64,000 bases of DNA from an uncultured Verrucomicrobiae bacterium (lineage in GTDB: Bacteria; Verrucomicrobiota; Verrucomicrobiia; Limisphaerales; Palsa-1400), in contig OY969763.1 of NCBI GenBank assembly GCA_963702845.1, positions 2,272,001 through 2,336,000 on the forward strand. The letters are read 5' to 3'. The translations under genes and the position numbers were made by a program. The notes below the pieces were generated by a model that saw nothing but the letters and a program-made list of their open reading frames with translations, was not told where the DNA came from and searched no databases. Shown piece after piece: positions 1 to 64,000 of this stretch. Numbering within the stretch: the first letter of the stretch is position 1; every line of letters starts with the position of its first letter.

Positions 1-115
1 TCGCTGCTGGGTGCGGATTGCCTGAGCCCGCCGGAGCCAAAACTCGCGGTAAAACAAACGGCGTCGCCGCCGCCAACAAAGTCATCGTAAAAACCATTCG
101 TCCGGATGTGTGCAT
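1..115 (-). CDS. Partial CDS, N-terminus of a probable secreted protein (runs off window)
   Basis: ATG at 115 preceded by GGAGGT RBS; open frame MHTSGRMVFTMTLLAAATPFVLPRVLAPAG... to the window edge. Confidence 0.5.
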   Translation of the reverse strand, partial: MHTSGRMVFTMTLLAAATPFVLPRVLAPAGSGNPHPAA

Positions 116-420
116 TTAAAACCTCCGTCTGAAAGTCGCCCCTCACTTTGGCCCTGTCAATATAAGGCATTGGCTGAATTTGGACACGGTGAGGAGCATT
201 GATTTGATTGCGACCAAACAGAGCCGCGCGCGTGAGAAGTGGTTTGGCAGGCATGACACCGATCGGAGAAAACCGCTTGTTCACGCGCACGGCTCTGTTT
301 TTTGGAGCTTTCACTCTCTTGTCCTCTCATCCAAAAGCGCCAGCAATTTCATCTCGGAATGGCTCGTCGGTTTGGATCGCAAACCGGATGGAGTGAACCT
401 GCTTGTCCTGAGTCCTGTAA

Positions 421-747
421 TTATTTCTCGCGATACTCAGTCGCCTCCGCCAATGCCTCTACGGCGACGGCAGCGATGAGAGCGGTCAGCAATAGGCCGC
501 ACAGCCCTATGGTTACGGCCAGCAGGCGCGTGAGCAGAAACTTGGGCGCGATGTCACCGTATCCAATGGTCAAGCCGGTAACGAATGCGAAATAGATCGA
601 CTCATGGATGGACCAGCCTTCGCGCAGACCAACCACTAGGCCGAGCGCGACAATTAGAATGAGGATGGTTGACAGGATCGGCCACACTACGCCCAAGCCA
701 CGCAATAGCCCCTTGAGGAATTTTCGTCTTAATGTGCGTTGGTCCAT
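421..747 (-). CDS. Small 2-TM potassium channel family protein
   Basis: SIYFAFVTGLTIGYGDIAP pore/selectivity-filter motif between two hydrophobic helices; ATG at 747. Confidence 0.85.
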   Translation of the reverse strand: MDQRTLRRKFLKGLLRGLGVVWPILSTILILIVALGLVVGLREGWSIHESIYFAFVTGLTIGYGDIAPKFLLTRLLAVTIGLCGLLLTALIAAVAVEALAEATEYREK

Positions 748-837
748 GCTGTCTCCCAATCTAGCACGTGAAGCCGTTTCTCGGCGGACTGTCTAATCAT
801 TGATGCGCTGGAGTTTTCATCGGGGAGAATTTCGGAT

Positions 838-1043
838 CAACGCAGAGGCGCAGAGATGGGAAGGCGCAAAGGAAGGATTGTTGAACCACCAAGGTGTGAA
901 AAGTTTAAATTTCAGATTACAGACAGCGATACCGACCAGCAAAATTCTATGTCTCAAACAGTCTGACACTGCTGCGGACATGGAGCCGAACGTCGGCCTC
1001 GCATCGCGCACTCCGCCACGCTCCGCGCCGGATGGCGCGGAGC
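838..1043. repeat. Intergenic mosaic of short repeats with a GC hairpin
   Basis: aacgcagaggcgcagag and ttgaaccaccaagg motifs (related reverse copies near 32385-32403 and 34980-35008); perfect hairpin GCTCCGCGCC-GGAT-GGCGCGGAGC at 1020-1043. Confidence 0.55.
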
Positions 1044-1062
1044 AAAATACGGGATGGGTTTT

Positions 1063-1815
1063 TTAGGGCGAAATGGTTTGGTATTGGGTGACGCCGTTGA
1101 CGAAGACGGGTCGGTAGTAGATGCCGTTGAATTGGTAGGCGACACCGCCATTGAAGGCGACTTGAACGGCGCCGGGCGGGGGTTCGGGGACGATGACGCC
1201 GAGGGGCGGCGGCACTAAAGCGAAGGTGCCGTCGGGTTGTTGTTGGTAGAAGGCACCGCCAGCGTAGTAGAAGACCTGGCCGTTGGGAGCGATGACTTCA
1301 AAGGAGCCTTCGGGCGGTTGCGGGAGGACGGCGCCTAAAGGTGGATAGACTTCTTCGTAGCCACCGGGCGCGGATTGATAGTAGATGCCGCCGTAATAGA
1401 AATACGGCAGGCCGCCGATATTGAACCTGAGATAACCGCCCGGCAGACGATCGAAACGGCGACCGCGCGCGAAATCGTTCCAGTAGTGATGAGTATGAAC
1501 ATCGATGTCGGCGTCGTGGTGAACGTAATAGTTTGGACGGCCGCCAGCAACGACGACGCCACGGTGTTCTTCATGGCGGACTTCGGGTGCGCGGACGATA
1601 TGGGTTTCTTCATGGCGAAGGCTGCCGTGATTGGATCGTTCGACGGTGCCAGCATGTGGCGCGACGGTGGGACCGCGTGGAGCAAAGCCGCTAGCGTGTC
1701 CGCCACCGACGTTTACCGGATGTCCGCCGCCACCACGTCCATCACGTTGGGCGAACGACAGAAACGGCATTGTTATCGCACAAAGACCAACGAGAAAAAG
1801 TGTGCGCGTTTTCAT
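1063..1815 (-). CDS. Secreted Gly/His/Pro-rich protein (DUF6515-like)
   Basis: Signal peptide MKTRTLFLVGLCA, GGAGG RBS, repeated YYxGGxYY...VxPPLG motifs; start overlaps the upstream stop. Confidence 0.7.
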   Translation of the reverse strand: MKTRTLFLVGLCAITMPFLSFAQRDGRGGGGHPVNVGGGHASGFAPRGPTVAPHAGTVERSNHGSLRHEETHIVRAPEVRHEEHRGVVVAGGRPNYYVHHDADIDVHTHHYWNDFARGRRFDRLPGGYLRFNIGGLPYFYYGGIYYQSAPGGYEEVYPPLGAVLPQPPEGSFEVIAPNGQVFYYAGGAFYQQQPDGTFALVPPPLGVIVPEPPPGAVQVAFNGGVAYQFNGIYYRPVFVNGVTQYQTISP

Positions 1816-2627
1816 TTGGCCTCCGTTTGATGAGGTTGGACTGAGCTGCGCACTTCTTTCACGGGGATTTTTGACGCACCGGGCGGAGGATCGAATTTGA
1901 AGACGAAGTCCGGCAAGGGCGTGATGAAATCCCAGTTGTTGAAGATGGCGGTGAACTCGGGTGTGCCGGGTTCGTCTTTGTAGGTGATGAGGAATTTTTT
2001 CGGGACAGGACGCGCGCCGGATTCGATCCAGACTTGCCAATCGATGTTGCCCTGGGTGAAGGCGAGGTGTTCACACGGGGTACCAAGAACGGTTGTGGGG
2101 CCGATGTCGGTGCCGGATTGGACGCTGCGCGAAAGGTCGTGATAGGGGTCGCTGCGGAGGAAATCTTCGAGCGGCATGTTGATGCCGAAGCGTTCCACGG
2201 CGGTGTCCATGGCCTGATCGAGCGAACCGGAAACGGGAACGGTGCCGTAGAAGTTTTGGACGCGATTCAGCAGGGTAATGTTGTGACCGTCATAGGTGAG
2301 CTGGCGATTGCGGCGGGTCGATTGGACGTCGATACGCAATCGGTCTGGACGACGGACCTGGAATGCAAGGGTGCGCGACGCCTGGACTTGTTGACCGGAG
2401 GAGAGTTGAACGTCTTGCCAGATATCGGCCTTAAACGAGAAAGTTTTTGCGTGCTGAAGGTAGTCGGCCATCCGGTGCAACCAATCGTCGGCGCGGGGAT
2501 CGATGGTGCGGTCGTCATTTGCGGCCAAGGCGGAGGATCCAACGAGTGCGATGGCCGTGAACAGACAGAGCCATTGGCGGACCGGAGGGATTTTTCGAAG
2601 GGATGACGTTGATAAGTTCATAAGCAT
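1812..2627 (-). CDS. DUF2092 family periplasmic protein
   Basis: Signal peptide; VRRPDRLRID, YDG, CEHLAFTQGNIDWQVWI and FKFDPPPGA motifs. Confidence 0.85.
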   Translation of the reverse strand: MLMNLSTSSLRKIPPVRQWLCLFTAIALVGSSALAANDDRTIDPRADDWLHRMADYLQHAKTFSFKADIWQDVQLSSGQQVQASRTLAFQVRRPDRLRIDVQSTRRNRQLTYDGHNITLLNRVQNFYGTVPVSGSLDQAMDTAVERFGINMPLEDFLRSDPYHDLSRSVQSGTDIGPTTVLGTPCEHLAFTQGNIDWQVWIESGARPVPKKFLITYKDEPGTPEFTAIFNNWDFITPLPDFVFKFDPPPGASKIPVKEVRSSVQPHQTEAK

Positions 2628-2749
2628 ATTGAATCAAGGAGCCGATTGAGCTAGTTCGCGACACGCCTCTGCGCCGCCTTAGGCAGAGTTAGTTTTCTGA
2701 ACACGGCAAAAACCGTAAAACTCGGCGACGCTGAACGGGATCCCGCGAC

Positions 2750-2929
2750 TTAAGCCGCGAGTTCTTGTTCGTCTGCGGCGACCAATTGCCGGCTCTTAAA
2801 ACTTGAGCCGGTGTCGGATACTGCTGTCACATGGGGCGACGGGTTAACTTCCTCCTGCTCACTGCCCATTTCGACGCGGGCCAATTCCAACCACTTCACG
2901 AACCACTCCTCGGAACTCCATTGACTCAT
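2750..2929 (-). CDS. Putative 59-aa acidic small protein ending in ...ADEQELAA
   Basis: Hand-translated MSQWSSEEWFVKWLELARVEMGSEQEEVNPSPHVTAVSDTGSSFKSRQLVAADEQELAA*; below the ORF-track cutoff. Confidence 0.45.
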   Translation of the reverse strand: MSQWSSEEWFVKWLELARVEMGSEQEEVNPSPHVTAVSDTGSSFKSRQLVAADEQELAA

Positions 2930-3061
2930 GGTTTAATGTGCCCCGTAGTGGCGAGACGTTCTACCCGAGTCGGTGTGTGGGCGATTCGGCAGGGTTAAAA
3001 CACAATTCACCCTGACGCGGCAATGCGAGTGTTGGGCGGGAGTCAAGGGAGAGGAACTGAA

Positions 3062-3153
3062 AAACTTCAAATGCCAAACTTCAGAGAAGCTCTAAACTTC
3101 AAAATTCAATCTTCGGGTCGGGAAAAGGCGCTCGCGGAGCGAATCGCCCTACC
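3062..3153. repeat. Composite repeat copy 1 (heptamer-periodic part plus GTAG-type palindrome)
   Basis: aaacttcaaatgccaaacttca at 3062-3083 and ggcgctcgcggagcgaatcgccctacc at 3127-3153. Confidence 0.7.
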
Positions 3154-3215
3154 AATGGATTGAAACCACTGGATTCGCATTGACCACGAGGGCGCTTTTC
3201 TTACTCTCTCGCGCA

Positions 3216-3755
3216 ATGGAAGCGCCTGAAGTCCCGTTGGAACAATCTCAAGAGCATATTAATGAACATGCCCACCATTCGAAGGTGAGCTGGATTCTCG
3301 GTGTGGCGCTGACGTCGGCTTTGCTGGCGGCGTTTGCGGCGGTGGCGTCGCTCATGGCCGGCGGGCATGCAAATGAAGCGATGATGGAACAGATGCAGTC
3401 GTCGGATCAATGGGCGTATTACCAGGCCAAAGGTATTAAGGCGGGGGTGCTGGCGGCGAAGGTTGATTTGTTGAAGGCTTTAGGGAAACCGGTCAGTGCG
3501 GCGGATGAAGAGAAGCAGGTGGAATATAAGAAGGAACAAAAAGAGATTCAGGAGATTGCGGAGCACAAGACGAAGGAGTCGAAGGGGCACTTGCACGTGC
3601 ATGAGATTCTGGCGCGGTCGGTGACGATGTTCCAGGTGGCGATCGCGGTTTCGGCGATTTCGGTGCTGACAAAAAGACAGCGGTTTTGGTATGTGGGAAT
3701 TGGGTTTGGAGTGGTGGGAGTGGCGTGTTTTGTGCAGGGACTTTTGGTGCGATAG
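3216..3755 (+). CDS. DUF4337 family membrane protein
   Basis: MEAPEVPLE start, ALTSALLAAFAAVASL, SDQWAYYQAKGIK, FQVAIAVSAISVLT. Confidence 0.8.
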   Translation: MEAPEVPLEQSQEHINEHAHHSKVSWILGVALTSALLAAFAAVASLMAGGHANEAMMEQMQSSDQWAYYQAKGIKAGVLAAKVDLLKALGKPVSAADEEKQVEYKKEQKEIQEIAEHKTKESKGHLHVHEILARSVTMFQVAIAVSAISVLTKRQRFWYVGIGFGVVGVACFVQGLLVR

Positions 3756-3764
3756 CGGAAACCC

Positions 3765-3833
3765 AAACTTCAAATGCCAAACTTCAAAGAAGATTCAAAT
3801 CTCAAGCGGCGCTCGTGGAGCGAGTGCCCTGCC
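3765..3833. repeat. Composite repeat copy 2
   Basis: Identical 22-mer aaacttcaaatgccaaacttca at 3765-3786 and ggcgctcgtggagcgagtgccctgcc at 3808-3833. Confidence 0.7.
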
Positions 3834-3848
3834 AGTGGTTTTTGTCTC

Positions 3849-3877
3849 TTGAATACTAGAAACGACTCACCTACAAT
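3849..3877 (+). promoter_or_regulatory. Sigma70-type promoter of surA-pdxA
   Basis: TTGAAT-17 bp-TACAAT, about 10 nt upstream of the start codon. Confidence 0.6.
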
Positions 3878-3886
3878 TTTTTTGCC

Positions 3887-4852
3887 TTGATGAGACGTTT
3901 TCCAATTCTTGCACTTATTCTCTTAGCTACGGCGGCTCGCGCCGAATTGCTCGACGGTATTAATGTGATCGTGAATGAGTCGATCGTCACTTACGACGAG
4001 GTCGAGCGGCAGCTGGAACCGAACGCGCGCACGCTGGCGATGACGTATCCAAATGATATCGCGGCGTTTCAATCGGCGATGGCGAGCAACCGGATCGATA
4101 TCGTGCGTGGTCGCGTTGAAGGCAAGCTGATCATGGATGAGTTCAAGTCCAAGATGAACGGTGGGGATTTGCCGGAAAGCATTTTGGAAGACGAAATCAA
4201 AACTGAGTTACACAAGAATTTTAACGGTGACCGCGCTTCGATGACGAAGACATTGCGCGAGAAAGGGATTACTACGGAAATGTACCGCGAGCAGATTCGC
4301 GAGCGCATTATCGTCGAGTACATGCAGCAGAAGCAGATTTCGAACGATAAGATTATTATTTCGCCAGCGAAGATTGAATCGTTTTACGCGAGTCACGCAG
4401 AGGTGTTCAAGGTAGGTGACCAGGTGAAGTTGCGCATGATTACGTTGACGAAACCGGCGGATGGGGCCGAGGGAGCGCGCAAAATTGCCGCGGAAATTAT
4501 TCGCAATGTGGATGGCGGCGCGCCATTCGCGGAGATGGCTTCGATTTATTCGGCTGGCCCGGAACGAACCAAAGGCGGCGACCGCGGTTGGGTGGGTCGC
4601 GACAGCGGAATGCACGCGGATCTGGTGAAGGCGATGTTTTTACTGAAGGCAGGCCAACATAGCGGAATTGTTGAGTTGCCAGAATCGGTGCACATTTTGT
4701 ATGTAGAAGAAGCCAAACCCGAGCACATCAAGCCGCTTGCAGATGTTCGTGACGAGATTCAGCAGAAGCTTCGAATCGACGAACGGCGCCGGCTTTACGA
4801 TCGCTGGGTGGCGCGATTGAAGAACAAAGCGTTTGTTCGATATGTCGATTAA
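3887..4852 (+). CDS. surA: SurA-like parvulin peptidyl-prolyl isomerase
   Basis: Signal peptide, VNESIVT N-domain, FAEMASIYS and GGDRGW rotamase motifs; directly upstream of pdxA. Confidence 0.8.
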   Translation: MMRRFPILALILLATAARAELLDGINVIVNESIVTYDEVERQLEPNARTLAMTYPNDIAAFQSAMASNRIDIVRGRVEGKLIMDEFKSKMNGGDLPESILEDEIKTELHKNFNGDRASMTKTLREKGITTEMYREQIRERIIVEYMQQKQISNDKIIISPAKIESFYASHAEVFKVGDQVKLRMITLTKPADGAEGARKIAAEIIRNVDGGAPFAEMASIYSAGPERTKGGDRGWVGRDSGMHADLVKAMFLLKAGQHSGIVELPESVHILYVEEAKPEHIKPLADVRDEIQQKLRIDERRRLYDRWVARLKNKAFVRYVD

Positions 4853-4858
4853 CCGGCT

Positions 4859-5854
4859 ATGACAGGTTGGATTGCCATCGCTCTTGGCGACGTAACCGGC
4901 ATCGGGCCGGAAGTAACACTGAAGGCGCTCGCTGCCGAAGCGAACGTCGACGAAACCAAATATCTCATCATCGGTGACCCCGGCGTGCTCGTGCGCACGA
5001 ATGAGAAGTTTGGGATTAACCTGCCGCTGACTCGCTATTCGGATGGGCCGAAGGGCCAGTTTTTCGTCCACGATCCCCTGCCCGATGAGTTGCCAAAAGG
5101 ACTTTCGGCGGGTTCCCCTGCGGCGGCGCGCGCGGCTTTGGCGTGGCTGACGGATGGCGCGCAACGGTGTTTGAAGCAGGAAATGGATGCGCTGGTGACG
5201 GCACCGGTCAACAAGGAAGCGATTTTGCGGAGCGGCCAGCCATTCATTGGCCAGACGGAATTTCTCAGTTCGCTCGCGGGCACGGAAAAGACTGCAATGA
5301 TGTTGCTCGGCGATGATGGCAGCGGTAGATGGTTGCGGGTGACTCTCGTGACGACACATGTTCCGATGAAGCTGTTGGCCACTCAGATTCGCGCGGACAA
5401 GATTGAACTGGCGATTCGACTGGCGAACCAGGCGTGTGCGGATTTGAAGTTGTCGCGCTGTCGCATCGGTGTTTGCGGATTGAACCCGCACGCTGGTGAA
5501 GGCGGCGAACTTGGCCGCGAAGAAATCGATATTATCGAACCGGTGGTGAAAGCGGCGCGCCAGCAAGGCATCAACGTGGCGGGACCGTTTGCGGCTGATA
5601 CTTTATTTCATTATGCATATCGCGGTGACTACGAGGTGGTCGTCGCGATGTATCACGATCAGGGGCTTGCGCCGTTGAAGATGGTGGCGTTTGACAATGG
5701 CGTGAACTGGACATTGGGGCTTCCCTTTATTCGGACGTCGCCCGATCACGGGACGGCTTATGATATTGCCGGGCATGGGAAGGCGAATCCTTCCAGCATG
5801 AGGTCGGCGATTCGGTTGGCTAAGCAGTTGGCGGCGAATCGCGGGAAGAAGTAG
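4859..5854 (+). CDS. pdxA: 4-hydroxythreonine-4-phosphate dehydrogenase
   Basis: GDVTGIGPE, TAPVNK, GLNPHAGE, AMYHDQGL, RTSPDHGTAYDIAG. Confidence 0.95.
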   Translation: MTGWIAIALGDVTGIGPEVTLKALAAEANVDETKYLIIGDPGVLVRTNEKFGINLPLTRYSDGPKGQFFVHDPLPDELPKGLSAGSPAAARAALAWLTDGAQRCLKQEMDALVTAPVNKEAILRSGQPFIGQTEFLSSLAGTEKTAMMLLGDDGSGRWLRVTLVTTHVPMKLLATQIRADKIELAIRLANQACADLKLSRCRIGVCGLNPHAGEGGELGREEIDIIEPVVKAARQQGINVAGPFAADTLFHYAYRGDYEVVVAMYHDQGLAPLKMVAFDNGVNWTLGLPFIRTSPDHGTAYDIAGHGKANPSSMRSAIRLAKQLAANRGKK

Positions 5855-5871
5855 GACTTCAAACCAGGGTG

Positions 5872-5913
5872 CCTCCTCGCCCCGGCCCTCTCCTCCCGAG
5901 GATGAGAGGGAGA
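5872..5913. repeat. Palindromic REP-like element
   Basis: ccggccctctcctcccgaggatgagagggaga, with ccctctc...gagaggg arms, between convergent genes. Confidence 0.5.
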
Positions 5914-5925
5914 AAACTCTGAACC

Positions 5926-6081
5926 TTAGTGGCTGAGGATGCCGATCTTAGTGACGGCGGCGATGAAACCGAGCGCGCCAATGATCAAAAGCCAGAAGTT
6001 GCCATGGGTGGCCATGACGACGCCGGTGACCAAAATAGCTCCCATAATTACCCATGCCAGAAGTGCTAAGAAAACGTTCAT
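5926..6081 (-). CDS. 51-aa two-TM small membrane protein
   Basis: Hand-translated MNVFLALLAWVIMGAILVTGVVMATHGNFWLLIIGALGFIAAVTKIGILSH*; co-oriented just downstream of ampG. Confidence 0.65.
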   Translation of the reverse strand: MNVFLALLAWVIMGAILVTGVVMATHGNFWLLIIGALGFIAAVTKIGILSH

Positions 6082-6114
6082 TCGCGGGCTAATTTAGCTA
6101 GTTGCGTCGTTCAA

Positions 6115-8037
6115 TCAAGTTTTCTTCGCCTGTTCAGTTTTCTTCCCGAATTGCGGGTCGACCTTCAGCGACATGGCGATGATGAATCCGGGGATTGCGG
6201 ACATCAGCACCCAGGTGAAGAAGTGTTTGTAGCCGATCAAATCCGCCACATACCCACTCCACATGCCGGGCAGCATCATGCCGAGGGCCATGAAGCCGGT
6301 GCAGATGGCGTAGTGCGCGGTCTTGTGAGGGCCGTCGGCAAAATAGAGTAGATACAACATGAATGCGGTGAAGCCGAGGCCGTAACCAAATTGTTCGACC
6401 GCTACAGAACCGCAAATGAGCAGGAAGTTGTCGGGCTGCGTGTAGGAGAGAAATAGGAATACCAGTTTCGGCAGGTACATGGCGCCGACCATGAAGGGCA
6501 GCATTCGCTTGAGACCATGTTTGGCGGCGAGGAAACCGCCGAGCAATCCACCGCCGGTCAGCGCAAGGATGCCAAAGGTGCCATAGGCAAGGCCGAGTTG
6601 GCTTGTGGAGAGGCCGATGCCGCCGTTTTCACGGCTGTCGAGTAGGAATGGCGAGAGGACTTTGCTGAGCTGCGCTTCATCGAAGCGATACAAGAGAATG
6701 AACGCCATCGCCATGAGGATCCCGGGCTTTTTAAAGAAGGAGCCGAGCGTGGCAAAGAATTCGCCAGTGAGACTGCGGTTGGTCACGACTGGACCATCGT
6801 TGGCCGGGCGCGGCAGAACAAAGCTGTGCCAGCAGCTAAAGGCGAGAAATAAACCGGCGACGACGAACAACGTGATAGACCATGCAACAGGAATGTTTCC
6901 GGAACTGGCGACGAAGGTGACTTCCGTGTCGCTCTTCAGTTTCGGATCGAGTTGGATGACGGCCATGGCGGGTTGATTCCAATTTTTGGAATTGAAGACG
7001 AAACGTTCTCCTTCGATGAGGCGGAAGCCTTTATCGCTCTTTCCGAGACCGATGTATTCGATGCCGCTAAGTTTGCGGCCGAGATTTACTGCGACTTCGT
7101 GGCCGGGATCTTTTGAAAGCGAGAGGTAGATAGCGGCGACGTTACCAGCGACGGGTGCGGCGGCTGATTTGGGTGGTTTCGGAAAATGGCCTTTCAGGAA
7201 ATTGCCGAGCGGTTCGGAAACGGATGTGGTCCACCAAGTCTTGCCCATATCTGCTTTTGGTGCGGGCGCGGAATCGTCGACGATAAAACCATTCGAGCGG
7301 TTCCACAACTTGGCGCGGTCGATGACGATTTTGGCTTCCTCGGCGCTGCGATCGCTGGTTTGGACCTGGACTGTGGCGGGCTGAACCATCAGGTGGAGAT
7401 CGCCGGAATCGGATTGTGTTCGAATGGCAGAGGCTTCGAGCAGTTGCTGTTGCACGGCGGAAGTTTTGGCGGTGACGGGGACTTCGAGTGGGGCCAATCC
7501 ATTTCTACTTTCGAGCACGCCCGCGAGGACGACGAGGAGGCCGCTGCCGACGATCATGGCGGTGCGATAAAATGTGCTGCGCAATCCGACCCACCATGCT
7601 TGTTCGTGCTTGGACATGCTGAGCATGTAGAAGCCGTCGGCGGCGATGTCGTGCGTGGCGGAGGCAAAAGCCATGATCCAGAAAAGGAAGAGCGACAGTT
7701 TGAAAAAGCCGCTGCTCGGGACGGAAAACGCGACTGAGGCCAAGCCGAGCGAAACGAGAAATTGCATTGCGACGACCCAGAATCGTTTCGTGCGGGTGAT
7801 GTCGACGAAAGGACTCCACAGCGGTTTGATGACCCAAGGCAAATAGAGCCAGCTTGTGTAGAGCGCGATGTCAGTATTGGAGATGCCGAGGCGTTTGTAC
7901 ATCACGACGGACATGGTCATGACGATGACGTACGGGATGCCTTGCGAGAAATAGAGGCTGGGCACCCAAAGCCATGGGTTGCGCTGTTTGCTGGTACCTT
8001 CAATGGCGGAAACCGGCTTGGATTGGGTTGTTTCCAT
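6115..8037 (-). CDS. ampG: AmpG-family muropeptide MFS transporter with a large loop insertion
   Basis: LYFSQGIP, LPWVIKPLWSPFVD, SATHDIAADGFY, KTAHYAICTGFMALG; adjacent to a GH3 gene. Confidence 0.85.
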   Translation of the reverse strand: METTQSKPVSAIEGTSKQRNPWLWVPSLYFSQGIPYVIVMTMSVVMYKRLGISNTDIALYTSWLYLPWVIKPLWSPFVDITRTKRFWVVAMQFLVSLGLASVAFSVPSSGFFKLSLFLFWIMAFASATHDIAADGFYMLSMSKHEQAWWVGLRSTFYRTAMIVGSGLLVVLAGVLESRNGLAPLEVPVTAKTSAVQQQLLEASAIRTQSDSGDLHLMVQPATVQVQTSDRSAEEAKIVIDRAKLWNRSNGFIVDDSAPAPKADMGKTWWTTSVSEPLGNFLKGHFPKPPKSAAAPVAGNVAAIYLSLSKDPGHEVAVNLGRKLSGIEYIGLGKSDKGFRLIEGERFVFNSKNWNQPAMAVIQLDPKLKSDTEVTFVASSGNIPVAWSITLFVVAGLFLAFSCWHSFVLPRPANDGPVVTNRSLTGEFFATLGSFFKKPGILMAMAFILLYRFDEAQLSKVLSPFLLDSRENGGIGLSTSQLGLAYGTFGILALTGGGLLGGFLAAKHGLKRMLPFMVGAMYLPKLVFLFLSYTQPDNFLLICGSVAVEQFGYGLGFTAFMLYLLYFADGPHKTAHYAICTGFMALGMMLPGMWSGYVADLIGYKHFFTWVLMSAIPGFIIAMSLKVDPQFGKKTEQAKKT

Positions 8038-8038
8038 A

Positions 8039-9094
8039 TTATTTGGATGCGGATAGCTTTTGTTTCAAGGTCATAACGCGGCGATAGGATTCGTCGATGC
8101 GCGATTCGGGGATTTTTCCAGAACTCACCAAATCAAAAATAATATCCGATGCTTTTTCACCGATATTGACGGTGAAGTTCATGTTGTTGCCGAAACAAAG
8201 CAGATCAATGCCGGCTTCGACGGCGTATTGAATCGCGGTTTCGAGACCATAATGGCCGGAAATGGCTTTCATTTCCATGTCGTCGCTCAAGATAACGCCG
8301 TTGAATCCGAGGCGTTGGCGGAGGATTCCATTGAGGACGGCGCGTGACAACGTCGCGGGGCGTTCGGGATCCAGATTGGCGTTGAACACGTGCGCGGTCA
8401 TGATGGTGTCGCAGACACCGGCATCGATCATGCGCTTAAACGGGATGAGTTCTTTGTCGGTCCAGTTCTTCGTCACGTTAACCAGGCCGAGATGCGTATC
8501 GCCTTGAGCGCTACCGTGTCCGGGAAAATGTTTGGCACAGGTCAGAATGCCGTGCTTGTGGTGCGCGCGGGTAAATTCAATCGCATGGCGCGCGACTTTT
8601 TCGGGGTCACTGGAAAAGCTGCGCTTTTTGCCCTTGATGATCGGGTTGTCTGGGTTGGCGTCGAGATCGACAACGGGCGCGAGGTTTAAATTGATTTCGG
8701 CTTTCGCCAATGTGTTGGCGATACCTTCGGCGTGCACGAATGTATTCGCAAGATCGTCCATGGCCCCGAGTTCTTCATGCGACACACTTTCCGGGAAACC
8801 GTAAGTGGACTTGAGACGATTGACGCGACCGCCTTCCTGGTCGATGGAAATAAAGATGGGCGTTTTGGCGCGGGCGTGCAACGAGGCGCAGAGCGCTTTT
8901 AATTGTTCAGGTGATTTGACGTTGCGACCGGGTAAAGTTTTGTCAGCCATTTCCTGGTCGAACAAGACGACGCCGCCGATGTTGCGTTCACGCAAATCGT
9001 GCGAGATGGCGTCCACGTCAGAAACTTCATAACCGCGAAAACCGATCAGCAACATCTGTCCGATCTTGTCGCGAAGCGTCGGGGTTCGATTCAT
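8039..9094 (-). CDS. nagZ: GH3 beta-N-acetylhexosaminidase
   Basis: IDQEGGRVNRL, NLAPVVD, KHFPGHG(x)4DTH, SDDMEM. Confidence 0.9.
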   Translation of the reverse strand: MNRTPTLRDKIGQMLLIGFRGYEVSDVDAISHDLRERNIGGVVLFDQEMADKTLPGRNVKSPEQLKALCASLHARAKTPIFISIDQEGGRVNRLKSTYGFPESVSHEELGAMDDLANTFVHAEGIANTLAKAEINLNLAPVVDLDANPDNPIIKGKKRSFSSDPEKVARHAIEFTRAHHKHGILTCAKHFPGHGSAQGDTHLGLVNVTKNWTDKELIPFKRMIDAGVCDTIMTAHVFNANLDPERPATLSRAVLNGILRQRLGFNGVILSDDMEMKAISGHYGLETAIQYAVEAGIDLLCFGNNMNFTVNIGEKASDIIFDLVSSGKIPESRIDESYRRVMTLKQKLSASK

Positions 9095-9163
9095 CGGGCG
9101 CTTACCTTAAATCCGAAGGCCCCCTGCACACAACGCAAACCTGCGCTATTGTTAACAAGGGTT

Positions 9164-10495
9164 ATGATGCCGGCATTTATCTTTACGACGGGCATTGAAA
9201 ATTCTTATCCGACCATCAATCGCGGGAAAACGCGTGTCGATGAAATGGAGAAATGCGGGCACTACCAACATTGGCGAAAGGACTTTGATTGCGTTAAGGA
9301 CCTGGGCGTCTGTTTTTTGCGCTACGGTCCCCCGCTCCACCGGACATGGGTTGGCGAGAGTCGATATGATTGGTCGTTTGCGGATGAAACGTTCCAAGAC
9401 CTTTATAAAAGGAAAATAATTCCAATTACTGATTTATGCCATTTTGGCGTGCCGGATTGGATCGGGAATTTTCAGAACCCGGACTTCCCAGAGTTGTTCG
9501 CGCACTATGCACACGATTTCGCGTCTCGTTTTCCATGGGTGCAACTCTATACGCCCGTGAACGAGATGTTCATTTGCGCGGTATTTTCGACTTTGTATGG
9601 CTGGTGGAATGAACAAATCCAAACCGACCAGGCATTTGTCACCGCGCTCAAACACATCGTAAAAGCGAACGTCCTCGCGATGAAGGCGATTCTTGGCGTG
9701 CGGCCCGACGCGCTATTCATTCAAAGCGAATCTTCCGAGTATTTTCACGCTGATAATCCAAAGGCAATCAAGCCGGCTGAAATTCTAAACTCCCGACGCT
9801 TTCTTTCGCTCGATTTGAATTACGGCAAGCGCATCGAGTCGGAGATGTACGAATACCTCATGGACAACGGCATGACGCGCGATGAATACCATTTTTTCCT
9901 CCAAACGCATCTGAAGCACCATTGCATCATGGGAAACGACTATTATTCGACGAACGAACATCGTGTCTGGGAAGATGGTCGCACGGAAGCGTCGGGCGAA
10001 GTTTTCGGTTACGATCAAATCACGCGGCAGTATTACAACCGATACCGTTTGCCGGTGATGCACACGGAAACCAACACTATCGAAGGCCCCACTGGTAACG
10101 AGGCGGTATTCTGGCTTTGGAAGGAATGGGCGAATGTGCTTCGGTTGCGCAATGACGGTCTGCCGATCCTGGGTTTCACATGGTATTCGCTGACTGACCA
10201 GGTGGATTGGGATGTTGCGTTGCGCGAGAACAATGGGCGCGTGAATCCGTTGGGATTGTACGACCTGGAGCGGAAGCCCCGCGCGGTGGGTAAGGCCTAC
10301 AAGAAACTGATCAAAGATTGGCAACACGTTCTGCCGATGCAAAGCGTCTGCCTGCGTGTGCCGATTGTCCCGCCGTGGGAATATAAATGTGAAGCCAATG
10401 GGCGAGCGCGTGAATATCAACGTTGGGAAGACCACCACGTCGCACGTGCGCTCGGTGAATTAAAGGAGGATAAGTCACATGCGGTTTCAAAATAA
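9164..10495 (+). CDS. GH1-like glycoside hydrolase
   Basis: LCHFGVPDW, YTPVNEM (acid/base), HTETN (nucleophile), GFTWYSLTDQVDW; start set at ATG 9164. Confidence 0.8.
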   Translation: MMPAFIFTTGIENSYPTINRGKTRVDEMEKCGHYQHWRKDFDCVKDLGVCFLRYGPPLHRTWVGESRYDWSFADETFQDLYKRKIIPITDLCHFGVPDWIGNFQNPDFPELFAHYAHDFASRFPWVQLYTPVNEMFICAVFSTLYGWWNEQIQTDQAFVTALKHIVKANVLAMKAILGVRPDALFIQSESSEYFHADNPKAIKPAEILNSRRFLSLDLNYGKRIESEMYEYLMDNGMTRDEYHFFLQTHLKHHCIMGNDYYSTNEHRVWEDGRTEASGEVFGYDQITRQYYNRYRLPVMHTETNTIEGPTGNEAVFWLWKEWANVLRLRNDGLPILGFTWYSLTDQVDWDVALRENNGRVNPLGLYDLERKPRAVGKAYKKLIKDWQHVLPMQSVCLRVPIVPPWEYKCEANGRAREYQRWEDHHVARALGELKEDKSHAVSK

Positions 10496-11216
10496 GGTCG
10501 CGATCATCACCGGCGCGGACAGCGGGATTGGATTGGCAACCGCCAAACGTTTTGCTAGTGAGGGTGCAAAGGTTGTGCTGGTCGCGAGAAACCCCGAAAA
10601 ATTACAGTCTGCTGAAAAAGAAGTTCGCGCTGCGGGTGGAGCGGACGTTTGGTCTGCACAATGCGACGTATCAAAGGAAGCGGAAGTCCAAAGCACGGTG
10701 GAACAGACATTGAAGCGGTGGAACCGTCTCGACGTTGTCGTCAATAACGCGGGCCTGATGGTGTTCAAAACGATTGAACAACATACGGAAGAAGATTGGT
10801 TGAAGATTTTGCAGGTGGATTTGCTGGGCGCATTCTTTTTTACGAAGCAAGCGTTTCTGCATATGAAGCCAGGTGGCGCGATCGTCAACGTTTCGAGCAT
10901 TCATGCAGTTGAGACGGAACCTCAAGTGGCGTCTTATGCCGCAGCAAAGGCGGCGCTGCTCTCACTGACGCGTTCCACGGCGCTCGAGGGTAAGCCGAAA
11001 GGAATTCGAGCGAACGCGGTTTTGCCGGGGGCGATCGATACACCGATGTTGTGGGATAATCCGAATGTGCGAGCGGGCATCGAAAAGGTCGACGAAGCGG
11101 ATGTTGGCAAAGCGGAAGATGTGGCGGCGGCGATTGCGTTTTTGGCTTCGGACGACGCGGCTTTCGTGCAAGGCGCGATGTTACGCGTCGATGGCGGGCG
11201 ATTGGATCGGCTCTAG
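10479..11216 (+). CDS. SDR family oxidoreductase
   Basis: TGADSGIG, NNAG, YAAAK, VDGG. Confidence 0.92.
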   Translation: MRFQNKVAIITGADSGIGLATAKRFASEGAKVVLVARNPEKLQSAEKEVRAAGGADVWSAQCDVSKEAEVQSTVEQTLKRWNRLDVVVNNAGLMVFKTIEQHTEEDWLKILQVDLLGAFFFTKQAFLHMKPGGAIVNVSSIHAVETEPQVASYAAAKAALLSLTRSTALEGKPKGIRANAVLPGAIDTPMLWDNPNVRAGIEKVDEADVGKAEDVAAAIAFLASDDAAFVQGAMLRVDGGRLDRL

Positions 11217-11343
11217 TTTTCGCGCTGCACACGTTGCTTTGCGGAGGCAGCGACGATTGATGGGAGGCTCCAACAACCGTTGTTTGGCGTTTCCTTCCTT
11301 GCCTCACCTCCGGAATTCGCACATTTTCTTCGCGTTGAAAGAC

Positions 11344-12405
11344 ATGAATATCCCCGAACATCGCAAAGCGATTGACAAGTTGGACGAACAAATCGTGCGA
11401 CTGCTCAACGAGCGAACCAAACATGTTCTGGAAATCGGCGCGATTAAAATCAAGGCCGGTGAGGAGATTTACGCGCCGCATCGTGAGCGGCATGTATTCG
11501 AGCGCGTAGCGAAAATCAATAAAGGGCCGATGACGGAAGAGTCATTGCGCGCAATTTACCGCGAGATCATGTCGAGCGCGCTGTCGCTCGAAAAGACGAT
11601 GTCGATCGCGTATCTCGGGCCTGAGGCGACTTTCACGCATCAGGCGGCGATCCAGAAATTTGGGGCCAGCCTCAAGTACGCTGAGCAAAAGACGATCGCG
11701 GATGTGTTCACCGAAGTCGGCAAGAATCGCGCCGATTATGGCGTAGTGCCGGTGGAGAATTCCACCGAAGGCGTGGTGACCCATACGCTCGACATGTTTG
11801 CCGAAAGCGATTTGAAGGTCGTCGCGCAGATTATTTTAAAGATTCAATACTGTCTGGGTTCGAAATCGAAACTGCACGACATCAAAAAACTTTACGTTCA
11901 TCCGCAGGCACTGGGGCAATGTCGGATTTGGGTGCAAAAAAATTTACCGAACGTGGAAATCCTCGAAGCGTCGTCGAATGCGCGTTCGGCCGAACTGGCG
12001 TCAAAGACCGCGAATGCAGCAGCCATTACTGGTTTTCTTGCGGCGGAAAAATATAGTCTGCCGGTTGTCGAGCGCGACATCCAGGACTTGAGCACGAATG
12101 CGACGCGATTTTTGGTGCTCGGCCGTCAATGCAGTCCACCAACCGGGCAGGATCGCACGAGCTTGATGTTGAGCATGGCGCATGAAGTCGGCGCGTTGCA
12201 CAACGCTCTCGGCCCATTTCGCAAATACAAGATCAACATGACGAAGATCGAGTCGCGGCCCAGCAAGCGCAAAGCGTGGGAGTATTTCTTCTTCGTCGAT
12301 TGCGACGGGCACATGAACGATAAGAAAGTGGCGAAAGCAATTGCTGACCTGCACCGGGTTTGCAATTTTGCCAAGGTCCTCGGCTCGTATCCGAACTCGG
12401 AGTAA
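11344..12405 (+). CDS. pheA: Chorismate mutase / prephenate dehydratase
   Basis: HRKAIDKLDEQIVRLLNER, YLGPEATF, PVENSTEG, NATRF, KIESRP; start at ATG 11344. Confidence 0.95.
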   Translation: MNIPEHRKAIDKLDEQIVRLLNERTKHVLEIGAIKIKAGEEIYAPHRERHVFERVAKINKGPMTEESLRAIYREIMSSALSLEKTMSIAYLGPEATFTHQAAIQKFGASLKYAEQKTIADVFTEVGKNRADYGVVPVENSTEGVVTHTLDMFAESDLKVVAQIILKIQYCLGSKSKLHDIKKLYVHPQALGQCRIWVQKNLPNVEILEASSNARSAELASKTANAAAITGFLAAEKYSLPVVERDIQDLSTNATRFLVLGRQCSPPTGQDRTSLMLSMAHEVGALHNALGPFRKYKINMTKIESRPSKRKAWEYFFFVDCDGHMNDKKVAKAIADLHRVCNFAKVLGSYPNSE

Positions 12406-13016
12406 TGTTCACGTTTACAACCAGACGCGCAACGACGGACGACCTTGGCGCACTGGCGGCGCTGTGGCAGACGGCGCAATTACCCGCGCAGGAGTTGGAA
12501 AAACACTTCACCGATTTCCAGGTGGCCATCGACCACAACGGGAGGTTATCGGGTGCAATCGGGATGCAGGTCGTCGGCCATGAGGGACGTATTTATTGCG
12601 AAGCATATATTGATTTCGGCCTGACGGATCCCATTCGTCCCCTGCTCTGGAAACGTTTGCAAACGCTCGCCCAAAATCTTGGTCTGTTCCGGTTGTGGAC
12701 GATTGAGTCGGCGCCGTATTGGAAGAAAGAAGTTGGTTTTGTTGGTGCGGATACGGCGAAGTTGGAAAAATTGCCCCAAGCCTTTGGGCCACGCGAACAG
12801 GCGTGGATGACGTTGCAATTGAAGGAAGAAATCGCAGCTCCGGAACATCTCGAAAAGGAATTTGCGGTTTTTAAAGAAGCGCAGCGTGCCGAGAGCGAAA
12901 GGATGTTTCAACAAGCCAGGATGTTGAAAATCCTCGCGACAGTTCTTGCCGTGCTCCTGTTATTCTTCGTTGTCGCTGCCGGAGTCTATCTGCTCCGGCG
13001 CGGTCATCCGCATTAA
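12405..13016 (+). CDS. GNAT-like protein with C-terminal membrane anchor
   Basis: RRATTDDLGALAAL N-terminus typical of GNAT folds; hydrophobic C-terminal helix; TAATG overlap with pheA. Confidence 0.55.
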   Translation: MFTFTTRRATTDDLGALAALWQTAQLPAQELEKHFTDFQVAIDHNGRLSGAIGMQVVGHEGRIYCEAYIDFGLTDPIRPLLWKRLQTLAQNLGLFRLWTIESAPYWKKEVGFVGADTAKLEKLPQAFGPREQAWMTLQLKEEIAAPEHLEKEFAVFKEAQRAESERMFQQARMLKILATVLAVLLLFFVVAAGVYLLRRGHPH

Positions 13017-13023
13017 CGCGACG

Positions 13024-15537
13024 CTACGGTTGATCCACGACGTTCAATGTAGCGCTCGGCACTCCCGGTTTGATCCACGTAAGCGTCCCAGCCGGAATAC
13101 CATTCGTCAAACGTATCCAGCCGTGGAGCATGCCCGTGTGTTTGTATAAGTCGACGTGGACCGGAAATTCGTCAGTGCTCGTCAATGATGCGCTGACTGA
13201 AATCTTCGTGGAATCCGCCAGCTTTCCGGACATCTTTACCACGCCAGCGACCGTATTCGTAACAAACGCCTGGCCTCCGATCACATTGTTCAAATCGACG
13301 AAGTTCACATTGTTCCCGGACGCTCGGGTCGGATTCGATGAACTGTAACGCGTGACTTGCGCGCGCAACGGCACGGACCAGCCTTCCGCAGCGCACGAGA
13401 TGTTACCGGAAATAGTGCCGACTGGTGAATCGGACCAAAGCTGCACCACGACATTACCTTTGCTGCGTGTAACCAGGTTGGACGAAGAAGCTGCTGCGTC
13501 GAATTTTCCACCCAGTGAATACGAAGTGCCGGCAATGTCGATCTTGCCGCTGTACGTTCCATTGGTCGTTACCACGAAATTCAAGAGCGAGCCCGAGCTT
13601 GCATTCAACACATTGGTCGTGTTTGCGAACAAGCCGTTATAAGTTCCGGCCATGGCGTAAACGCTCAGCACCGCATTGCTGCTTTGGACGTAATTGCCGT
13701 TGTCCGCGACGCAGTAATACACGCCGCCATCATTGGCCGTGACCGAAGTAAGAGTCAGCGATGTGTTGGTCTCATTCACCAATAAACCGATTGAACCGGA
13801 CTTCACGACATACCACTGATAGCGCAATGGCTGAGTGCCATTTGCGGCAGCGGTGAAGGTATAGGACTGGCCAACAACCAGCGCCTTGCTCACGGGCTGT
13901 AGGTAGAAGACTGGATCGATCACTGTAATCACAGCAGGACTACTGGTAACAGTGACGTTGCCAGTTACATCGACAGTGTAACTGCCGGAATCCGCGCGCA
14001 GCGCATTGGTGACGGAGTAGACAGAGTTCGTTGCGTTGGAAATCAATGAGCCATTCTTGCTCCATTGATACGTGTTATTCGTCGTGCCACCGACAGTAAC
14101 CGTCAGCGAGAAATTGCTCGTCGCATTTACAGTCTGATTCGTAGGCCCGCTCACAATGTATGTCCCGAGCGCCAGGGCTGAATCGACGGACGTCACAGAA
14201 CCCGCCGAATTGCTGACGATGCACGAATACGTGCCGACGTTGCCTGATTGAACAGAGCTGACTGTGTAGCTCGAAGCCGTTGCACCCGGGATAGCAACAC
14301 TGTTAAACAACCATTGAAACGAGAGTGGTGTCGAGCCAGTCGTTGTAATGCTAAAAGTTGCCGACGAGCCGGCATTCGCAATCACCGATACAGGTTGCGA
14401 TACGATTGAGGGAGGCGTTACGGGCACGTTGACGGTTAACATCGCTCCTGCGGACGAAACAGAACCAGCCGAGTTACTCACTGAACACGAGTACGTGCCC
14501 GCGTTGTTGGTTTGAACAGCAGTGATGGTGTAACTGGACGCTGTCGCGCCAGTCAAAGCCGTGCCATTAAACAGCCATTGATATGAAAGCGGGCTTGAAC
14601 CCGACGCAGCCACCGAAAAAGTTGCTGACGCCCCCGCATCAGCAGTCACAGAAGTTGGCTGTGTCACAATCGAAGGCGCGACAATAGTCGCAATGTTGGT
14701 CACGTTCAAGACGACGTAAATACTGGTCACACTGCCCCATGGATTGGAAACAGTTACGCGGTAGTTATTCGCGTCGGCGCTGGTAACGCTCGGCAGGTTC
14801 AGCGTTGCAGTGGTTGCGCCGATCACGTTGCCGTCGTCGGTCAGCGCTGCTCCGTTTCTGAACCATTGATAAAAGAGAGACGTTCCCGAAGCGACGACAG
14901 AAAAACTGACGTTGCCACCCGTCGGCGAAGCTACGTCATGCGGCTGCGTAACGATCACAGGAGCGGTCCCAGACAAGACCGACAACGTTGAATCGGCGGA
15001 CGTCACCGAACCAAACGCATTAGTAACATAGCAGGCATACGTTCCAGCGTTACTGCTTTGAACAGACGCAATTGTGAAGGTTGAATCGGTGGCGCCGGAG
15101 ATATCCGTTCCATTAAGACGCCACTGATACGACAAAGGCATTGTTCCAGACACCATGAGACTAAACGTCGCCGAAGCTCCCGAATATGCCGTCACGGATG
15201 ATGGCTGTGTGGTGACTACCGGCGCCGTTCCGCTAATCGTTGTAGCGATGTTCGTGCTGACGATATTCGCAAAATCGCTCTCGGTGCCATTTGCATCATG
15301 CGAAGTGGCGGTGAAATAATAAGTTCCGCCGGGAAGGACTGGCGTGGTCAATGTGAGTGCCGTCCCTGCATCAAGGCGATTCGTATAATTGCCCGGAGCG
15401 GGTCCATAGTACACGGCGTAGCCGACAACTGTTGGATCCGTGCTCGCGTCCCATGCGAGGTTTACTGATTGGCCGCCCGAAGCGAGCGCGTTCAAAAGCA
15501 AAGATATTGCAAGAAGGGTTCTTTTTAAAATGGACAA
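13024..15537 (-). CDS. Secreted FN3 plus multi-Ig-domain protein
   Basis: Signal peptide, LAWDAS...GTYYF FN3 module, about six QP...YQW...GTYxC/V Ig repeats. Confidence 0.85.
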   Translation of the reverse strand: MSILKRTLLAISLLLNALASGGQSVNLAWDASTDPTVVGYAVYYGPAPGNYTNRLDAGTALTLTTPVLPGGTYYFTATSHDANGTESDFANIVSTNIATTISGTAPVVTTQPSSVTAYSGASATFSLMVSGTMPLSYQWRLNGTDISGATDSTFTIASVQSSNAGTYACYVTNAFGSVTSADSTLSVLSGTAPVIVTQPHDVASPTGGNVSFSVVASGTSLFYQWFRNGAALTDDGNVIGATTATLNLPSVTSADANNYRVTVSNPWGSVTSIYVVLNVTNIATIVAPSIVTQPTSVTADAGASATFSVAASGSSPLSYQWLFNGTALTGATASSYTITAVQTNNAGTYSCSVSNSAGSVSSAGAMLTVNVPVTPPSIVSQPVSVIANAGSSATFSITTTGSTPLSFQWLFNSVAIPGATASSYTVSSVQSGNVGTYSCIVSNSAGSVTSVDSALALGTYIVSGPTNQTVNATSNFSLTVTVGGTTNNTYQWSKNGSLISNATNSVYSVTNALRADSGSYTVDVTGNVTVTSSPAVITVIDPVFYLQPVSKALVVGQSYTFTAAANGTQPLRYQWYVVKSGSIGLLVNETNTSLTLTSVTANDGGVYYCVADNGNYVQSSNAVLSVYAMAGTYNGLFANTTNVLNASSGSLLNFVVTTNGTYSGKIDIAGTSYSLGGKFDAAASSSNLVTRSKGNVVVQLWSDSPVGTISGNISCAAEGWSVPLRAQVTRYSSSNPTRASGNNVNFVDLNNVIGGQAFVTNTVAGVVKMSGKLADSTKISVSASLTSTDEFPVHVDLYKHTGMLHGWIRLTNGIPAGTLTWIKPGVPSATLNVVDQP

Positions 15538-15714
15538 GGGACTGAACGGGTTAAGGGTCTAACTTTCTGACTAAGTGTCACAAACTGGAACACAGCGACC
15601 CAACTACTCCATTACACACGCAAAACCCGTAACCAGAGTGAGGCAGGACTGATGTCCCTCTAACGGAGTCTGTTTTTCCGTCACCTCCTTGCAGTAACGA
15701 GACGAGTAATCGGT

Positions 15715-18150
15715 CTAGTGCAGGTAGATAGCAGCGTTTGTGCCACCGACAGTCCCGACGGCGGCATTGGAGTTTTGAAGAACTATCCCGTAAGCAGTGC
15801 GAGCGACGCCTCCAGCAATTGTGGAAGGCAAATTCACCGTAATCAAGCCGGTGGCAGTCGATACCGTTCCGGAAATATGCGCCGGAGAAACAATCGCGTT
15901 GTTGTTGGTAAGTCCCACCGAATATGTCGAGGCAATGGCTTTGCCGACGTTGAAATCCAACGAACCGGATGAAAGCACAACGGCAGGCAGGGAGGCGTGG
16001 TAGACGGATCCAAAAACATCGACAACATTTTCTACACCCGCCGGGAACATCTTGCTGACCAGGTTCGTTGCCGCTGGCTGAGACGGCTTTACCCAGGCAA
16101 GTCGGCCAGCGGGCGCACCGTTGGAAAAGTTGATCCAGCCGTGTAGCATGCCTTGATGGGCATACAAATCGATGCACACCGGCCAATCGCCATTCTGCGA
16201 AAGCGGTGCGCTATATGTAAGCTGCGTGAGATCGGCGAGCGCACCCGTCATGCTGACGGTTCCGGTTGGCATGTTTGTGATGAGGCCGTAACCGTATCCA
16301 ATTGGAGAATCTGAACTGGTTGAACTCAGCGGCGGGATAGCCATGGTGTAGCGCGCGGCCATCGGGTTTGGATTCTTTGCATTGTAATACGCCAGGTCGG
16401 CGCGTAATCGCGAGGTCCAACCTTCAACGGCGCACGAAACCGTTCCCGTAATTTGCTTCGTGCCATTGATGAAGTCCAATTGCATGGAAACCGTGACACT
16501 TGGTTTTCCAGTTCGATTTATTGTTTTGGAGATAGTTCCCAAGGGGCTGAATGTGCCCGCCAATACGTAGAAAGTTCCGTCGACGAACAGCTTGCCTGAG
16601 AAAGTTCGAGCAGTGCTGACGGCGACGCTCGACAGTAATCCTGCGCTAGGAGTTGTCACTCCATCATCCTCGGCAAACAGGCCGTTGTAAGAGCCAGACA
16701 TCTGGTTTGCGATGATGCCGTTCGTCACGAAATTCGCAATGAGCGAAAGGTTATTGGTCATGCGGAAGTTCAGCGTTGCGTCGGTTCCAAAAACTACGCC
16801 AGAGGCGTCGGTCCAGTTTACGAACCAGTTGCCGGGCTTGGGCGTCGCTTTGATTGAATAATTGCGGCCGATTTGCAGCCACGCGCCATTGCGGGCTGAA
16901 CCAAAGACCAATACGCCTGCTGGCGCCGTTGTTCCGTAGCCATTGGTAGCGACTGCGAAACGATTGGTCGTGCGAAGGAAAATCGTGCGCAGGACCGTGG
17001 AGGTTAACCCGGCAGAATCGGTCGCGACGATTTGGAATGTATTCGTACCGTCGACAAGCGGCACAACGTTGGTCCACACCTTGGAAGTGTTCGGTCCGAC
17101 TAGCGTTGGCGAAAAAGTCAGCGGCGGCCAGCTCGGGATAGTGCGCGTGACGGTTAAGCCAGTGACGACCCCCTTGTCGCTAACGGCACCGGAAAGCGGA
17201 ACATTCGGAGCAATAGTCACGAAAGCACCGTTGGTGTATTTGTGGCCGTTCGGAACTGTCGTGTTGACCGTAGGCCACGTTGTGGTGGCAATTGGGGCGG
17301 TGGGGCCGGACGAAATCGTCAGCTGCGCCGAACCAGAGATAACCGGATCAGGCGCGGAGTTATGCAACACGCAGCGATAACCGCCACCATCAGTTGTTTG
17401 CACACTCGAAATCGTGTAGGTGCTCGCGGTCGCATCGGAGATATCCAAGCCGTTCTTTTGCCACTGATATGACAACGGCGTATCGGTAGAAGCTGAAACT
17501 GAAAAAGCGGCCCCTACTCCCACGAAACTAGTCACGGGCACTGGTTGGTCAATGATTATCGGCTTATTATAAGCGTTCAGCACGGCGTCCGAGCTTTGAG
17601 CAACACCGACTTGATTGCTGATGATCACTGAATAAGTTGCCGAATCCGAAACGGACGCGTTTAAGATCATAAGACTGGCCGAGGTCGCGCCGTTGACACT
17701 CGCAGAGTTGCCCAGCACGGTTCCATTTTTCTTCCAAAAATACGAAACAAACGCGCCCGAGGAGCCGACCGAAAAGACCGCATCTGAACCAGCGCTGATT
17801 ATCGAGTTGCCCGGTTGAAAGGTGATCGCGGGCGGTTGCGTCAAAACGTTGCTATTGATGATATTAGCAAAATCACTTTCCACTCCCTGGGCGGTGCGAG
17901 AGGTTGCCGTAAAATAATAAGTGCCATCTGTGAGGGGCGGCGTGGTAATGCTCAGATTGGTACCGGCATCGAGGCGGCTTGTATAGTCTCCCAGGGATGG
18001 ACCGTAGTAAAGATAGTACCCAACGACGTTTGTATCGGTGCTGGCGTCCCAGGCAAAATTTAACGGCTGACCACAAAAACCCGACAAGCTCGCAAGAAAA
18101 GTTATCGCGAGCAACACTGCAAATCCAAATGGCACACAACGGGGTTGCAA
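15715..18150 (-). CDS. Secreted FN3 plus Ig-domain protein, paralog of the neighbour
   Basis: FAWDASTD...RLDAGT...ESDFANI shared with 13024-15537; two Ig repeats, FVNW...LIANF repeat, GSYNGLF C-terminal domain. Confidence 0.85.
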   Translation of the reverse strand: MQPRCVPFGFAVLLAITFLASLSGFCGQPLNFAWDASTDTNVVGYYLYYGPSLGDYTSRLDAGTNLSITTPPLTDGTYYFTATSRTAQGVESDFANIINSNVLTQPPAITFQPGNSIISAGSDAVFSVGSSGAFVSYFWKKNGTVLGNSASVNGATSASLMILNASVSDSATYSVIISNQVGVAQSSDAVLNAYNKPIIIDQPVPVTSFVGVGAAFSVSASTDTPLSYQWQKNGLDISDATASTYTISSVQTTDGGGYRCVLHNSAPDPVISGSAQLTISSGPTAPIATTTWPTVNTTVPNGHKYTNGAFVTIAPNVPLSGAVSDKGVVTGLTVTRTIPSWPPLTFSPTLVGPNTSKVWTNVVPLVDGTNTFQIVATDSAGLTSTVLRTIFLRTTNRFAVATNGYGTTAPAGVLVFGSARNGAWLQIGRNYSIKATPKPGNWFVNWTDASGVVFGTDATLNFRMTNNLSLIANFVTNGIIANQMSGSYNGLFAEDDGVTTPSAGLLSSVAVSTARTFSGKLFVDGTFYVLAGTFSPLGTISKTINRTGKPSVTVSMQLDFINGTKQITGTVSCAVEGWTSRLRADLAYYNAKNPNPMAARYTMAIPPLSSTSSDSPIGYGYGLITNMPTGTVSMTGALADLTQLTYSAPLSQNGDWPVCIDLYAHQGMLHGWINFSNGAPAGRLAWVKPSQPAATNLVSKMFPAGVENVVDVFGSVYHASLPAVVLSSGSLDFNVGKAIASTYSVGLTNNNAIVSPAHISGTVSTATGLITVNLPSTIAGGVARTAYGIVLQNSNAAVGTVGGTNAAIYLH

Positions 18151-18241
18151 GGGTGATTTAGTGGATTCATGCTACAACGCGTCGCAGCCTCAAACAATCT
18201 CCAAATGACGAAATGTCACTAGGTTTTTCCCTGCCGAACTC

Positions 18242-20260
18242 TCACGAATAGGACCGTAAGTTCCACTCATCCACCATATCCTTCGGAAGTTCTCCCAGGA
18301 ACCGTGATGGGCGCTGGTGGAGCTCTTCTCCGGGATGATTGCCGCGTCGCAGAAACGGATAGGTAAGGTAGAGCTCGTTTCGCGCTCTGGTGATAGCGAC
18401 GTAGAACAAACGCCGTTCCTCTTCTTCACCTTCGATAGATTCGGAGGAGCGCGACGATGGGAACAACCCGTCGCACAACATGATGATAAAGACGACATCA
18501 AACTCGAGGCCTTTGGATTGGTGGATGGTCGAGAGACGAACCATTTCGTCGTCGTTCGTGCGAGCTTCGGTCTCTTCGGCTTCTTCCACACTGGTCTGCA
18601 ATGCGAGCTGGGCCAGGAATTCTTCGATCGTTTGAAACCGCTGCGCATAAGCGGCAAGCCGATCCAAATCTTCACGACGATCCTGAAAATTCGGATAACG
18701 TTCCTTCAAATATTCATCGTAGCCGGCGTCCAAAACTAATTGGATCATTCGACTGGCGCTGCTGCGGATGTCAGGACTTTCCAGTTGTGCCGTTGTGGCC
18801 ATCAACTGGGCCCAGGCAACGGCGGAACGTTTCGGTATGGACGGTGTGCATTTTTGAAGTGCAGTGGCCAACGGATTTGCGCCACTGGCAAGCGCGGCGT
18901 CGATGTTGGAGTTGAAGCACGCCCACAATTTGTCCGCCGTCTTTCCACCGATGCCCGGGAGCAATCGCACAATGCGTTTGAAGGAAAGTTCGTCGCGCGG
19001 ATTGGTTGCTAGCTTCAGGTATGCCGCGACGTCTTTCACGTGCGCCTGTTCAAAAAAACGGATGCCGCTGGTAATGCTGAATGGAATGTTGCGACGGGTC
19101 AGTTCCATCTGCAACTCGAGCGCGTGAAAGTGCGAACGATAGAGGACCGCCATATTGTTCAATGGCGTGCCTTCATCGCGCAGTTCCAACATCCGTTGGG
19201 CAACAAACGCCGCTTGCTGATCACCACTATCGCACATGACCAGAACCGGTTTTGCGCCAGATTTGCGCGCGGAAGTCAGATGTTTTTCGAACTGGTTTGT
19301 ATTCGCGGCAATCGCGGCGTTGGCCAGCTCGAGAATCTCGGGCGTGCTGCGATAGTTGGTTTCGATGCGATACAATTTCGCGGCCGGGTAACGTTCCGGA
19401 AAATTAACGATGTTCTGGAAGTGCGCGCCGCGCCACGAGTAAATGCTTTGGGAATCATCGCCGACGGCCATAATGTTTTTATGGCGCGCAACGAGCAGAT
19501 CGATCAACTCGCCCTGAATTTTGTTGGTATCCTGATACTCATCGACCAGCACGAATTGAAACCGGCGTTGGTAATCTTCGCGAACCTCGGCATGGTCCTT
19601 GAGTAATTTGACCCAAAGCAACAGCAGGTCGTCGAAGTCCATGGCGTTAGTGGATCGTTTTCGCGCGATGTACTTTACCTGCACCTGGGCGATTTGCTCG
19701 CTCAGTTCGGAAAAATAAGGAAACTGTTCCGCGAGGATTTCAGGGATAGGCTTCTCTTTGTTGGATGCGAGCGAGAATATATCACCCAAGACATCTGCCT
19801 TCGGAAAACGAGTAGCTTTGACATCGATTTGCATTTCATCGACGCAAGCTTGTAACAAGTCCTTCGCATCTTCGCGGTCCATGATGGTGAAGTCCGGCTG
19901 GTAACCGATCAAACGCGCGTGCCGACGAAGGACACGATTACCGATCGAATGGAAAGTGCCGCCCCAAAGCGTCGATAGTTCAGTCCCGAGCAAGTCGGCC
20001 ACACGACGCATCATTTCGCGAGAAGCTTTGTTAGTGAAGGTCAGTAGTAAAATGCGTTCGGCCGGTATCCCCTGCTCCAGCAAGTATGCGACCCGGTAAA
20101 TCAATGTTCTCGTTTTGCCCGAACCCGCTCCTGCGATGACCAGAGCCGGGCCGGGTGGCGCAGTGACTGCCGCATGCTGTTGTGCGTTCAGTTCCTTTGC
20201 ATAATCAATTTGCAAATGAACCGGAGTCGAAAATGGTTGCAGCACGTAATCACGCGGCAT
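18242..20260 (-). CDS. UvrD/PcrA-family SF1 DNA helicase
   Basis: AGAGSGKT, VDEYQD, VGDDSQSIY, NYRS, TIHQSKGLEF, RLFYVAITRA. Confidence 0.95.
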   Translation of the reverse strand: MPRDYVLQPFSTPVHLQIDYAKELNAQQHAAVTAPPGPALVIAGAGSGKTRTLIYRVAYLLEQGIPAERILLLTFTNKASREMMRRVADLLGTELSTLWGGTFHSIGNRVLRRHARLIGYQPDFTIMDREDAKDLLQACVDEMQIDVKATRFPKADVLGDIFSLASNKEKPIPEILAEQFPYFSELSEQIAQVQVKYIARKRSTNAMDFDDLLLLWVKLLKDHAEVREDYQRRFQFVLVDEYQDTNKIQGELIDLLVARHKNIMAVGDDSQSIYSWRGAHFQNIVNFPERYPAAKLYRIETNYRSTPEILELANAAIAANTNQFEKHLTSARKSGAKPVLVMCDSGDQQAAFVAQRMLELRDEGTPLNNMAVLYRSHFHALELQMELTRRNIPFSITSGIRFFEQAHVKDVAAYLKLATNPRDELSFKRIVRLLPGIGGKTADKLWACFNSNIDAALASGANPLATALQKCTPSIPKRSAVAWAQLMATTAQLESPDIRSSASRMIQLVLDAGYDEYLKERYPNFQDRREDLDRLAAYAQRFQTIEEFLAQLALQTSVEEAEETEARTNDDEMVRLSTIHQSKGLEFDVVFIIMLCDGLFPSSRSSESIEGEEEERRLFYVAITRARNELYLTYPFLRRGNHPGEELHQRPSRFLGELPKDMVDEWNLRSYS

Positions 20261-20513
20261 GGAGAAACTTTGGATGACGAAGAGGAAAACTCAATGCGGA
20301 ATCGCGCCCACTCAATTCGTCTCCACCGTCCAATCGCGCGTCAGCAACGTTGCTTTATCGATCGTCAGCGGCCTTTTATGAAACGGTGCCCTCCCATAAA
20401 CCCCTTGCATTACCGTCCGTCCGGCACAACATCGATGAGCTCGCCTATGAACAACCTGTTCGGATATCAAAATTATAGCGACACCGCGTCGCATAATCAT
20501 TGTTAGCAAAAAT

Positions 20514-20987
20514 ATGGGTGCCCACCATTTTAAGCTCTATGTCGTGCCGCCCGGGTCCCGCCCGGTGCGCGACGCAGATGGCGACTATGAGGGCTTCTTT
20601 CTTCTCGGGTTTGACCTACCTGCCGTAGTCGTTCAGCGTTTCCGTTCACTTTTCCCTAACGCTAATCCGTGGGGTGGAGTCGAGGAGTTCAACAGTCCTT
20701 CGCCCTGGGGGTCCGATCTCCGTATATTCCATGAAGATGATGGGAGGATCGCCGAGGTCGTCATGCGATACGCCCCGGCGGGCGATCCGATTCAGTTCTT
20801 ACTCGCGTTCGTTGAGGCCGCGAAGGAAGCAGGTTGCGAGCTGCTTGTGGAGACTACCGGTGAGGTAATCCCTCCAGATTTTGAGCGTGTTGTTGCTGCA
20901 CTGCGCACGCACCGCGCATTCCGTTTTCTGCGCGACCCAGAGGGTGCGATCAAGCAAGCCGCCGATGAAACAAACCAGAACTGCTAA
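20514..20987 (+). CDS. Hypothetical protein (cassette gene)
   Basis: 157-aa ORF with its stop codon inside the attC inverse core site. Confidence 0.7.
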   Translation: MGAHHFKLYVVPPGSRPVRDADGDYEGFFLLGFDLPAVVVQRFRSLFPNANPWGGVEEFNSPSPWGSDLRIFHEDDGRIAEVVMRYAPAGDPIQFLLAFVEAAKEAGCELLVETTGEVIPPDFERVVAALRTHRAFRFLRDPEGAIKQAADETNQNC

Positions 20988-21074
20988 CCATCGCGCTGGA
21001 GTGGATGCCGGGTTCCCGCTTCTGTTTGCATTCGGACATCGTCGGCCCGGCCCCCCTCAGCGCGGTCATCAGAC
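20982..21074 (+). repeat. attC-like site (right core degenerate)
   Basis: TGCTAAC; CGCGCTGGAG pairs with CTCAGCGCG leaving one bulged base; GCCGGG/CCCGGC inner stem. Confidence 0.7.
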
Positions 21075-21075
21075 A

Positions 21076-22017
21076 ATGTATCTCCCTACGAGAGTCATAC
21101 GGTTCCTGATCTGGGTTGTTCTCGCGTCGGCTTGGGGTTGTCGGCAAACGCCCGACGAATTCGGCGAGGTTCATCGTGATAAACACGTCCTTGAACAATC
21201 TCACACTTCGTTTTGGGTCTATTACACTGAAAGCACGGCTGCGGTTAAGAGGCCCGTCGTGTTGGTTGCTGCGGCCGGTTCGGGCCTTTTTTTCGGGAAA
21301 AGCCTGGCCGAGGACGATGTGCCAGAGCACCTCCCTTATGCCGAAGCTGGCTTCGTCGTCATTGCCTATGACGTGAGTGGTCCGCTGTCGCGAAATCCAT
21401 CAGACCCTGAGATTGTGACGGCGTCTCGCCTTTTTAAGGAATCGGATGGTGGAGTTCGGGATGGTCTGGCGGCGCTTGCGTTTGCCGAGAAAAAATACAG
21501 CTTCATCGATTCAAATGAAGTGTATGTGGCAGGACACAGTTCTGCGGGCACGGTCGCGCTTGCGCTGGCACAGAAGAGTCCGAGAGTTAAAGGTTGTGTG
21601 GCTTACGCCCCCGTATGCGACCCGCACAGTTGGGTTGGCAAAGAAAGGCTTGAGGCGCTTGAGGTCAACATCCCCGGTTTTGAGCAGTTCTTTACCACCT
21701 ATTCTCCAAAATATAATATAGCGGCGCTCAAGTGCCCCGTGTTTATATTTCACGCTGAAGATGATCCCGGCGTCTTGCCTGCAGACCTGGATGCTTACGT
21801 GTCAGAGCTGGAGAAAACGAACAAACGTGTGACGCATATAAAAGTAAAAGAGGGGGGGCACTATAATTCGATGATTGATCCAGGTCTTGCGGAAGGGGTG
21901 TCATGGTTTCTCAAGCTTCGGGCGAAGATTGCCGAATCAGAAGGTCCAGCGAACGGGAGCCAGCCGATTCGCCCAGAGACAAATTCAACATCATCGACAA
22001 TTGGCTCCAGTCGCTGA
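21076..22017 (+). CDS. Alpha/beta hydrolase (S9-like), probable lipoprotein; cassette gene
   Basis: GHSSAG nucleophile, HAEDD, GGH; signal ending AWGC; ATG 21076 immediately after attC. Confidence 0.8.
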   Translation: MYLPTRVIRFLIWVVLASAWGCRQTPDEFGEVHRDKHVLEQSHTSFWVYYTESTAAVKRPVVLVAAAGSGLFFGKSLAEDDVPEHLPYAEAGFVVIAYDVSGPLSRNPSDPEIVTASRLFKESDGGVRDGLAALAFAEKKYSFIDSNEVYVAGHSSAGTVALALAQKSPRVKGCVAYAPVCDPHSWVGKERLEALEVNIPGFEQFFTTYSPKYNIAALKCPVFIFHAEDDPGVLPADLDAYVSELEKTNKRVTHIKVKEGGHYNSMIDPGLAEGVSWFLKLRAKIAESEGPANGSQPIRPETNSTSSTIGSSR

Positions 22018-22032
22018 CCTGAAACGTTCGCG
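21931..22032 (+). repeat. attC-like site
   Basis: GCCGAAT...AGGTCCAGCGA/TCGCTGACCT with one bulge, GGAGCCA/TGGCTCC stem, GTTCGCG end. Confidence 0.7.
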
Positions 22033-22069
22033 CACGGAGTAGACGCCAATGGGAACTACACGCTCCTGT

Positions 22070-24529
22070 TCAGTTGATGAACAACGCTTCGTTGGTCTGG
22101 AGCAAAGCGTGCGCGTACTTTTCCCACGCACCAATGCGCTTAAGCTGTGACGCCGGAATATTTGCCAGACTCATTGCCGGCGCTTTCTTTCCACCGCCGC
22201 CCTTGCGCTGTTTGCTTACAAACTGACGTCCTTCGGCGGAAATAGCCTCGGGCGCGGGCGAGTCGGTGATGAAGGCCGCCGCCAACTGAAGCTCCACATC
22301 CGTCGGCTCGCGCTGGAAAATGTGCTCGTACAAATAAGCGATGCGCGATGCGGCGTCCGCGCAGTCGGTAAATGCTTTTTGGTTCACGAGATTTCGCGCC
22401 TGCTCAACAACCAACGGATTATTCATCATGAACAACGCCTGTTGCGGAACGATGGTTTCATAACGCTTACCCGTCGTCACATCGGGGTTGGCGAAATCGA
22501 ACTGGTTGTAAACTTCGGGCAAATTGCGACGATCGACATTGCCGTAAATCGTGCGACGGCGGGAATAAGGTTGTTCACCCAGATTCACTGGACGCCCATA
22601 CATTTTAAGATCAAGCACCCCGCCGATGGCCAGAATCGAGTCGCGCATCGCTTCGAACTCAAGCCGGTGAATATTCGCGCGCCAGAGCAAACGGTTCTGT
22701 GGATCTTGTTGGGCGTAACGCGGATTATCTTCGCTGCCCTGCTGGTAGGTATTCGACAGCATAATCGAGCGATGCAGCTTTTTCAGCGACCACCCGTCAG
22801 TCATAAACTTTGCGGCAAGATAATCCAGCAACTCAGGATGACTTGGCGGCTCGGATTGGTTTCCAATATCATCCGGCGTGGTGACGAAGCCTTCACCGAA
22901 ATGATGCATCCAAACGCGGTTAACAATCACGCGCGGCGTCAGAGGGTTGAACGGACTGACGATCGATTGCGCGAGCTCCAGCCTTCCGCTGCCACTACGA
23001 AACGGAGAGCGCGTGCCGCCGAAAATTTCCAGGAACCGCCGTTGAACCAAATCCCCCTGGCTTTGCGCCTCACCACGAATGAAGACATGCGAGTCCTTTG
23101 GTTTGATCGCATCATATAATGCATTGGCGCGAGGTGGCGCTCCCGGATGACTCACGTCCAATCGGGTCAAATCCCGTTGCAGTTCGGTTTCCTCTTTCTT
23201 GATGTCCTTCTGCTTAACCCCTGATTTTCTACGCTGACGAGCATTCTGTTGCAAAGAAGCTAACTTCTGCTCCAGCGCTGCGCGCTTCTTCGCGTAATCC
23301 ATATAATCGGCTGTCGGCTTAATCGTCCCGAGAACCGGCTCCTCTCCGGGTTCGGCTGAGCTATTGAACACACCGTGCAACGCGTAATAATCCTTCTGCG
23401 AAACAGGGTCGAACTTGTGATCATGACAACGGGCACATGTGACGGTCAGCCCCATTGTTCCCTTGCACACGACGTCGATGCGGTCGTTGATGATGTCGTT
23501 GTTGTTTTCGTTGAAGCGGTCGCCCAACGTAAGAAACCCTTCCGCCGCGAGCGCCGTGCGATTCTGGTCTTGCGGCATTTTGTCACCGGCGATTTGCTCG
23601 AGCAGAAAACGATTATATGGCTTGTCATCGTTAAGCGAGCGAATGACATAGTCGCGATACGTCCAGGCGTTTGGATAAATCGGCGCTTCCCGATTCTTCT
23701 TCACGTCACCCTTCGTGTCGGAATATCGCGCCACGTCGAGCCAATACCGGCCCCAGCGTTCACCGTATTGCGGTGAGGCGAGCAAACGATCGACAACTTT
23801 CGCGTAAGCATCCGATGAAGTGTCGTCGACAAAAGCCTTAACCTCCTCCGGCGTCGGCGGCAGGCCGGTTAAATCAAACGTCGCGCGCCGGATGAGCGTG
23901 CGTTTATCGGCAGGCGCTGAAGGCTTCATCCCGTTTTGTTCCAACTTGCCGAGGACAAATTGATCGATCGGGTTCGCCACCCAGTTTGTGTTTTGAACCT
24001 CAGGCGGGCTGACGCGTTTAATCGCCTGAAAAGCCCAATGTTTACGCGGATCTTTCGCCCAGGTTTTGCCGGCACTGGCGACACGCGGGTCCGGTGCCCC
24101 CATCCGAATCCACGTCACCAACGTATCAATGTCCGCATCTGAAAGCTTTTTGCCCTTTGGCGGCATCTGCAAATCCGGATCGCTATAACGCACCGCCTTG
24201 ATTAACAAACTGCGCTCCGGATCACCGGGCACGATTGCTGGGCCATTCTCGCCGCCTTTGAGAATGCTATCCTTGAATTCCAACGACAAACCGCCCTTCA
24301 ACTTCTCTGCCTCCGAGCTGTGGCATTTGTAACAATTATTGACCAGAATGGGCCGCACCTTGTTCTCGAAAAACTGGACCTGATCGGAGGAAGCAGGCTT
24401 TGCTAACGGCGTTGCAGCCTCCGCTGACAGCATTGAGCCAATGACAGCACTGACCGACAAAAGGGTTATTGTGAGCTGTTTCAATCCACTCCTATAATAT
24501 GACGGCGACCGTTTGGCTGCAATTGTCAT
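22070..24529 (-). CDS. Planctomycete-type cytochrome c / DUF1549 / DUF1553 protein
   Basis: CYKCH and CARCH heme motifs, HWAF, LIRRATFDLTGLPPT, PSHPELLDYLA, PQQALFMMN. Confidence 0.92.
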   Translation of the reverse strand: MTIAAKRSPSYYRSGLKQLTITLLSVSAVIGSMLSAEAATPLAKPASSDQVQFFENKVRPILVNNCYKCHSSEAEKLKGGLSLEFKDSILKGGENGPAIVPGDPERSLLIKAVRYSDPDLQMPPKGKKLSDADIDTLVTWIRMGAPDPRVASAGKTWAKDPRKHWAFQAIKRVSPPEVQNTNWVANPIDQFVLGKLEQNGMKPSAPADKRTLIRRATFDLTGLPPTPEEVKAFVDDTSSDAYAKVVDRLLASPQYGERWGRYWLDVARYSDTKGDVKKNREAPIYPNAWTYRDYVIRSLNDDKPYNRFLLEQIAGDKMPQDQNRTALAAEGFLTLGDRFNENNNDIINDRIDVVCKGTMGLTVTCARCHDHKFDPVSQKDYYALHGVFNSSAEPGEEPVLGTIKPTADYMDYAKKRAALEQKLASLQQNARQRRKSGVKQKDIKKEETELQRDLTRLDVSHPGAPPRANALYDAIKPKDSHVFIRGEAQSQGDLVQRRFLEIFGGTRSPFRSGSGRLELAQSIVSPFNPLTPRVIVNRVWMHHFGEGFVTTPDDIGNQSEPPSHPELLDYLAAKFMTDGWSLKKLHRSIMLSNTYQQGSEDNPRYAQQDPQNRLLWRANIHRLEFEAMRDSILAIGGVLDLKMYGRPVNLGEQPYSRRRTIYGNVDRRNLPEVYNQFDFANPDVTTGKRYETIVPQQALFMMNNPLVVEQARNLVNQKAFTDCADAASRIAYLYEHIFQREPTDVELQLAAAFITDSPAPEAISAEGRQFVSKQRKGGGGKKAPAMSLANIPASQLKRIGAWEKYAHALLQTNEALFIN

Positions 24530-24672
24530 CCTGATAACAAAAGACGGTTAGCGCCCATAGAAGGTTTCGAAATTCCACTAGCCTGTCATTAGCACAGTTG
24601 AGCTTTTGACCGCACACCATCAATTTCGATTGTCAGCGGCCCAAAAGGTGGCAAAGTAATTATAACCCAATT

Positions 24673-25500
24673 ATGCAAACCCAACATTTGCGACATGGAG
24701 CGTATAATCGCTTCCAACCGGCCTTCACGCTCATCGAGCTACTAGTCGTCATTGCCATCATCGCTATCCTGGCGAGCCTCATTTTACCCGGGCTTGCCCG
24801 CGCCAAAGAAAAAGCCTACCAGACCAAATGTCGCAGCAATATGCACGAGATCGCGACTGCGATCATGATGTACACGCCTGATAACCGCGAACAACTGCCC
24901 GGGCCCACCTGGTCGGGAATGTTTTTTACCTACACGCGGCAAGGCGTTGTCAAAGACAGCTTTGATAAAAACTCCTACGATTCCTATGGTTCGCTACTTT
25001 ATTACATCGCCGCCTACCTGGGACAAAAAAACCCCGATTTCACTATACGCACCGCCATTGTTGCTCAATGCCCGAGCGAAATCAGACGTATTCCGCTGGA
25101 AGCCCATAATCCCAAAACCGTGCAAACTCCTCCCCTCGGCGTCCCGGTAAGCTATGTCTCGCCCTTTACCATCACAAACCAGATCGTTTCTGGAAAATGG
25201 ACTTTCGACCCTGCCATCGACTTCGAATATCCATTCGGACGTCCACAGGTATCAACTTACGCGCCGTCGCAACTGATGACTTATACTCCTTCTCAGAAAA
25301 TTACAAAGTTTCGCCTCCCCTCCAGCACCTGGGCAATGGTCGACTGCGATTATCAAATGATGAACTTCGGGATGGGCGGCTCAACCAGCACCACCTACAT
25401 CGATTTTATCCCGGAGTATCCCGTCCATGGGAAAAATCCTGGACTCAGAAATTATATGTATTTCGACGGCAGCATCCGCACAGCGAAAACGACCTACTAA
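24673..25500 (+). CDS. Prepilin-type N-terminal cleavage/methylation protein with H-X9-DG C-terminus
   Basis: AFTLIELLVVIAIIAILASL and HGKNPGLRNYMYFDG. Confidence 0.9.
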   Translation: MQTQHLRHGAYNRFQPAFTLIELLVVIAIIAILASLILPGLARAKEKAYQTKCRSNMHEIATAIMMYTPDNREQLPGPTWSGMFFTYTRQGVVKDSFDKNSYDSYGSLLYYIAAYLGQKNPDFTIRTAIVAQCPSEIRRIPLEAHNPKTVQTPPLGVPVSYVSPFTITNQIVSGKWTFDPAIDFEYPFGRPQVSTYAPSQLMTYTPSQKITKFRLPSSTWAMVDCDYQMMNFGMGGSTSTTYIDFIPEYPVHGKNPGLRNYMYFDGSIRTAKTTY

Positions 25501-26147
25501 ACAGCCCCGTCGTCTTGCTCGTCCATTTGCGGATAAATGTCGGGCTTAAGCTGCCCTCGGCGTATTAGCTCCTGCAGGTCCCGAATAATCGTCCGACGCG
25601 CCACTTTAAACTGCCGTGCCAGTGCGGAAATATTTGGTTGTTCCTTACTGTCGCGCAGGAGCTGTTCCATTTGGGTTTGGCGGGTCAGGCGATCGGTTGA
25701 TCGGCTGAACAGTTCCAGAGCATCAACGCGACGCGAACGTTCCAAAGCTTCGAACTGCCGCACTACCTCGGCCTCGCCACATTCCCGCAGCGCAATTTCC
25801 ACCGTCCGCTTCAACTCATGCACATCGACCGGTTTGGGAAGGCAAAAGTGCGCACGCAAAGGCCCTTGCAACGCGCGCAATTGTTGGTGCACCTCCAAAG
25901 CACCGGAAACGACCAGGACCGGGACATACGGCAACAACTGCCGGAGCGACGGCAGGAAATCCAAGCCCTTCTGACCTTTGTCGAGGATATGGTCGAGAAT
26001 GACGATGTTAGGCGGGTTCGTTGAAGCTGCCTTAACCGCATCACTTCCAGTGAGGGCTCGGGTCAGTTCAAAATCAGCCAAAGCGTCCTCATAGATCTCA
26101 TATTGCAAATCGTCATCTTCGATGATGAGGATTTTGCTACGCTTCAT
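25497..26147 (-). CDS. Response regulator with C-terminal HTH
   Basis: ILIIEDD, VILDH, VVSG, LPKP; NISALARQFKVARRTIIRDLQEL helix-turn-helix. Confidence 0.85.
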   Translation of the reverse strand: MKRSKILIIEDDDLQYEIYEDALADFELTRALTGSDAVKAASTNPPNIVILDHILDKGQKGLDFLPSLRQLLPYVPVLVVSGALEVHQQLRALQGPLRAHFCLPKPVDVHELKRTVEIALRECGEAEVVRQFEALERSRRVDALELFSRSTDRLTRQTQMEQLLRDSKEQPNISALARQFKVARRTIIRDLQELIRRGQLKPDIYPQMDEQDDGAV

Positions 26148-26225
26148 AATTGAAATGATGGTACGACCGTCCCCCCGTAATATCAAGCACGCGCACTGAG
26201 CAGGCTGTGATTCAAAGATGCTCAA

Positions 26226-26381
26226 CCGTATCGCAGGTTTCCAAACCGGTTCGCGGGAGCGAACGGCAAAATAATTTGTTCTAATCTCCCCTATCGCCGA
26301 TTTCCAAATCGGCAGGCGTCGGAAGCAGAACGCGCTCTAAAATCTACCACGCGCATTCAGGTCGGAACTCTGCGATACGGC
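26226..26381. repeat. REP-like palindromic cluster
   Basis: ccgtatcgcaggtttccaaacc (identical at 32232-32253), gccgatttccaaatcggc, ctgcgatacgg. Confidence 0.65.
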
Positions 26382-26458
26382 ATCATGCCCCCCATTTTCA
26401 ATCAACCCCACCTGAGCGATGATTTGCAGTTTGCCGCCGGACAACCTAACTTCTCCCA

Positions 26459-27274
26459 GTGCACAAGATTGCATTTTCAATAGGGAGCTTTGATGTGGCC
26501 TGGTACGGCGTCCTGCTGGCGATCGGTTTCCTTGCCGGTTTTTGGCTGGCGGCCCGACGCGCTCCGCGTACGGGCATCGACCCGAATACCGTCTACGACA
26601 TCATCCCGTGGCTGCTGCTCGGTTCCATTGCCGGCGCGCGAACCCTCTACGTGATTTCCTATTGGAAACAAGATTTCGCAAATCAACCAATTTGGGAAGT
26701 GCTCATGATTCGCCACGGCGGCTTGGTTTTTTATGGCGGCCTCCTTGGCGCGATTGTCGGCGTGATGCTTTTCGCGTGGCGCAAACACGTCCCGTTATGG
26801 AAGCTCAGCGACGTCCTAAGCCCGAGTGTCCCGGTCGGCTATTTCTTCGGCCGCTTCGGCTGTTTAATGAACGGTTGCTGTTACGGTCGGCCAACCGAAT
26901 TGCCTTGGGGAATTCATTTTCCGGGAGCTTGTCCCGATTGGCCGCAAGGCCATCCATCCTGGCCAAACGCCGTCCATCCCACGCAGATCTACGACTCGCT
27001 ATTGAACCTTGGCCTTTGGATCGGCTTGGCATGGCTCTATCGCCGCAAAAAATTCGATGGCCAGGTCTTCGCCGTTTACCTCATGGCCTACGCCGTCACA
27101 CGCTCAACGGTCGAATTTTTTCGAGGCGATTATTCGAATATCGGCCTGATGACCCCCGCGCAACTATTGAGCATCCCAATCATGGCAGCTGGAATATTAC
27201 TCTATTGGTATCTCTCCCACGTCGGCGCAGCGGCCGCAGCTCCAAGCTCCAAATCATTGAAGGTCCAAAGCTAA
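26459..27274 (+). CDS. lgt: Prolipoprotein diacylglyceryl transferase
   Basis: WYG, GARTLYV, GGLVFYGG, GRFGCLMNGCCYG, HPTQIY, VEFFR. Confidence 0.95.
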   Translation: MHKIAFSIGSFDVAWYGVLLAIGFLAGFWLAARRAPRTGIDPNTVYDIIPWLLLGSIAGARTLYVISYWKQDFANQPIWEVLMIRHGGLVFYGGLLGAIVGVMLFAWRKHVPLWKLSDVLSPSVPVGYFFGRFGCLMNGCCYGRPTELPWGIHFPGACPDWPQGHPSWPNAVHPTQIYDSLLNLGLWIGLAWLYRRKKFDGQVFAVYLMAYAVTRSTVEFFRGDYSNIGLMTPAQLLSIPIMAAGILLYWYLSHVGAAAAAPSSKSLKVQS

Positions 27275-27313
27275 GTTGTAGTCGTTTCGAAAACTGATAC
27301 TGATTACCGAACA

Positions 27314-28201
27314 CTGAACACTACTCCTTCACCCATCTTCATTGCTGGCGCGACCGCCGTCGGCAAATCCGAAATCGCTCTGCAACTCGCCGAGCGCATT
27401 CATGGCGAAATCATTTCCGTCGATTCGATGCAGGTCTATCGCGGCCTCGACATTGGAACCGCCAAACCCTCGCGCGAAGAACAACAACGCATTCCCCATC
27501 ACTTGATCGATGTCGCGGAATTAAACGAATCCTTTGATGCCGCCCGATTCGTGACGTTGGCCAAAGCCGCCGTTGAAGAAATTCACTCACGCGGCAAAGT
27601 ACCCATTTTCTGCGGCGGCACCGGACTTTACTTCAAAGCTTACCTGGACGGCTTGGGTGAAGCGCCTCCATCAGATCCCCTGCTCCGCTCCCAACTCGAA
27701 TCAACGCCGCTCGAGCAACTCCTGCCAGAACTGCAACAACGCGATCCCGTAACCTACGACAAAATCGATCGCCAAAACCCGCGTCGAGTCGTGCGCGCCC
27801 TCGAAGTCATCCGTCTCACCGGCAAGCCATTTTCAGAACAACGCGCCGCGTGGAAATCCACGTCGCACCCCAACGCTTTCGGGATCACTCGCTGTTCCTC
27901 CGAACTCGTCGACCGCATCCATCAACGTGTCGACGCGATGTTTCGTCAGGGCCTCGTTAGCGAGACCGAAGCATTACTCAAAAGCGGCCTCGAACAAAAT
28001 CGCACCGCCATGCAAGCCATCGGCTACAAGCAAGTCGTTGAACACATCCGCGGCGAACGTTCCCTTCCCGAAACAATCGAACTCGTCAAAATCCGCACCC
28101 GCCAATTCGCCAAGCGACAATCGACCTGGTTCCGCCGCCAAATGCACCTTGATTGGTTGAATGCCGATGAACATTGCATCGCGCGAATCCTAAACAGGTA
28201 G
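27314..28201 (+). CDS. miaA: tRNA dimethylallyltransferase
   Basis: IAGATAVGKS P-loop upstream of the track start, DSMQVYRGLDIGTAKP, GGTGLY, FAKRQSTWFR; start uncertain (CTG 27314). Confidence 0.93.
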   Translation: MNTTPSPIFIAGATAVGKSEIALQLAERIHGEIISVDSMQVYRGLDIGTAKPSREEQQRIPHHLIDVAELNESFDAARFVTLAKAAVEEIHSRGKVPIFCGGTGLYFKAYLDGLGEAPPSDPLLRSQLESTPLEQLLPELQQRDPVTYDKIDRQNPRRVVRALEVIRLTGKPFSEQRAAWKSTSHPNAFGITRCSSELVDRIHQRVDAMFRQGLVSETEALLKSGLEQNRTAMQAIGYKQVVEHIRGERSLPETIELVKIRTRQFAKRQSTWFRRQMHLDWLNADEHCIARILNR

Positions 28202-28203
28202 GG

Positions 28204-28242
28204 CGCGAAGCGTCTTGGACTGCGCCAGCCCTCTGGCGCTTT
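28204..28242. repeat. 39-bp dispersed repeat
   Basis: cgcgaagcgtcttggactgcgccagccctctggcgcttt, identical at 32306-32344. Confidence 0.85.
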
Positions 28243-28420
28243 TGGATACACCCCCGGATTCGAAAGCACCCAGAACCCCAAATGCTATTGACTGGAGTAA
28301 TGGTGATGCCTACGGTTTTCGCATGCTAATGAAACAAGGAAACCTTTCCACCTTTAACGTTCACTTATGACATTAGGCGGAAAGAAGGATTACATCATAA
28401 TATAGTTGGGCTTGAAATCC

Positions 28421-28969
28421 ATGACCCCGGACGAGTTCAAAAATCAGTGGGAACGCGAGCAGATGTCGCAACTTGTGCGATATCCTCGCAGCGTTGTTCT
28501 GGAGCTTTCTATTCCAGAAGAAGCGAAGTCATTTCTAACGGATATTGGTCTTCCAATGAGCGCAGCTCCATTTCTTGATTTCGGCGGATCATCTCACATT
28601 TCCATTCCGACCGTGACCGAGGTTTGGAAAGCTGGTCAACGTCGATTCCGCATCATTGGTTCGAATGGCTATGGAGATCCAGTTTGTGTCGACACAGAAT
28701 CTGCTGGCCGCGTTTTTTACCTGCTTCATGAAGATGAGATGACTCCTCGCTTTATGAATTCATCGATTCCTCAATTAGCCTATTCGCTTCTCGCGTTTCG
28801 TCAGGTTGTCGCCGACACGAACGCGATTGGCGGGAAAGACGCTTACCTTGAAGGGCGCATTCCATCCAAGGTTGTCGACCGGTTCATAACTGAGATGGAG
28901 TCGATCGATCCACCCGCCATTTCGTCGGAGCATTTTTGGTTTCACTCCATCGTTGGAGAGGGAATCTGA
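28421..28969 (+). CDS. SUKH-4 family immunity protein
   Basis: SFLTDIGLP, IIGSNGYGDPVCVD..GRV, FMNSSIPQL, IDPPA...FW. Confidence 0.75.
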   Translation: MTPDEFKNQWEREQMSQLVRYPRSVVLELSIPEEAKSFLTDIGLPMSAAPFLDFGGSSHISIPTVTEVWKAGQRRFRIIGSNGYGDPVCVDTESAGRVFYLLHEDEMTPRFMNSSIPQLAYSLLAFRQVVADTNAIGGKDAYLEGRIPSKVVDRFITEMESIDPPAISSEHFWFHSIVGEGI

Positions 28970-28981
28970 CGGCATGCAAAA

Positions 28982-29074
28982 GCCCAACAAACCAGATGTA
29001 GCGAACCCGGCGATGGCGCTCTGGTTGACCATCGAAGATCAGTGGCGCCGGGTTGCTGATGCTCGTCGTCTCCC
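28982..29074 (+). repeat. attC-like site (right core degenerate)
   Basis: GCCCAAC (RYYYAAC); AGCGAACCCGGCG pairs with CGCCGGGTTGCT leaving one bulge. Confidence 0.7.
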
Positions 29075-29704
29075 ATGACATCACTTCCCCCCATTCCAGA
29101 CCTCCTACGCCTCACCAAGGCTTTAGCGGCGCTGGACCTGATTCTGTCGCCAGAGTGGGAGTATCGATATTATTCATTCAATGCCGTTTGGTCCCCTTCC
29201 GAGCAGATGGCGAGCATGCGGGATGGTTGTGGCGACGAATGGTGGCTCGTTTTCCACACCAATGGTTGGGCCGCTCTCAAGGGACTGGCTCACGAATCCG
29301 AAGCCTGGTCGAAAGGTGGGAATAAACTTTCCGCTGCACTTCAAGCAGCCATGCCGCCTGACGTGGCCGACTTTGCGAGAGAGCCTGCGTTCCGTTGGGA
29401 CTCCACCAGTTTTGCCTACTTCTATCTTTCCTCCAAACCGCAATGGTGCAGAGCGAACGATCTCACGACCTTCGCCACCTTGGACGCCGGGGAGAATGAA
29501 CTGCTTCGACACTTGTCCGGCACTCCATCGGACTACGCATCATTTGCCACTGACTACTACGAGAAATCGGTGCCCGTAGATGCCGTAGCGGAGATATTCC
29601 GGCACACCCCGATTACCGACCAGCTGGTGTCATCTCTCAACTCAGACGTCACCCTTAAAGACATTACCGATGAGCTTCATAATGAGATCGGATACCCGCA
29701 CTGA
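29075..29704 (+). CDS. Hypothetical protein (cassette gene)
   Basis: 209-aa ORF starting immediately after attC; LDLILSPEWEYRYYSF...MRDGCGD. Confidence 0.75.
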   Translation: MTSLPPIPDLLRLTKALAALDLILSPEWEYRYYSFNAVWSPSEQMASMRDGCGDEWWLVFHTNGWAALKGLAHESEAWSKGGNKLSAALQAAMPPDVADFAREPAFRWDSTSFAYFYLSSKPQWCRANDLTTFATLDAGENELLRHLSGTPSDYASFATDYYEKSVPVDAVAEIFRHTPITDQLVSSLNSDVTLKDITDELHNEIGYPH

Positions 29705-29711
29705 TTAAAAG

Positions 29712-29739
29712 GCTATCGGATACAAGCAAGTCGTTGAAC
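29712..29739 (+). repeat. 28-bp direct repeat of a miaA internal segment
   Basis: 26/28 identical to 28016-28043. Confidence 0.8.
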
Positions 29740-29888
29740 GTACTTTAAAAGTTCTCCTTCGCCCTCTTCGCAACCTTCGCCCCCCTTCGCGCGAAATCCC
29801 ACTTTCAACCAATTTATTTTTCGCCAAAACTCCTATTTCCCAGCCAACTCACTCAGTAGCAGCAACTAACACAAATTATGTAATATTT

Positions 29889-29915
29889 TCACTTGGACAG
29901 TCTTTGTCCAAGTGA
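29889..29915. promoter_or_regulatory. Perfect 11-bp inverted repeat, candidate operator
   Basis: TCACTTGGACA-gtctt-TGTCCAAGTGA, ending 37 nt upstream of ATG 29953. Confidence 0.55.
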
Positions 29916-29952
29916 CGGCGCTACACTCATCTGAAATAAATAAAGATGAGTT

Positions 29953-30618
29953 ATGAATAACGAACCTATTTCGACAATTGCGACCCGCGAGGCAGCGCCG
30001 GAAACTCCCATCCCATCCAAACCCCGTAAGCCTCGCGTTCTCCCTAGCAAGATATCCGAGCTCCCGTCGGACCTTCGTACACTTGTGAACGAATCCCTTT
30101 ACAACCATGTTCCATACCCAAAAATAATCGAACTCCTCGCCCAAAAAGGTCATCCCGGCTTCAACCGTTCCAACATCAGCCGCTGGAAAAAGATTGGCTA
30201 CGAGGAGTGGCTTTTGCACCAGCAGCGCATCCAATCCGTCTGCCTCAAGGTCGACGACGTTCACAAACACATCGACAAATTCGGCGCACAAGGTGTCGAC
30301 CAATGCGACCGCCTGAACAAAATCTATCTCGCCGCCCACATCACTCAAACGATTCAAGGCTTCGATCCCAACATGCTTGTCGGCGATATCAACAAAAAAC
30401 CCTCACGCTTCTACAAACTCGCTCGCATCATCAACACCCAATCCCTCGAGCGCCAGCGTCAGGAAAAAATCGACCTCATCCGCGAAAAATTCTCCGCCGC
30501 CCAACCCACTGGCCCCACCGCAGCCGGTGAACAAGCTGTCAGACTCGCCTTCGGCATCCCCGACTCCTGGTCGCCGTCTGGCACCCGAAACACCGTAACG
30601 CAAAATCACGGGTCATAA
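29953..30618 (+). CDS. HTH protein, DUF3486/Mu gp27-like putative small terminase
   Basis: SKISELPSDLRTLVNESL...YPKIIELL...NRSNISRW HTH pattern; immediately upstream of the large terminase. Confidence 0.6.
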   Translation: MNNEPISTIATREAAPETPIPSKPRKPRVLPSKISELPSDLRTLVNESLYNHVPYPKIIELLAQKGHPGFNRSNISRWKKIGYEEWLLHQQRIQSVCLKVDDVHKHIDKFGAQGVDQCDRLNKIYLAAHITQTIQGFDPNMLVGDINKKPSRFYKLARIINTQSLERQRQEKIDLIREKFSAAQPTGPTAAGEQAVRLAFGIPDSWSPSGTRNTVTQNHGS

Positions 30619-30700
30619 CGGCTCATAACGGCTCATAACGGCTCATAACGGCTCATAACGGCTCATAACGGCTCATAACGCTTTATAACGCTTTATAACG
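30611..30700 (+). repeat. Tandem array of nine 10-bp units
   Basis: GGTCATAACG, (GCTCATAACG)x6, (CTTTATAACG)x2. Confidence 0.95.
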
Positions 30701-30722
30701 CCAAAAAATAAAAAAATTATTT

Positions 30723-32207
30723 ATGAAAACCACAAATCAACTAAACACACTCACATCCTTCCTCGCCAAACAAGCAGTGCTGGCCGCCGCCAACTTCATC
30801 GGCAAAGCCAAAATCCGCCCCACCGGCTACTTCCTTCCCACACAAGCCAAGTGGGTCTTTGACAATTCCCCGCGCAAATTTTGCGTCAAAGGCCGCCAAC
30901 TCGGCTGGTCCAAATTCACCATGTTCCGCCACACCTTCAACCTCGGTTACGGCCCGCGCAACATCGACACCTGGGTGAGCAGCACCGACCAAACCCAGGC
31001 TGGCCTTCTCGTCGAAGACGTCGTTTGGTGCGCCGACCTCTTCCAATTCAGCGGCTTCGGCGATCGCCTCATCAAATCCATCTCCCAAGACTGCGTCCAC
31101 TTCACCAACGGCAACCGCATCCACTCCCTCTCCTCCAATCCCAACGCTCAAGCCGGCAAACGCGGCAACCGCGTCCTCGACGAATTCGCCCTCCACGAAC
31201 AACAGGAAAAACTCCTCGCCATCGCCATGCCCGGCACCGACTGGAGCGGCGACGTCGAAATCTTTTCCACCCCACGCGGCACCAACACCCAATTCCATCG
31301 CCTCATGATGGAGATCGAACACAACGCCAACCCGCGCGGCTTCAGCTACTACAAATACACCCTCCAAAACTTCCTCGACGAAGGCGGCCTCTACAAAATC
31401 CAATGCGCCCTCCCGCACAACCATCACGTCCAACAAATGGACGAAGCCCAATACTTCGACTACAAACGAATCGAATGCGGTGACCAGGAAGTTTTCAACC
31501 AGGAATACATGTGCGTCTCCACCGACGAAGCCACCGCCTTCCTTAGCTACGACCTCATCACCGCCGCCGAATATCCATTGAATTCCTCCTCGTCCACGAA
31601 TGAGGTGCCTTCCAATCCGCAATCCGAAATCCCCAATTCGCAATCATCCACCTGGTCCTGCGACCCCTCCACCCTCTCCAAAGACTCCGAACTCTTCATC
31701 GGCGTCGACATTGGCCGCGACAAAGACCTGACCGCAATCTGGGTCCTGGACAAACGCGGCAGCACCTATCACACCGTCGCAATCCAAATCTTCGACAAAG
31801 AACCCTTCGAAAAACAAGAAGCCGCCCTTTACGAACTCCTCGCCTTACCACAAGTCAAACGTTGCTGCATCGACCAAACCGGCATCGGCCGCCAATTCAC
31901 CGAACGCGCCCAACAAAAATTCGGTAAATACAAAGTCGAAGGCGTCACCTTTACTCAGGCCATGAAAGAAGAACTAGCGTACCCAGTGCGCATGGCCTTC
32001 GAAGACCGCACCATAAAAATCCCAAGCTCCCCCGAAATCCGCGCCGACCTTCGCGCCATAAAAAAAGAGCCGACGAGCAGCGGCAACGTCCGCTTCACCT
32101 CCGACCGCGGCGAAGCCGGCCACTCCGACCGCTTCTGGGCTCTGTCCTTGGCCGTGCGCGCCACCAAACAAAAACACCAACCCCTGGAAATCACCCTCGG
32201 CTACTAA
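30723..32207 (+). CDS. Phage terminase large subunit (Mu gp28-like)
   Basis: KGRQLGWS Walker A, VLDEFA Walker B, STPRG, IGVDIGR, IDQTGIG, GHSDRFWALSLA. Confidence 0.9.
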   Translation: MKTTNQLNTLTSFLAKQAVLAAANFIGKAKIRPTGYFLPTQAKWVFDNSPRKFCVKGRQLGWSKFTMFRHTFNLGYGPRNIDTWVSSTDQTQAGLLVEDVVWCADLFQFSGFGDRLIKSISQDCVHFTNGNRIHSLSSNPNAQAGKRGNRVLDEFALHEQQEKLLAIAMPGTDWSGDVEIFSTPRGTNTQFHRLMMEIEHNANPRGFSYYKYTLQNFLDEGGLYKIQCALPHNHHVQQMDEAQYFDYKRIECGDQEVFNQEYMCVSTDEATAFLSYDLITAAEYPLNSSSSTNEVPSNPQSEIPNSQSSTWSCDPSTLSKDSELFIGVDIGRDKDLTAIWVLDKRGSTYHTVAIQIFDKEPFEKQEAALYELLALPQVKRCCIDQTGIGRQFTERAQQKFGKYKVEGVTFTQAMKEELAYPVRMAFEDRTIKIPSSPEIRADLRAIKKEPTSSGNVRFTSDRGEAGHSDRFWALSLAVRATKQKHQPLEITLGY

Positions 32208-32480
32208 CCGTGCCGCAGACTTCCAAGTCTGCCGTATCGCAGGTTTCCAAACCTGCGTCGCGTTGAACCATATGAACCCATTAAAAACATCTCCGCATCA
32301 AACCACGCGAAGCGTCTTGGACTGCGCCAGCCCTCTGGCGCTTTCACCAACGCGTGTCGCTCTTCACCTTCCCCTCCGCATCCTTGGTGTCTTGGTGGTT
32401 CAAACTCTTTCCATTTTCCATATCCGTTCCGTGTTCGTCCGTGCCGCTTTCAAATTTCAAATCTGAAATTTCCAATTCAT
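32206..32480. repeat. Mosaic of several host repeat families
   Basis: Copies shared with 26226 and 28204; cttggtgtcttggtggttc; tttcaaatttcaaatctgaaatt. Confidence 0.75.
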
Positions 32481-32494
32481 AACTCCCAAGTCCC

Positions 32495-33865
32495 ATGAAT
32501 CCATTCCAAACAATCACCAAAACTTTGAAAAACTTCATCGGCCTCGAAACCAAATCGACCCCACCCCTCCAAGCCTGGGTCAATGGCGACGACCTCGACG
32601 CGCCAAAAACTAGACTCATCGATCCCTACGGCCAGAGCCCTTGGATCTACATCGCCATCTCCGTCCTTGGCGAAAACCTCGCCCACATTCCATTCCGCAT
32701 CTCCCGCAGCAAACGCGGCGCCGACGATGTCATCGAATCCGGCCCCATCATCGACCTATTCGAAAATCCACATCCCAGCCTCACGCGCACATTGTTCTGG
32801 CAAACCTTGGTAAGCTGGGAAGCCCTCCGCGGCGAATTCTTCATTTTGCCTTTGGATAAGAGTGATCGCCCGATGTCATTGAACGGCCCGCGCAGCGCGA
32901 CGGGCCCTACCTCTTTGCTGCCGTTGAATCCGGACCACTTCCAACACATCGTCCACGGCAACAATCTGAGCGGCTGGCGCTACAACTGCCACGCCCCACA
33001 ACAACCAATCCAATCCCAGGTCCTGCTGCCCGAAGAAGTCATCCACTCCCGCAACTTCAACCCATACCTATTCTGGCGCGGCCTCTCGCCATTAACCGTC
33101 GCGCTATTGCCTGCCACCGCCGACTACGCCGCCGCCCAATTCATGAAAGGCGTCATGCTCAACAACGGCGACGCCGGCCTCATTGTCACCACACCTGACA
33201 TGCTCACCCCTGAACAAAAAGACCAACTACAAGCCTCACTCCAAAACCGCAAACGCGCCGTCGGCACCGCCGATAGACCGGCCTTCCTCTGGGGCAACGC
33301 CAAAATCGACAAACCGATGATCTCATCCGTCGATCTACAATTCATGGAAAACCGCCGCCTCAACCGCCAGGAAATTGGCGCGATCTACAAAGTCCCGGAA
33401 TCCATGATGGGCTTCACCGACAACAAAAGCGCGCTCAGCGCCGGCAGCAGCGTCGAGCAAGATCGCCTCAACTTCATCGAGAGCACCATGACCGGCATCT
33501 GCCGCCGACTCGAAGCCGCCATCGATCCCATCATCAAATCCTTCGGTGCAGACCTCTATGGCTGGTTCGATCTGGAAAGTTTGCCCATCATGCAAACCGC
33601 CCGCCGCCAACGCATCCAAAGCGCGAGCAACGCCTTCGCCATGGGCGTCCCCTTCAACGCCGTCAACCGGGTCTACCAACTCGGCTTCCCCAATTTCCCC
33701 TGGGGCAACGACGCCTACTTGCCAACGAATGTGCAAAGGGTCGGCAACTGGGTGCAGCCTCGTAAATTTGTAGGAGACGAGGTGACGAGGCGGACGGACG
33801 GCATCACCTACGGCGAGCAAGCGACAACAAAGCTTTTGGAATTGCTGGAAAGGAACGCGAAATGA
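32495..33865 (+). CDS. Phage portal protein (HK97 family)
   Basis: PWIYIAISVL, EEVIHSRNFNP...RGLSPL, DLQFMENRRLNRQEIGAIYKVP. Confidence 0.88.
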   Translation: MNPFQTITKTLKNFIGLETKSTPPLQAWVNGDDLDAPKTRLIDPYGQSPWIYIAISVLGENLAHIPFRISRSKRGADDVIESGPIIDLFENPHPSLTRTLFWQTLVSWEALRGEFFILPLDKSDRPMSLNGPRSATGPTSLLPLNPDHFQHIVHGNNLSGWRYNCHAPQQPIQSQVLLPEEVIHSRNFNPYLFWRGLSPLTVALLPATADYAAAQFMKGVMLNNGDAGLIVTTPDMLTPEQKDQLQASLQNRKRAVGTADRPAFLWGNAKIDKPMISSVDLQFMENRRLNRQEIGAIYKVPESMMGFTDNKSALSAGSSVEQDRLNFIESTMTGICRRLEAAIDPIIKSFGADLYGWFDLESLPIMQTARRQRIQSASNAFAMGVPFNAVNRVYQLGFPNFPWGNDAYLPTNVQRVGNWVQPRKFVGDEVTRRTDGITYGEQATTKLLELLERNAK

Positions 33866-33930
33866 TTTCAGCCACCGATGAAACACGGATTTTTATGAAG
33901 ATGAATGGAAACGAACCGGCACAGAAGACG

Positions 33931-34908
33931 TCAATTCTGACGCGCGCGAGCACGCTTCCTTTGAATGTACGCGGGGTCATTAGTAACGAGGTCCGGCGCC
34001 ATCTTCTCAGCATAGTTTGTGACCAGAACCCTGACACGCTCTTTTGGGTCAATCAGCCCTTGGCGAACGAGATCTTTAGGAATCGGCTCATGCTCGCTCA
34101 GGAACCACAAACCGTAGTAGCCAGCGAAGCGATTAGAATCATTTGTCGACGCAACATAATTAGTCAAAACAGACATTACTTTTTCAGGAGCGACGCCCAG
34201 TCTTCCCGCGCTCCACGCTGCGAGATGCGCAAACTGATCATTCGTGCTCTGCGCAATGCTCAAAAGGACTGGCACTGCCGGCATAGCGTTCGTACCCAAA
34301 TAGTGCATTTGACCGATCGCTTTGATGGCTTCAATCCGGTGAAGGTTGTTAGGGCCGCCAGCCTGCACAAATGTGAGAAGAAAATCCAACGCCTGCGGAC
34401 CGAGATATTGCATAGCTTCAGCGTTCCTGCTTGCCTCCCCGTGATTAGTTGCCGCAATGAATGCGCGCTCAAGCTCAGGCAAAGCACTCACCGCATTCGT
34501 GCCAAGGATTTCGAAGCCCGAGGTGACAAGACCTTGATTCCGTTGGGGGCTCGCATGGTTGATCAGATATCTGATCCAGTCATATCGATAGTCGCGAGGC
34601 AGTTCAAAAAAACGCGTTCGTGTTGCCTTCAAAGTTTCGGAATCTTGTCCTCGATTCCACTTCAACAAGATAGGCACCGCATTACTGCCAATAGCGCGTA
34701 CTGCAGCAGCTGCTGCTATTGCCGTTCGGTTCGTGTACACGAAACCTCGATCGCCGATATCCAAGGAATGGTCGTGCAATATCAACCACTCACTCAACGT
34801 CCGCCCATTATAAGAAGGCTCCTTCTCGCGAAACCCGAAAAACCAAATCGCCAAAACTGCAATCAAACCACACAACGCGCAGAGCAAAATTTTCCACCGT
34901 CGCCTCAC
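33931..34908 (-). CDS. Membrane-anchored HEAT-repeat protein
   Basis: N-terminal TM, EPSYNGRTLSEW, repeated IGSNAVPIL / LGTNAMPAVPVL helical motifs. Confidence 0.8.
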   Translation of the reverse strand: MRRRWKILLCALCGLIAVLAIWFFGFREKEPSYNGRTLSEWLILHDHSLDIGDRGFVYTNRTAIAAAAAVRAIGSNAVPILLKWNRGQDSETLKATRTRFFELPRDYRYDWIRYLINHASPQRNQGLVTSGFEILGTNAVSALPELERAFIAATNHGEASRNAEAMQYLGPQALDFLLTFVQAGGPNNLHRIEAIKAIGQMHYLGTNAMPAVPVLLSIAQSTNDQFAHLAAWSAGRLGVAPEKVMSVLTNYVASTNDSNRFAGYYGLWFLSEHEPIPKDLVRQGLIDPKERVRVLVTNYAEKMAPDLVTNDPAYIQRKRARARQN

Positions 34909-34919
34909 ACCCCGAGCCT

Positions 34920-35010
34920 CTCAATTCAAAGTTCGATGATCAAGGTTCAATGTTCGGCGTTCGCTTTCACCTCCGCCCCCTTGGTGCCTTGGCCTCTTGG
35001 TGGTTCATTT
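34920..35010. repeat. Short-period intergenic repeats
   Basis: gttcgatgatcaaggttcaatgttcggcgttcg and cttggtgccttggcctcttggtggttc. Confidence 0.55.
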
Positions 35011-35088
35011 TGTTTCGATGACGCAAGTCACGCTCCCAACTCGAAAAGATTTGTTTTGAGGTCAGTTTTTCGGCATGTTCTGCGCTCC

Positions 35089-36390
35089 ATGCAACAAATC
35101 AATTTAGGCATGATTGGCGGCGGAACCGTGGGCAGTGGTGTGTATCACCACTTGCACAATAACGGTGCCCTGCTCGCCTCCCGCCTTGGCGTAAAAGTCG
35201 CCATGCGCAAGATTGCCGTCAAAGCTTTCGACGAACCTCGCCCTTACGAAATTCCCACGCCGTTGATGACTACCGACTGGCAGGAAGTCGTCAATGATCC
35301 GCAGATTCAAATCATCATCGAATTGATTGGCGGAACCGGTCTCGCGAAAACAATCATCCTGGCCGCACTGAAGCTGGGCAAACCCGTCATCACTGCAAAC
35401 AAAGCGTTGATTTCCGCGCACGGCGAAGAACTTTTTGCCGCAGCCGCAGCCTCCGGCACGAATTTATATTACGAAGCCAGCGTTTGCGGCGGCATTCCGA
35501 TCATCAAAGCGTTACGCGAAGGCTTTGTCGGCAATCGCATCACGCACATGTACGGAATCGTCAACGGCACGTGCAACTACATCCTCACGCGTATGAAGCT
35601 GGAAGGTTCGGATTTCGAACCGACCCTCAAAGACGCGCAAAAACTCGGTTACGCCGAAGCCAATCCTTCCCTGGACGTCGACGGCTTTGACGCAGAACAC
35701 AAGATCGGAATCCTCGCGTCACTCGCTCACGGTTTCTGGGTCAAGCCGGAGAAGATTTCCGTTGAAGGCATCGGTTCCGTTGGCAAAACGGACATCGAAT
35801 TTGCCGGTAAGCTTGGTTACACCATCAAACTGCTCGGCATCGTGAAGCTCATCGAAAAGCGCGGGATTCAGGTCTCGGTTTCTCCAACCCTGGTTCCAAA
35901 CACACACGTTCTCGCGAATGTGAATCAGGTATTCAACGCCGTGTTCGTCCGCGGCGATGTTGTTGGCGATACGCTTTTCTACGGACGCGGCGCAGGCAAA
36001 GACGCAACCGCAAGCGCCGTCCTCAGCGATATCGGTGATGCCGCCCTCGATCTTAAGCTCGGCACCAAACAACGCATCCCTCCATTTGTGCAAACCGATG
36101 GCCAGGGCGTAGTTTTGCCAGTCGACGAAGTCAGCTCGCGATACTATCTGCGTCTGAGCGTAGTCGACAAACCCGGCACACTCGCCCAAATCACGAGCCT
36201 TCTCGCCGACTCAAACATCGGCATTTCCTCCGTGATCCAGCCCGAAGGCCACGAAGCCGCCAGCGTCCCGCTGATTTTGATGACGCATGAAGCCCCCTAC
36301 GGCGCGATGAAGAAAGCCCTCGACGCCATCGCCAAGCTGCCGGTGATCAAATCCAAACCAGTCATGATGCGCGTGGAGACATTCGCCTGA
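35089..36390 (+). CDS. hom: Homoserine dehydrogenase
   Basis: GGGTVG, ITANKALI, YEASVCGGIPII, GIVNGTCNYIL, GRGAG, C-terminal ACT; start at ATG 35089. Confidence 0.95.
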   Translation: MQQINLGMIGGGTVGSGVYHHLHNNGALLASRLGVKVAMRKIAVKAFDEPRPYEIPTPLMTTDWQEVVNDPQIQIIIELIGGTGLAKTIILAALKLGKPVITANKALISAHGEELFAAAAASGTNLYYEASVCGGIPIIKALREGFVGNRITHMYGIVNGTCNYILTRMKLEGSDFEPTLKDAQKLGYAEANPSLDVDGFDAEHKIGILASLAHGFWVKPEKISVEGIGSVGKTDIEFAGKLGYTIKLLGIVKLIEKRGIQVSVSPTLVPNTHVLANVNQVFNAVFVRGDVVGDTLFYGRGAGKDATASAVLSDIGDAALDLKLGTKQRIPPFVQTDGQGVVLPVDEVSSRYYLRLSVVDKPGTLAQITSLLADSNIGISSVIQPEGHEAASVPLILMTHEAPYGAMKKALDAIAKLPVIKSKPVMMRVETFA

Positions 36391-37475
36391 TGAATTCAAT
36401 CCAACCACAATCAGGAAGCCGTTGGCGCGGTGTCATTCATGAATACCGGCAATACCTGCCGGTAACGGAAAATTCGCCCATCGTTTCTCTAAACGAAGGC
36501 AACACCCCGCTCGTTCGCGCGGATAATTTTGTCGAAGCGATCGGCGGCAGTTGCGAGCTTTGGCTTAAATACGAAGGCATCAACCCCACCTGCTCTTTCA
36601 AAGATCGCGGCATGACCATGGCCGTGACGAAAGCCGTCGAACGCGGTGCCCAAGTCGTCGTTTGCGCTAGCACCGGCAATACATCGGCAGCGGCCGCTGC
36701 TTACGCCGCTCGCGCGAAGCTCAAATGCGTCGTGTTGTTGCCGAATGGAAAAATTGCTTTAGGAAAATTAGCGCAATCGCTGATGTACGGAGCGACCACC
36801 ATTGCGATCGAAGGTAATTTCGATGAAGCGCTGCGCATCGTCCGTGAACTCGGCGAAACCGGGAAAGTCGAAGTCGTCAACAGTATCAATCCTTCACGCA
36901 TCGAGGGACAAAAAACCGCGTCATTCGAAATCTGCGATCAACTCGGGCGCGCGCCTGACTTTCATTTCCTGCCAGTCGGAAATGCGGGCAACATCACGGC
37001 CTATTGGCGCGGCTACAAAGAATATCACGCTGCGAAAAAATCCGACCGCCTACCGCGCATGTTCGGTTTTCAGGCAGCCGGCTCCGCTCCGATCGTCGAC
37101 GGCGCTCCTGTCACGCACCCGAACACCGTTGCCACGGCCATTCGCATCGGTAACCCCGCAAGCTGGCAACAAGCGACCGCTGCGTTGAAAGAATCCAAAG
37201 GCCACATCGACAAAGTCACCGACGAAGAAATCCTCGCCGCATACAAATTGATTGCGCGCACCGACGGAATTTTTGTAGAACCAGCCTCCGCCGCGTGTCT
37301 TGCTGGTCTGATTAAATGCGTCAAAGCCGGGAAAATTCCCGAAGGCAGCGTCATCACCGCAACGATGACCGGCCACGGTTTGAAAGATCCGGATAACGCA
37401 ATCAAGACAGCCGGTTTCGAACCCATCGTGGTTGAAGCGAATAAAGAAGCGGTGATGAAAGTGATCGGATTATAG
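36390..37475 (+). CDS. thrC: Threonine synthase
   Basis: EGNTPL, NPTCSFKDRG, ASTGNT, PVGNAGN, TGHGLKDP. Confidence 0.95.
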   Translation: MNSIQPQSGSRWRGVIHEYRQYLPVTENSPIVSLNEGNTPLVRADNFVEAIGGSCELWLKYEGINPTCSFKDRGMTMAVTKAVERGAQVVVCASTGNTSAAAAAYAARAKLKCVVLLPNGKIALGKLAQSLMYGATTIAIEGNFDEALRIVRELGETGKVEVVNSINPSRIEGQKTASFEICDQLGRAPDFHFLPVGNAGNITAYWRGYKEYHAAKKSDRLPRMFGFQAAGSAPIVDGAPVTHPNTVATAIRIGNPASWQQATAALKESKGHIDKVTDEEILAAYKLIARTDGIFVEPASAACLAGLIKCVKAGKIPEGSVITATMTGHGLKDPDNAIKTAGFEPIVVEANKEAVMKVIGL

Positions 37476-37476
37476 T

Positions 37477-38697
37477 ATGGCTTTAATCGTTCAAAAATAT
37501 GGCGGGACATCAGTGGGCAATCCCGAACGGATTAAAAATGTCGCTGCTCGCGTTTCGAGCTATCGCAACAAAGGCGATCAGGTTGTCGTTGTTGTGTCCG
37601 CCATGAGCGGCGTGACTGACAACCTCATCAAGATGGCCAAGGAAATCATGCCGCTCCCGAATGAGCGCGAAATGGATATGCTTTTGGCCACCGGCGAACA
37701 GACGACGATTGCTCTCACCGCCATTGCTCTGCATTCCCTTGATATTCCCGCCGTTTCGCTGACCGGTGCGCAAGCCGGTATCGTCACCGACGGCGTTCAC
37801 ACAAAAGCGAAAATTCAAAATATTTCGCCCAAGTCTGTCCACCAATCACTCGACGCGGGCAACGTCGTCATCGTCGCAGGTTTCCAGGGACAGACCATGG
37901 AAGGCCAGATCACAACACTCGGTCGCGGCGGTTCTGACCTGACTGCCATCGCTCTGGCGGCCGCGTTGAAAGCCGATCTTTGCCAGATTTATACTGACGT
38001 TGATGGCGTCTACACCGCCGATCCTCGCATCGTCCCAAGCGCGAAGAAGCTCGCAGAGATTTCTTACGACGAAATGCTCGAGCTCGCGAGCCTCGGCGCA
38101 AAGGTGATGCAATCGCGCTCAGTTGAATTCGCGAAAAAATTTGGCGTAGTGTTTGAAGTGCGCTCCAGTTTGAATGACAACCCAGGAACAATTGTGAAAG
38201 AAGAAACTCTCAGCATGGAAGGCGTCGTCATTCGCGGCGTCTCGCTCGACAAAAATCAAGCCAAGGTCACGCTCATTGCCGTGCCCGACCGACCAGGCGT
38301 CGCCGCCCACGTGTTCAAGGCCATTGCCGAAGCGAACATCAATGTGGACATGATCGTTCAGAACATCAGCCACAACACCGGCGCGCCCGCCACTGATATT
38401 TCCTTCACCGTCGACAAACCGGAACTACTTAAGGCAAAGAAAGTTATCGACAGTCTCAAAGACAAGATCGGTTTCCGCGACGTCATCGCCGATGAAAAAA
38501 TCGGCAAGCTTTCCATCGTTGGCGTCGGCATGCGCAGCAATGCTGGCGTGGCCGCAAAAATGTTCGAAACACTCGCGAACAATGGAATCAACATCGACAT
38601 GATTTCAACCAGCGAGATTAAAATTTCAGTGGTCATCGAACTCACGAAGGGTGAGCAAGCGATGCGCGTCATTCACGAAGCATTTTTAGGAAAGTAA
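37477..38697 (+). CDS. lysC: Aspartate kinase
   Basis: VQKYGGTSV, TLGRGGSDLTA, TDVDGVYTADP, two ACT domains. Confidence 0.95.
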   Translation: MALIVQKYGGTSVGNPERIKNVAARVSSYRNKGDQVVVVVSAMSGVTDNLIKMAKEIMPLPNEREMDMLLATGEQTTIALTAIALHSLDIPAVSLTGAQAGIVTDGVHTKAKIQNISPKSVHQSLDAGNVVIVAGFQGQTMEGQITTLGRGGSDLTAIALAAALKADLCQIYTDVDGVYTADPRIVPSAKKLAEISYDEMLELASLGAKVMQSRSVEFAKKFGVVFEVRSSLNDNPGTIVKEETLSMEGVVIRGVSLDKNQAKVTLIAVPDRPGVAAHVFKAIAEANINVDMIVQNISHNTGAPATDISFTVDKPELLKAKKVIDSLKDKIGFRDVIADEKIGKLSIVGVGMRSNAGVAAKMFETLANNGINIDMISTSEIKISVVIELTKGEQAMRVIHEAFLGK

Positions 38698-38723
38698 GAA
38701 GAGCAGTTAAGGATTCTTAACTG

Positions 38724-40792
38724 TTATTGCTTGTCGAGCGTTGGCAGATCAAACCAGAAAGTCGAGCCTTCTCCGGGTTTTGAGATAAGCCCGACAGCGC
38801 CTCCGAGGCGCTCGATCCCCTTCTTAACAATAGCCAGACCTATGCCGGTCCCGGGATATGCGTCACTGGGATGCAACCGTTCAAAGACTCGGAAGATGCG
38901 CTGCTGATGTTCTGGCGCGATTCCAATTCCTTGATCGGAAATGTAAAACCGAACGCGATTTTCCGGCAGCTGTTCGGTCCAAATTTTTATGTTTGGGCTG
39001 GCGCCTTTCGGGTGAAACTTTAATGCGTTTCCGAGCAAGTTGTTCAACGCCAACTCAACCACTGTGCGATGCGCACGGACACACGGGAACGATTGTTTCT
39101 TTTCAATCTTCGCATTCTTTTCGGCAATCTCGTTGGCATAATTGGCCATCACACGAGCCCAAACCGTTTCCACCTCGATCGGTCCGACGGTAACTGCACT
39201 GTGGTAATCCTGGCATAATCGAGCAAGTCACGGATCAAATCATCCATGCGTTGGGCTGCATCCATGACACGCCAAAAATAATCCTGCCCGTCTTTGTCGA
39301 GTTTTTCCGCGTAATCCTCCATCAGGATTCGGGACATGCCTTGAATAGCGCGCAACGGCGCACGTAAATCATGGGCAATGCTGTAACTGAAAGCCTGCAT
39401 CTCCTCGTTGCTGCGCTGGAGAGAACGAGTGCGCTCTTCCAATTCCGAGTTTGTCGCACGCAGTTGTTCTTCAGCCTTGCGCAACTCGGTCACGTCTTGT
39501 GCGATACCCATCAACACGTTCGGATGGCCGTGCGCATCAAAAGAAAAATAGCCCTGGCAATGCAAGTGCCGCATTTCGTCGGCACGCCAGATATCGATGA
39601 TAAAAATCGATCGGCGTCCCTGAGTTCAGCCCTTTGCGAATCATCGCGTCAACGGCGGCACGATCTAGCCGGATGCACCAGTTCCAGATATTGGGTATAA
39701 GTCGGTTTGAACGCGCCTTGTCTACGCCGAAAATTTTGTAAAGTTCATCGCTCCAGATCAGATCATCGTCGTCGCAGACGCCATTCCCAACCGCCGACAT
39801 GGGCCAGCGCTTCGGCGCGCGGCGAGCATCATTCGTTCGCGCCGTAACGCGGCTTCGGCCAATTGCTTTTTCTGTGACGTCCTCGATTGAGACGAGCAAC
39901 AGCGGCGTTTTCCGCGGATTGCCGGTAAAACGGGCGCGCCGAAATCAGCAAGGTGCGTGGCGTTTGGCCTCGCGCACCCATGAGCGTGCCATTCGTATGC
40001 CGGAAGATCAAGCGAATATCGTCAACTGGTCGTGCGACGATCAGAGCTACATCGCTTAACGCGTCACGTAATATGCCCTCCATTCGACCCGCAATTCCAG
40101 AAGCTTCTGTGAAAAACGAATTGCCGAACGCTTGACGACACGCCGAATGCTCGTGTGAACGCTGCGATTAAAGGTGACAACGGCGCATCCGCGGATCCAA
40201 CACAGCCAAGGTTGACGAATCGTTTGCACGATGTTCTCGGAAAAATCGTGCGCATCCTTCAGTTCTTCCGTCCGTTGTTTAAGAGGCGTTAGGTCGATGA
40301 TGCGCGGTTTGATATGGTCGGCTCCCTGGCGATGGAAAAAGTTGCTGATCAACTGAACTTTGCGATCCGGCGTTTGTCCGCGGTGCGCAGACGCAACTCG
40401 CTGACGGCCGGATCTGTCCCAGCTGCTGTGGCAACGGTCGGAGGTGCTTCTTGAAAAAGTCGTATCCTGCGGCTCGACGAGGTACGCTGAAGGAAAGTAA
40501 AGTGAGTTTGTCCGGCGCGATACACCAAGCAGAGTGCAAGCGGCCTCATTCATTTCGCGGATAAAACCATCCGAGTCAATCACCACGAAGGGGCACCGGC
40601 CCGCGCAGCACCATGCCGCTAAAGCGGGTCCGCAACTCGGCGAGTTCGTTGCGCAACTTTTCTTGGGCGCCTGAAGTCGCTCTTCACCGGGCGGCGTCGC
40701 ATGCAAGTGTGTCGATGCAACGGAACTGTCGGTCAAGATCTCATGTGATCTTGGTTTTCTTCGGTCGCGAAATATTACGTCGTTTTTTCAAG
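38724..40792 (-). pseudogene. PAS-domain sensor histidine kinase broken by multiple frameshifts (pseudogene or sequencing error)
   Basis: HATPase (NLLGNALKF, DQGIGI, GTGIGLA), HisKA (SIAHDLRAPL) and PAS fragments (WSDELYKIFG) lie in different frames; 5' end approximate. Confidence 0.7.
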
Positions 40793-40822
40793 CAGTTACT
40801 GTTCGGACCTGTTCGTTAAACG

Positions 40823-43800
40823 TCACCGCATATATAATTCGCATTCCTGGACTAGTTTCGGGCATTTATCAGAAACACCTTTTTGGCCGATATGCGGAAA
40901 ATCGTGCTCGACCCGAAAATCGGTGACACTGCCAGTCTCGGGTAGGATCGATAAAAGTGCTGTCCGCAATGCCGGAATATCCCATTGGCCGTTTCCCAAT
41001 TCATAAATCAGATGTCCTCCGGTTTCGGCGTCGCTGACCTGGAATGTACTATAAAACACATTGGTTGGCTTTGTTGATGCGCAAGTCGCTTGTCAGCAGA
41101 AGGACCGGCTCCGCCACCATTTCAGCGATATCCCCGACATCCCGCCATGGATCTCCGGTATCAACAGCAACGACAACCACGCCTTCGATCGTATTCTCCG
41201 CCGTGCGATAAGGCCGGATTCGGACTGAATAGGTTTTACCTTCGTCATCGAGCGCATTGACCTCTTTCACGTTCAATGTCTCGATCACTTCGGCAGCGAG
41301 CTTGTCGAGGTTTGGCAGTCGCAGGTTAGGATTGATATCAGTGATACGCCGACCAACATCAGCGGGAATCAGATTGAATAATTTTTGCGCCATCGGCGTA
41401 AAACGGCGCAGCGTGAAGTCTGTTCCCAAAATCAATATCGGCATCGCAAAACTTGCGATTAGATTATTCAGGTCATTGTTCACCTGACCCAATTCCGTGT
41501 TACGGTTCTGCAATTCTTCATTGAGCGTGGTTAACTCTTCATTCGTCGACTGCAGTTCTTCCTTGGCCGTTTCGAGTTCCTCGTTGGTGCTCTGCAACTC
41601 TTCGTTGGTGGACTGGATTTCTTCGTTGGCCGAACTCAATTCTTCGTTGGTCGCTTCTTGCTCTTCGATGATCGTTTGCAGCGACTCCTTGGTCTGATTC
41701 AACTCATCGCGCAGGCGCGTCAATTGACGTTCTGAAGCAATGCCGCCCTGACGCGCGCCTTTGGCGCCAGCCTTCTCGGTTTCGCCGAAATGCAGGTCAA
41801 AGAACAAAATTAAAAACAGCCTCTCAGCGTCACCGCCAGATCGCGCCATCGGAACCACTTCGACCGTCACGTCGCGGAAATGACCGTTGTAGCGGATGCG
41901 AATAGCTTCTTTACGGACGGGAACATTCGTGCGCATCGCCTGGCTAAACGCCGTTCGTAAATCCATGACCAACTCGCCGCGAATGATTTTGATGAGGTTG
42001 AAACTCGCGCTGCCGGGAGCTGGATCAAGATATGGCCCGGTCTTACCGCGAAAATGCAACACTTCCATCCGGCTATTCACAATGATACCCGCAGGCATGT
42101 AGCGCGAGAGCACCAATTCATCTGCCTGTTTTTGCAAATCGCTTCGCGGAAGCGGATCCTTGCCGCGCAATGGTCGGTGTCCGACAACCTCCTGTGCCGG
42201 TTCGGAAGGTCTGAAATCCAACTCGGTTCGCTGATACGATTCGCTGCGCGTGTAAATCTTGTTTCGTTTATCGACCGAGGTGAATAAATGGGAATAGGTT
42301 CCAACGCTTTCCGAGGCCCCCAACAAAAGGAATCCACCGCGACGCAACGAATAATGGAAAATGGGCAACACTTTCCGTTGCAGTGTCGGCCCAAAATAAA
42401 TCAGTAAATTACGGCAACTGATCAGGTCTAACTTCGAAAAGGGCGGATCTTCGACAACGTTCTGTTTGGCGAACACGCACATGTCGCGAATGAATTTCCC
42501 AATCTGATAACCACCCTCGACTCGCTGGAAATATCGTCGTAATCGTTCAGGCGAGACATCGGCCACGGCAGCGGCCGAAAACGAACCCTGCCGCGCGCGT
42601 GCGACCATTTGGTCGCTGATGTCGGTGCCGAAAATCTGGACTGCCTTATTGTTCGTTTTACGTCCGAGAAACTCATGCAAACAGATGGCCAGCGAATAAA
42701 CCTCCTCACCGGTCGAGCAGCCAGGCACCCAAATGCGGACGCCGGAATCCGCGGCGCGCTGTTTCATCAATTTTGGAAACACCCGTCGCTTCAGCGCTTG
42801 AAACACCTGGGGATCACGAAAGAAACCAGTCACGTTGATCAGGATTTCCTGAAATAACTTTTCAACTTCCGCGTGGTTGTCCTCGAGAAAGTTCAAATAG
42901 ACCCGTGCCGAAGTCATTTTTTTGAGGACCATTCGACGGGTGATTCTTCGCTTAAGGGTCGTGGGCTTGTAAGCGGAGAAATCGACGCCAGTGACACCGC
43001 GCAAAAGCGCAAACAACCGAGCCAATTCCTCTTCACTCCCCGAAAACACGGGATCTTCTGAACCATCGGCTTTCGCTACTTTGAACTGTTCCGCAATATT
43101 TCGCAGCTCTCTAGCAATGCGTTCTGGAGGCAGAATATAATCCACACAACCGGTCGCAATCGCACTTTGCGGCATTGAAAAGAAACCCGATGATCGTTCA
43201 TCCTGTGCGAAGGTGATGCCGCCTTCGGCTTTAATCTGTCGCAGGCCGATACTGCCGTCATGGCCACTACCCGAAAGGATCACGCCGATGGCGAAGTTGC
43301 CTTGATTGCAGGCGAGGCTATTGAAAAACCGGTCGACCGGCAAATTAAGCTCGCTGCGTTTCCGTGGCGAAAGCACCAATATTCCATCATCAATCACCAC
43401 GTCGCGATCCGGCGGAATAACGTAAAGTGTATCGGCCTCGACGCGCAGGCGATTGGTGATCTGCTTCACCGGCATCTTCGTCGCCGCCTGCAAGAGTTCG
43501 GTCAGTTGACTCTTGTGTGTAGGATCAAGATGAAAAACTGTGACAAACACCATTCCGGTGTCCGACGGCAGCGCGCGGAGCATCTGCGAGAAGGCTTCGA
43601 AGCCGCCCGCCGAAGCCCCAATGCCTACGACAAGAGGAGTCCTTCTGGGCTGTGGAATTTGCTTTGACTGTTTTACTGCTCGCGAACGTTTATGCAAATT
43701 GTCGGCGGTCTTGTGAACGTCATCGGCCTCTTCATGAACCTGGTCTGCTTTGCGATAGACGCGTTCGGCCTGCTTTGCCACATCGTTAGCCTGCGCGCGC

Positions 43801-43925
43801 ATCGCCTCCGCTGCGGCGCGAGCTTTCCTTAAATCGCCAGAAACAGATTCGGAACGCCCCCGAACGACTTTCGGTTTGGCTCGCGGTGAACCGCGTGCTT
43901 TTCGCGATGACTTCTTCTTCGGCAT
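40823..43925 (-). CDS. CheB-CheR-coiled coil-PAS fusion, frameshifted near 41055
   Basis: GASAGG, HLDP, GSGHDG (CheB); WVPGCSTGEE, DLISCRNLLIY (CheR); EELQSTNEE repeats; the last PAS continues in ORF 40823-41059. Confidence 0.88.
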
Positions 43926-44018
43926 GGCTGGGCTTTTCCAATGGGACATTGAGGGAATTGAGCGACTCTGTCAATCAGGCTCAGGCACACGGAGCGTATC
44001 CACCAAACTGGCCCATTT

Positions 44019-44228
44019 TCAGCTTGCATCAATTTTTCTGGCGATCTTGCGAATAGTCTCCGTCTGGTGTTCCAACTTCCGGGCGCGCTCGTTCAGAGTT
44101 TTTTGGGTGCGAAACTGCTTTTTTTGAGAGGATTCCATAGAAATTTTCTTCAAGAAGGAAGAGCGTTCTTCCAACGCTTCTATTCCGCCAGCCGACGTGC
44201 CCAACACAACGATATCACCACCCTTCAT
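44019..44228 (-). pseudogene. Truncated CheB N-terminal remnant fused to unrelated sequence
   Basis: MKGGDIVVLGTSAGGIEAL with GGAGGA RBS, then similarity is lost. Confidence 0.55.
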
Positions 44229-44347
44229 GGATACTCCTCCATCCACACCCTCGCATCGGTCCCATTAAAAACAACGGGGGAAAAGATAGTTTAGAATTGT
44301 GTTCGACGCGAAACCTGGATGGCCAATAATGATGCTTTGCGAGGGTG

Positions 44348-45124
44348 CTACTTCTTCTGATGCGGTGATTGCGAAGGCGGTTTTTCGCCGAGCTTGGCTT
44401 CGAACTTATGCCAACGACTATCCCAATCTGCCCAGCTTGATTCCCATTCCTCACCAGCCAACTTCTGACGAGCCTGCGGCAGCAACTCAAAAAGCTTTTG
44501 CGCCTCAGATTGTGCGGCAATGTCATCATCCAGCTTTATATAGGCCTCCAGCAAATCGAGGTGGTTTTCGGGATACGCAGGAGCGATTTGCACCGCCCGC
44601 ATTAAATGCTGGCGCGCTTTCGAATGGTTCCCAATGCTCGCCGGCCAGCCGGGCGCACTAAGATAAAGCAAGCCCACGTTCCTGTCGGGCCCAGCATAGT
44701 CGAATTCTGAATTCAATTGCTGCGCGCGTAAGAACTCCGTCTCCATTTGGCGGACCAACTTTAGCGCCCCGATTCCTTTTGTTTGCGCGAGCTCCCCCAG
44801 ATTCATCGCCAAATAATAGTGCAATGGCGCGCTATTCTCGTGCGTGGTCAGAGCGTGCTCGCAGGCATCGATTGCTGGTTGAGCCAGACCCGCTCGCTCG
44901 CTGGAGTCAGCGGCGAATTCCGCTCGGTCAAACGATGCGCGTGCGAATTGCCAGGCGACATCTGGATTGTTTGCCTCCGCACGATAACGAAGGAGCGCCG
45001 CACGATAGTTTTTCTCCGCAACAGCAAGGAAGCGATTGTGTTGCGAAACAGTCGGGGCGGCCATGGCACATGAGCAAAGCAGGAACAGACCGAAGCGAAA
45101 AACGAAACGGCGCACTTGGTTCAT
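44348..45124 (-). CDS. Secreted TPR-like helical protein
   Basis: Signal peptide; LHYYLAMNLG, AGPDRNVGLLYLSAPGWPASIG, KARQHL. Confidence 0.7.
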   Translation of the reverse strand: MNQVRRFVFRFGLFLLCSCAMAAPTVSQHNRFLAVAEKNYRAALLRYRAEANNPDVAWQFARASFDRAEFAADSSERAGLAQPAIDACEHALTTHENSAPLHYYLAMNLGELAQTKGIGALKLVRQMETEFLRAQQLNSEFDYAGPDRNVGLLYLSAPGWPASIGNHSKARQHLMRAVQIAPAYPENHLDLLEAYIKLDDDIAAQSEAQKLFELLPQARQKLAGEEWESSWADWDSRWHKFEAKLGEKPPSQSPHQKK

Positions 45125-45204
45125 GTCAGAATAAAATAACACAGCTTGTGGCCCGGTGAGTGAACCCGATTTACCGAGGGAAGGCAATGAGGATTGAGCG
45201 CCAG

Positions 45205-45585
45205 TCAGTTTGCCGTCAATACGTCACGTACTGTATTCAAAAGCGCGGTCGATTCAAAAGGCTTCTGCAAAAATGCCGCTCCCGGATGAACTTTTGCGCT
45301 GCCGATTGCTCCGGAAAGTGTGTCGCCCGACATATAAATAACACCGAGATCGGAGTGCTTTTGCGTCAATCGGTCGACAACTTCCATCCCTGTCATTCCG
45401 TGCAGATTGATGTCCGTGATAACCAAATGTAGTGGACCGGAATGCGAATCCGCAGCCGCAACGGCCTCGTCACCGTTGTTCGCTTCCAGCACATTGTAAT
45501 CGTCAAATCTAAGGAGGTCTGCCAGCATTCCGCGCAACAATTCTTCGTCTTCCACGAGCAGGATTGTTTTTGTTTCGACACTCAT
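45205..45585 (-). CDS. Single-domain response regulator
   Basis: LLVEDE, VITDI, YMSG, LQKPF. Confidence 0.9.
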   Translation of the reverse strand: MSVETKTILLVEDEELLRGMLADLLRFDDYNVLEANNGDEAVAAADSHSGPLHLVITDINLHGMTGMEVVDRLTQKHSDLGVIYMSGDTLSGAIGSAKVHPGAAFLQKPFESTALLNTVRDVLTAN

Positions 45586-45598
45586 TCAATGGGTTGTT

Positions 45599-48358
45599 CT
45601 AAGCTGCAGCGGCGATCGCACTTGCTGAATCGCTCAATTCCTTCTTCAAGGCAAGTAACAGCTTCTCTGATGTGACCGGCTTCGCAAAAAAAGGCACTCC
45701 GTAAGACGCCAGTTGTTTTCTTATTTCATCGCTCTGCTGAAGTCCACTAACGGCTATAAATTTCATATCAGGACGAATGTTTTTGAGAGCACGAATCGTT
45801 CTCGGTCCGTCCATGACTGGCATCATCATATCGACGACGGCGATTTTGAACGGCTCAGAATGTTTCTGCACCAACGCCATCGCATCCGCGCCGTTCGCTG
45901 CCGCCATCACACGGTAACCAGACTGTGACAAAACCGCAGCCGTCACCTCCAAGATGCTCGTTTCATCATCGACAATCAGGATCAATTCATTATTGCCTCG
46001 CAACTGCTTGAGCGAAGTCGTCGCCGAAACCGAGAGCGCCGGAGCTGCCACCGCCGGGAAATAAATTCTAAATATCGTCCCGCTTCCAACGTCGCTGATG
46101 AGTTCGAGAAAACCTCCATGCCCCTTGATGATGCTGATGACCGTCGAAAGCCCCAACCCTGTGCCTTTGCCAACTTCTTTCGTCGTAAAGAATGGCTCAA
46201 AAATTTTGTCCTGCAGTTCCGATGGAATTCCCATGCCGGTATCCGAGACGCTCAAGACCAAGTACCTGCCCGACTTCGCTCCGACTATTTTCTTCGCCAA
46301 AGACTCATCCAGGGTCACGTTCGTAACCTCCGCGGTAATCTTGCCGCCTTCCGGCATGGCATCCCGCGCATTCACGCACAGGTTGAGTAGAATTTGATGA
46401 ATTTGCGTCGCGTCACCGCGAATCATCGCAGCGTCAGGAGCAATCCGAGTCTCCATGGTGATCGACTTTGGAAATGTCTCATGCGCGATCTTTTGCATTT
46501 CCTTAACGATATGCGTCATCTGCATGGGCGTGCGTTCGCCTTCAAGACCGCGTGCAAACGTCAAAACCTGCTTCACCATATCCGCGCCGCGACTTGCACT
46601 GCTCGACATCGTGCGCAATAGTTTCAGTCGTTTCTCGTCCTTCTCCACTTTCAGTAACAACTCCGTGCCCATCACAATCGGTGATAGAACGTTGTTCAAA
46701 TCGTGTGCGATTCCACCGGCCAATGTGCCGATGCTTTCCATCCGTTGCGCGCGCAAGAATTGCGATTCGAGCTTTTTCTTTTCGGTAATGTCCGTATTGA
46801 TCACGAGGATCGATTTTGGCGCACCAGCATCATCACGCACCAGAGTCCAACGGCTTTGCACGACGAGCGCCGCGCCGCCATTGGATTTGGATTTCTGCTT
46901 AAGCTCGCCGATCCATTCACCGTGTTGCAGCGTTTCCGTTTTCGCCGTCTCCATTGTTTCCACAGTGCCGGATGCGAGTAAGTCCGCGACGTTCTTGTCA
47001 ATGGCATCACTCGTCGACAATCCATAGAGTCGCTCAGCGCTCTTGTTCCAGTAAGTCACGCGCCAGGCAAGATCATGCACCAGAATTGCGTCCTGCGCTT
47101 TATCGAGCAACGATGCCTGTTCACGAATACGCTCATGCGCAACCCGTCGTTCCTCTTCCATTTGCAGCCGGTGCGTGTACCACTCCAGCGACTTAAAAAC
47201 CACGCACCACAGCAACGCCACTGGAAGTTGAAATGCGATCACAACCAACCATGGAAACCAGACACCGCACGCAAACAATCCGATCGAAAACAACAGGAAC
47301 ACCAGTGCGCCCAGAATTGCCACGCACGTCGCCGCGAACGGCCGGAACCTAAACAAGAAAACCCCAAAGAACAGCGCGCACGCCACAAGCACGGTCGCTT
47401 CGACCATCGGAGGCAGTCGTCTCAAACTATCACCGCGGATCAGGTTCAACGTTTCAGTGGCATGAACTTCCACCGCCGGCATGAACACCGACTTATCACC
47501 CCAACCCCAGTGGTTATAAGGATTTCGCAGTTCATCGCGTCGTTCGATATGCGTCGTCGTTATCGGACGCGCGCCGACGTAAACAATTTTGTCATGAAAA
47601 GCCCCGCGGGGAACGCCGTTCGGATAAAACAATCTCGCGTAGCTGTAATGCGGCATTGTGCCGGCAGCTCCGTAATAGTGAACCCATCGTTCTTTGGCAA
47701 ATTCCTTCGGTTCCTTGGCGACCGGAAGCTGCAACACACGCGCTGTCGCCCAACTCAGACTCGGTATATTTTGACTGGGAAATCCGGAAATATGGCGGCG
47801 GACCATGAAGTCCTCATCCTGTTCCATGTCGAGCGATTCCAACCCTACCCCTGCACTAGCGTTTAAAAATCGGTCAATCGGCATCGTCGTCGCGTACATC
47901 CCCGTCGATCCTTCCCCGGTCGATGAACCCGAATAACTGTAATCCGCTGCTAAAACCACTTTGCCATTGCGCCGGATAGCCTGTTCGAATTCCGCATCGG
48001 CTTTCGACTTTGATCCAGGATCGCTAAAGACAACGTCGAAAACGACCGCCAATGCGCCGTCCTCTTTCAGGTAGTTGAGCAACTTGGCGTGAATCGACCG
48101 GTCCCACGGCTTGTTTAATTGTTGGTCCAGCGACTTATACGAATCCTCATCGACGTAAATGATCACCACTGGAGAGTTCCGCGTGTCGGGCTGCAGGTAT
48201 GAAGAAAGCTCGAACGACCAATCATAGCTGCTTTCGCTAACCGCGTTGCTTAAACTGGTCGTGGAGAACAGGCACAACAATCCGATCATGAGCACGAGAA
48301 ATGTACCCACGACAGCACCGACCGTCGGGCTCGCCCAATTTACGCGAAAATTCTTCAC
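45599..48358 (-). CDS. CHASE2-PAS hybrid histidine kinase
   Basis: [27 protein letters not shown]2, three TMs, [28 protein letters not shown]-terminal REC. Confidence 0.92.
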
Positions 48359-48724
48359 GCTGTACTTTCGGTCAGAATTTCATCCGCACGCTCGCCATCA
48401 AGGTGCGTTCACGCGGCATTTCAGAATACAGTTTTAACGAGTTCAATTTGTAATCGCGATTGGTAATATTCAGCAACCTACCCGAACCTCAGCTAAACGA
48501 CGATAAAATGATGCATCGCTGCGCCGAGACGCGGGATTGTGTTTCTCATAAACACAAGACGATTTGAAGAGCATTTCTGTTGCCATTCGCGTATCGATGA
48601 ATTTAACGCAAGCCCCTCACTGTCAAACGCAGACTACAAATATTTGACATTGGAGAGCAAACCATGTGGCATTGATGAAACTAAGCGGGACGCGTGCAAT
48701 CCGTCCCTTCGAATCGAATAATTT

Positions 48725-49747
48725 ATGAAGAAATACAATGTCGGGATTATCGGCTATGGCTGGGTCGCGACCGCCCACATCGCCGCCATCAATGCCAGCC
48801 CATACGCCCAGGTCACCGCCGTCTATTCCTCGCGCAAGCTCGATAATGCCGAACTCAGTGCCAAACACGGCAGCGACATTACTACTTACACCGATGTCAA
48901 AGAGATGCTGAAGCATCCCGGCATTAACGTCGTTTCTATTTGCAGTTATCCTTACCAGCACACCGGACATGCTGTTGCCGCCGCCCAGGCAGGCAAACAC
49001 ATCATTCTCGAAAAACCGTTGGCTCTTTCCTGGAAGGATTGCCAAAAAATCGAAGCCGCCGTCAAAAAAGCCAAGGTCAAAACCTGCGTCTGCTTTGAAT
49101 GCCGTTACTCCAACCAATTCCAGGCAACGAAAGCCGTCATTGACCAGGGCCTCCTTGGTGATCTTCACTATGGCGAGATCGATTATTATCATGGCATTGG
49201 ACCGTGGTATGGCCAATTTCGCTGGAACACCCGCAAGGACGCTGGCGGCAGCTCGCTTCTCACCGCCGGCTGCCACGCCCTGGATGCGCTCTTGATGTGC
49301 ATGGGCTCAGACGTCACCGAAGTCACCAGCTACGATACCAAATCGAAAAGTAAAATCTTCGAGGCGTACGAATACACGACCTCAAGTGTCACAATTCTCA
49401 AATTCAAGGGTGGCCGAATCGGCAAATGCGCCGCTATCGTCGATTGCCTGCAACCATATTATTTCCACACACACCTCGTCGGAAGCGAAGGAAGTTTATT
49501 AGACAACAAGTTTCACTCCATGAAACTGCACACCAATAAACACGCCTGGAGTAACCTTGCCATGAAGATGCTCGACTCTGGCGATGTTTCCGATCATCCG
49601 TACCAGGCTCAGTTCGACAAGTTTTTCGAATCCATCAATGCCGGAGTTGACATGCCGCTCACAAGTTTGAAAGACGCGATGCGTTCCCATGAAGTTATCT
49701 TCGCCGCTGACAAATCCGCCGCCACCGGAAAATCCGTCCGATTGTGA
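48725..49747 (+). CDS. Gfo/Idh/MocA oxidoreductase
   Basis: GIIGYGWVA, AGKHIILEKP, GCHALD. Confidence 0.9.
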   Translation: MKKYNVGIIGYGWVATAHIAAINASPYAQVTAVYSSRKLDNAELSAKHGSDITTYTDVKEMLKHPGINVVSICSYPYQHTGHAVAAAQAGKHIILEKPLALSWKDCQKIEAAVKKAKVKTCVCFECRYSNQFQATKAVIDQGLLGDLHYGEIDYYHGIGPWYGQFRWNTRKDAGGSSLLTAGCHALDALLMCMGSDVTEVTSYDTKSKSKIFEAYEYTTSSVTILKFKGGRIGKCAAIVDCLQPYYFHTHLVGSEGSLLDNKFHSMKLHTNKHAWSNLAMKMLDSGDVSDHPYQAQFDKFFESINAGVDMPLTSLKDAMRSHEVIFAADKSAATGKSVRL

Positions 49748-50535
49748 GTAAGACAGCAATCGCCATCGGCGCCCACCCCGACGACATCGAGTTCATGATG
49801 GCGGGGACGTTGCTCCTGCTCAAAAAAGCAGGATACGAGATCCATTACATGAACCTCGCCAACGGAAGTTGCGGCAGCGTTCAATACGGCCCAGCGCAGT
49901 TAAAAAAGATGCGCCTCGGGGAAGCCAAAGCGGCCGCAAGAATTCTCGGGGCACACTTTCACGCACCGCTCGTCAACGATTTGGAAGTCTTCTACGATCT
50001 GAAAACCTTACGTCGCCTCGCCGCCGTCATTCGCGATGTCAAACCGTCAGTCGTCCTCACGCACTCGCCTGCCGACTACATGGAAGACCACACCAACACC
50101 TGTCGGCTCGCGGTCAGCGCTGCTTTTACTCATGGAATGCCCAACTTCCATTCCACCCCGGATCGCCCAACCGCCGATTACGAGGTCACTGTTTATCACG
50201 GTTTGCCGCACAGTCTGACCGACGGCCTGCGCAAAAAACTTATTCCCGGCATTTTCATCAACACCGCCAGTGTTCACGCGACAAAACTGGAATCCTTGCG
50301 AGCGCACAAAAGCCAACAACACTGGCTCGACGCGAGTCAGAAGATGAATTCGTATCTGCAAACCTTGGAAGATATCTCTCTGGAAATCGGCCGGCGCTCT
50401 AAAAAATTCAAACACGCCGAAGGCTGGCGGCGCCATTTGCATTACGGCTTCTGCGCCCCCGACGCCGACCCGTTGCGCGGCCTCGGTTCAAATTACCTTC
50501 TCAACGCCAAATACGAAAAGAGTCTGGAACTTTGA
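49744..50535 (+). CDS. PIG-L/LmbE family deacetylase
   Basis: AHPDDIE, DYMEDH, HKSQ. Confidence 0.9.
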
Positions 50536-50560
50536 AATTCTAGCTTCTAACTTCTATCTT

Positions 50561-51490
50561 ATGCCCAGAAAAATCAGCTCCATCGCTCCGGCCTGGTGGG
50601 ATTACACCACCCTCGACGACGCCATCATCAAAGAAGCCGCACGCCTCACGCCTGAAAAAATGCTCAAGCTTTCGCGGCCCGGCTTTAAAGTCGTATTCTA
50701 CGATACGCTCGAAGATTTTTACCTCGCCGAAGCGCTTGAATATATCAGTGCCTGGAAACAATCCACACCCGACAATCCGGTCGGAATTTGTGGTCCGATC
50801 GGCCCGACCGAACAACTCCCGCTTGTGGCACGAATCGTCAACGACCTCGGCCTGTCTATCAAATCCGCGCATTTCTGGGGCATGGACGAATGGTGTCTTA
50901 ACGGCAAAGAAGCCGCGCCGACTCATCCGCTGTCATTCGAAAAAGCCGACCGCGAAATGTGCTTCAGTCGAATCCGTCGCGACCTCGTCATGTCGGACAA
51001 AAATTTGCATTTCCCAAAAGCCAACAGCAAAGATTACCGTGCCAGTTGGGACAACGTTCGTTGCGCCGTCATGCAAGGTGGCCAGGGCGACATCAAACAC
51101 TGGGCCTTCAATGATCCACCGAAGCGCGAGGGCAAATTCAAAAATCAACCGCCCAGCCCTGGCGAATACCGCAAACTAACCACGCGGGTGGTTGACCTCC
51201 ATCCGATCACTATCGCGCAAAACGCGCGCACCTCCGGCGGCGGTAACATCACACTCGTGCCGACCCAGGCGATCACCGTCGGTCCTGACGAAACCTGGAA
51301 AGCCGAAAAAGTTTCCATCTGGCACGCCGGCAAACACGACAACCCTTTCGGCCAACGCCTTACGACGTTGATGATCGCGAAGCGAATTCCAGACTCAAGT
51401 GTCCCAATGTCGCTGCTCGCCGATCATCCGAACGTCCAGTTCAATTTTTACCGCCCGGGCATCGGCACCTGCGACGTCGAGATGCATTAA
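50561..51490 (+). CDS. Divergent glucosamine-6-phosphate isomerase/deaminase (NagB-like)
   Basis: [45 protein letters not shown]. Confidence 0.75.
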
Positions 51491-51557
51491 GCTAAGACGC
51501 ACCGCTTTAACTTGGCTGTAGAGTCTTGCGTGATTACAATCACGTGAAACTCAACCC

Positions 51558-52661
51558 GTGCGCTACTCCCCCCAACTCGACGGCCTTCGGGGCACCGCAA
51601 TTTTGTGCGTGCTCACTGGCCATCTTTTCGAGTCACACTTTCGCGGCGCGTGGGTCGGTGTTGACATATTTTTCGTCCTGAGCGGATTCCTCATCACCAA
51701 CATCCTTGTTGCCGAACACGAATCCACCGGCACGATTTCGCTGAAGAATTTCTACGGTCGGCGCGCACTTCGCCTGCTCCCTGCCCTCATTATCGGCATC
51801 ATCTTAACAGGTCTGCTGAGCCTTGTGGGCGCAACGCCCTTCCACACGGTAAACGCGTTTGCGAGTGCCGCCATTCCTTCGCTGTTTTACTACTCAAACT
51901 TCAGCAACGCTGACATGGGGACCTTCATTCATACGTGGTCGCTTTCGGTTGAAGAACAATTCTATTTGATATGGCCAATCATCGTTGGCGTGGTGTTGCT
52001 CAAATTGAAACCGCGCAATCGCATCGCTCTCATCATCATTTTAATGGTCGCGTTCGCCGCGATTCGCTTTGACCTCGAATTCCAACGTATCCGCTGGTGG
52101 AATCTCTACACCTGGTTCTACACCCGTGCCGACGTCCTCATGGCCGGCGCACTCGTCGCCTGCACCACAGCCGCATGGCCGGAAAAAATCAATTCCGCGC
52201 TGCGCAGATTCAAACCGTTCGCGCTCGTCGCAATACCATTCGTCGCTTACGTCTTTTACTCCACCTTCGCCGATCACCGCTGGCTTTATCGTTGGGGCCT
52301 GAGTGCCGTTGCGCTCTCCTGCGCGATTATTACCTTCGTCGCGCAATTCGACAGCAGCGGTTTACTCGCGCGGATCCTGCGCAGCAAATTCCTGGTCTGG
52401 TTCGGTAAACATTCCTACGGCATCTACGTCTACCATATGCAAATTTTCTGGATGTTCCGGCACGTCATCATTTTCCCGGAGACAAAACTCGGCCTTATCG
52501 CCGCAACCCTCACTAAAGTCACCGTCGCATTAACCTTAAGCTGGGCTTCGTATCGCTGGATCGAATCCCCACTCCTGCGTCTGAAAGACAAGTGGTTCGC
52601 GATGAAGCCGGCGCCAGCTCGGCTACACCCCACGCCCGCTGCAGTAGTGCCTAACTTCTAG
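51558..52661 (+). CDS. Acyltransferase family 3 (OafA-like)
   Basis: LDGLRG, GVDIFFVLSGF, FYGRRALRLLP, HTWSLSVEEQFY, SYGIYVYH. Confidence 0.92.
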   Translation: MRYSPQLDGLRGTAILCVLTGHLFESHFRGAWVGVDIFFVLSGFLITNILVAEHESTGTISLKNFYGRRALRLLPALIIGIILTGLLSLVGATPFHTVNAFASAAIPSLFYYSNFSNADMGTFIHTWSLSVEEQFYLIWPIIVGVVLLKLKPRNRIALIIILMVAFAAIRFDLEFQRIRWWNLYTWFYTRADVLMAGALVACTTAAWPEKINSALRRFKPFALVAIPFVAYVFYSTFADHRWLYRWGLSAVALSCAIITFVAQFDSSGLLARILRSKFLVWFGKHSYGIYVYHMQIFWMFRHVIIFPETKLGLIAATLTKVTVALTLSWASYRWIESPLLRLKDKWFAMKPAPARLHPTPAAVVPNF

Positions 52662-53371
52662 CTCCTGCGTTTCCGCGCCAGCACCTGATACTGGGCTCCT
52701 ATTGGCAGCCGCGACAGCGTCGGTTCCAAACCACGAAACCAACTCAGCGCACGTGGAAAAACAAAAAGGAAATCCGTTCGCAAAATCTCAAATCCACCCG
52801 CACGCAACAACCCCCGCGCTTCTGGCGCACTCGCCATGATTGCATCGCGATCAAACGGAATCCGGCTCATCACATAACGCGTGCCGGGGTTCCACGGATT
52901 ATTTTCCCAAAATGCAAAATACCCACCGGGCCGCACCGCGTCATAGATGCACTCAACTGCACCCGCACGTTCGTAGGGCGGAATGTGATGAAACACCCCG
53001 TTGCAAAACGCCAAATCAAAACTCGCCTTGGGCTTAAATTCCCGCAGCACTTCAAAACTCACCGCGTTCGATCCAAACCGCTTCTCCGCTAGCGCAACCG
53101 ACTGCTCCGAAATATCCACGCCAGTGATTGCGCCAGGTTTCAGGACCTCGCACAAATGCGGCGTAGCCGAACCCGTCCCGCACCCAAAATCCAAAACACT
53201 CCGCGCCTCAAACGAAACACTCTTCAGACACCGCGCCAACCACTCCACCCGACCACGCGCAAAAAAATCCTTATCCTCACCCGACACCGAGATACCTTGC
53301 GCCAAAGCCTCATCATAGTTCTTCGCATAGCGATCGAACTCGTTCCTGGCGGATGGAGGTGTTTCTGGCAC
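52658..53371 (-). CDS. Class I SAM-dependent methyltransferase
   Basis: VLDFGCGTG, GVDIS, VFHHI, RPGG; probable GTG start at 53371. Confidence 0.88.
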   Translation of the reverse strand: MPETPPSARNEFDRYAKNYDEALAQGISVSGEDKDFFARGRVEWLARCLKSVSFEARSVLDFGCGTGSATPHLCEVLKPGAITGVDISEQSVALAEKRFGSNAVSFEVLREFKPKASFDLAFCNGVFHHIPPYERAGAVECIYDAVRPGGYFAFWENNPWNPGTRYVMSRIPFDRDAIMASAPEARGLLRAGGFEILRTDFLFVFPRALSWFRGLEPTLSRLPIGAQYQVLARKRRS

Positions 53372-53450
53372 GCCCGAATGGTAGCACGCGTCGAAATACT
53401 TGCAGCACGAAACAAACTCCAACCCTCGAATTCGCTTTTTTCGGTTTCTC

Positions 53451-53473
53451 TGGAGTTTGGAGTTTGGAGTTTT
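53451..53473. repeat. Heptamer tandem (TGGAGTT)x3
   Basis: tggagtttggagtttggagtttt between divergent genes. Confidence 0.7.
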
Positions 53474-53504
53474 CATTTTTTTCCACTATTTCTATCCGCA
53501 CCCA

Positions 53505-54617
53505 ATGCAACGGCGTTTGAAAATCATGCACGTGGTTCTGTCACTCGAACCCGGCGGTATGGAAAACGGCGTCGTCAATGTCGCGCGCGGACTCGGCCAA
53601 AACGAATTCGAAATTCACGCCGCCTGCCTCGAACGCGGGGGATCCTTCGTTGAACGACTACCCGATCCGCAAAATGTTTACATCCTCAACAAACAACCCG
53701 GCTTCTCGTGGCGCACCGTTCTCGCGCTCGCCAAAATCATTTCCAAAGTGAAGCCCGACGTCGTTCACACCCACAACCTCGGCCCGCTTATCTATGCGGG
53801 CCTCGCCACCGCCATGGGCACAACGCGCAATATTCTGCACGGCGAACATGGCTTTCCGCACTCCCAACGCACGCCGAAATCCTTGCGCCAACGCCGGTTT
53901 TTCTATCGCGCCTGTAAAAAAGTTCACGCCGTCTCCGCTGGTCTGCGCGATGAACTCATCCAATTCGGGATGCCCGATTATAAAATCGAAACTATTCTAA
54001 ACGGAGTCGATACCGACCGCTTTGCGCCTTACCTATCCAACTTAGCCCGCCGTGAAATCGGCCTCCCTATCGAAGGCCCAGTCATTGGTATGGTGGGCCG
54101 TTTCGATCCACTCAAGTGCCATTTACCGCTGATCGCTGCTTTCGAAGCCTTGTCGCAAAAACTCCTGACCGATCAACTTCTCATCGTCGGCAAAGGCGGT
54201 GAGATCTACGAACAAATCCTCAACCGCGCGAAAACAAGTCCCGTAGCCAACCGCATCCACCTCGTCGGCTTCCAACCCGAACCCAGGCGCTACTACCAAT
54301 CGATGGACCTGCTGGTCGTCCCGTCCTTGAGCGAGGGCCTTTCTAATGTTGTTCTTGAAGCGATGTCCTGTGGTGTGCCCGTGCTTGGCCATACTGCCTG
54401 CGGCAATGCCGAAATCATCAGCAGCGGCAATGACGGGATCCTCGCCAATCTTAAAAATCCTCAGGACCTCGCAACCCAAATCGCCGACGCCTTGTCCAAC
54501 CTTCCGCGCCTGAAACAAATTGGTCAGGCCGCCCGTGCCACGGTGTCGAACCGCTTCAGCATGGCGACCATGGTCACCAACTACGCGACTCTGTACCGCA
54601 GCGTCGCAAACGATTGA
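53505..54617 (+). CDS. GT4 glycosyltransferase
   Basis: GGMEN, PDVVHTH, NGVD, VGRF..K, SEGLSNVVLEAM. Confidence 0.9.
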   Translation: MQRRLKIMHVVLSLEPGGMENGVVNVARGLGQNEFEIHAACLERGGSFVERLPDPQNVYILNKQPGFSWRTVLALAKIISKVKPDVVHTHNLGPLIYAGLATAMGTTRNILHGEHGFPHSQRTPKSLRQRRFFYRACKKVHAVSAGLRDELIQFGMPDYKIETILNGVDTDRFAPYLSNLARREIGLPIEGPVIGMVGRFDPLKCHLPLIAAFEALSQKLLTDQLLIVGKGGEIYEQILNRAKTSPVANRIHLVGFQPEPRRYYQSMDLLVVPSLSEGLSNVVLEAMSCGVPVLGHTACGNAEIISSGNDGILANLKNPQDLATQIADALSNLPRLKQIGQAARATVSNRFSMATMVTNYATLYRSVAND

Positions 54618-54746
54618 GCGCCGATCGTTGCCAAAACGAAATACCGAAAGGCTGATTCACCATCCAAATCCTCTTGTGGGATTGGCAAACGTTGGTTAAA
54701 TACAGGTAGCCGATTTCAACCGGAAACATTTCAAAAGAACAGTTTT

Positions 54747-55382
54747 ATGGCATTACGTTTAGGCGATACCGCACCGAATTTCACCGCCGATACCACGGAA
54801 GGTAAGATCGATTTTCACCAATGGCTCGGCAATAGCTGGGGCATTTTGTTTTCCCACCCCAAAGATTACACTCCGGTTTGCACAACCGAACTTGGTGCGG
54901 TGGCGAAGATGAAAAAGGAATTCGACAAACGCAACGTCAAAACGATCGCCGTTAGTGTTGATCCGATTGACTCGCATCATGGCTGGATCTGCGACATCAA
55001 CCAGACGCAAAACACGCAGATGAATTACCCGATCATCGCCGATCCAGACCGCAAAGTCGCCGGACTGTACGACATGATTCATCCGAATGCCGATGACACA
55101 TTCACCGTGCGTTCGGTGTTCATTATTGGACCGGACAAGAAGGTTAAGCTGACCTTGACCTATCCCGCTTCGACAGGCCGCAATTTCGCTGAGCTATTGC
55201 GCGTGATTGACTCACTGCAATTGACCGCGAATCACAAGGTGGCAACTCCTGCCAACTGGCAGCACGGTGAAGACTGCATTATTTCCCCTGCGGTGAAGGA
55301 TGCAGAAATTCCAGCGTTATTCCCGAAAGGTGCACGGCACGTGAAGCCTTATCTTCGCTACACCCCGCAACCAAACACCTAG
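54747..55382 (+). CDS. 1-Cys peroxiredoxin (Prx6)
   Basis: FSHPKDYTPVCTTE, YPASTGRNF, VATPANW. Confidence 0.95.
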   Translation: MALRLGDTAPNFTADTTEGKIDFHQWLGNSWGILFSHPKDYTPVCTTELGAVAKMKKEFDKRNVKTIAVSVDPIDSHHGWICDINQTQNTQMNYPIIADPDRKVAGLYDMIHPNADDTFTVRSVFIIGPDKKVKLTLTYPASTGRNFAELLRVIDSLQLTANHKVATPANWQHGEDCIISPAVKDAEIPALFPKGARHVKPYLRYTPQPNT

Positions 55383-55526
55383 ACCGCCGCACCCAAATTT
55401 ACTTCTACGTCGGGTGTTAGTGCGAATCCCGAGGCGCCGTTGCATAGTGTCAAATAGGCATATTGCGCAGGAGCATGCACAGGATTCGCTCGTTGTTAAT
55501 AACGCGAAGTCGTCTATCTTCGCGGC

Positions 55527-55985
55527 ATGGACGACCGGGCATTCATTTTGGTGGGTGAGGACCAACCCGATGACGCGTTCCTTTTTGAACACACATTCGC
55601 CGGGCTCGGCATCGTCGACTACTACATCGCCGCAACCGGCGCGGAAATGATTTCTTATCTTGAGGGAAGCGGTCCGTTTTCAGATCGACACACCTTCCCG
55701 GTCCCAGATTGCGTGTTGCTTGATTTAAAAATGCCGCAAGTTGACGGCTTTGAAATTCTGGAATGGATGCGTCATCACGAAGATTATCGGCTGGTCCCGA
55801 CTGTCGTCTTTGCCTCATCCGATGATCCTGCTGACATCCGGCGCGCTTACGAATTAGGCGCCAATAGTTATTTCACCAAATGTCAACAGCTCCAAGACAT
55901 GATCCGCAAGCTCTCGTTGATCGAGGAGTATTGGAGCGAGGCGAGATATCCCAGGCTGAATCGTGCGGGCAAGGTCGTCGCGTAA
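55527..55985 (+). CDS. Single-domain response regulator (Rcp1-like)
   Basis: LLDLKMPQVDG, AYELGANSYFTK. Confidence 0.88.
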   Translation: MDDRAFILVGEDQPDDAFLFEHTFAGLGIVDYYIAATGAEMISYLEGSGPFSDRHTFPVPDCVLLDLKMPQVDGFEILEWMRHHEDYRLVPTVVFASSDDPADIRRAYELGANSYFTKCQQLQDMIRKLSLIEEYWSEARYPRLNRAGKVVA

Positions 55986-55999
55986 AATGGCGTAGCGAC

Positions 56000-56446
56000 T
56001 CAGTTCCAGATGCGCAGTGCGTGTTTAATCTTATCGAGGTCGCCGGGTCGCTGCGGTTTAGAAATGAAACAGTAAGCGCCGAGTTCGTACGTTTCGGCGA
56101 TTAAACGAAAATCCTGCGAACCAGTGACAATAATTACCGGTGCCTCGGTATGACCTGCCTGTTTTAGCCATTGCATAACTTCAACACCGCCCATTACCGG
56201 CATCTTTAAATCGAGAATGATCAGAGCTGGGTAGGTGGTGCTGCCGAATTTGCCGATACATGGATCGCTCAGTCGGTCAATCAGCATTTGACCGCTTCCG
56301 AGGATGTTGATTGGGTTTAGCAGCTGCCACGATCCGAGCGTCTCGCTCAACATCGTCGCGAAAGCGGAATCGTCATCGACGATCAAAATAGGTCCCCTGC
56401 TATGGACAGAGCCAGTCCCACTGTCGTTGTTCGGCGGATGGGGCAT
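56000..56446 (-). CDS. Single-domain response regulator
   Basis: LIVDDD, ILDLKMP, VTGS, FISKP. Confidence 0.88.
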   Translation of the reverse strand: MPHPPNNDSGTGSVHSRGPILIVDDDSAFATMLSETLGSWQLLNPINILGSGQMLIDRLSDPCIGKFGSTTYPALIILDLKMPVMGGVEVMQWLKQAGHTEAPVIIVTGSQDFRLIAETYELGAYCFISKPQRPGDLDKIKHALRIWN

Positions 56447-56497
56447 GCCTTTTTTTATACAACCCGGTGGCCGCTGACAAATGAATTCTTTTTAACT

Positions 56498-56944
56498 TTA
56501 AAGTTTTTCGACGGCGTTCGACTTTTCCAGCAGGCCGTTGAGCTTCTTTGCGTCGCCGAACAGCGTGATCGCGCCACAACGCCGGCACATGTAAGCGGTG
56601 CTCGCAATGTTACTGGCTTTGAGCGTCCAAAACTTCGTCTTCTTCGGTTGGAAATAATTCAAGCCGGTCGAGGAATAAATTCCATCAACTATTTCGTTGC
56701 TGTGACAAATCGGGCAATTATTTCTACTCTCTTCAACGCTACGTTCGCTATGGAACACCTGCATGACAGCGTCCAAATCTTCTCGCCAAAAACGCGTTGA
56801 GTCGCCGACTTTGCGGAACGTAATTTTTTTCTCACGCATCCAGCGGTAGAGCGTCGGTTCGGTCACCTCAAGGTAAGCAGCGGCTTCTTGGATGGAAAAC
56901 CAACGGGGCTGGGAGGCTCCGGAAGATGAATGTTCGTCGCTCAT
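56498..56944 (-). CDS. Excisionase/BldC-type HTH fused to a Zn-ribbon
   Basis: FSIQEAAAYLEVTEPTLYRW...RF; CPIC...CRRCG. Confidence 0.8.
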   Translation of the reverse strand: MSDEHSSSGASQPRWFSIQEAAAYLEVTEPTLYRWMREKKITFRKVGDSTRFWREDLDAVMQVFHSERSVEESRNNCPICHSNEIVDGIYSSTGLNYFQPKKTKFWTLKASNIASTAYMCRRCGAITLFGDAKKLNGLLEKSNAVEKL

Positions 56945-57008
56945 AGGCTGAATAGCTCCTAACACTAAAAACAACTCAGTGCAAGTTTATGCTTGTCAAA
57001 CACGGAGG

Positions 57009-57038
57009 AATGATAGTAAATGATAGTCAATGAAAGGA
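57009..57038 (+). promoter_or_regulatory. Three 10-bp direct repeats in the divergent promoter region
   Basis: AATGATAGTA AATGATAGTC AATGAAAGGA. Confidence 0.55.
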
Positions 57039-57048
57039 GATAGCAACC

Positions 57049-58728
57049 ATGCAAAACCCGGAACCTATTCCACCACTCGTTGATCAAGTCCCTGATCGGT
57101 CCAAGACCGATTTCGCGCGGATTGTTCGTTACCTACTTGCGGGCAATCCGTTTTTTGTTTTGAGTGCCGTCCCTTTACTCTACGCCATGCGTCGACTCTC
57201 ATTCGATGCGCGTTTGTTTTCCACGGAGTTATCACAACTCATTTTTAATTTCAGTTCCTTTCAAGTTTACGAAGTCGTCCTTATCGGCACTGCCATCCTT
57301 CTTGCCCGCCGTAAAATCTGGTACGATTCCACCCTGCTCGTTTTCATAGAAAGCATGTTCGCTTTCGTGCCGTTGATGTTGGTCAGTCAGGCGCTTCTCG
57401 TCGAAAATCCCATTGCGTCAATCCTCTGCCTGACTGGTGCGGCACTATTTGTATTCCGAACAGGAGCGCTCACCCGGTCCATCCGCCCGTTGAACTTTCC
57501 ACCACGACTTTTGATCGTGGCCGGAGTTCTGTTGCTGGTGAATGTCGGTGCTCCAGTGCTAACCCGCCATTTACATCGCGAACTGACATCGGCGAAATGG
57601 GACGATATCGCAATGCGATTGGCGAACGTCGAATGGTTCGTAGTTGCACCGGCGCTCGTCCTATTTGCGCTCTTGCTGCCTCGTCGATCGAAAGATTCGC
57701 CAGCGTATTTTTCGCGAACGGAATTTCCGTTACTCACGCTGCTGATTTGGACCGCGGGCACAGCGGTACACTTCTACTGCATCAATTACGTCTATGCTCT
57801 TCCGCGTGGTGAACTGCGTTTTTCGTTAACAATTCCAACCATATGGACTGCGTGCTGGGTGTTCTGGGCGCGCGCGGCAGATGTGAAATGGTCTTCTGAA
57901 AAGGTTGTCGAATTTTATGAACGCGCCTTGCTGGTAGCGTCCACTGTTGCGTTGCTCGTTCCGGCTATGTCTGGCGATCGCGGAATTCTCCTAACGTTAG
58001 GGGCGATGAACGTCGCGCTGTTCTCCGTCCTCAGCTTCAAATCGAAAAATTGGTTCAATCTCCTCTTACTCGCTGTCAGCGGCGCAGCGACGTTTTCAGC
58101 GGTGCGTTTTGGCGCGATAACTTCACCCGTGTCGGGCAGCGAAATACACATCGGGCAGACCTTGTTTGTTGCGATTGGCGCGTTTCTGCTATTGCGTGCG
58201 GCCGTCTCGCGCGATCCGCGTTATGGATTCCTCGGCGCCCTGATTGCAACGGCGGCAACCGCGTTCTTTTATCATCGGTTCGAAAATATCTTCGATTTTG
58301 CGCAAGTCGGCCTGACGTTCGTCGTCCTGCATAGCATCCGTTGGAACGATAAATTAGACCCGCACTCAAAGCAGGCGCGTGTTTTGGTTGTGCTCGCTTG
58401 GTTGGGGAACTGCTTTGGCTGGCTCGCCTGCGATGGCAGCACGTCATTCTGGGGTGTCTTCGTTTCAGGCGTTATCGTGTTTGTTGCCGGTCTGGCGATG
58501 CGTTGGATATGCGGATATTGGGCGCATCGACTCATCCCATTCGCGGCGCTAACAGCAATGGTAATGCCGCCGGGATTTAAAGCTGCGGAGATGCTAATGC
58601 GTGCGCCAGTTGGACTTATGATTCTTTTGGCCAGCTTTGTGCTGTTCGCAATCGGAATAATGACAGCATTAACGCGCTCCCGGTGGCTGGCGCAAGCCGC
58701 TAACCGTCGAGCTGTACAAAACTTATGA
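57049..58728 (+). CDS. Polytopic membrane protein of unknown function
   Basis: 559 aa with many hydrophobic segments; AGGAG RBS; overlaps the MoxR start. Confidence 0.75.
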   Translation: MQNPEPIPPLVDQVPDRSKTDFARIVRYLLAGNPFFVLSAVPLLYAMRRLSFDARLFSTELSQLIFNFSSFQVYEVVLIGTAILLARRKIWYDSTLLVFIESMFAFVPLMLVSQALLVENPIASILCLTGAALFVFRTGALTRSIRPLNFPPRLLIVAGVLLLVNVGAPVLTRHLHRELTSAKWDDIAMRLANVEWFVVAPALVLFALLLPRRSKDSPAYFSRTEFPLLTLLIWTAGTAVHFYCINYVYALPRGELRFSLTIPTIWTACWVFWARAADVKWSSEKVVEFYERALLVASTVALLVPAMSGDRGILLTLGAMNVALFSVLSFKSKNWFNLLLLAVSGAATFSAVRFGAITSPVSGSEIHIGQTLFVAIGAFLLLRAAVSRDPRYGFLGALIATAATAFFYHRFENIFDFAQVGLTFVVLHSIRWNDKLDPHSKQARVLVVLAWLGNCFGWLACDGSTSFWGVFVSGVIVFVAGLAMRWICGYWAHRLIPFAALTAMVMPPGFKAAEMLMRAPVGLMILLASFVLFAIGIMTALTRSRWLAQAANRRAVQNL

Positions 58729-59765
58729 TTGCACAACCTCTTGAGCACGAGGGTAAACGGGTTTTCCTCGACGAACCCGCTCCGTCTGCGGCACAGTTAG
58801 GTGCTGCGCCAAACATAATGCAATCAAGCGAGTCAAATCCACGGGATACGTATCACAAAATCGCAGCCACGGTCCAACAGGTGATGCGTGGGCACAAAAA
58901 TCCCGTGCGACATCTCCTGGCCGCACTGGCCAGCGGTGGCCATGTCCTTTTGGAAGATTATCCAGGCACGGGAAAAACGACTTTGGCTAAAGCTCTCGCT
59001 CGTGCGGTTGACGCCGACTTCAAACGCATTCAATTCACGCCCGACTTGTTGCCTTCCGATATTTTAGGTGTTTCGGTTTTCAATCAACGTTCGCAGAACT
59101 TTTCGTTTCACGAAGGCCCGGTCTTCACCAACATCCTACTGGCTGACGAAATTAACCGCGCTTCGCCGCGCACCCAATCGGCGTTGCTCGAAGCCATGGG
59201 CGAAAGTCAGGTCAGCGTTGAAGGCATGCGCCGCAGTTTGCCACAATTGTTCTTCGTTATCGCCACGCAAAACCCGATTGAATTTCGCGGCACGTATCCG
59301 CTGCCCGAGGCGCAGATGGATCGCTTTGCGATGCAATTCAGTTTGGGTTACGTAAGTGCTGAAGACGAAGTCGCGGTGTTGAGCGCACAATTGCACAATC
59401 ACCCGCTCGACAGCATCGAGCCCTGCGTGCGCCTCGACGACATGATGCAGTTGCGCCAGGCAGTGCAACGTGTTCGCGTGAGCGAAGAACTGAAGCATTA
59501 CATTGTTAAACTTGTCACCAGCACGCGCACCGCACCGGGGGTCCAACTTGGCGCCAGCGCACGCGCGTCCATCGCCTTAATGAAAATCGCCCAGGCACTC
59601 GCGTTGTTCGACAACGAAGAATTTGTCAGTCCCGAGCACATCCACGAAATTGCAGCGCAGGTCATCGCCCATCGCCTCGTGCTCGATCCACAAGCAAAGT
59701 TTTCCGGAGCAAGCGCGCGTCAGGTCGTCGAGGATGTTTTAAAACGCGTGCCGGTTCCGGCGTAA
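58725..59765 (+). CDS. MoxR family AAA+ ATPase
   Basis: HVLLEDYPGTGKT, RIQFTPDLLPSD, LADEINRA, ATQNP, LPEAQMDRF. Confidence 0.95.
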   Translation: MIAQPLEHEGKRVFLDEPAPSAAQLGAAPNIMQSSESNPRDTYHKIAATVQQVMRGHKNPVRHLLAALASGGHVLLEDYPGTGKTTLAKALARAVDADFKRIQFTPDLLPSDILGVSVFNQRSQNFSFHEGPVFTNILLADEINRASPRTQSALLEAMGESQVSVEGMRRSLPQLFFVIATQNPIEFRGTYPLPEAQMDRFAMQFSLGYVSAEDEVAVLSAQLHNHPLDSIEPCVRLDDMMQLRQAVQRVRVSEELKHYIVKLVTSTRTAPGVQLGASARASIALMKIAQALALFDNEEFVSPEHIHEIAAQVIAHRLVLDPQAKFSGASARQVVEDVLKRVPVPA

Positions 59766-59769
59766 TCCA

Positions 59770-61146
59770 ATGCTCGAGCGGTATCATTATTATAACTACC
59801 GCGCGTTCTCGTCTCTCAAGCCGCGCATCACCCGGCGCATCACGATCGTCGGCTGGATGATTGGTGGCGCGTTTCTGGCCACGGGTTCGATGGGCATCGA
59901 CACCTCGAATTCCCTTTCCTACCAGACGTTCGCATTGCTCGGGTGTGTTCTTATGGCCGCCCTGGTTGGCACGCGCGGGCGTCGGCTTAAATTATCGGTG
60001 GAACGGACGTTGCCAAAGTTTGGTTCTGTCGGACGTCGCCTCACTTACGAAGTAACGGTGCATAATCACTCGCGGCATACCGCGCGTGGGCTCAAATTTT
60101 ACGAACAATTGCCCGCCCCGTATCCGAGCTTCGAAGAATTCGCTTTGTCGCGCGAACCTCATGAACACACGCGCAATTGGTTCGATCGCTCCCATCGATA
60201 TTATCGGTGGCGCTGGCTGCTGACACGAAACGTCCGGGTCGGCGCACGAGAACGAACATTGCCCGACATTCCGGCAAACCAATCTCGAACGATTCAAGCC
60301 GACATGATTCCACTCCGTCGCGGCGTTTTGCGACTCGAAGGAAGCATGATCGCCCGGATGGATCCGTTCGGCCTGTTCCGCTCGTTGCATCCTGTGACAG
60401 CGGCTGAGAACATTTTAATTTTGCCGAAGCTCTACACCATGCCGCCCTTCGAACTGCCCGGATCGACGCGCTATCAACAAGGCGGAGTTTCATTGGCGTC
60501 GTCAGTTGGTGAATCGGAAGAATTTGTTTCCTTGCGCGAATACCGGCCCGGCGATCCGCTGCGCAAAATGCATTGGAAAAGCTTCGCCAAAGTCGGCAAA
60601 CCGATCGTCAAAGAATTCCAGGACGAGTTTTTTGTGCGCCACGCCATGATTCTCGACACCTTCGGCGACGCACTGCACACCGATATTTTCGAGCAAGCGG
60701 TCTCCGTCGCTGCGTCGCTGGCATTCAACATGCAGAACCACGACTCGTTGCTTGATCTGATGTTCGTTGGTCCGCAAGCCTACTGTTTCACGACTGGTCG
60801 CGGCCTCGCACACATGCAGCAGATGCTGGAGATTCTCGCCTCGGTGCAACTCTGTCTCGATAAAAAATTCGAAGTGCTCGAACAAAGCGTCCTCGACCAC
60901 TGCAGCCAGGTCAGCGGTGCAATTTGCATTTTTGTACAATGGGATGAAGCCAGGAAACGCCTTGTGCGGATTTTGAACTCCCGCGGAATTCCCCTGCGCG
61001 TCTTCGTCATTACTGATGGCGACGTAAAACTCGATCCCGGTCCGCTAGCGCACGAACCGACCAGTTTCCGCGTGTTGCCGGTGGGCAAAATTGGTGAGCG
61101 CCTCAACCAACCGGTGCCAAAAGTTCAAATGGAGAGTGCGGCATGA
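59770..61146 (+). CDS. DUF58 domain protein
   Basis: DPFGLF, LREYRPGDPLRKMHWK, VKEF, FEQAVSVAAS. Confidence 0.9.
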   Translation: MLERYHYYNYRAFSSLKPRITRRITIVGWMIGGAFLATGSMGIDTSNSLSYQTFALLGCVLMAALVGTRGRRLKLSVERTLPKFGSVGRRLTYEVTVHNHSRHTARGLKFYEQLPAPYPSFEEFALSREPHEHTRNWFDRSHRYYRWRWLLTRNVRVGARERTLPDIPANQSRTIQADMIPLRRGVLRLEGSMIARMDPFGLFRSLHPVTAAENILILPKLYTMPPFELPGSTRYQQGGVSLASSVGESEEFVSLREYRPGDPLRKMHWKSFAKVGKPIVKEFQDEFFVRHAMILDTFGDALHTDIFEQAVSVAASLAFNMQNHDSLLDLMFVGPQAYCFTTGRGLAHMQQMLEILASVQLCLDKKFEVLEQSVLDHCSQVSGAICIFVQWDEARKRLVRILNSRGIPLRVFVITDGDVKLDPGPLAHEPTSFRVLPVGKIGERLNQPVPKVQMESAA

Positions 61147-63170
61147 AGTTTCCGCGTTTTCTGCTCGGTCTCGCCCTGCTCTTTTGGGGATACCAGACGC
61201 ACACGCTTGTCGCAGCCATTCCGATCGCCCTCGCGCTCGAGTTCCCGCAATTTATCCGGGCGCGCTGGGAGTTTTCCGATACTGATTTGAACCGAATCTG
61301 GGACTTATGCGCAGTGCTCGTGGTGGCCATGGGCATCATCGTGGCCACGACAAACGATGCCGCGCGCGCCAGTTTTCAATTTGTCGAATACCTTCCATTT
61401 GCGTTCGTGCCGATTGTAGCCGCCCAACGGTATGGGACACAGGAAACTTTGAAATGGAGTGTATTCTCGTGGTTTCTGCGACGGCAACCGAACACGTCGA
61501 CGGCACGCCGTCGCGCGGATGTGAACTGGGTTTACTTCGCTACTTGCCTGTTCGCAGCCAGCGCAGCGCATGACCCAAACCCATTGTTCTATCCGGGTAT
61601 GTGCCTGCTCATCTCTTACGCACTGTTTTCGATTAGGCCGGGACGGGTGCGACTGGCCCCATGGCTGTCGTTGGTTGTGGCGATTACGGTGATGGGTTTT
61701 TTTGCGCATCAGGGGCTCTTCACGCTCCAGAGTAAGGTTCAAAATATTTTCGACGAGCTCATTGCGGATTTTCTCAAGCGCGAACCTGACCATCGCGAAA
61801 GCCGCACCTCGATTGGCAAAACCGGTCGCGTCAAACTTTCCGGGCAGATCGTCATGCGCGTGCATCCAGAGGGCTCGCCCTTGCCGCCGTCGCTCTTGCG
61901 GGAATCAACCTACGACACTTATGCGAAAGGCGTCTGGCGCGGTGTCGACAGTGAATTTAATCAGGTGTTTATTGGCGGTGACGAAGCTGCGGAATTGCTT
62001 CCCAAAAAGCAGATTAAATATTCGGTCCGCATCGCACGCAATTTGTCCTCGCGGGTTGCCCCGCTCGTGTTGCCGCATGGTGCGTTTGGATTACATGACA
62101 TCGGAACCTTCTTAAGCATTAAAACGAATAGGCTGGGCTATGCGCGTTGTGAATCCGCAGCCAGTTTCGTCAATTATCTCGCAGACTATGGCCCCGGGGC
62201 GACCTTCGATGCACCGCCGACTGCGGTTGATACGAACGTCCCGCCATCGGAAGAAGCCGTTTTCGAAAAATACGCAAACGAACTAAATGTCGGGCATATG
62301 CCTGCCGTCGAAAAAATGCAGGCAGTCGTCGATTATTTCCGGCAAAACTTTAAATACTCCACCGAACTACGGGCGCAGAGCTCATCGAAACACACCGCGC
62401 TGGAATCGTTCATGGGCACCGTCCGTGCGGGCCATTGCGAATATTTCGCGACATCAGCCACGCTCTTGTTGCGCAAATTGGGCGTTCCTACGCGCTACGT
62501 CACCGGGTATTCCGTCCAGCCATCCTCAACAAGTGGCGACACGTTTCTCGTGCGAGCACGACACGCCCACGCCTGGGCCGTCGCTTATGACAGCGACAGA
62601 AAACTCTGGCTGGAGGTCGACGCCACTCCTCCGAATTGGAGTGAGACCGTCTCCGCCGAGGCGTCATTCTGGGAACCGATCTCGGACCTCTTTTCGAACC
62701 TGTACTTCCAATACTCCAAATGGCGCTGGAGCAAAGTTTCCTATACGAGGTATCTACCAGGTTTGCTCGTGCCATTAATCGGAATCCTTGTTTGGCGAAT
62801 CGTCCGGCAAAAGACCAGTAAACGCACTGTTGCCGCTGATGCAGTCGCCGAACAACACGACTGGCCCGGCCTGGATTCGGAATTTTTTACGCTCGAAAAA
62901 AAGTTGCATGAGGCGGGTCTCGGCCGTCTCGAAAGTGAACCCCTGCTCCACTGGCGCGAGCGTCTGCGCCAACAACTGCCGGAAGCCATCACCCTTGATC
63001 GAACGTTAAATCTCCACCGCCGCCTGCGCTTCGATCCCAACGGCCTCAACGCGCAGGAGCGCGGCGACCTTCGTAACGAAGTCGCACAATTACTGGCCGC
63101 GTTCGAAACCATGCGTCACGCGCGTCAGGACACAAAAGAGACAAAAATCGCTAACGGTTTTCACCGGTAG
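61143..63170 (+). CDS. Membrane-bound transglutaminase-like protein (TgpA-like)
   Basis: N-terminal TMs; GHCEYFA, PTRYVTGY, HAHAW, VDATP catalytic Cys-His-Asp. Confidence 0.9.
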   Translation: MKFPRFLLGLALLFWGYQTHTLVAAIPIALALEFPQFIRARWEFSDTDLNRIWDLCAVLVVAMGIIVATTNDAARASFQFVEYLPFAFVPIVAAQRYGTQETLKWSVFSWFLRRQPNTSTARRRADVNWVYFATCLFAASAAHDPNPLFYPGMCLLISYALFSIRPGRVRLAPWLSLVVAITVMGFFAHQGLFTLQSKVQNIFDELIADFLKREPDHRESRTSIGKTGRVKLSGQIVMRVHPEGSPLPPSLLRESTYDTYAKGVWRGVDSEFNQVFIGGDEAAELLPKKQIKYSVRIARNLSSRVAPLVLPHGAFGLHDIGTFLSIKTNRLGYARCESAASFVNYLADYGPGATFDAPPTAVDTNVPPSEEAVFEKYANELNVGHMPAVEKMQAVVDYFRQNFKYSTELRAQSSSKHTALESFMGTVRAGHCEYFATSATLLLRKLGVPTRYVTGYSVQPSSTSGDTFLVRARHAHAWAVAYDSDRKLWLEVDATPPNWSETVSAEASFWEPISDLFSNLYFQYSKWRWSKVSYTRYLPGLLVPLIGILVWRIVRQKTSKRTVAADAVAEQHDWPGLDSEFFTLEKKLHEAGLGRLESEPLLHWRERLRQQLPEAITLDRTLNLHRRLRFDPNGLNAQERGDLRNEVAQLLAAFETMRHARQDTKETKIANGFHR

Positions 63171-63533
63171 CGATGGTTGCGGATCTCACCGATGTCGACC
63201 TAGGGGGGACGACGACCGCGGTTTGAAATTTTGGGGCGAAAAACTACTTCTTCAGCCAAACACGCAAACCGGCCAGGCCGGCAAATGCGCATCCGAGCAA
63301 TCCCACAGTGCTGGCGGAATCCGGAACGTGGACAGGGGTGGCAAAAGCGCTCGTGCTTAGGATTGCGAGAGCGCCGACGGCGAATAAGAGGTGTTTCATT
63401 AAATTATCCTTAACCATTTTTTATGCCACACCATCAAAATAAAACCACCGCTGAGGTCAAGATGCTGAACGTCAAAATTTTACAATCGAACCCAGTTGAC
63501 GTCAATCAACTGACCATCTGTAAAATCAGCCTG

Positions 63534-64000
63534 TCAAATGTAAGCTTTGTTTACAGAATGTTTGGCTCTACGAATATAGAACAAGGCGGCAATCAATCCA
63601 CACAACCCGCCGGCATAGCTGCCATTGTGAATGTAAGCGACCCGCACGAACGAGGGAAGCTCCACCTCCACAATCCTTAATTCGTAAGCAACCGGCAGCC
63701 ACGAACTATAATCGCCTCCGTGAAAAACACCGAAAGCGTAACCGCAGGCAGTGCCGACTATCGCAATCACAAACGTGATCGTAAAAGCGACAGCACAATG
63801 CCGCACTAACTTGGTCGCATCAAAACCGGGCACAGCCAATCGCGCGATAAACCAACCCGCAAACAGACCAACCCACCACGTCGCCAGAAAGCCGATCTCC
63901 GCCACATAAACACGACGTGGAAAACCAAAATCCGCATAGTGAAACTGCTGGAATTTCAGATTTGTGAAGTACTCCCGAGAAATGTTGTAAGTAAATTGGT
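63534..64000 (-). CDS. Membrane protein, 5' end outside the window
   Basis: Frame open to the window edge: ...SREYFTNLKFQQF...GFLATWWVG...VAYIHNGSYAGG. Confidence 0.7.
   Translation of the reverse strand, partial: QFTYNISREYFTNLKFQQFHYADFGFPRRVYVAEIGFLATWWVGLFAGWFIARLAVPGFDATKLVRHCAVAFTITFVIAIVGTACGYAFGVFHGGDYSSWLPVAYELRIVEVELPSFVRVAYIHNGSYAGGLCGLIAALFYIRRAKHSVNKAYI

Follow-up and report, generated by a model that had tools for sequence, protein, structure and literature searches.

Why does a bacterial chromosome carry the genes of a phage DNA-packaging motor with no capsid gene beside them? The question is raised by three genes in a 64,000-nucleotide stretch of DNA (the window) from an uncultured, soil-type Verrucomicrobiae bacterium (genome G000): a probable Mu gp27-like small terminase (TerS), a Mu gp28-like large terminase (TerL) and an HK97-type portal (portal A), here called the triad (Table 1). 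An earlier note on this DNA had described three co-oriented open ORFs, and all three indeed lie on the same strand with no internal stops. Its statement that no capsid gene is present is right for the window and wrong for the genome, where a capsid gene lies 2.9 Mb away. The gene order is miaA, a SUKH-4 gene, a 209-aa orphan, the triad, a minus-strand HEAT gene and hom-thrC-lysC (hom was named by Pfam; thrC and lysC were read from the sequence). The HEAT and hom-thrC-lysC neighbours are thus as previously described, but the 'cassette array' on the other side was a generous term for two genes around one 90-bp element, which occurs at three loci in the genome. This element folds only partly and is at most a putative attC site.

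The triad lies in a 6.8-kb block that is missing from the congener G001, where miaA directly adjoins hom with a gap of 72 bp. The triad thus has no constant site. The block held neither an integrase or primase gene nor a terminal repeat, and no integrase, regulator or primase occurs either there or beside the distant capsid cluster. An Rfam scan over 27–36 kb of the window gave zero matches. Host repeats do lie between and inside the genes without frame breakage, as the note had it. One repeat in the TerL–portal gap (32208–32262) occurs at 33 loci in the genome, and the other (32305–32345) at 16 loci and also at 28203–28245. Repeats within TerL (6 loci) and at the 3′ end of the portal gene (17 loci) are both in frame. 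TerL has an in-frame, repeat-derived linker insert at about 31581–31652, and in-frame repeat insertions recur in more than one genome.

Table 1. Features of the triad locus (positions in the window)
Feature	Position	Strand	Basis or remark
Block that separates miaA from hom; holds the SUKH-4 gene, the 209-aa orphan, the triad and the HEAT gene	28202..35038		Comparison with G001
Palindromic operator CACTTGGACA-N5-TGTCCAAGTG (P1 box)	29890..29914	+	Putative WYL-activator site; shuffle tests
-10-like hexamer TACACT, 7 nt past the box	29922..29927	+	Putative promoter; -35 consensus absent
TerS-like protein, probably Mu gp27/DUF3486 family	29953..30618	+	221 aa; no direct family match for the window copy
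Tandem array of phased 10-bp units at the TerS stop	30608..30701	+	7.3 + 2.7 copies
Terminase large subunit, Mu gp28-like	30723..32207	+	494 aa; profile matches, alignment
Two host interspersed repeats, TerL–portal gap	32208..32345		33 and 16 loci genome-wide
HK97-type portal (portal A)	32495..33865	+	456 aa; profile matches; no MuF extension

The window TerS-like protein gave no Pfam, PHROG or NCBIfam match. Among 30 relatives, 9 match PF11985 (Mu gp27) and 23 match phrog_426 (TerS). Its model has an N-terminal helical bundle and long helices; Foldseek returned a weak match to DUF3486 (E 7.7e-3) and nothing in the PDB at E≤0.001. Alignment with phage TerS covered 35% and was reached via paralogs. 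TerL matched Terminase_6N (1e-5), Terminase_6C (1e-22) and phrog_5909 (3e-35), and residues K56/R58/Q59/G61, D153/E154, T183/R185/G186, D329, D384 and D469 are invariant in 15/15 aligned homologs. We take these to be the Walker A and B motifs, the coupling motif and the nuclease aspartates, whose retention the note had pointed out; it had overlooked that the YQ motif before Walker A is TQ in the window TerL. Portal A matched PF04860 (1e-46) and TIGR01537 (HK97 portal; 94 bits, under the cut-off of 112). Related phage portals have 750–800 aa, with a MuF domain in the one tested.

The pairing of a Mu-type TerL with an HK97-type portal had been singled out as remarkable. It is not new: it is inherited from Mu-like phages of this group and was present at 12 of 80 viral TerL loci (these came from an alignment scan of viral contigs; single-protein TerL and portal scans gave nothing). 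Mu-like phages of Verrucomicrobiota with HK97-type heads include L185, L368 and a prophage in G012. Complete members have the gene set studied here in the same order, and truncated remnants that stop after TerL or the portal are frequent in the family. An intact Mu-like prophage would unite transposase, late and tail genes in a single element, which the triad does not.

The note had proposed looking for unlinked capsid and protease genes, and these were found, together with an adaptor. Protease, capsid and adaptor are each encoded once in the source genome, together with a second portal (portal B), in the order protease-capsid-adaptor-portal-TerL at the gcvH site. The capsid gene is a single PF05065 member, and the particle-protein families in the genome (PF05065, PF04586, PF05135, PF04860, Terminase_6N/6C) are Caudoviricete-derived. 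The same cluster order occurs in G001, G002 and the metagenome contig L495, and the head cluster is syntenic in two to three congeners with host-like dS. Capsid identity to the congeners was 89–90% with dN/dS of 0.11 and 0.13; the values for the adaptor (0.17–0.20) and portal B (0.19) compare with 0.05–0.18 for host controls at similar dS. Capsids of five genomes (G000, G001, G002, G003 and G007) form a single short-branched clade (support 1.0). These results indicate that the capsid cluster has been inherited in place under purifying selection at host level. The TerL within the cluster is interrupted by an in-frame stop and its C-terminus is altered, and the G003 capsid gene carries a stop. 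An HTH and AAA_25 pair sits 13–17 kb upstream of the protease gene. Families f11 and f14 likewise contain head-only clades, and G164 and G037 retain head genes and a portal, with distant TerLs only.

No tail genes were found in the source genome, which is scored 89.8% complete though it is one contig. It had no matches to PF10145, PF05521, profile A3, full-length profile A4 or phage tail-region proteins; the search covered these profiles and phage homologs, so tail families of other kinds could escape it. Across the order, profile A4 mostly matched an Fn3-like domain, and only full-length matches are meaningful.

The genome holds 14 TerS-like and 9 TerL loci, three of the latter broken or stubs; stubs lie at 274 kb and 2131 kb. 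The terminase pair has spread to many sites in this genome, and the modules are not at orthologous sites across genomes. A recent remnant would be expected to have its closest homologs in complete prophages or a dN/dS near 1. Instead, the nearest homologs are other stand-alone copies, and the values are well below 1. In the TerL tree, stand-alone clades arose repeatedly and independently. Five box-led-type TerLs, from two genomes, form a single clade (support 1.0) with no phage members, and its closest pairs have dN/dS of 0.32–0.41. Within this clade the ATPase half (0.32–0.64) is less constrained than the nuclease half (0.15–0.32), and the YQ tyrosine is substituted in 5/5 members and retained in 9/9 other TerLs; both features fit a cutting role better than pumping.

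Arrays like that at the window TerS stop were found at the 3′ end of 4/14 TerS-like loci versus 10/3500 other genes in the genome, and all four fall among the five box-led loci. A 3′ array on nearly all stand-alone TerS genes was thus too strong a statement for this genome. The array in the window may be bound by TerS or act as a pac site.

Relatives have the triad too. At a different host site, the metagenome contig L469 carries a sister triad with a TerS end, the phased array, a TerL (74% identity) and a portal, followed by a host gene. Portal A is 78% identical to the G001 and L469 portals and has a dN/dS of 0.175 (0.12–0.23). Portal A groups with portal B and the G007 portal in a single clade (support 1.0). 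The window portal is a duplicate of portal B that arose within the lineage. Its derivation solely from the 2596-kb locus is weakened, as in L469 the portal follows a window-type TerL. In G002, portal A survives as a 3′ fragment only.

The P1 box matched once in the window (0 in 100 shuffles) and at 29 sites genome-wide at ≤3 mismatches (1, 0 and 0 in three shuffles); at 24/29 sites, TAnnnT follows after 7 nt. It contains a DriD-like GAC-N7-GTC core and lies upstream of 4/4 WYL genes, in three cases with the fixed -10 spacing. The WYL proteins have an HTH-WYL-WCX layout and are related to PafBC and to DriD-type proteins, and DriD promoters have a matching box geometry (PMC13004042). The triad promoter looks DNA-damage controlled. 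Five terminase sites lie behind the box shared with the WYL genes, which also precedes lone terminase genes from a second family unrelated to the first. The targets identified comprise terminases, a DUF3631 protein and one small conserved protein; a 68-aa host target is conserved behind the box in 9 other genomes, marking an old host regulon. The capsid cluster has a promoter of a different family. Both promoter families occur ~30 times, often ahead of short ORFs of no known family. Among viral contigs, the strict box pattern had no match, and a looser one matched 43, mostly an unrelated recurrent sequence, with TerS or TerL homologs within 4 kb in 2/43. The hairpin that the box can form (z -4.35) is a consequence of its palindromic sequence; we set an RNA hairpin aside and read the box as a DNA operator.

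The triad is under selection, lies far from the sole capsid gene of a genome in which no tail genes were found, and has a promoter that seems to be controlled by DNA damage. It may therefore be part of a tail-less particle that is run by the host and packages chromosomal DNA. We propose, with a probability of about one half, that the triad is an additional, inducible motor in a GTA-like head system that is domesticated, dispersed and without tails and that descends from a Mu-like transposable phage. DNA damage or phage attack would expose single-stranded DNA and activate a DriD-like WYL dimer, which would switch on TerS, TerL and portal. TerS would bind the phased array beside its own gene, where TerL would cut and then pump chromosomal DNA via the portal into heads encoded by the remote capsid cluster, and the many terminase and array sites would provide many packaging start points round the chromosome. 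Delivery would require tails borrowed from other phages, as cf-PICIs do, or uptake without a tail; without tails this step is unexplained, which counts against the extra-motor reading. Also against it stand the broken copies (the cluster TerL, portal A of G002, the G003 capsid gene and three TerL loci), the signs of a cutting role, the non-orthologous module sites, the separate promoter family of the capsid cluster, and the presence of none but distant TerLs in G164 and G037. A more elaborate version appears doubtful: damage-inducible gene transfer that covers the whole chromosome through scattered TerS-array-TerL start cassettes under a WYL sensor rather than through a loss of packaging specificity, with one conserved head borrowing phage tails and similar head-only sets domesticated at least three times in the order.

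The terminases and portal could instead interfere with phages or satellites, which we regard as possible, if rather unlikely. As WYL-induced decoys in the packaging of Mu-like phages or resident islands, they would enter or divert the packaging machine, load host DNA into heads, or cleave replicating phage DNA or that of the cell itself. The stronger constraint on the nuclease half, the altered YQ motif and the box ahead of an unrelated terminase family suit this role, and WYL activators can drive defence genes jointly with the damage response (PMC12392091). The many diverged paralogs and repeated stand-alone clades resemble an arms race. However, the motor motifs of TerL are intact, and interference leaves the conserved single-copy capsid, protease and adaptor genes unexplained, unless these also interfere.

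Selfish minimal cassettes are improbable. Box-TerS-array-TerL(-portal) units would spread themselves by initiating packaging at their own array, into heads that others provide, with selection acting on the element and not the host. Their different sites per genome, their birth and decay and the ~30-fold promoter families are consistent with this, but the block lacks integrase and primase genes as well as terminal repeats, the head cluster has kept its inherited place and the box belongs to an old host regulon. Prophage debris from repeated Mu-like insertions, with low dN/dS carried over from phage life, is very improbable and largely refuted for portal and capsid: the shared phage gene order, common remnants and broken copies would fit, but selection was measured between syntenic orthologs with host-like dS and in a phage-free clade, and in-frame repeat insertions recur in more than one genome.

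If the extra-motor reading is true, these bacteria make host-controlled, DNA-filled heads, a WYL damage sensor controls terminases directly, and damage response, phage defence and gene transfer are linked. If the triad serves defence, the use of terminases and a portal retained by the host as decoys would be unusual. A literature search on GTA-like systems and lone terminases in Verrucomicrobiota found nothing, though genome-survey supplements could list such genes.

Among known systems, Mu-like phages share the TerS, TerL, portal, protease, capsid and adaptor families with this genome (44–49% identity to L185), and the control region of L185 holds a version of the box. They differ in their transposase, Gam, gp26-like, neck and tail genes, none of which was found in the source genome, and in the MuF extension that its portal lacks. 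The DriD regulon of Caulobacter (PMC13004042) likewise has a wHTH-WYL-WCX regulator, a GAC-N7-GTC palindrome over the -35 position, a fixed -10 distance and a box ahead of regulator genes; here, however, the flanks differ (CACTTG versus ATAC), there are four WYL paralogs, and no recognised repair genes are among the identified targets. Compared with the viriform criteria for RcGTA, BaGTA and BhGTA in PMC9662315, the present system resembles GTAs in its Caudoviricete-derived head and packaging genes at several loci, lack of a replication or integration module and apparent host control. Endogenization is seen in loci 2.9 Mb apart with no transposase or Gam homolog of the related phages. The head cluster, syntenic with host-like dS, may be inherited vertically as in GTAs; the window triad changes site. 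Unlike GTAs as described there, the system has no tail proteins found in the source genome, a multiplied instead of a single terminase, an array on box-led TerS genes, a WYL-type box and Mu-like ancestry. Unlike cf-PICIs, which form one 14-kb island, the triad comes without integrase, regulator, primase or HNH gene, its partner genes lie megabases apart and the head cluster is inherited in place. At the genome level only, cf-PICIs likewise have capsid, protease, portal, TerS, TerL and adaptor genes and no tail, and their tail-less heads, which take foreign tails, provide a precedent for delivery (PMC10085698; bioRxiv 2025.02.11.637232).

All three reading frames of the stand-alone packaging module (the triad) proposed in the earlier note proved real and stop-free. 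The Walker A, Walker B and coupling motifs of TerL, along with its three nuclease residues, were kept in 15/15 aligned homologs, in agreement with the claimed motif retention, and the host repeats reported between and inside the genes were found in both places, the internal ones in frame. In profile searches the TerS-like protein had no family match of its own. Among its 30 aligned family members (window protein included), nine matched PF11985 (Mu gp27) and 23 phrog_426 (small terminase). Its Atlas clusters (0.95), one with 19% PF11985 and mostly from Verrucomicrobiota where known, agree with this placement. The predicted structure is helical (pLDDT 82), with a DUF3486 protein as best named viral fold match (E 7.7e-3). 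An 842-aa ORF (33862-36390) was rejected as a mechanical extension; hom (433 aa) begins at 35089, and a minus-strand HEAT gene overlaps the extended part.

Putative promoter element and genes of the packaging module in the window
Feature	Position	Length	Remarks
Box (palindrome) CACTTGGACA-N5-TGTCCAAGTG	29890-29914		start of the finding
TerS-like ORF	29953-30618	221 aa	open frame
TerL ORF	30723-32207	494 aa	open frame; Terminase_6N and Terminase_6C matches
Portal A ORF	32495-33865	456 aa	PF04860 match; HK97 portal model below cut-off

We conclude that the triad is real and under selection. Pairwise Nei-Gojobori dN/dS, in which third-position bias probably compresses dS, was 0.175 for the portal against congener G001 (bootstrap 0.12-0.23), 0.41 (0.31-0.55) and 0.32 (0.25-0.39) for the closest TerL pairs and 0.30 (0.20-0.43) for TerS. 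All are well below 1 (values of ~1 speak against domestication); host-gene controls with dS comparable to that of the portal and the head-cluster genes described below gave 0.05-0.18.

The absence of a capsid gene, as first described, held for the window module but not for its genome, G000 (6.03 Mb, one contig). There we found the TerS-like family at 14 loci, nine TerL loci (six full length, two split, one stub), two HK97-type portals and exactly one PF05065 capsid gene, 2.9 Mb from the triad. The unlinked capsid and protease genes that were sought both lie in one head cluster, ordered protease, capsid, adaptor, portal B, TerL and ending at gcvH. Its TerL has one in-frame stop; on the opposite strand are small genes of membrane type and a short TerS-like one. 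Gene order was identical in the congeners G001 and G002 and in a metagenome contig (L495) with an intact TerL. dN/dS was 0.11 and 0.13 for the capsid, 0.17-0.20 for the adaptor, 0.19 for portal B and 0.12 for the cluster TerL. In FastTree phylogenies, portals A and B and the G007 portal formed one clade (support 1.0), as did capsids from five genomes in three genera (support 1.0). The capsid family occurs in 21/251 genomes of the order; among 19 opened loci plus G034, the members from families f11 and f14 were head-only and form two further clades. Lone portals of 406-411 aa were also seen amid host genes (L464, L466, L487, L488), and in two f14 genomes (G164, G037) a lone portal occupies the identical host site, away from the protease-capsid-adaptor cluster.

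Queried with related-phage proteins, G000 gave phage-gene matches only for TerS, TerL, portal, protease, capsid, adaptor and a gp25-position gene. Transposase, Gam, neck and tail-region proteins had no G000 match, and PF10145 and PF05521 were not found there. The profile of a presumed tail tube, a label resting on gene position for a protein without Pfam or PHROG match, was present in 21/31 family genomes and in none of G000, G002, G003 and G007; G001 had one match, within a Mu-type head-tail fragment. Five related G000:C1 islands (131-150, 1712-1740, 2235-2252, 4278-4300 and 4825-4840 kb) carry a second terminase family, a DUF4055 portal, a scaffold and a Gp13-like capsid; annotated members have integrase and primase-type genes, and no tail gene was recognised.

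Sought in relatives, the triad was present: among 30 metagenome loci retrieved with portal A, the top one (L469) carries a sister triad, in the order TerS 3' end, 10-bp array, TerL (74%), HEAT cassette, portal (78%) and a host gene; the G000 ortholog of this last gene is ~190 kb away from the window. L133 and G161 likewise have triads set amid host genes, and in G001 a TerL end and portal A share one contig. Because miaA and hom are only 72 bp apart in G001, the 6.8-kb triad block was either inserted in G000 or lost from G001. Just ahead of the triad promoter, at 29715-29739, 25 bp from the 3' part of miaA (28019-28043) recur with 24/25 identity; the pair flanks SUKH-4 and 209-aa genes and may be the trace of a separate insertion.

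The pairing of a Mu gp28-like TerL with an HK97-type portal had been considered unusual. With portal types labelled from our own seed proteins, the 80 top-ranking viral loci for the window TerL split into 51 with a Mu-type portal downstream, 12 with an HK97-type one, 14 unlabelled and three too short; 80 genome loci gave 43, 11, 19 and seven. Phage L185 bears a transposase, and its TerS, TerL, portal (767 aa), protease, capsid and adaptor are 32-49% identical to their G000 counterparts; the G012 prophage additionally holds Mu Gam and a portal-MuF fusion. Since related phages (12/80 viral loci, L185, the G012 prophage) already have the pairing, it was inherited. Capsids of phages L185, L113, L368, L384 and L385 and of G007 and G003 have a hydrophobic, membrane-like N-terminal segment; those of G000, G001 and G002 do not.

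A further conserved cluster, a Mu-type portal-protease-capsid-tail set lacking terminase and flanked mostly by host genes, occurs at L449-L455, L459-L461 and L463 (genera g3, g4, g5, g8) and at L035, L036, L038 and L041. At a different locus, G004, G012, G017 and G024 carry a lipase-gp25-gp26-TerS-TerL unit. Together they are a candidate tailed, split GTA in this bacterial family. Genus g10 has the entire cluster in one piece (mostly 75-93% identity between congeners).

The box was found at 29 G000 sites (shuffles: 1, 0, 0), with TAnnnT exactly 7 nt past it at 24/29. It lies upstream of 4/4 WYL genes and ahead of five TerS-like genes, one DUF3631 gene and one 68-aa gene (G000:C1:561203-561409). 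Stand-alone second-family terminase genes also carry it, two directly and one with the box one ORF upstream; box-led pairs of this family stand at 2816 and 6005 kb. The remaining boxes front short ORFs without known family. The box occurred in 13/24 family genomes and 0/16 genomes of other families. Its most conserved target (40 sites, 12 relatives) is the 68-aa protein, present in nine genomes, so the box represents a long-standing host regulon. This protein (also at L264, L266-L269, L271, L272, L275, L301) had no PHROG match and starts Q-x-x-L-x-F/L, presumably resembling a sliding-clamp-binding motif. The tested WYL protein matched PafBC and other HTH-WYL-WCX structures (4e-14 to 1e-9). The DriD site ATACGAC-N7-GTCGTAT overlies the -35 position, with constant spacing to the -10 (PMC13004042); the box shares this layout and the GAC-N7-GTC core. 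We infer that the WYL protein binds the box and that damage induces box-led genes. A few viral contigs carry box versions (L185:4756, oriented towards the phage early region; L311, L327, L346), three preceding a small ORF, possibly for damage-triggered induction via the host WYL protein. In place of the box, the head cluster has promoters of a second family, in which phased TTTCCC repeats are followed by a sigma-70-like -35 and -10; G000 holds about 33 loci of this family (e.g. L052:5530-5619). Members front the protease, the adaptor, the membrane-gene unit and four other TerS-like genes; two of these positions are conserved in G002.

A 10-bp array begins at the window TerS stop. Arrays of period 10 are enriched in G000, with 46 of them against 0-3 for periods 8, 9, 11, 12 and 13 and 26 for period 7. 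Arrays lie 3' of 4/5 box-led TerS genes, 0/9 other TerS genes and 10/3500 background genes. DNA wraps around TerS rings at the spacing of the helical turn, which makes the array a candidate for a pac or TerS-binding site. Most of the 46 have no adjacent terminase and may therefore be part of a broader family of repeats.

Our preferred reading (probability about 0.5) is that the triad would act as an inducible spare motor, filling the conserved tail-less head with host DNA from many chromosomal start sites, with delivery through tails borrowed from phages. The main rival, interference with phages, is a distinctly less probable role; the YQ tyrosine is absent in 5/5 members of the window-TerL clade, and the TerL nuclease half is more constrained than the ATPase half, both in its favour. 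Three observations count against inheritance under selection: portal A is a fragment in G002, the G003 capsid carries a stop, and sites vary among genomes. That the triad is a selfish cassette appears unlikely. Prophage debris is very improbable: in a TerL tree of 61 sequences (four duplicate rows excluded), the window TerL and four other stand-alone copies (G000, G002) formed a long-stemmed clade (support 1.0) containing no phage member.

A full-text literature search found no paper on lone terminases, and none combining GTA, Verrucomicrobiota, terminase and capsid. Delivery by borrowed tails is described for cf-PICIs (bioRxiv 2025.02.11.637232). The triad is itself no cf-PICI (PMC10085698), as no integrase, regulator or primase accompanies it. 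The triad and head genes would work like a multi-locus GTA, but GTAs have tailed particles (PMC9662315) and none of the tail searches in G000 gave a match.
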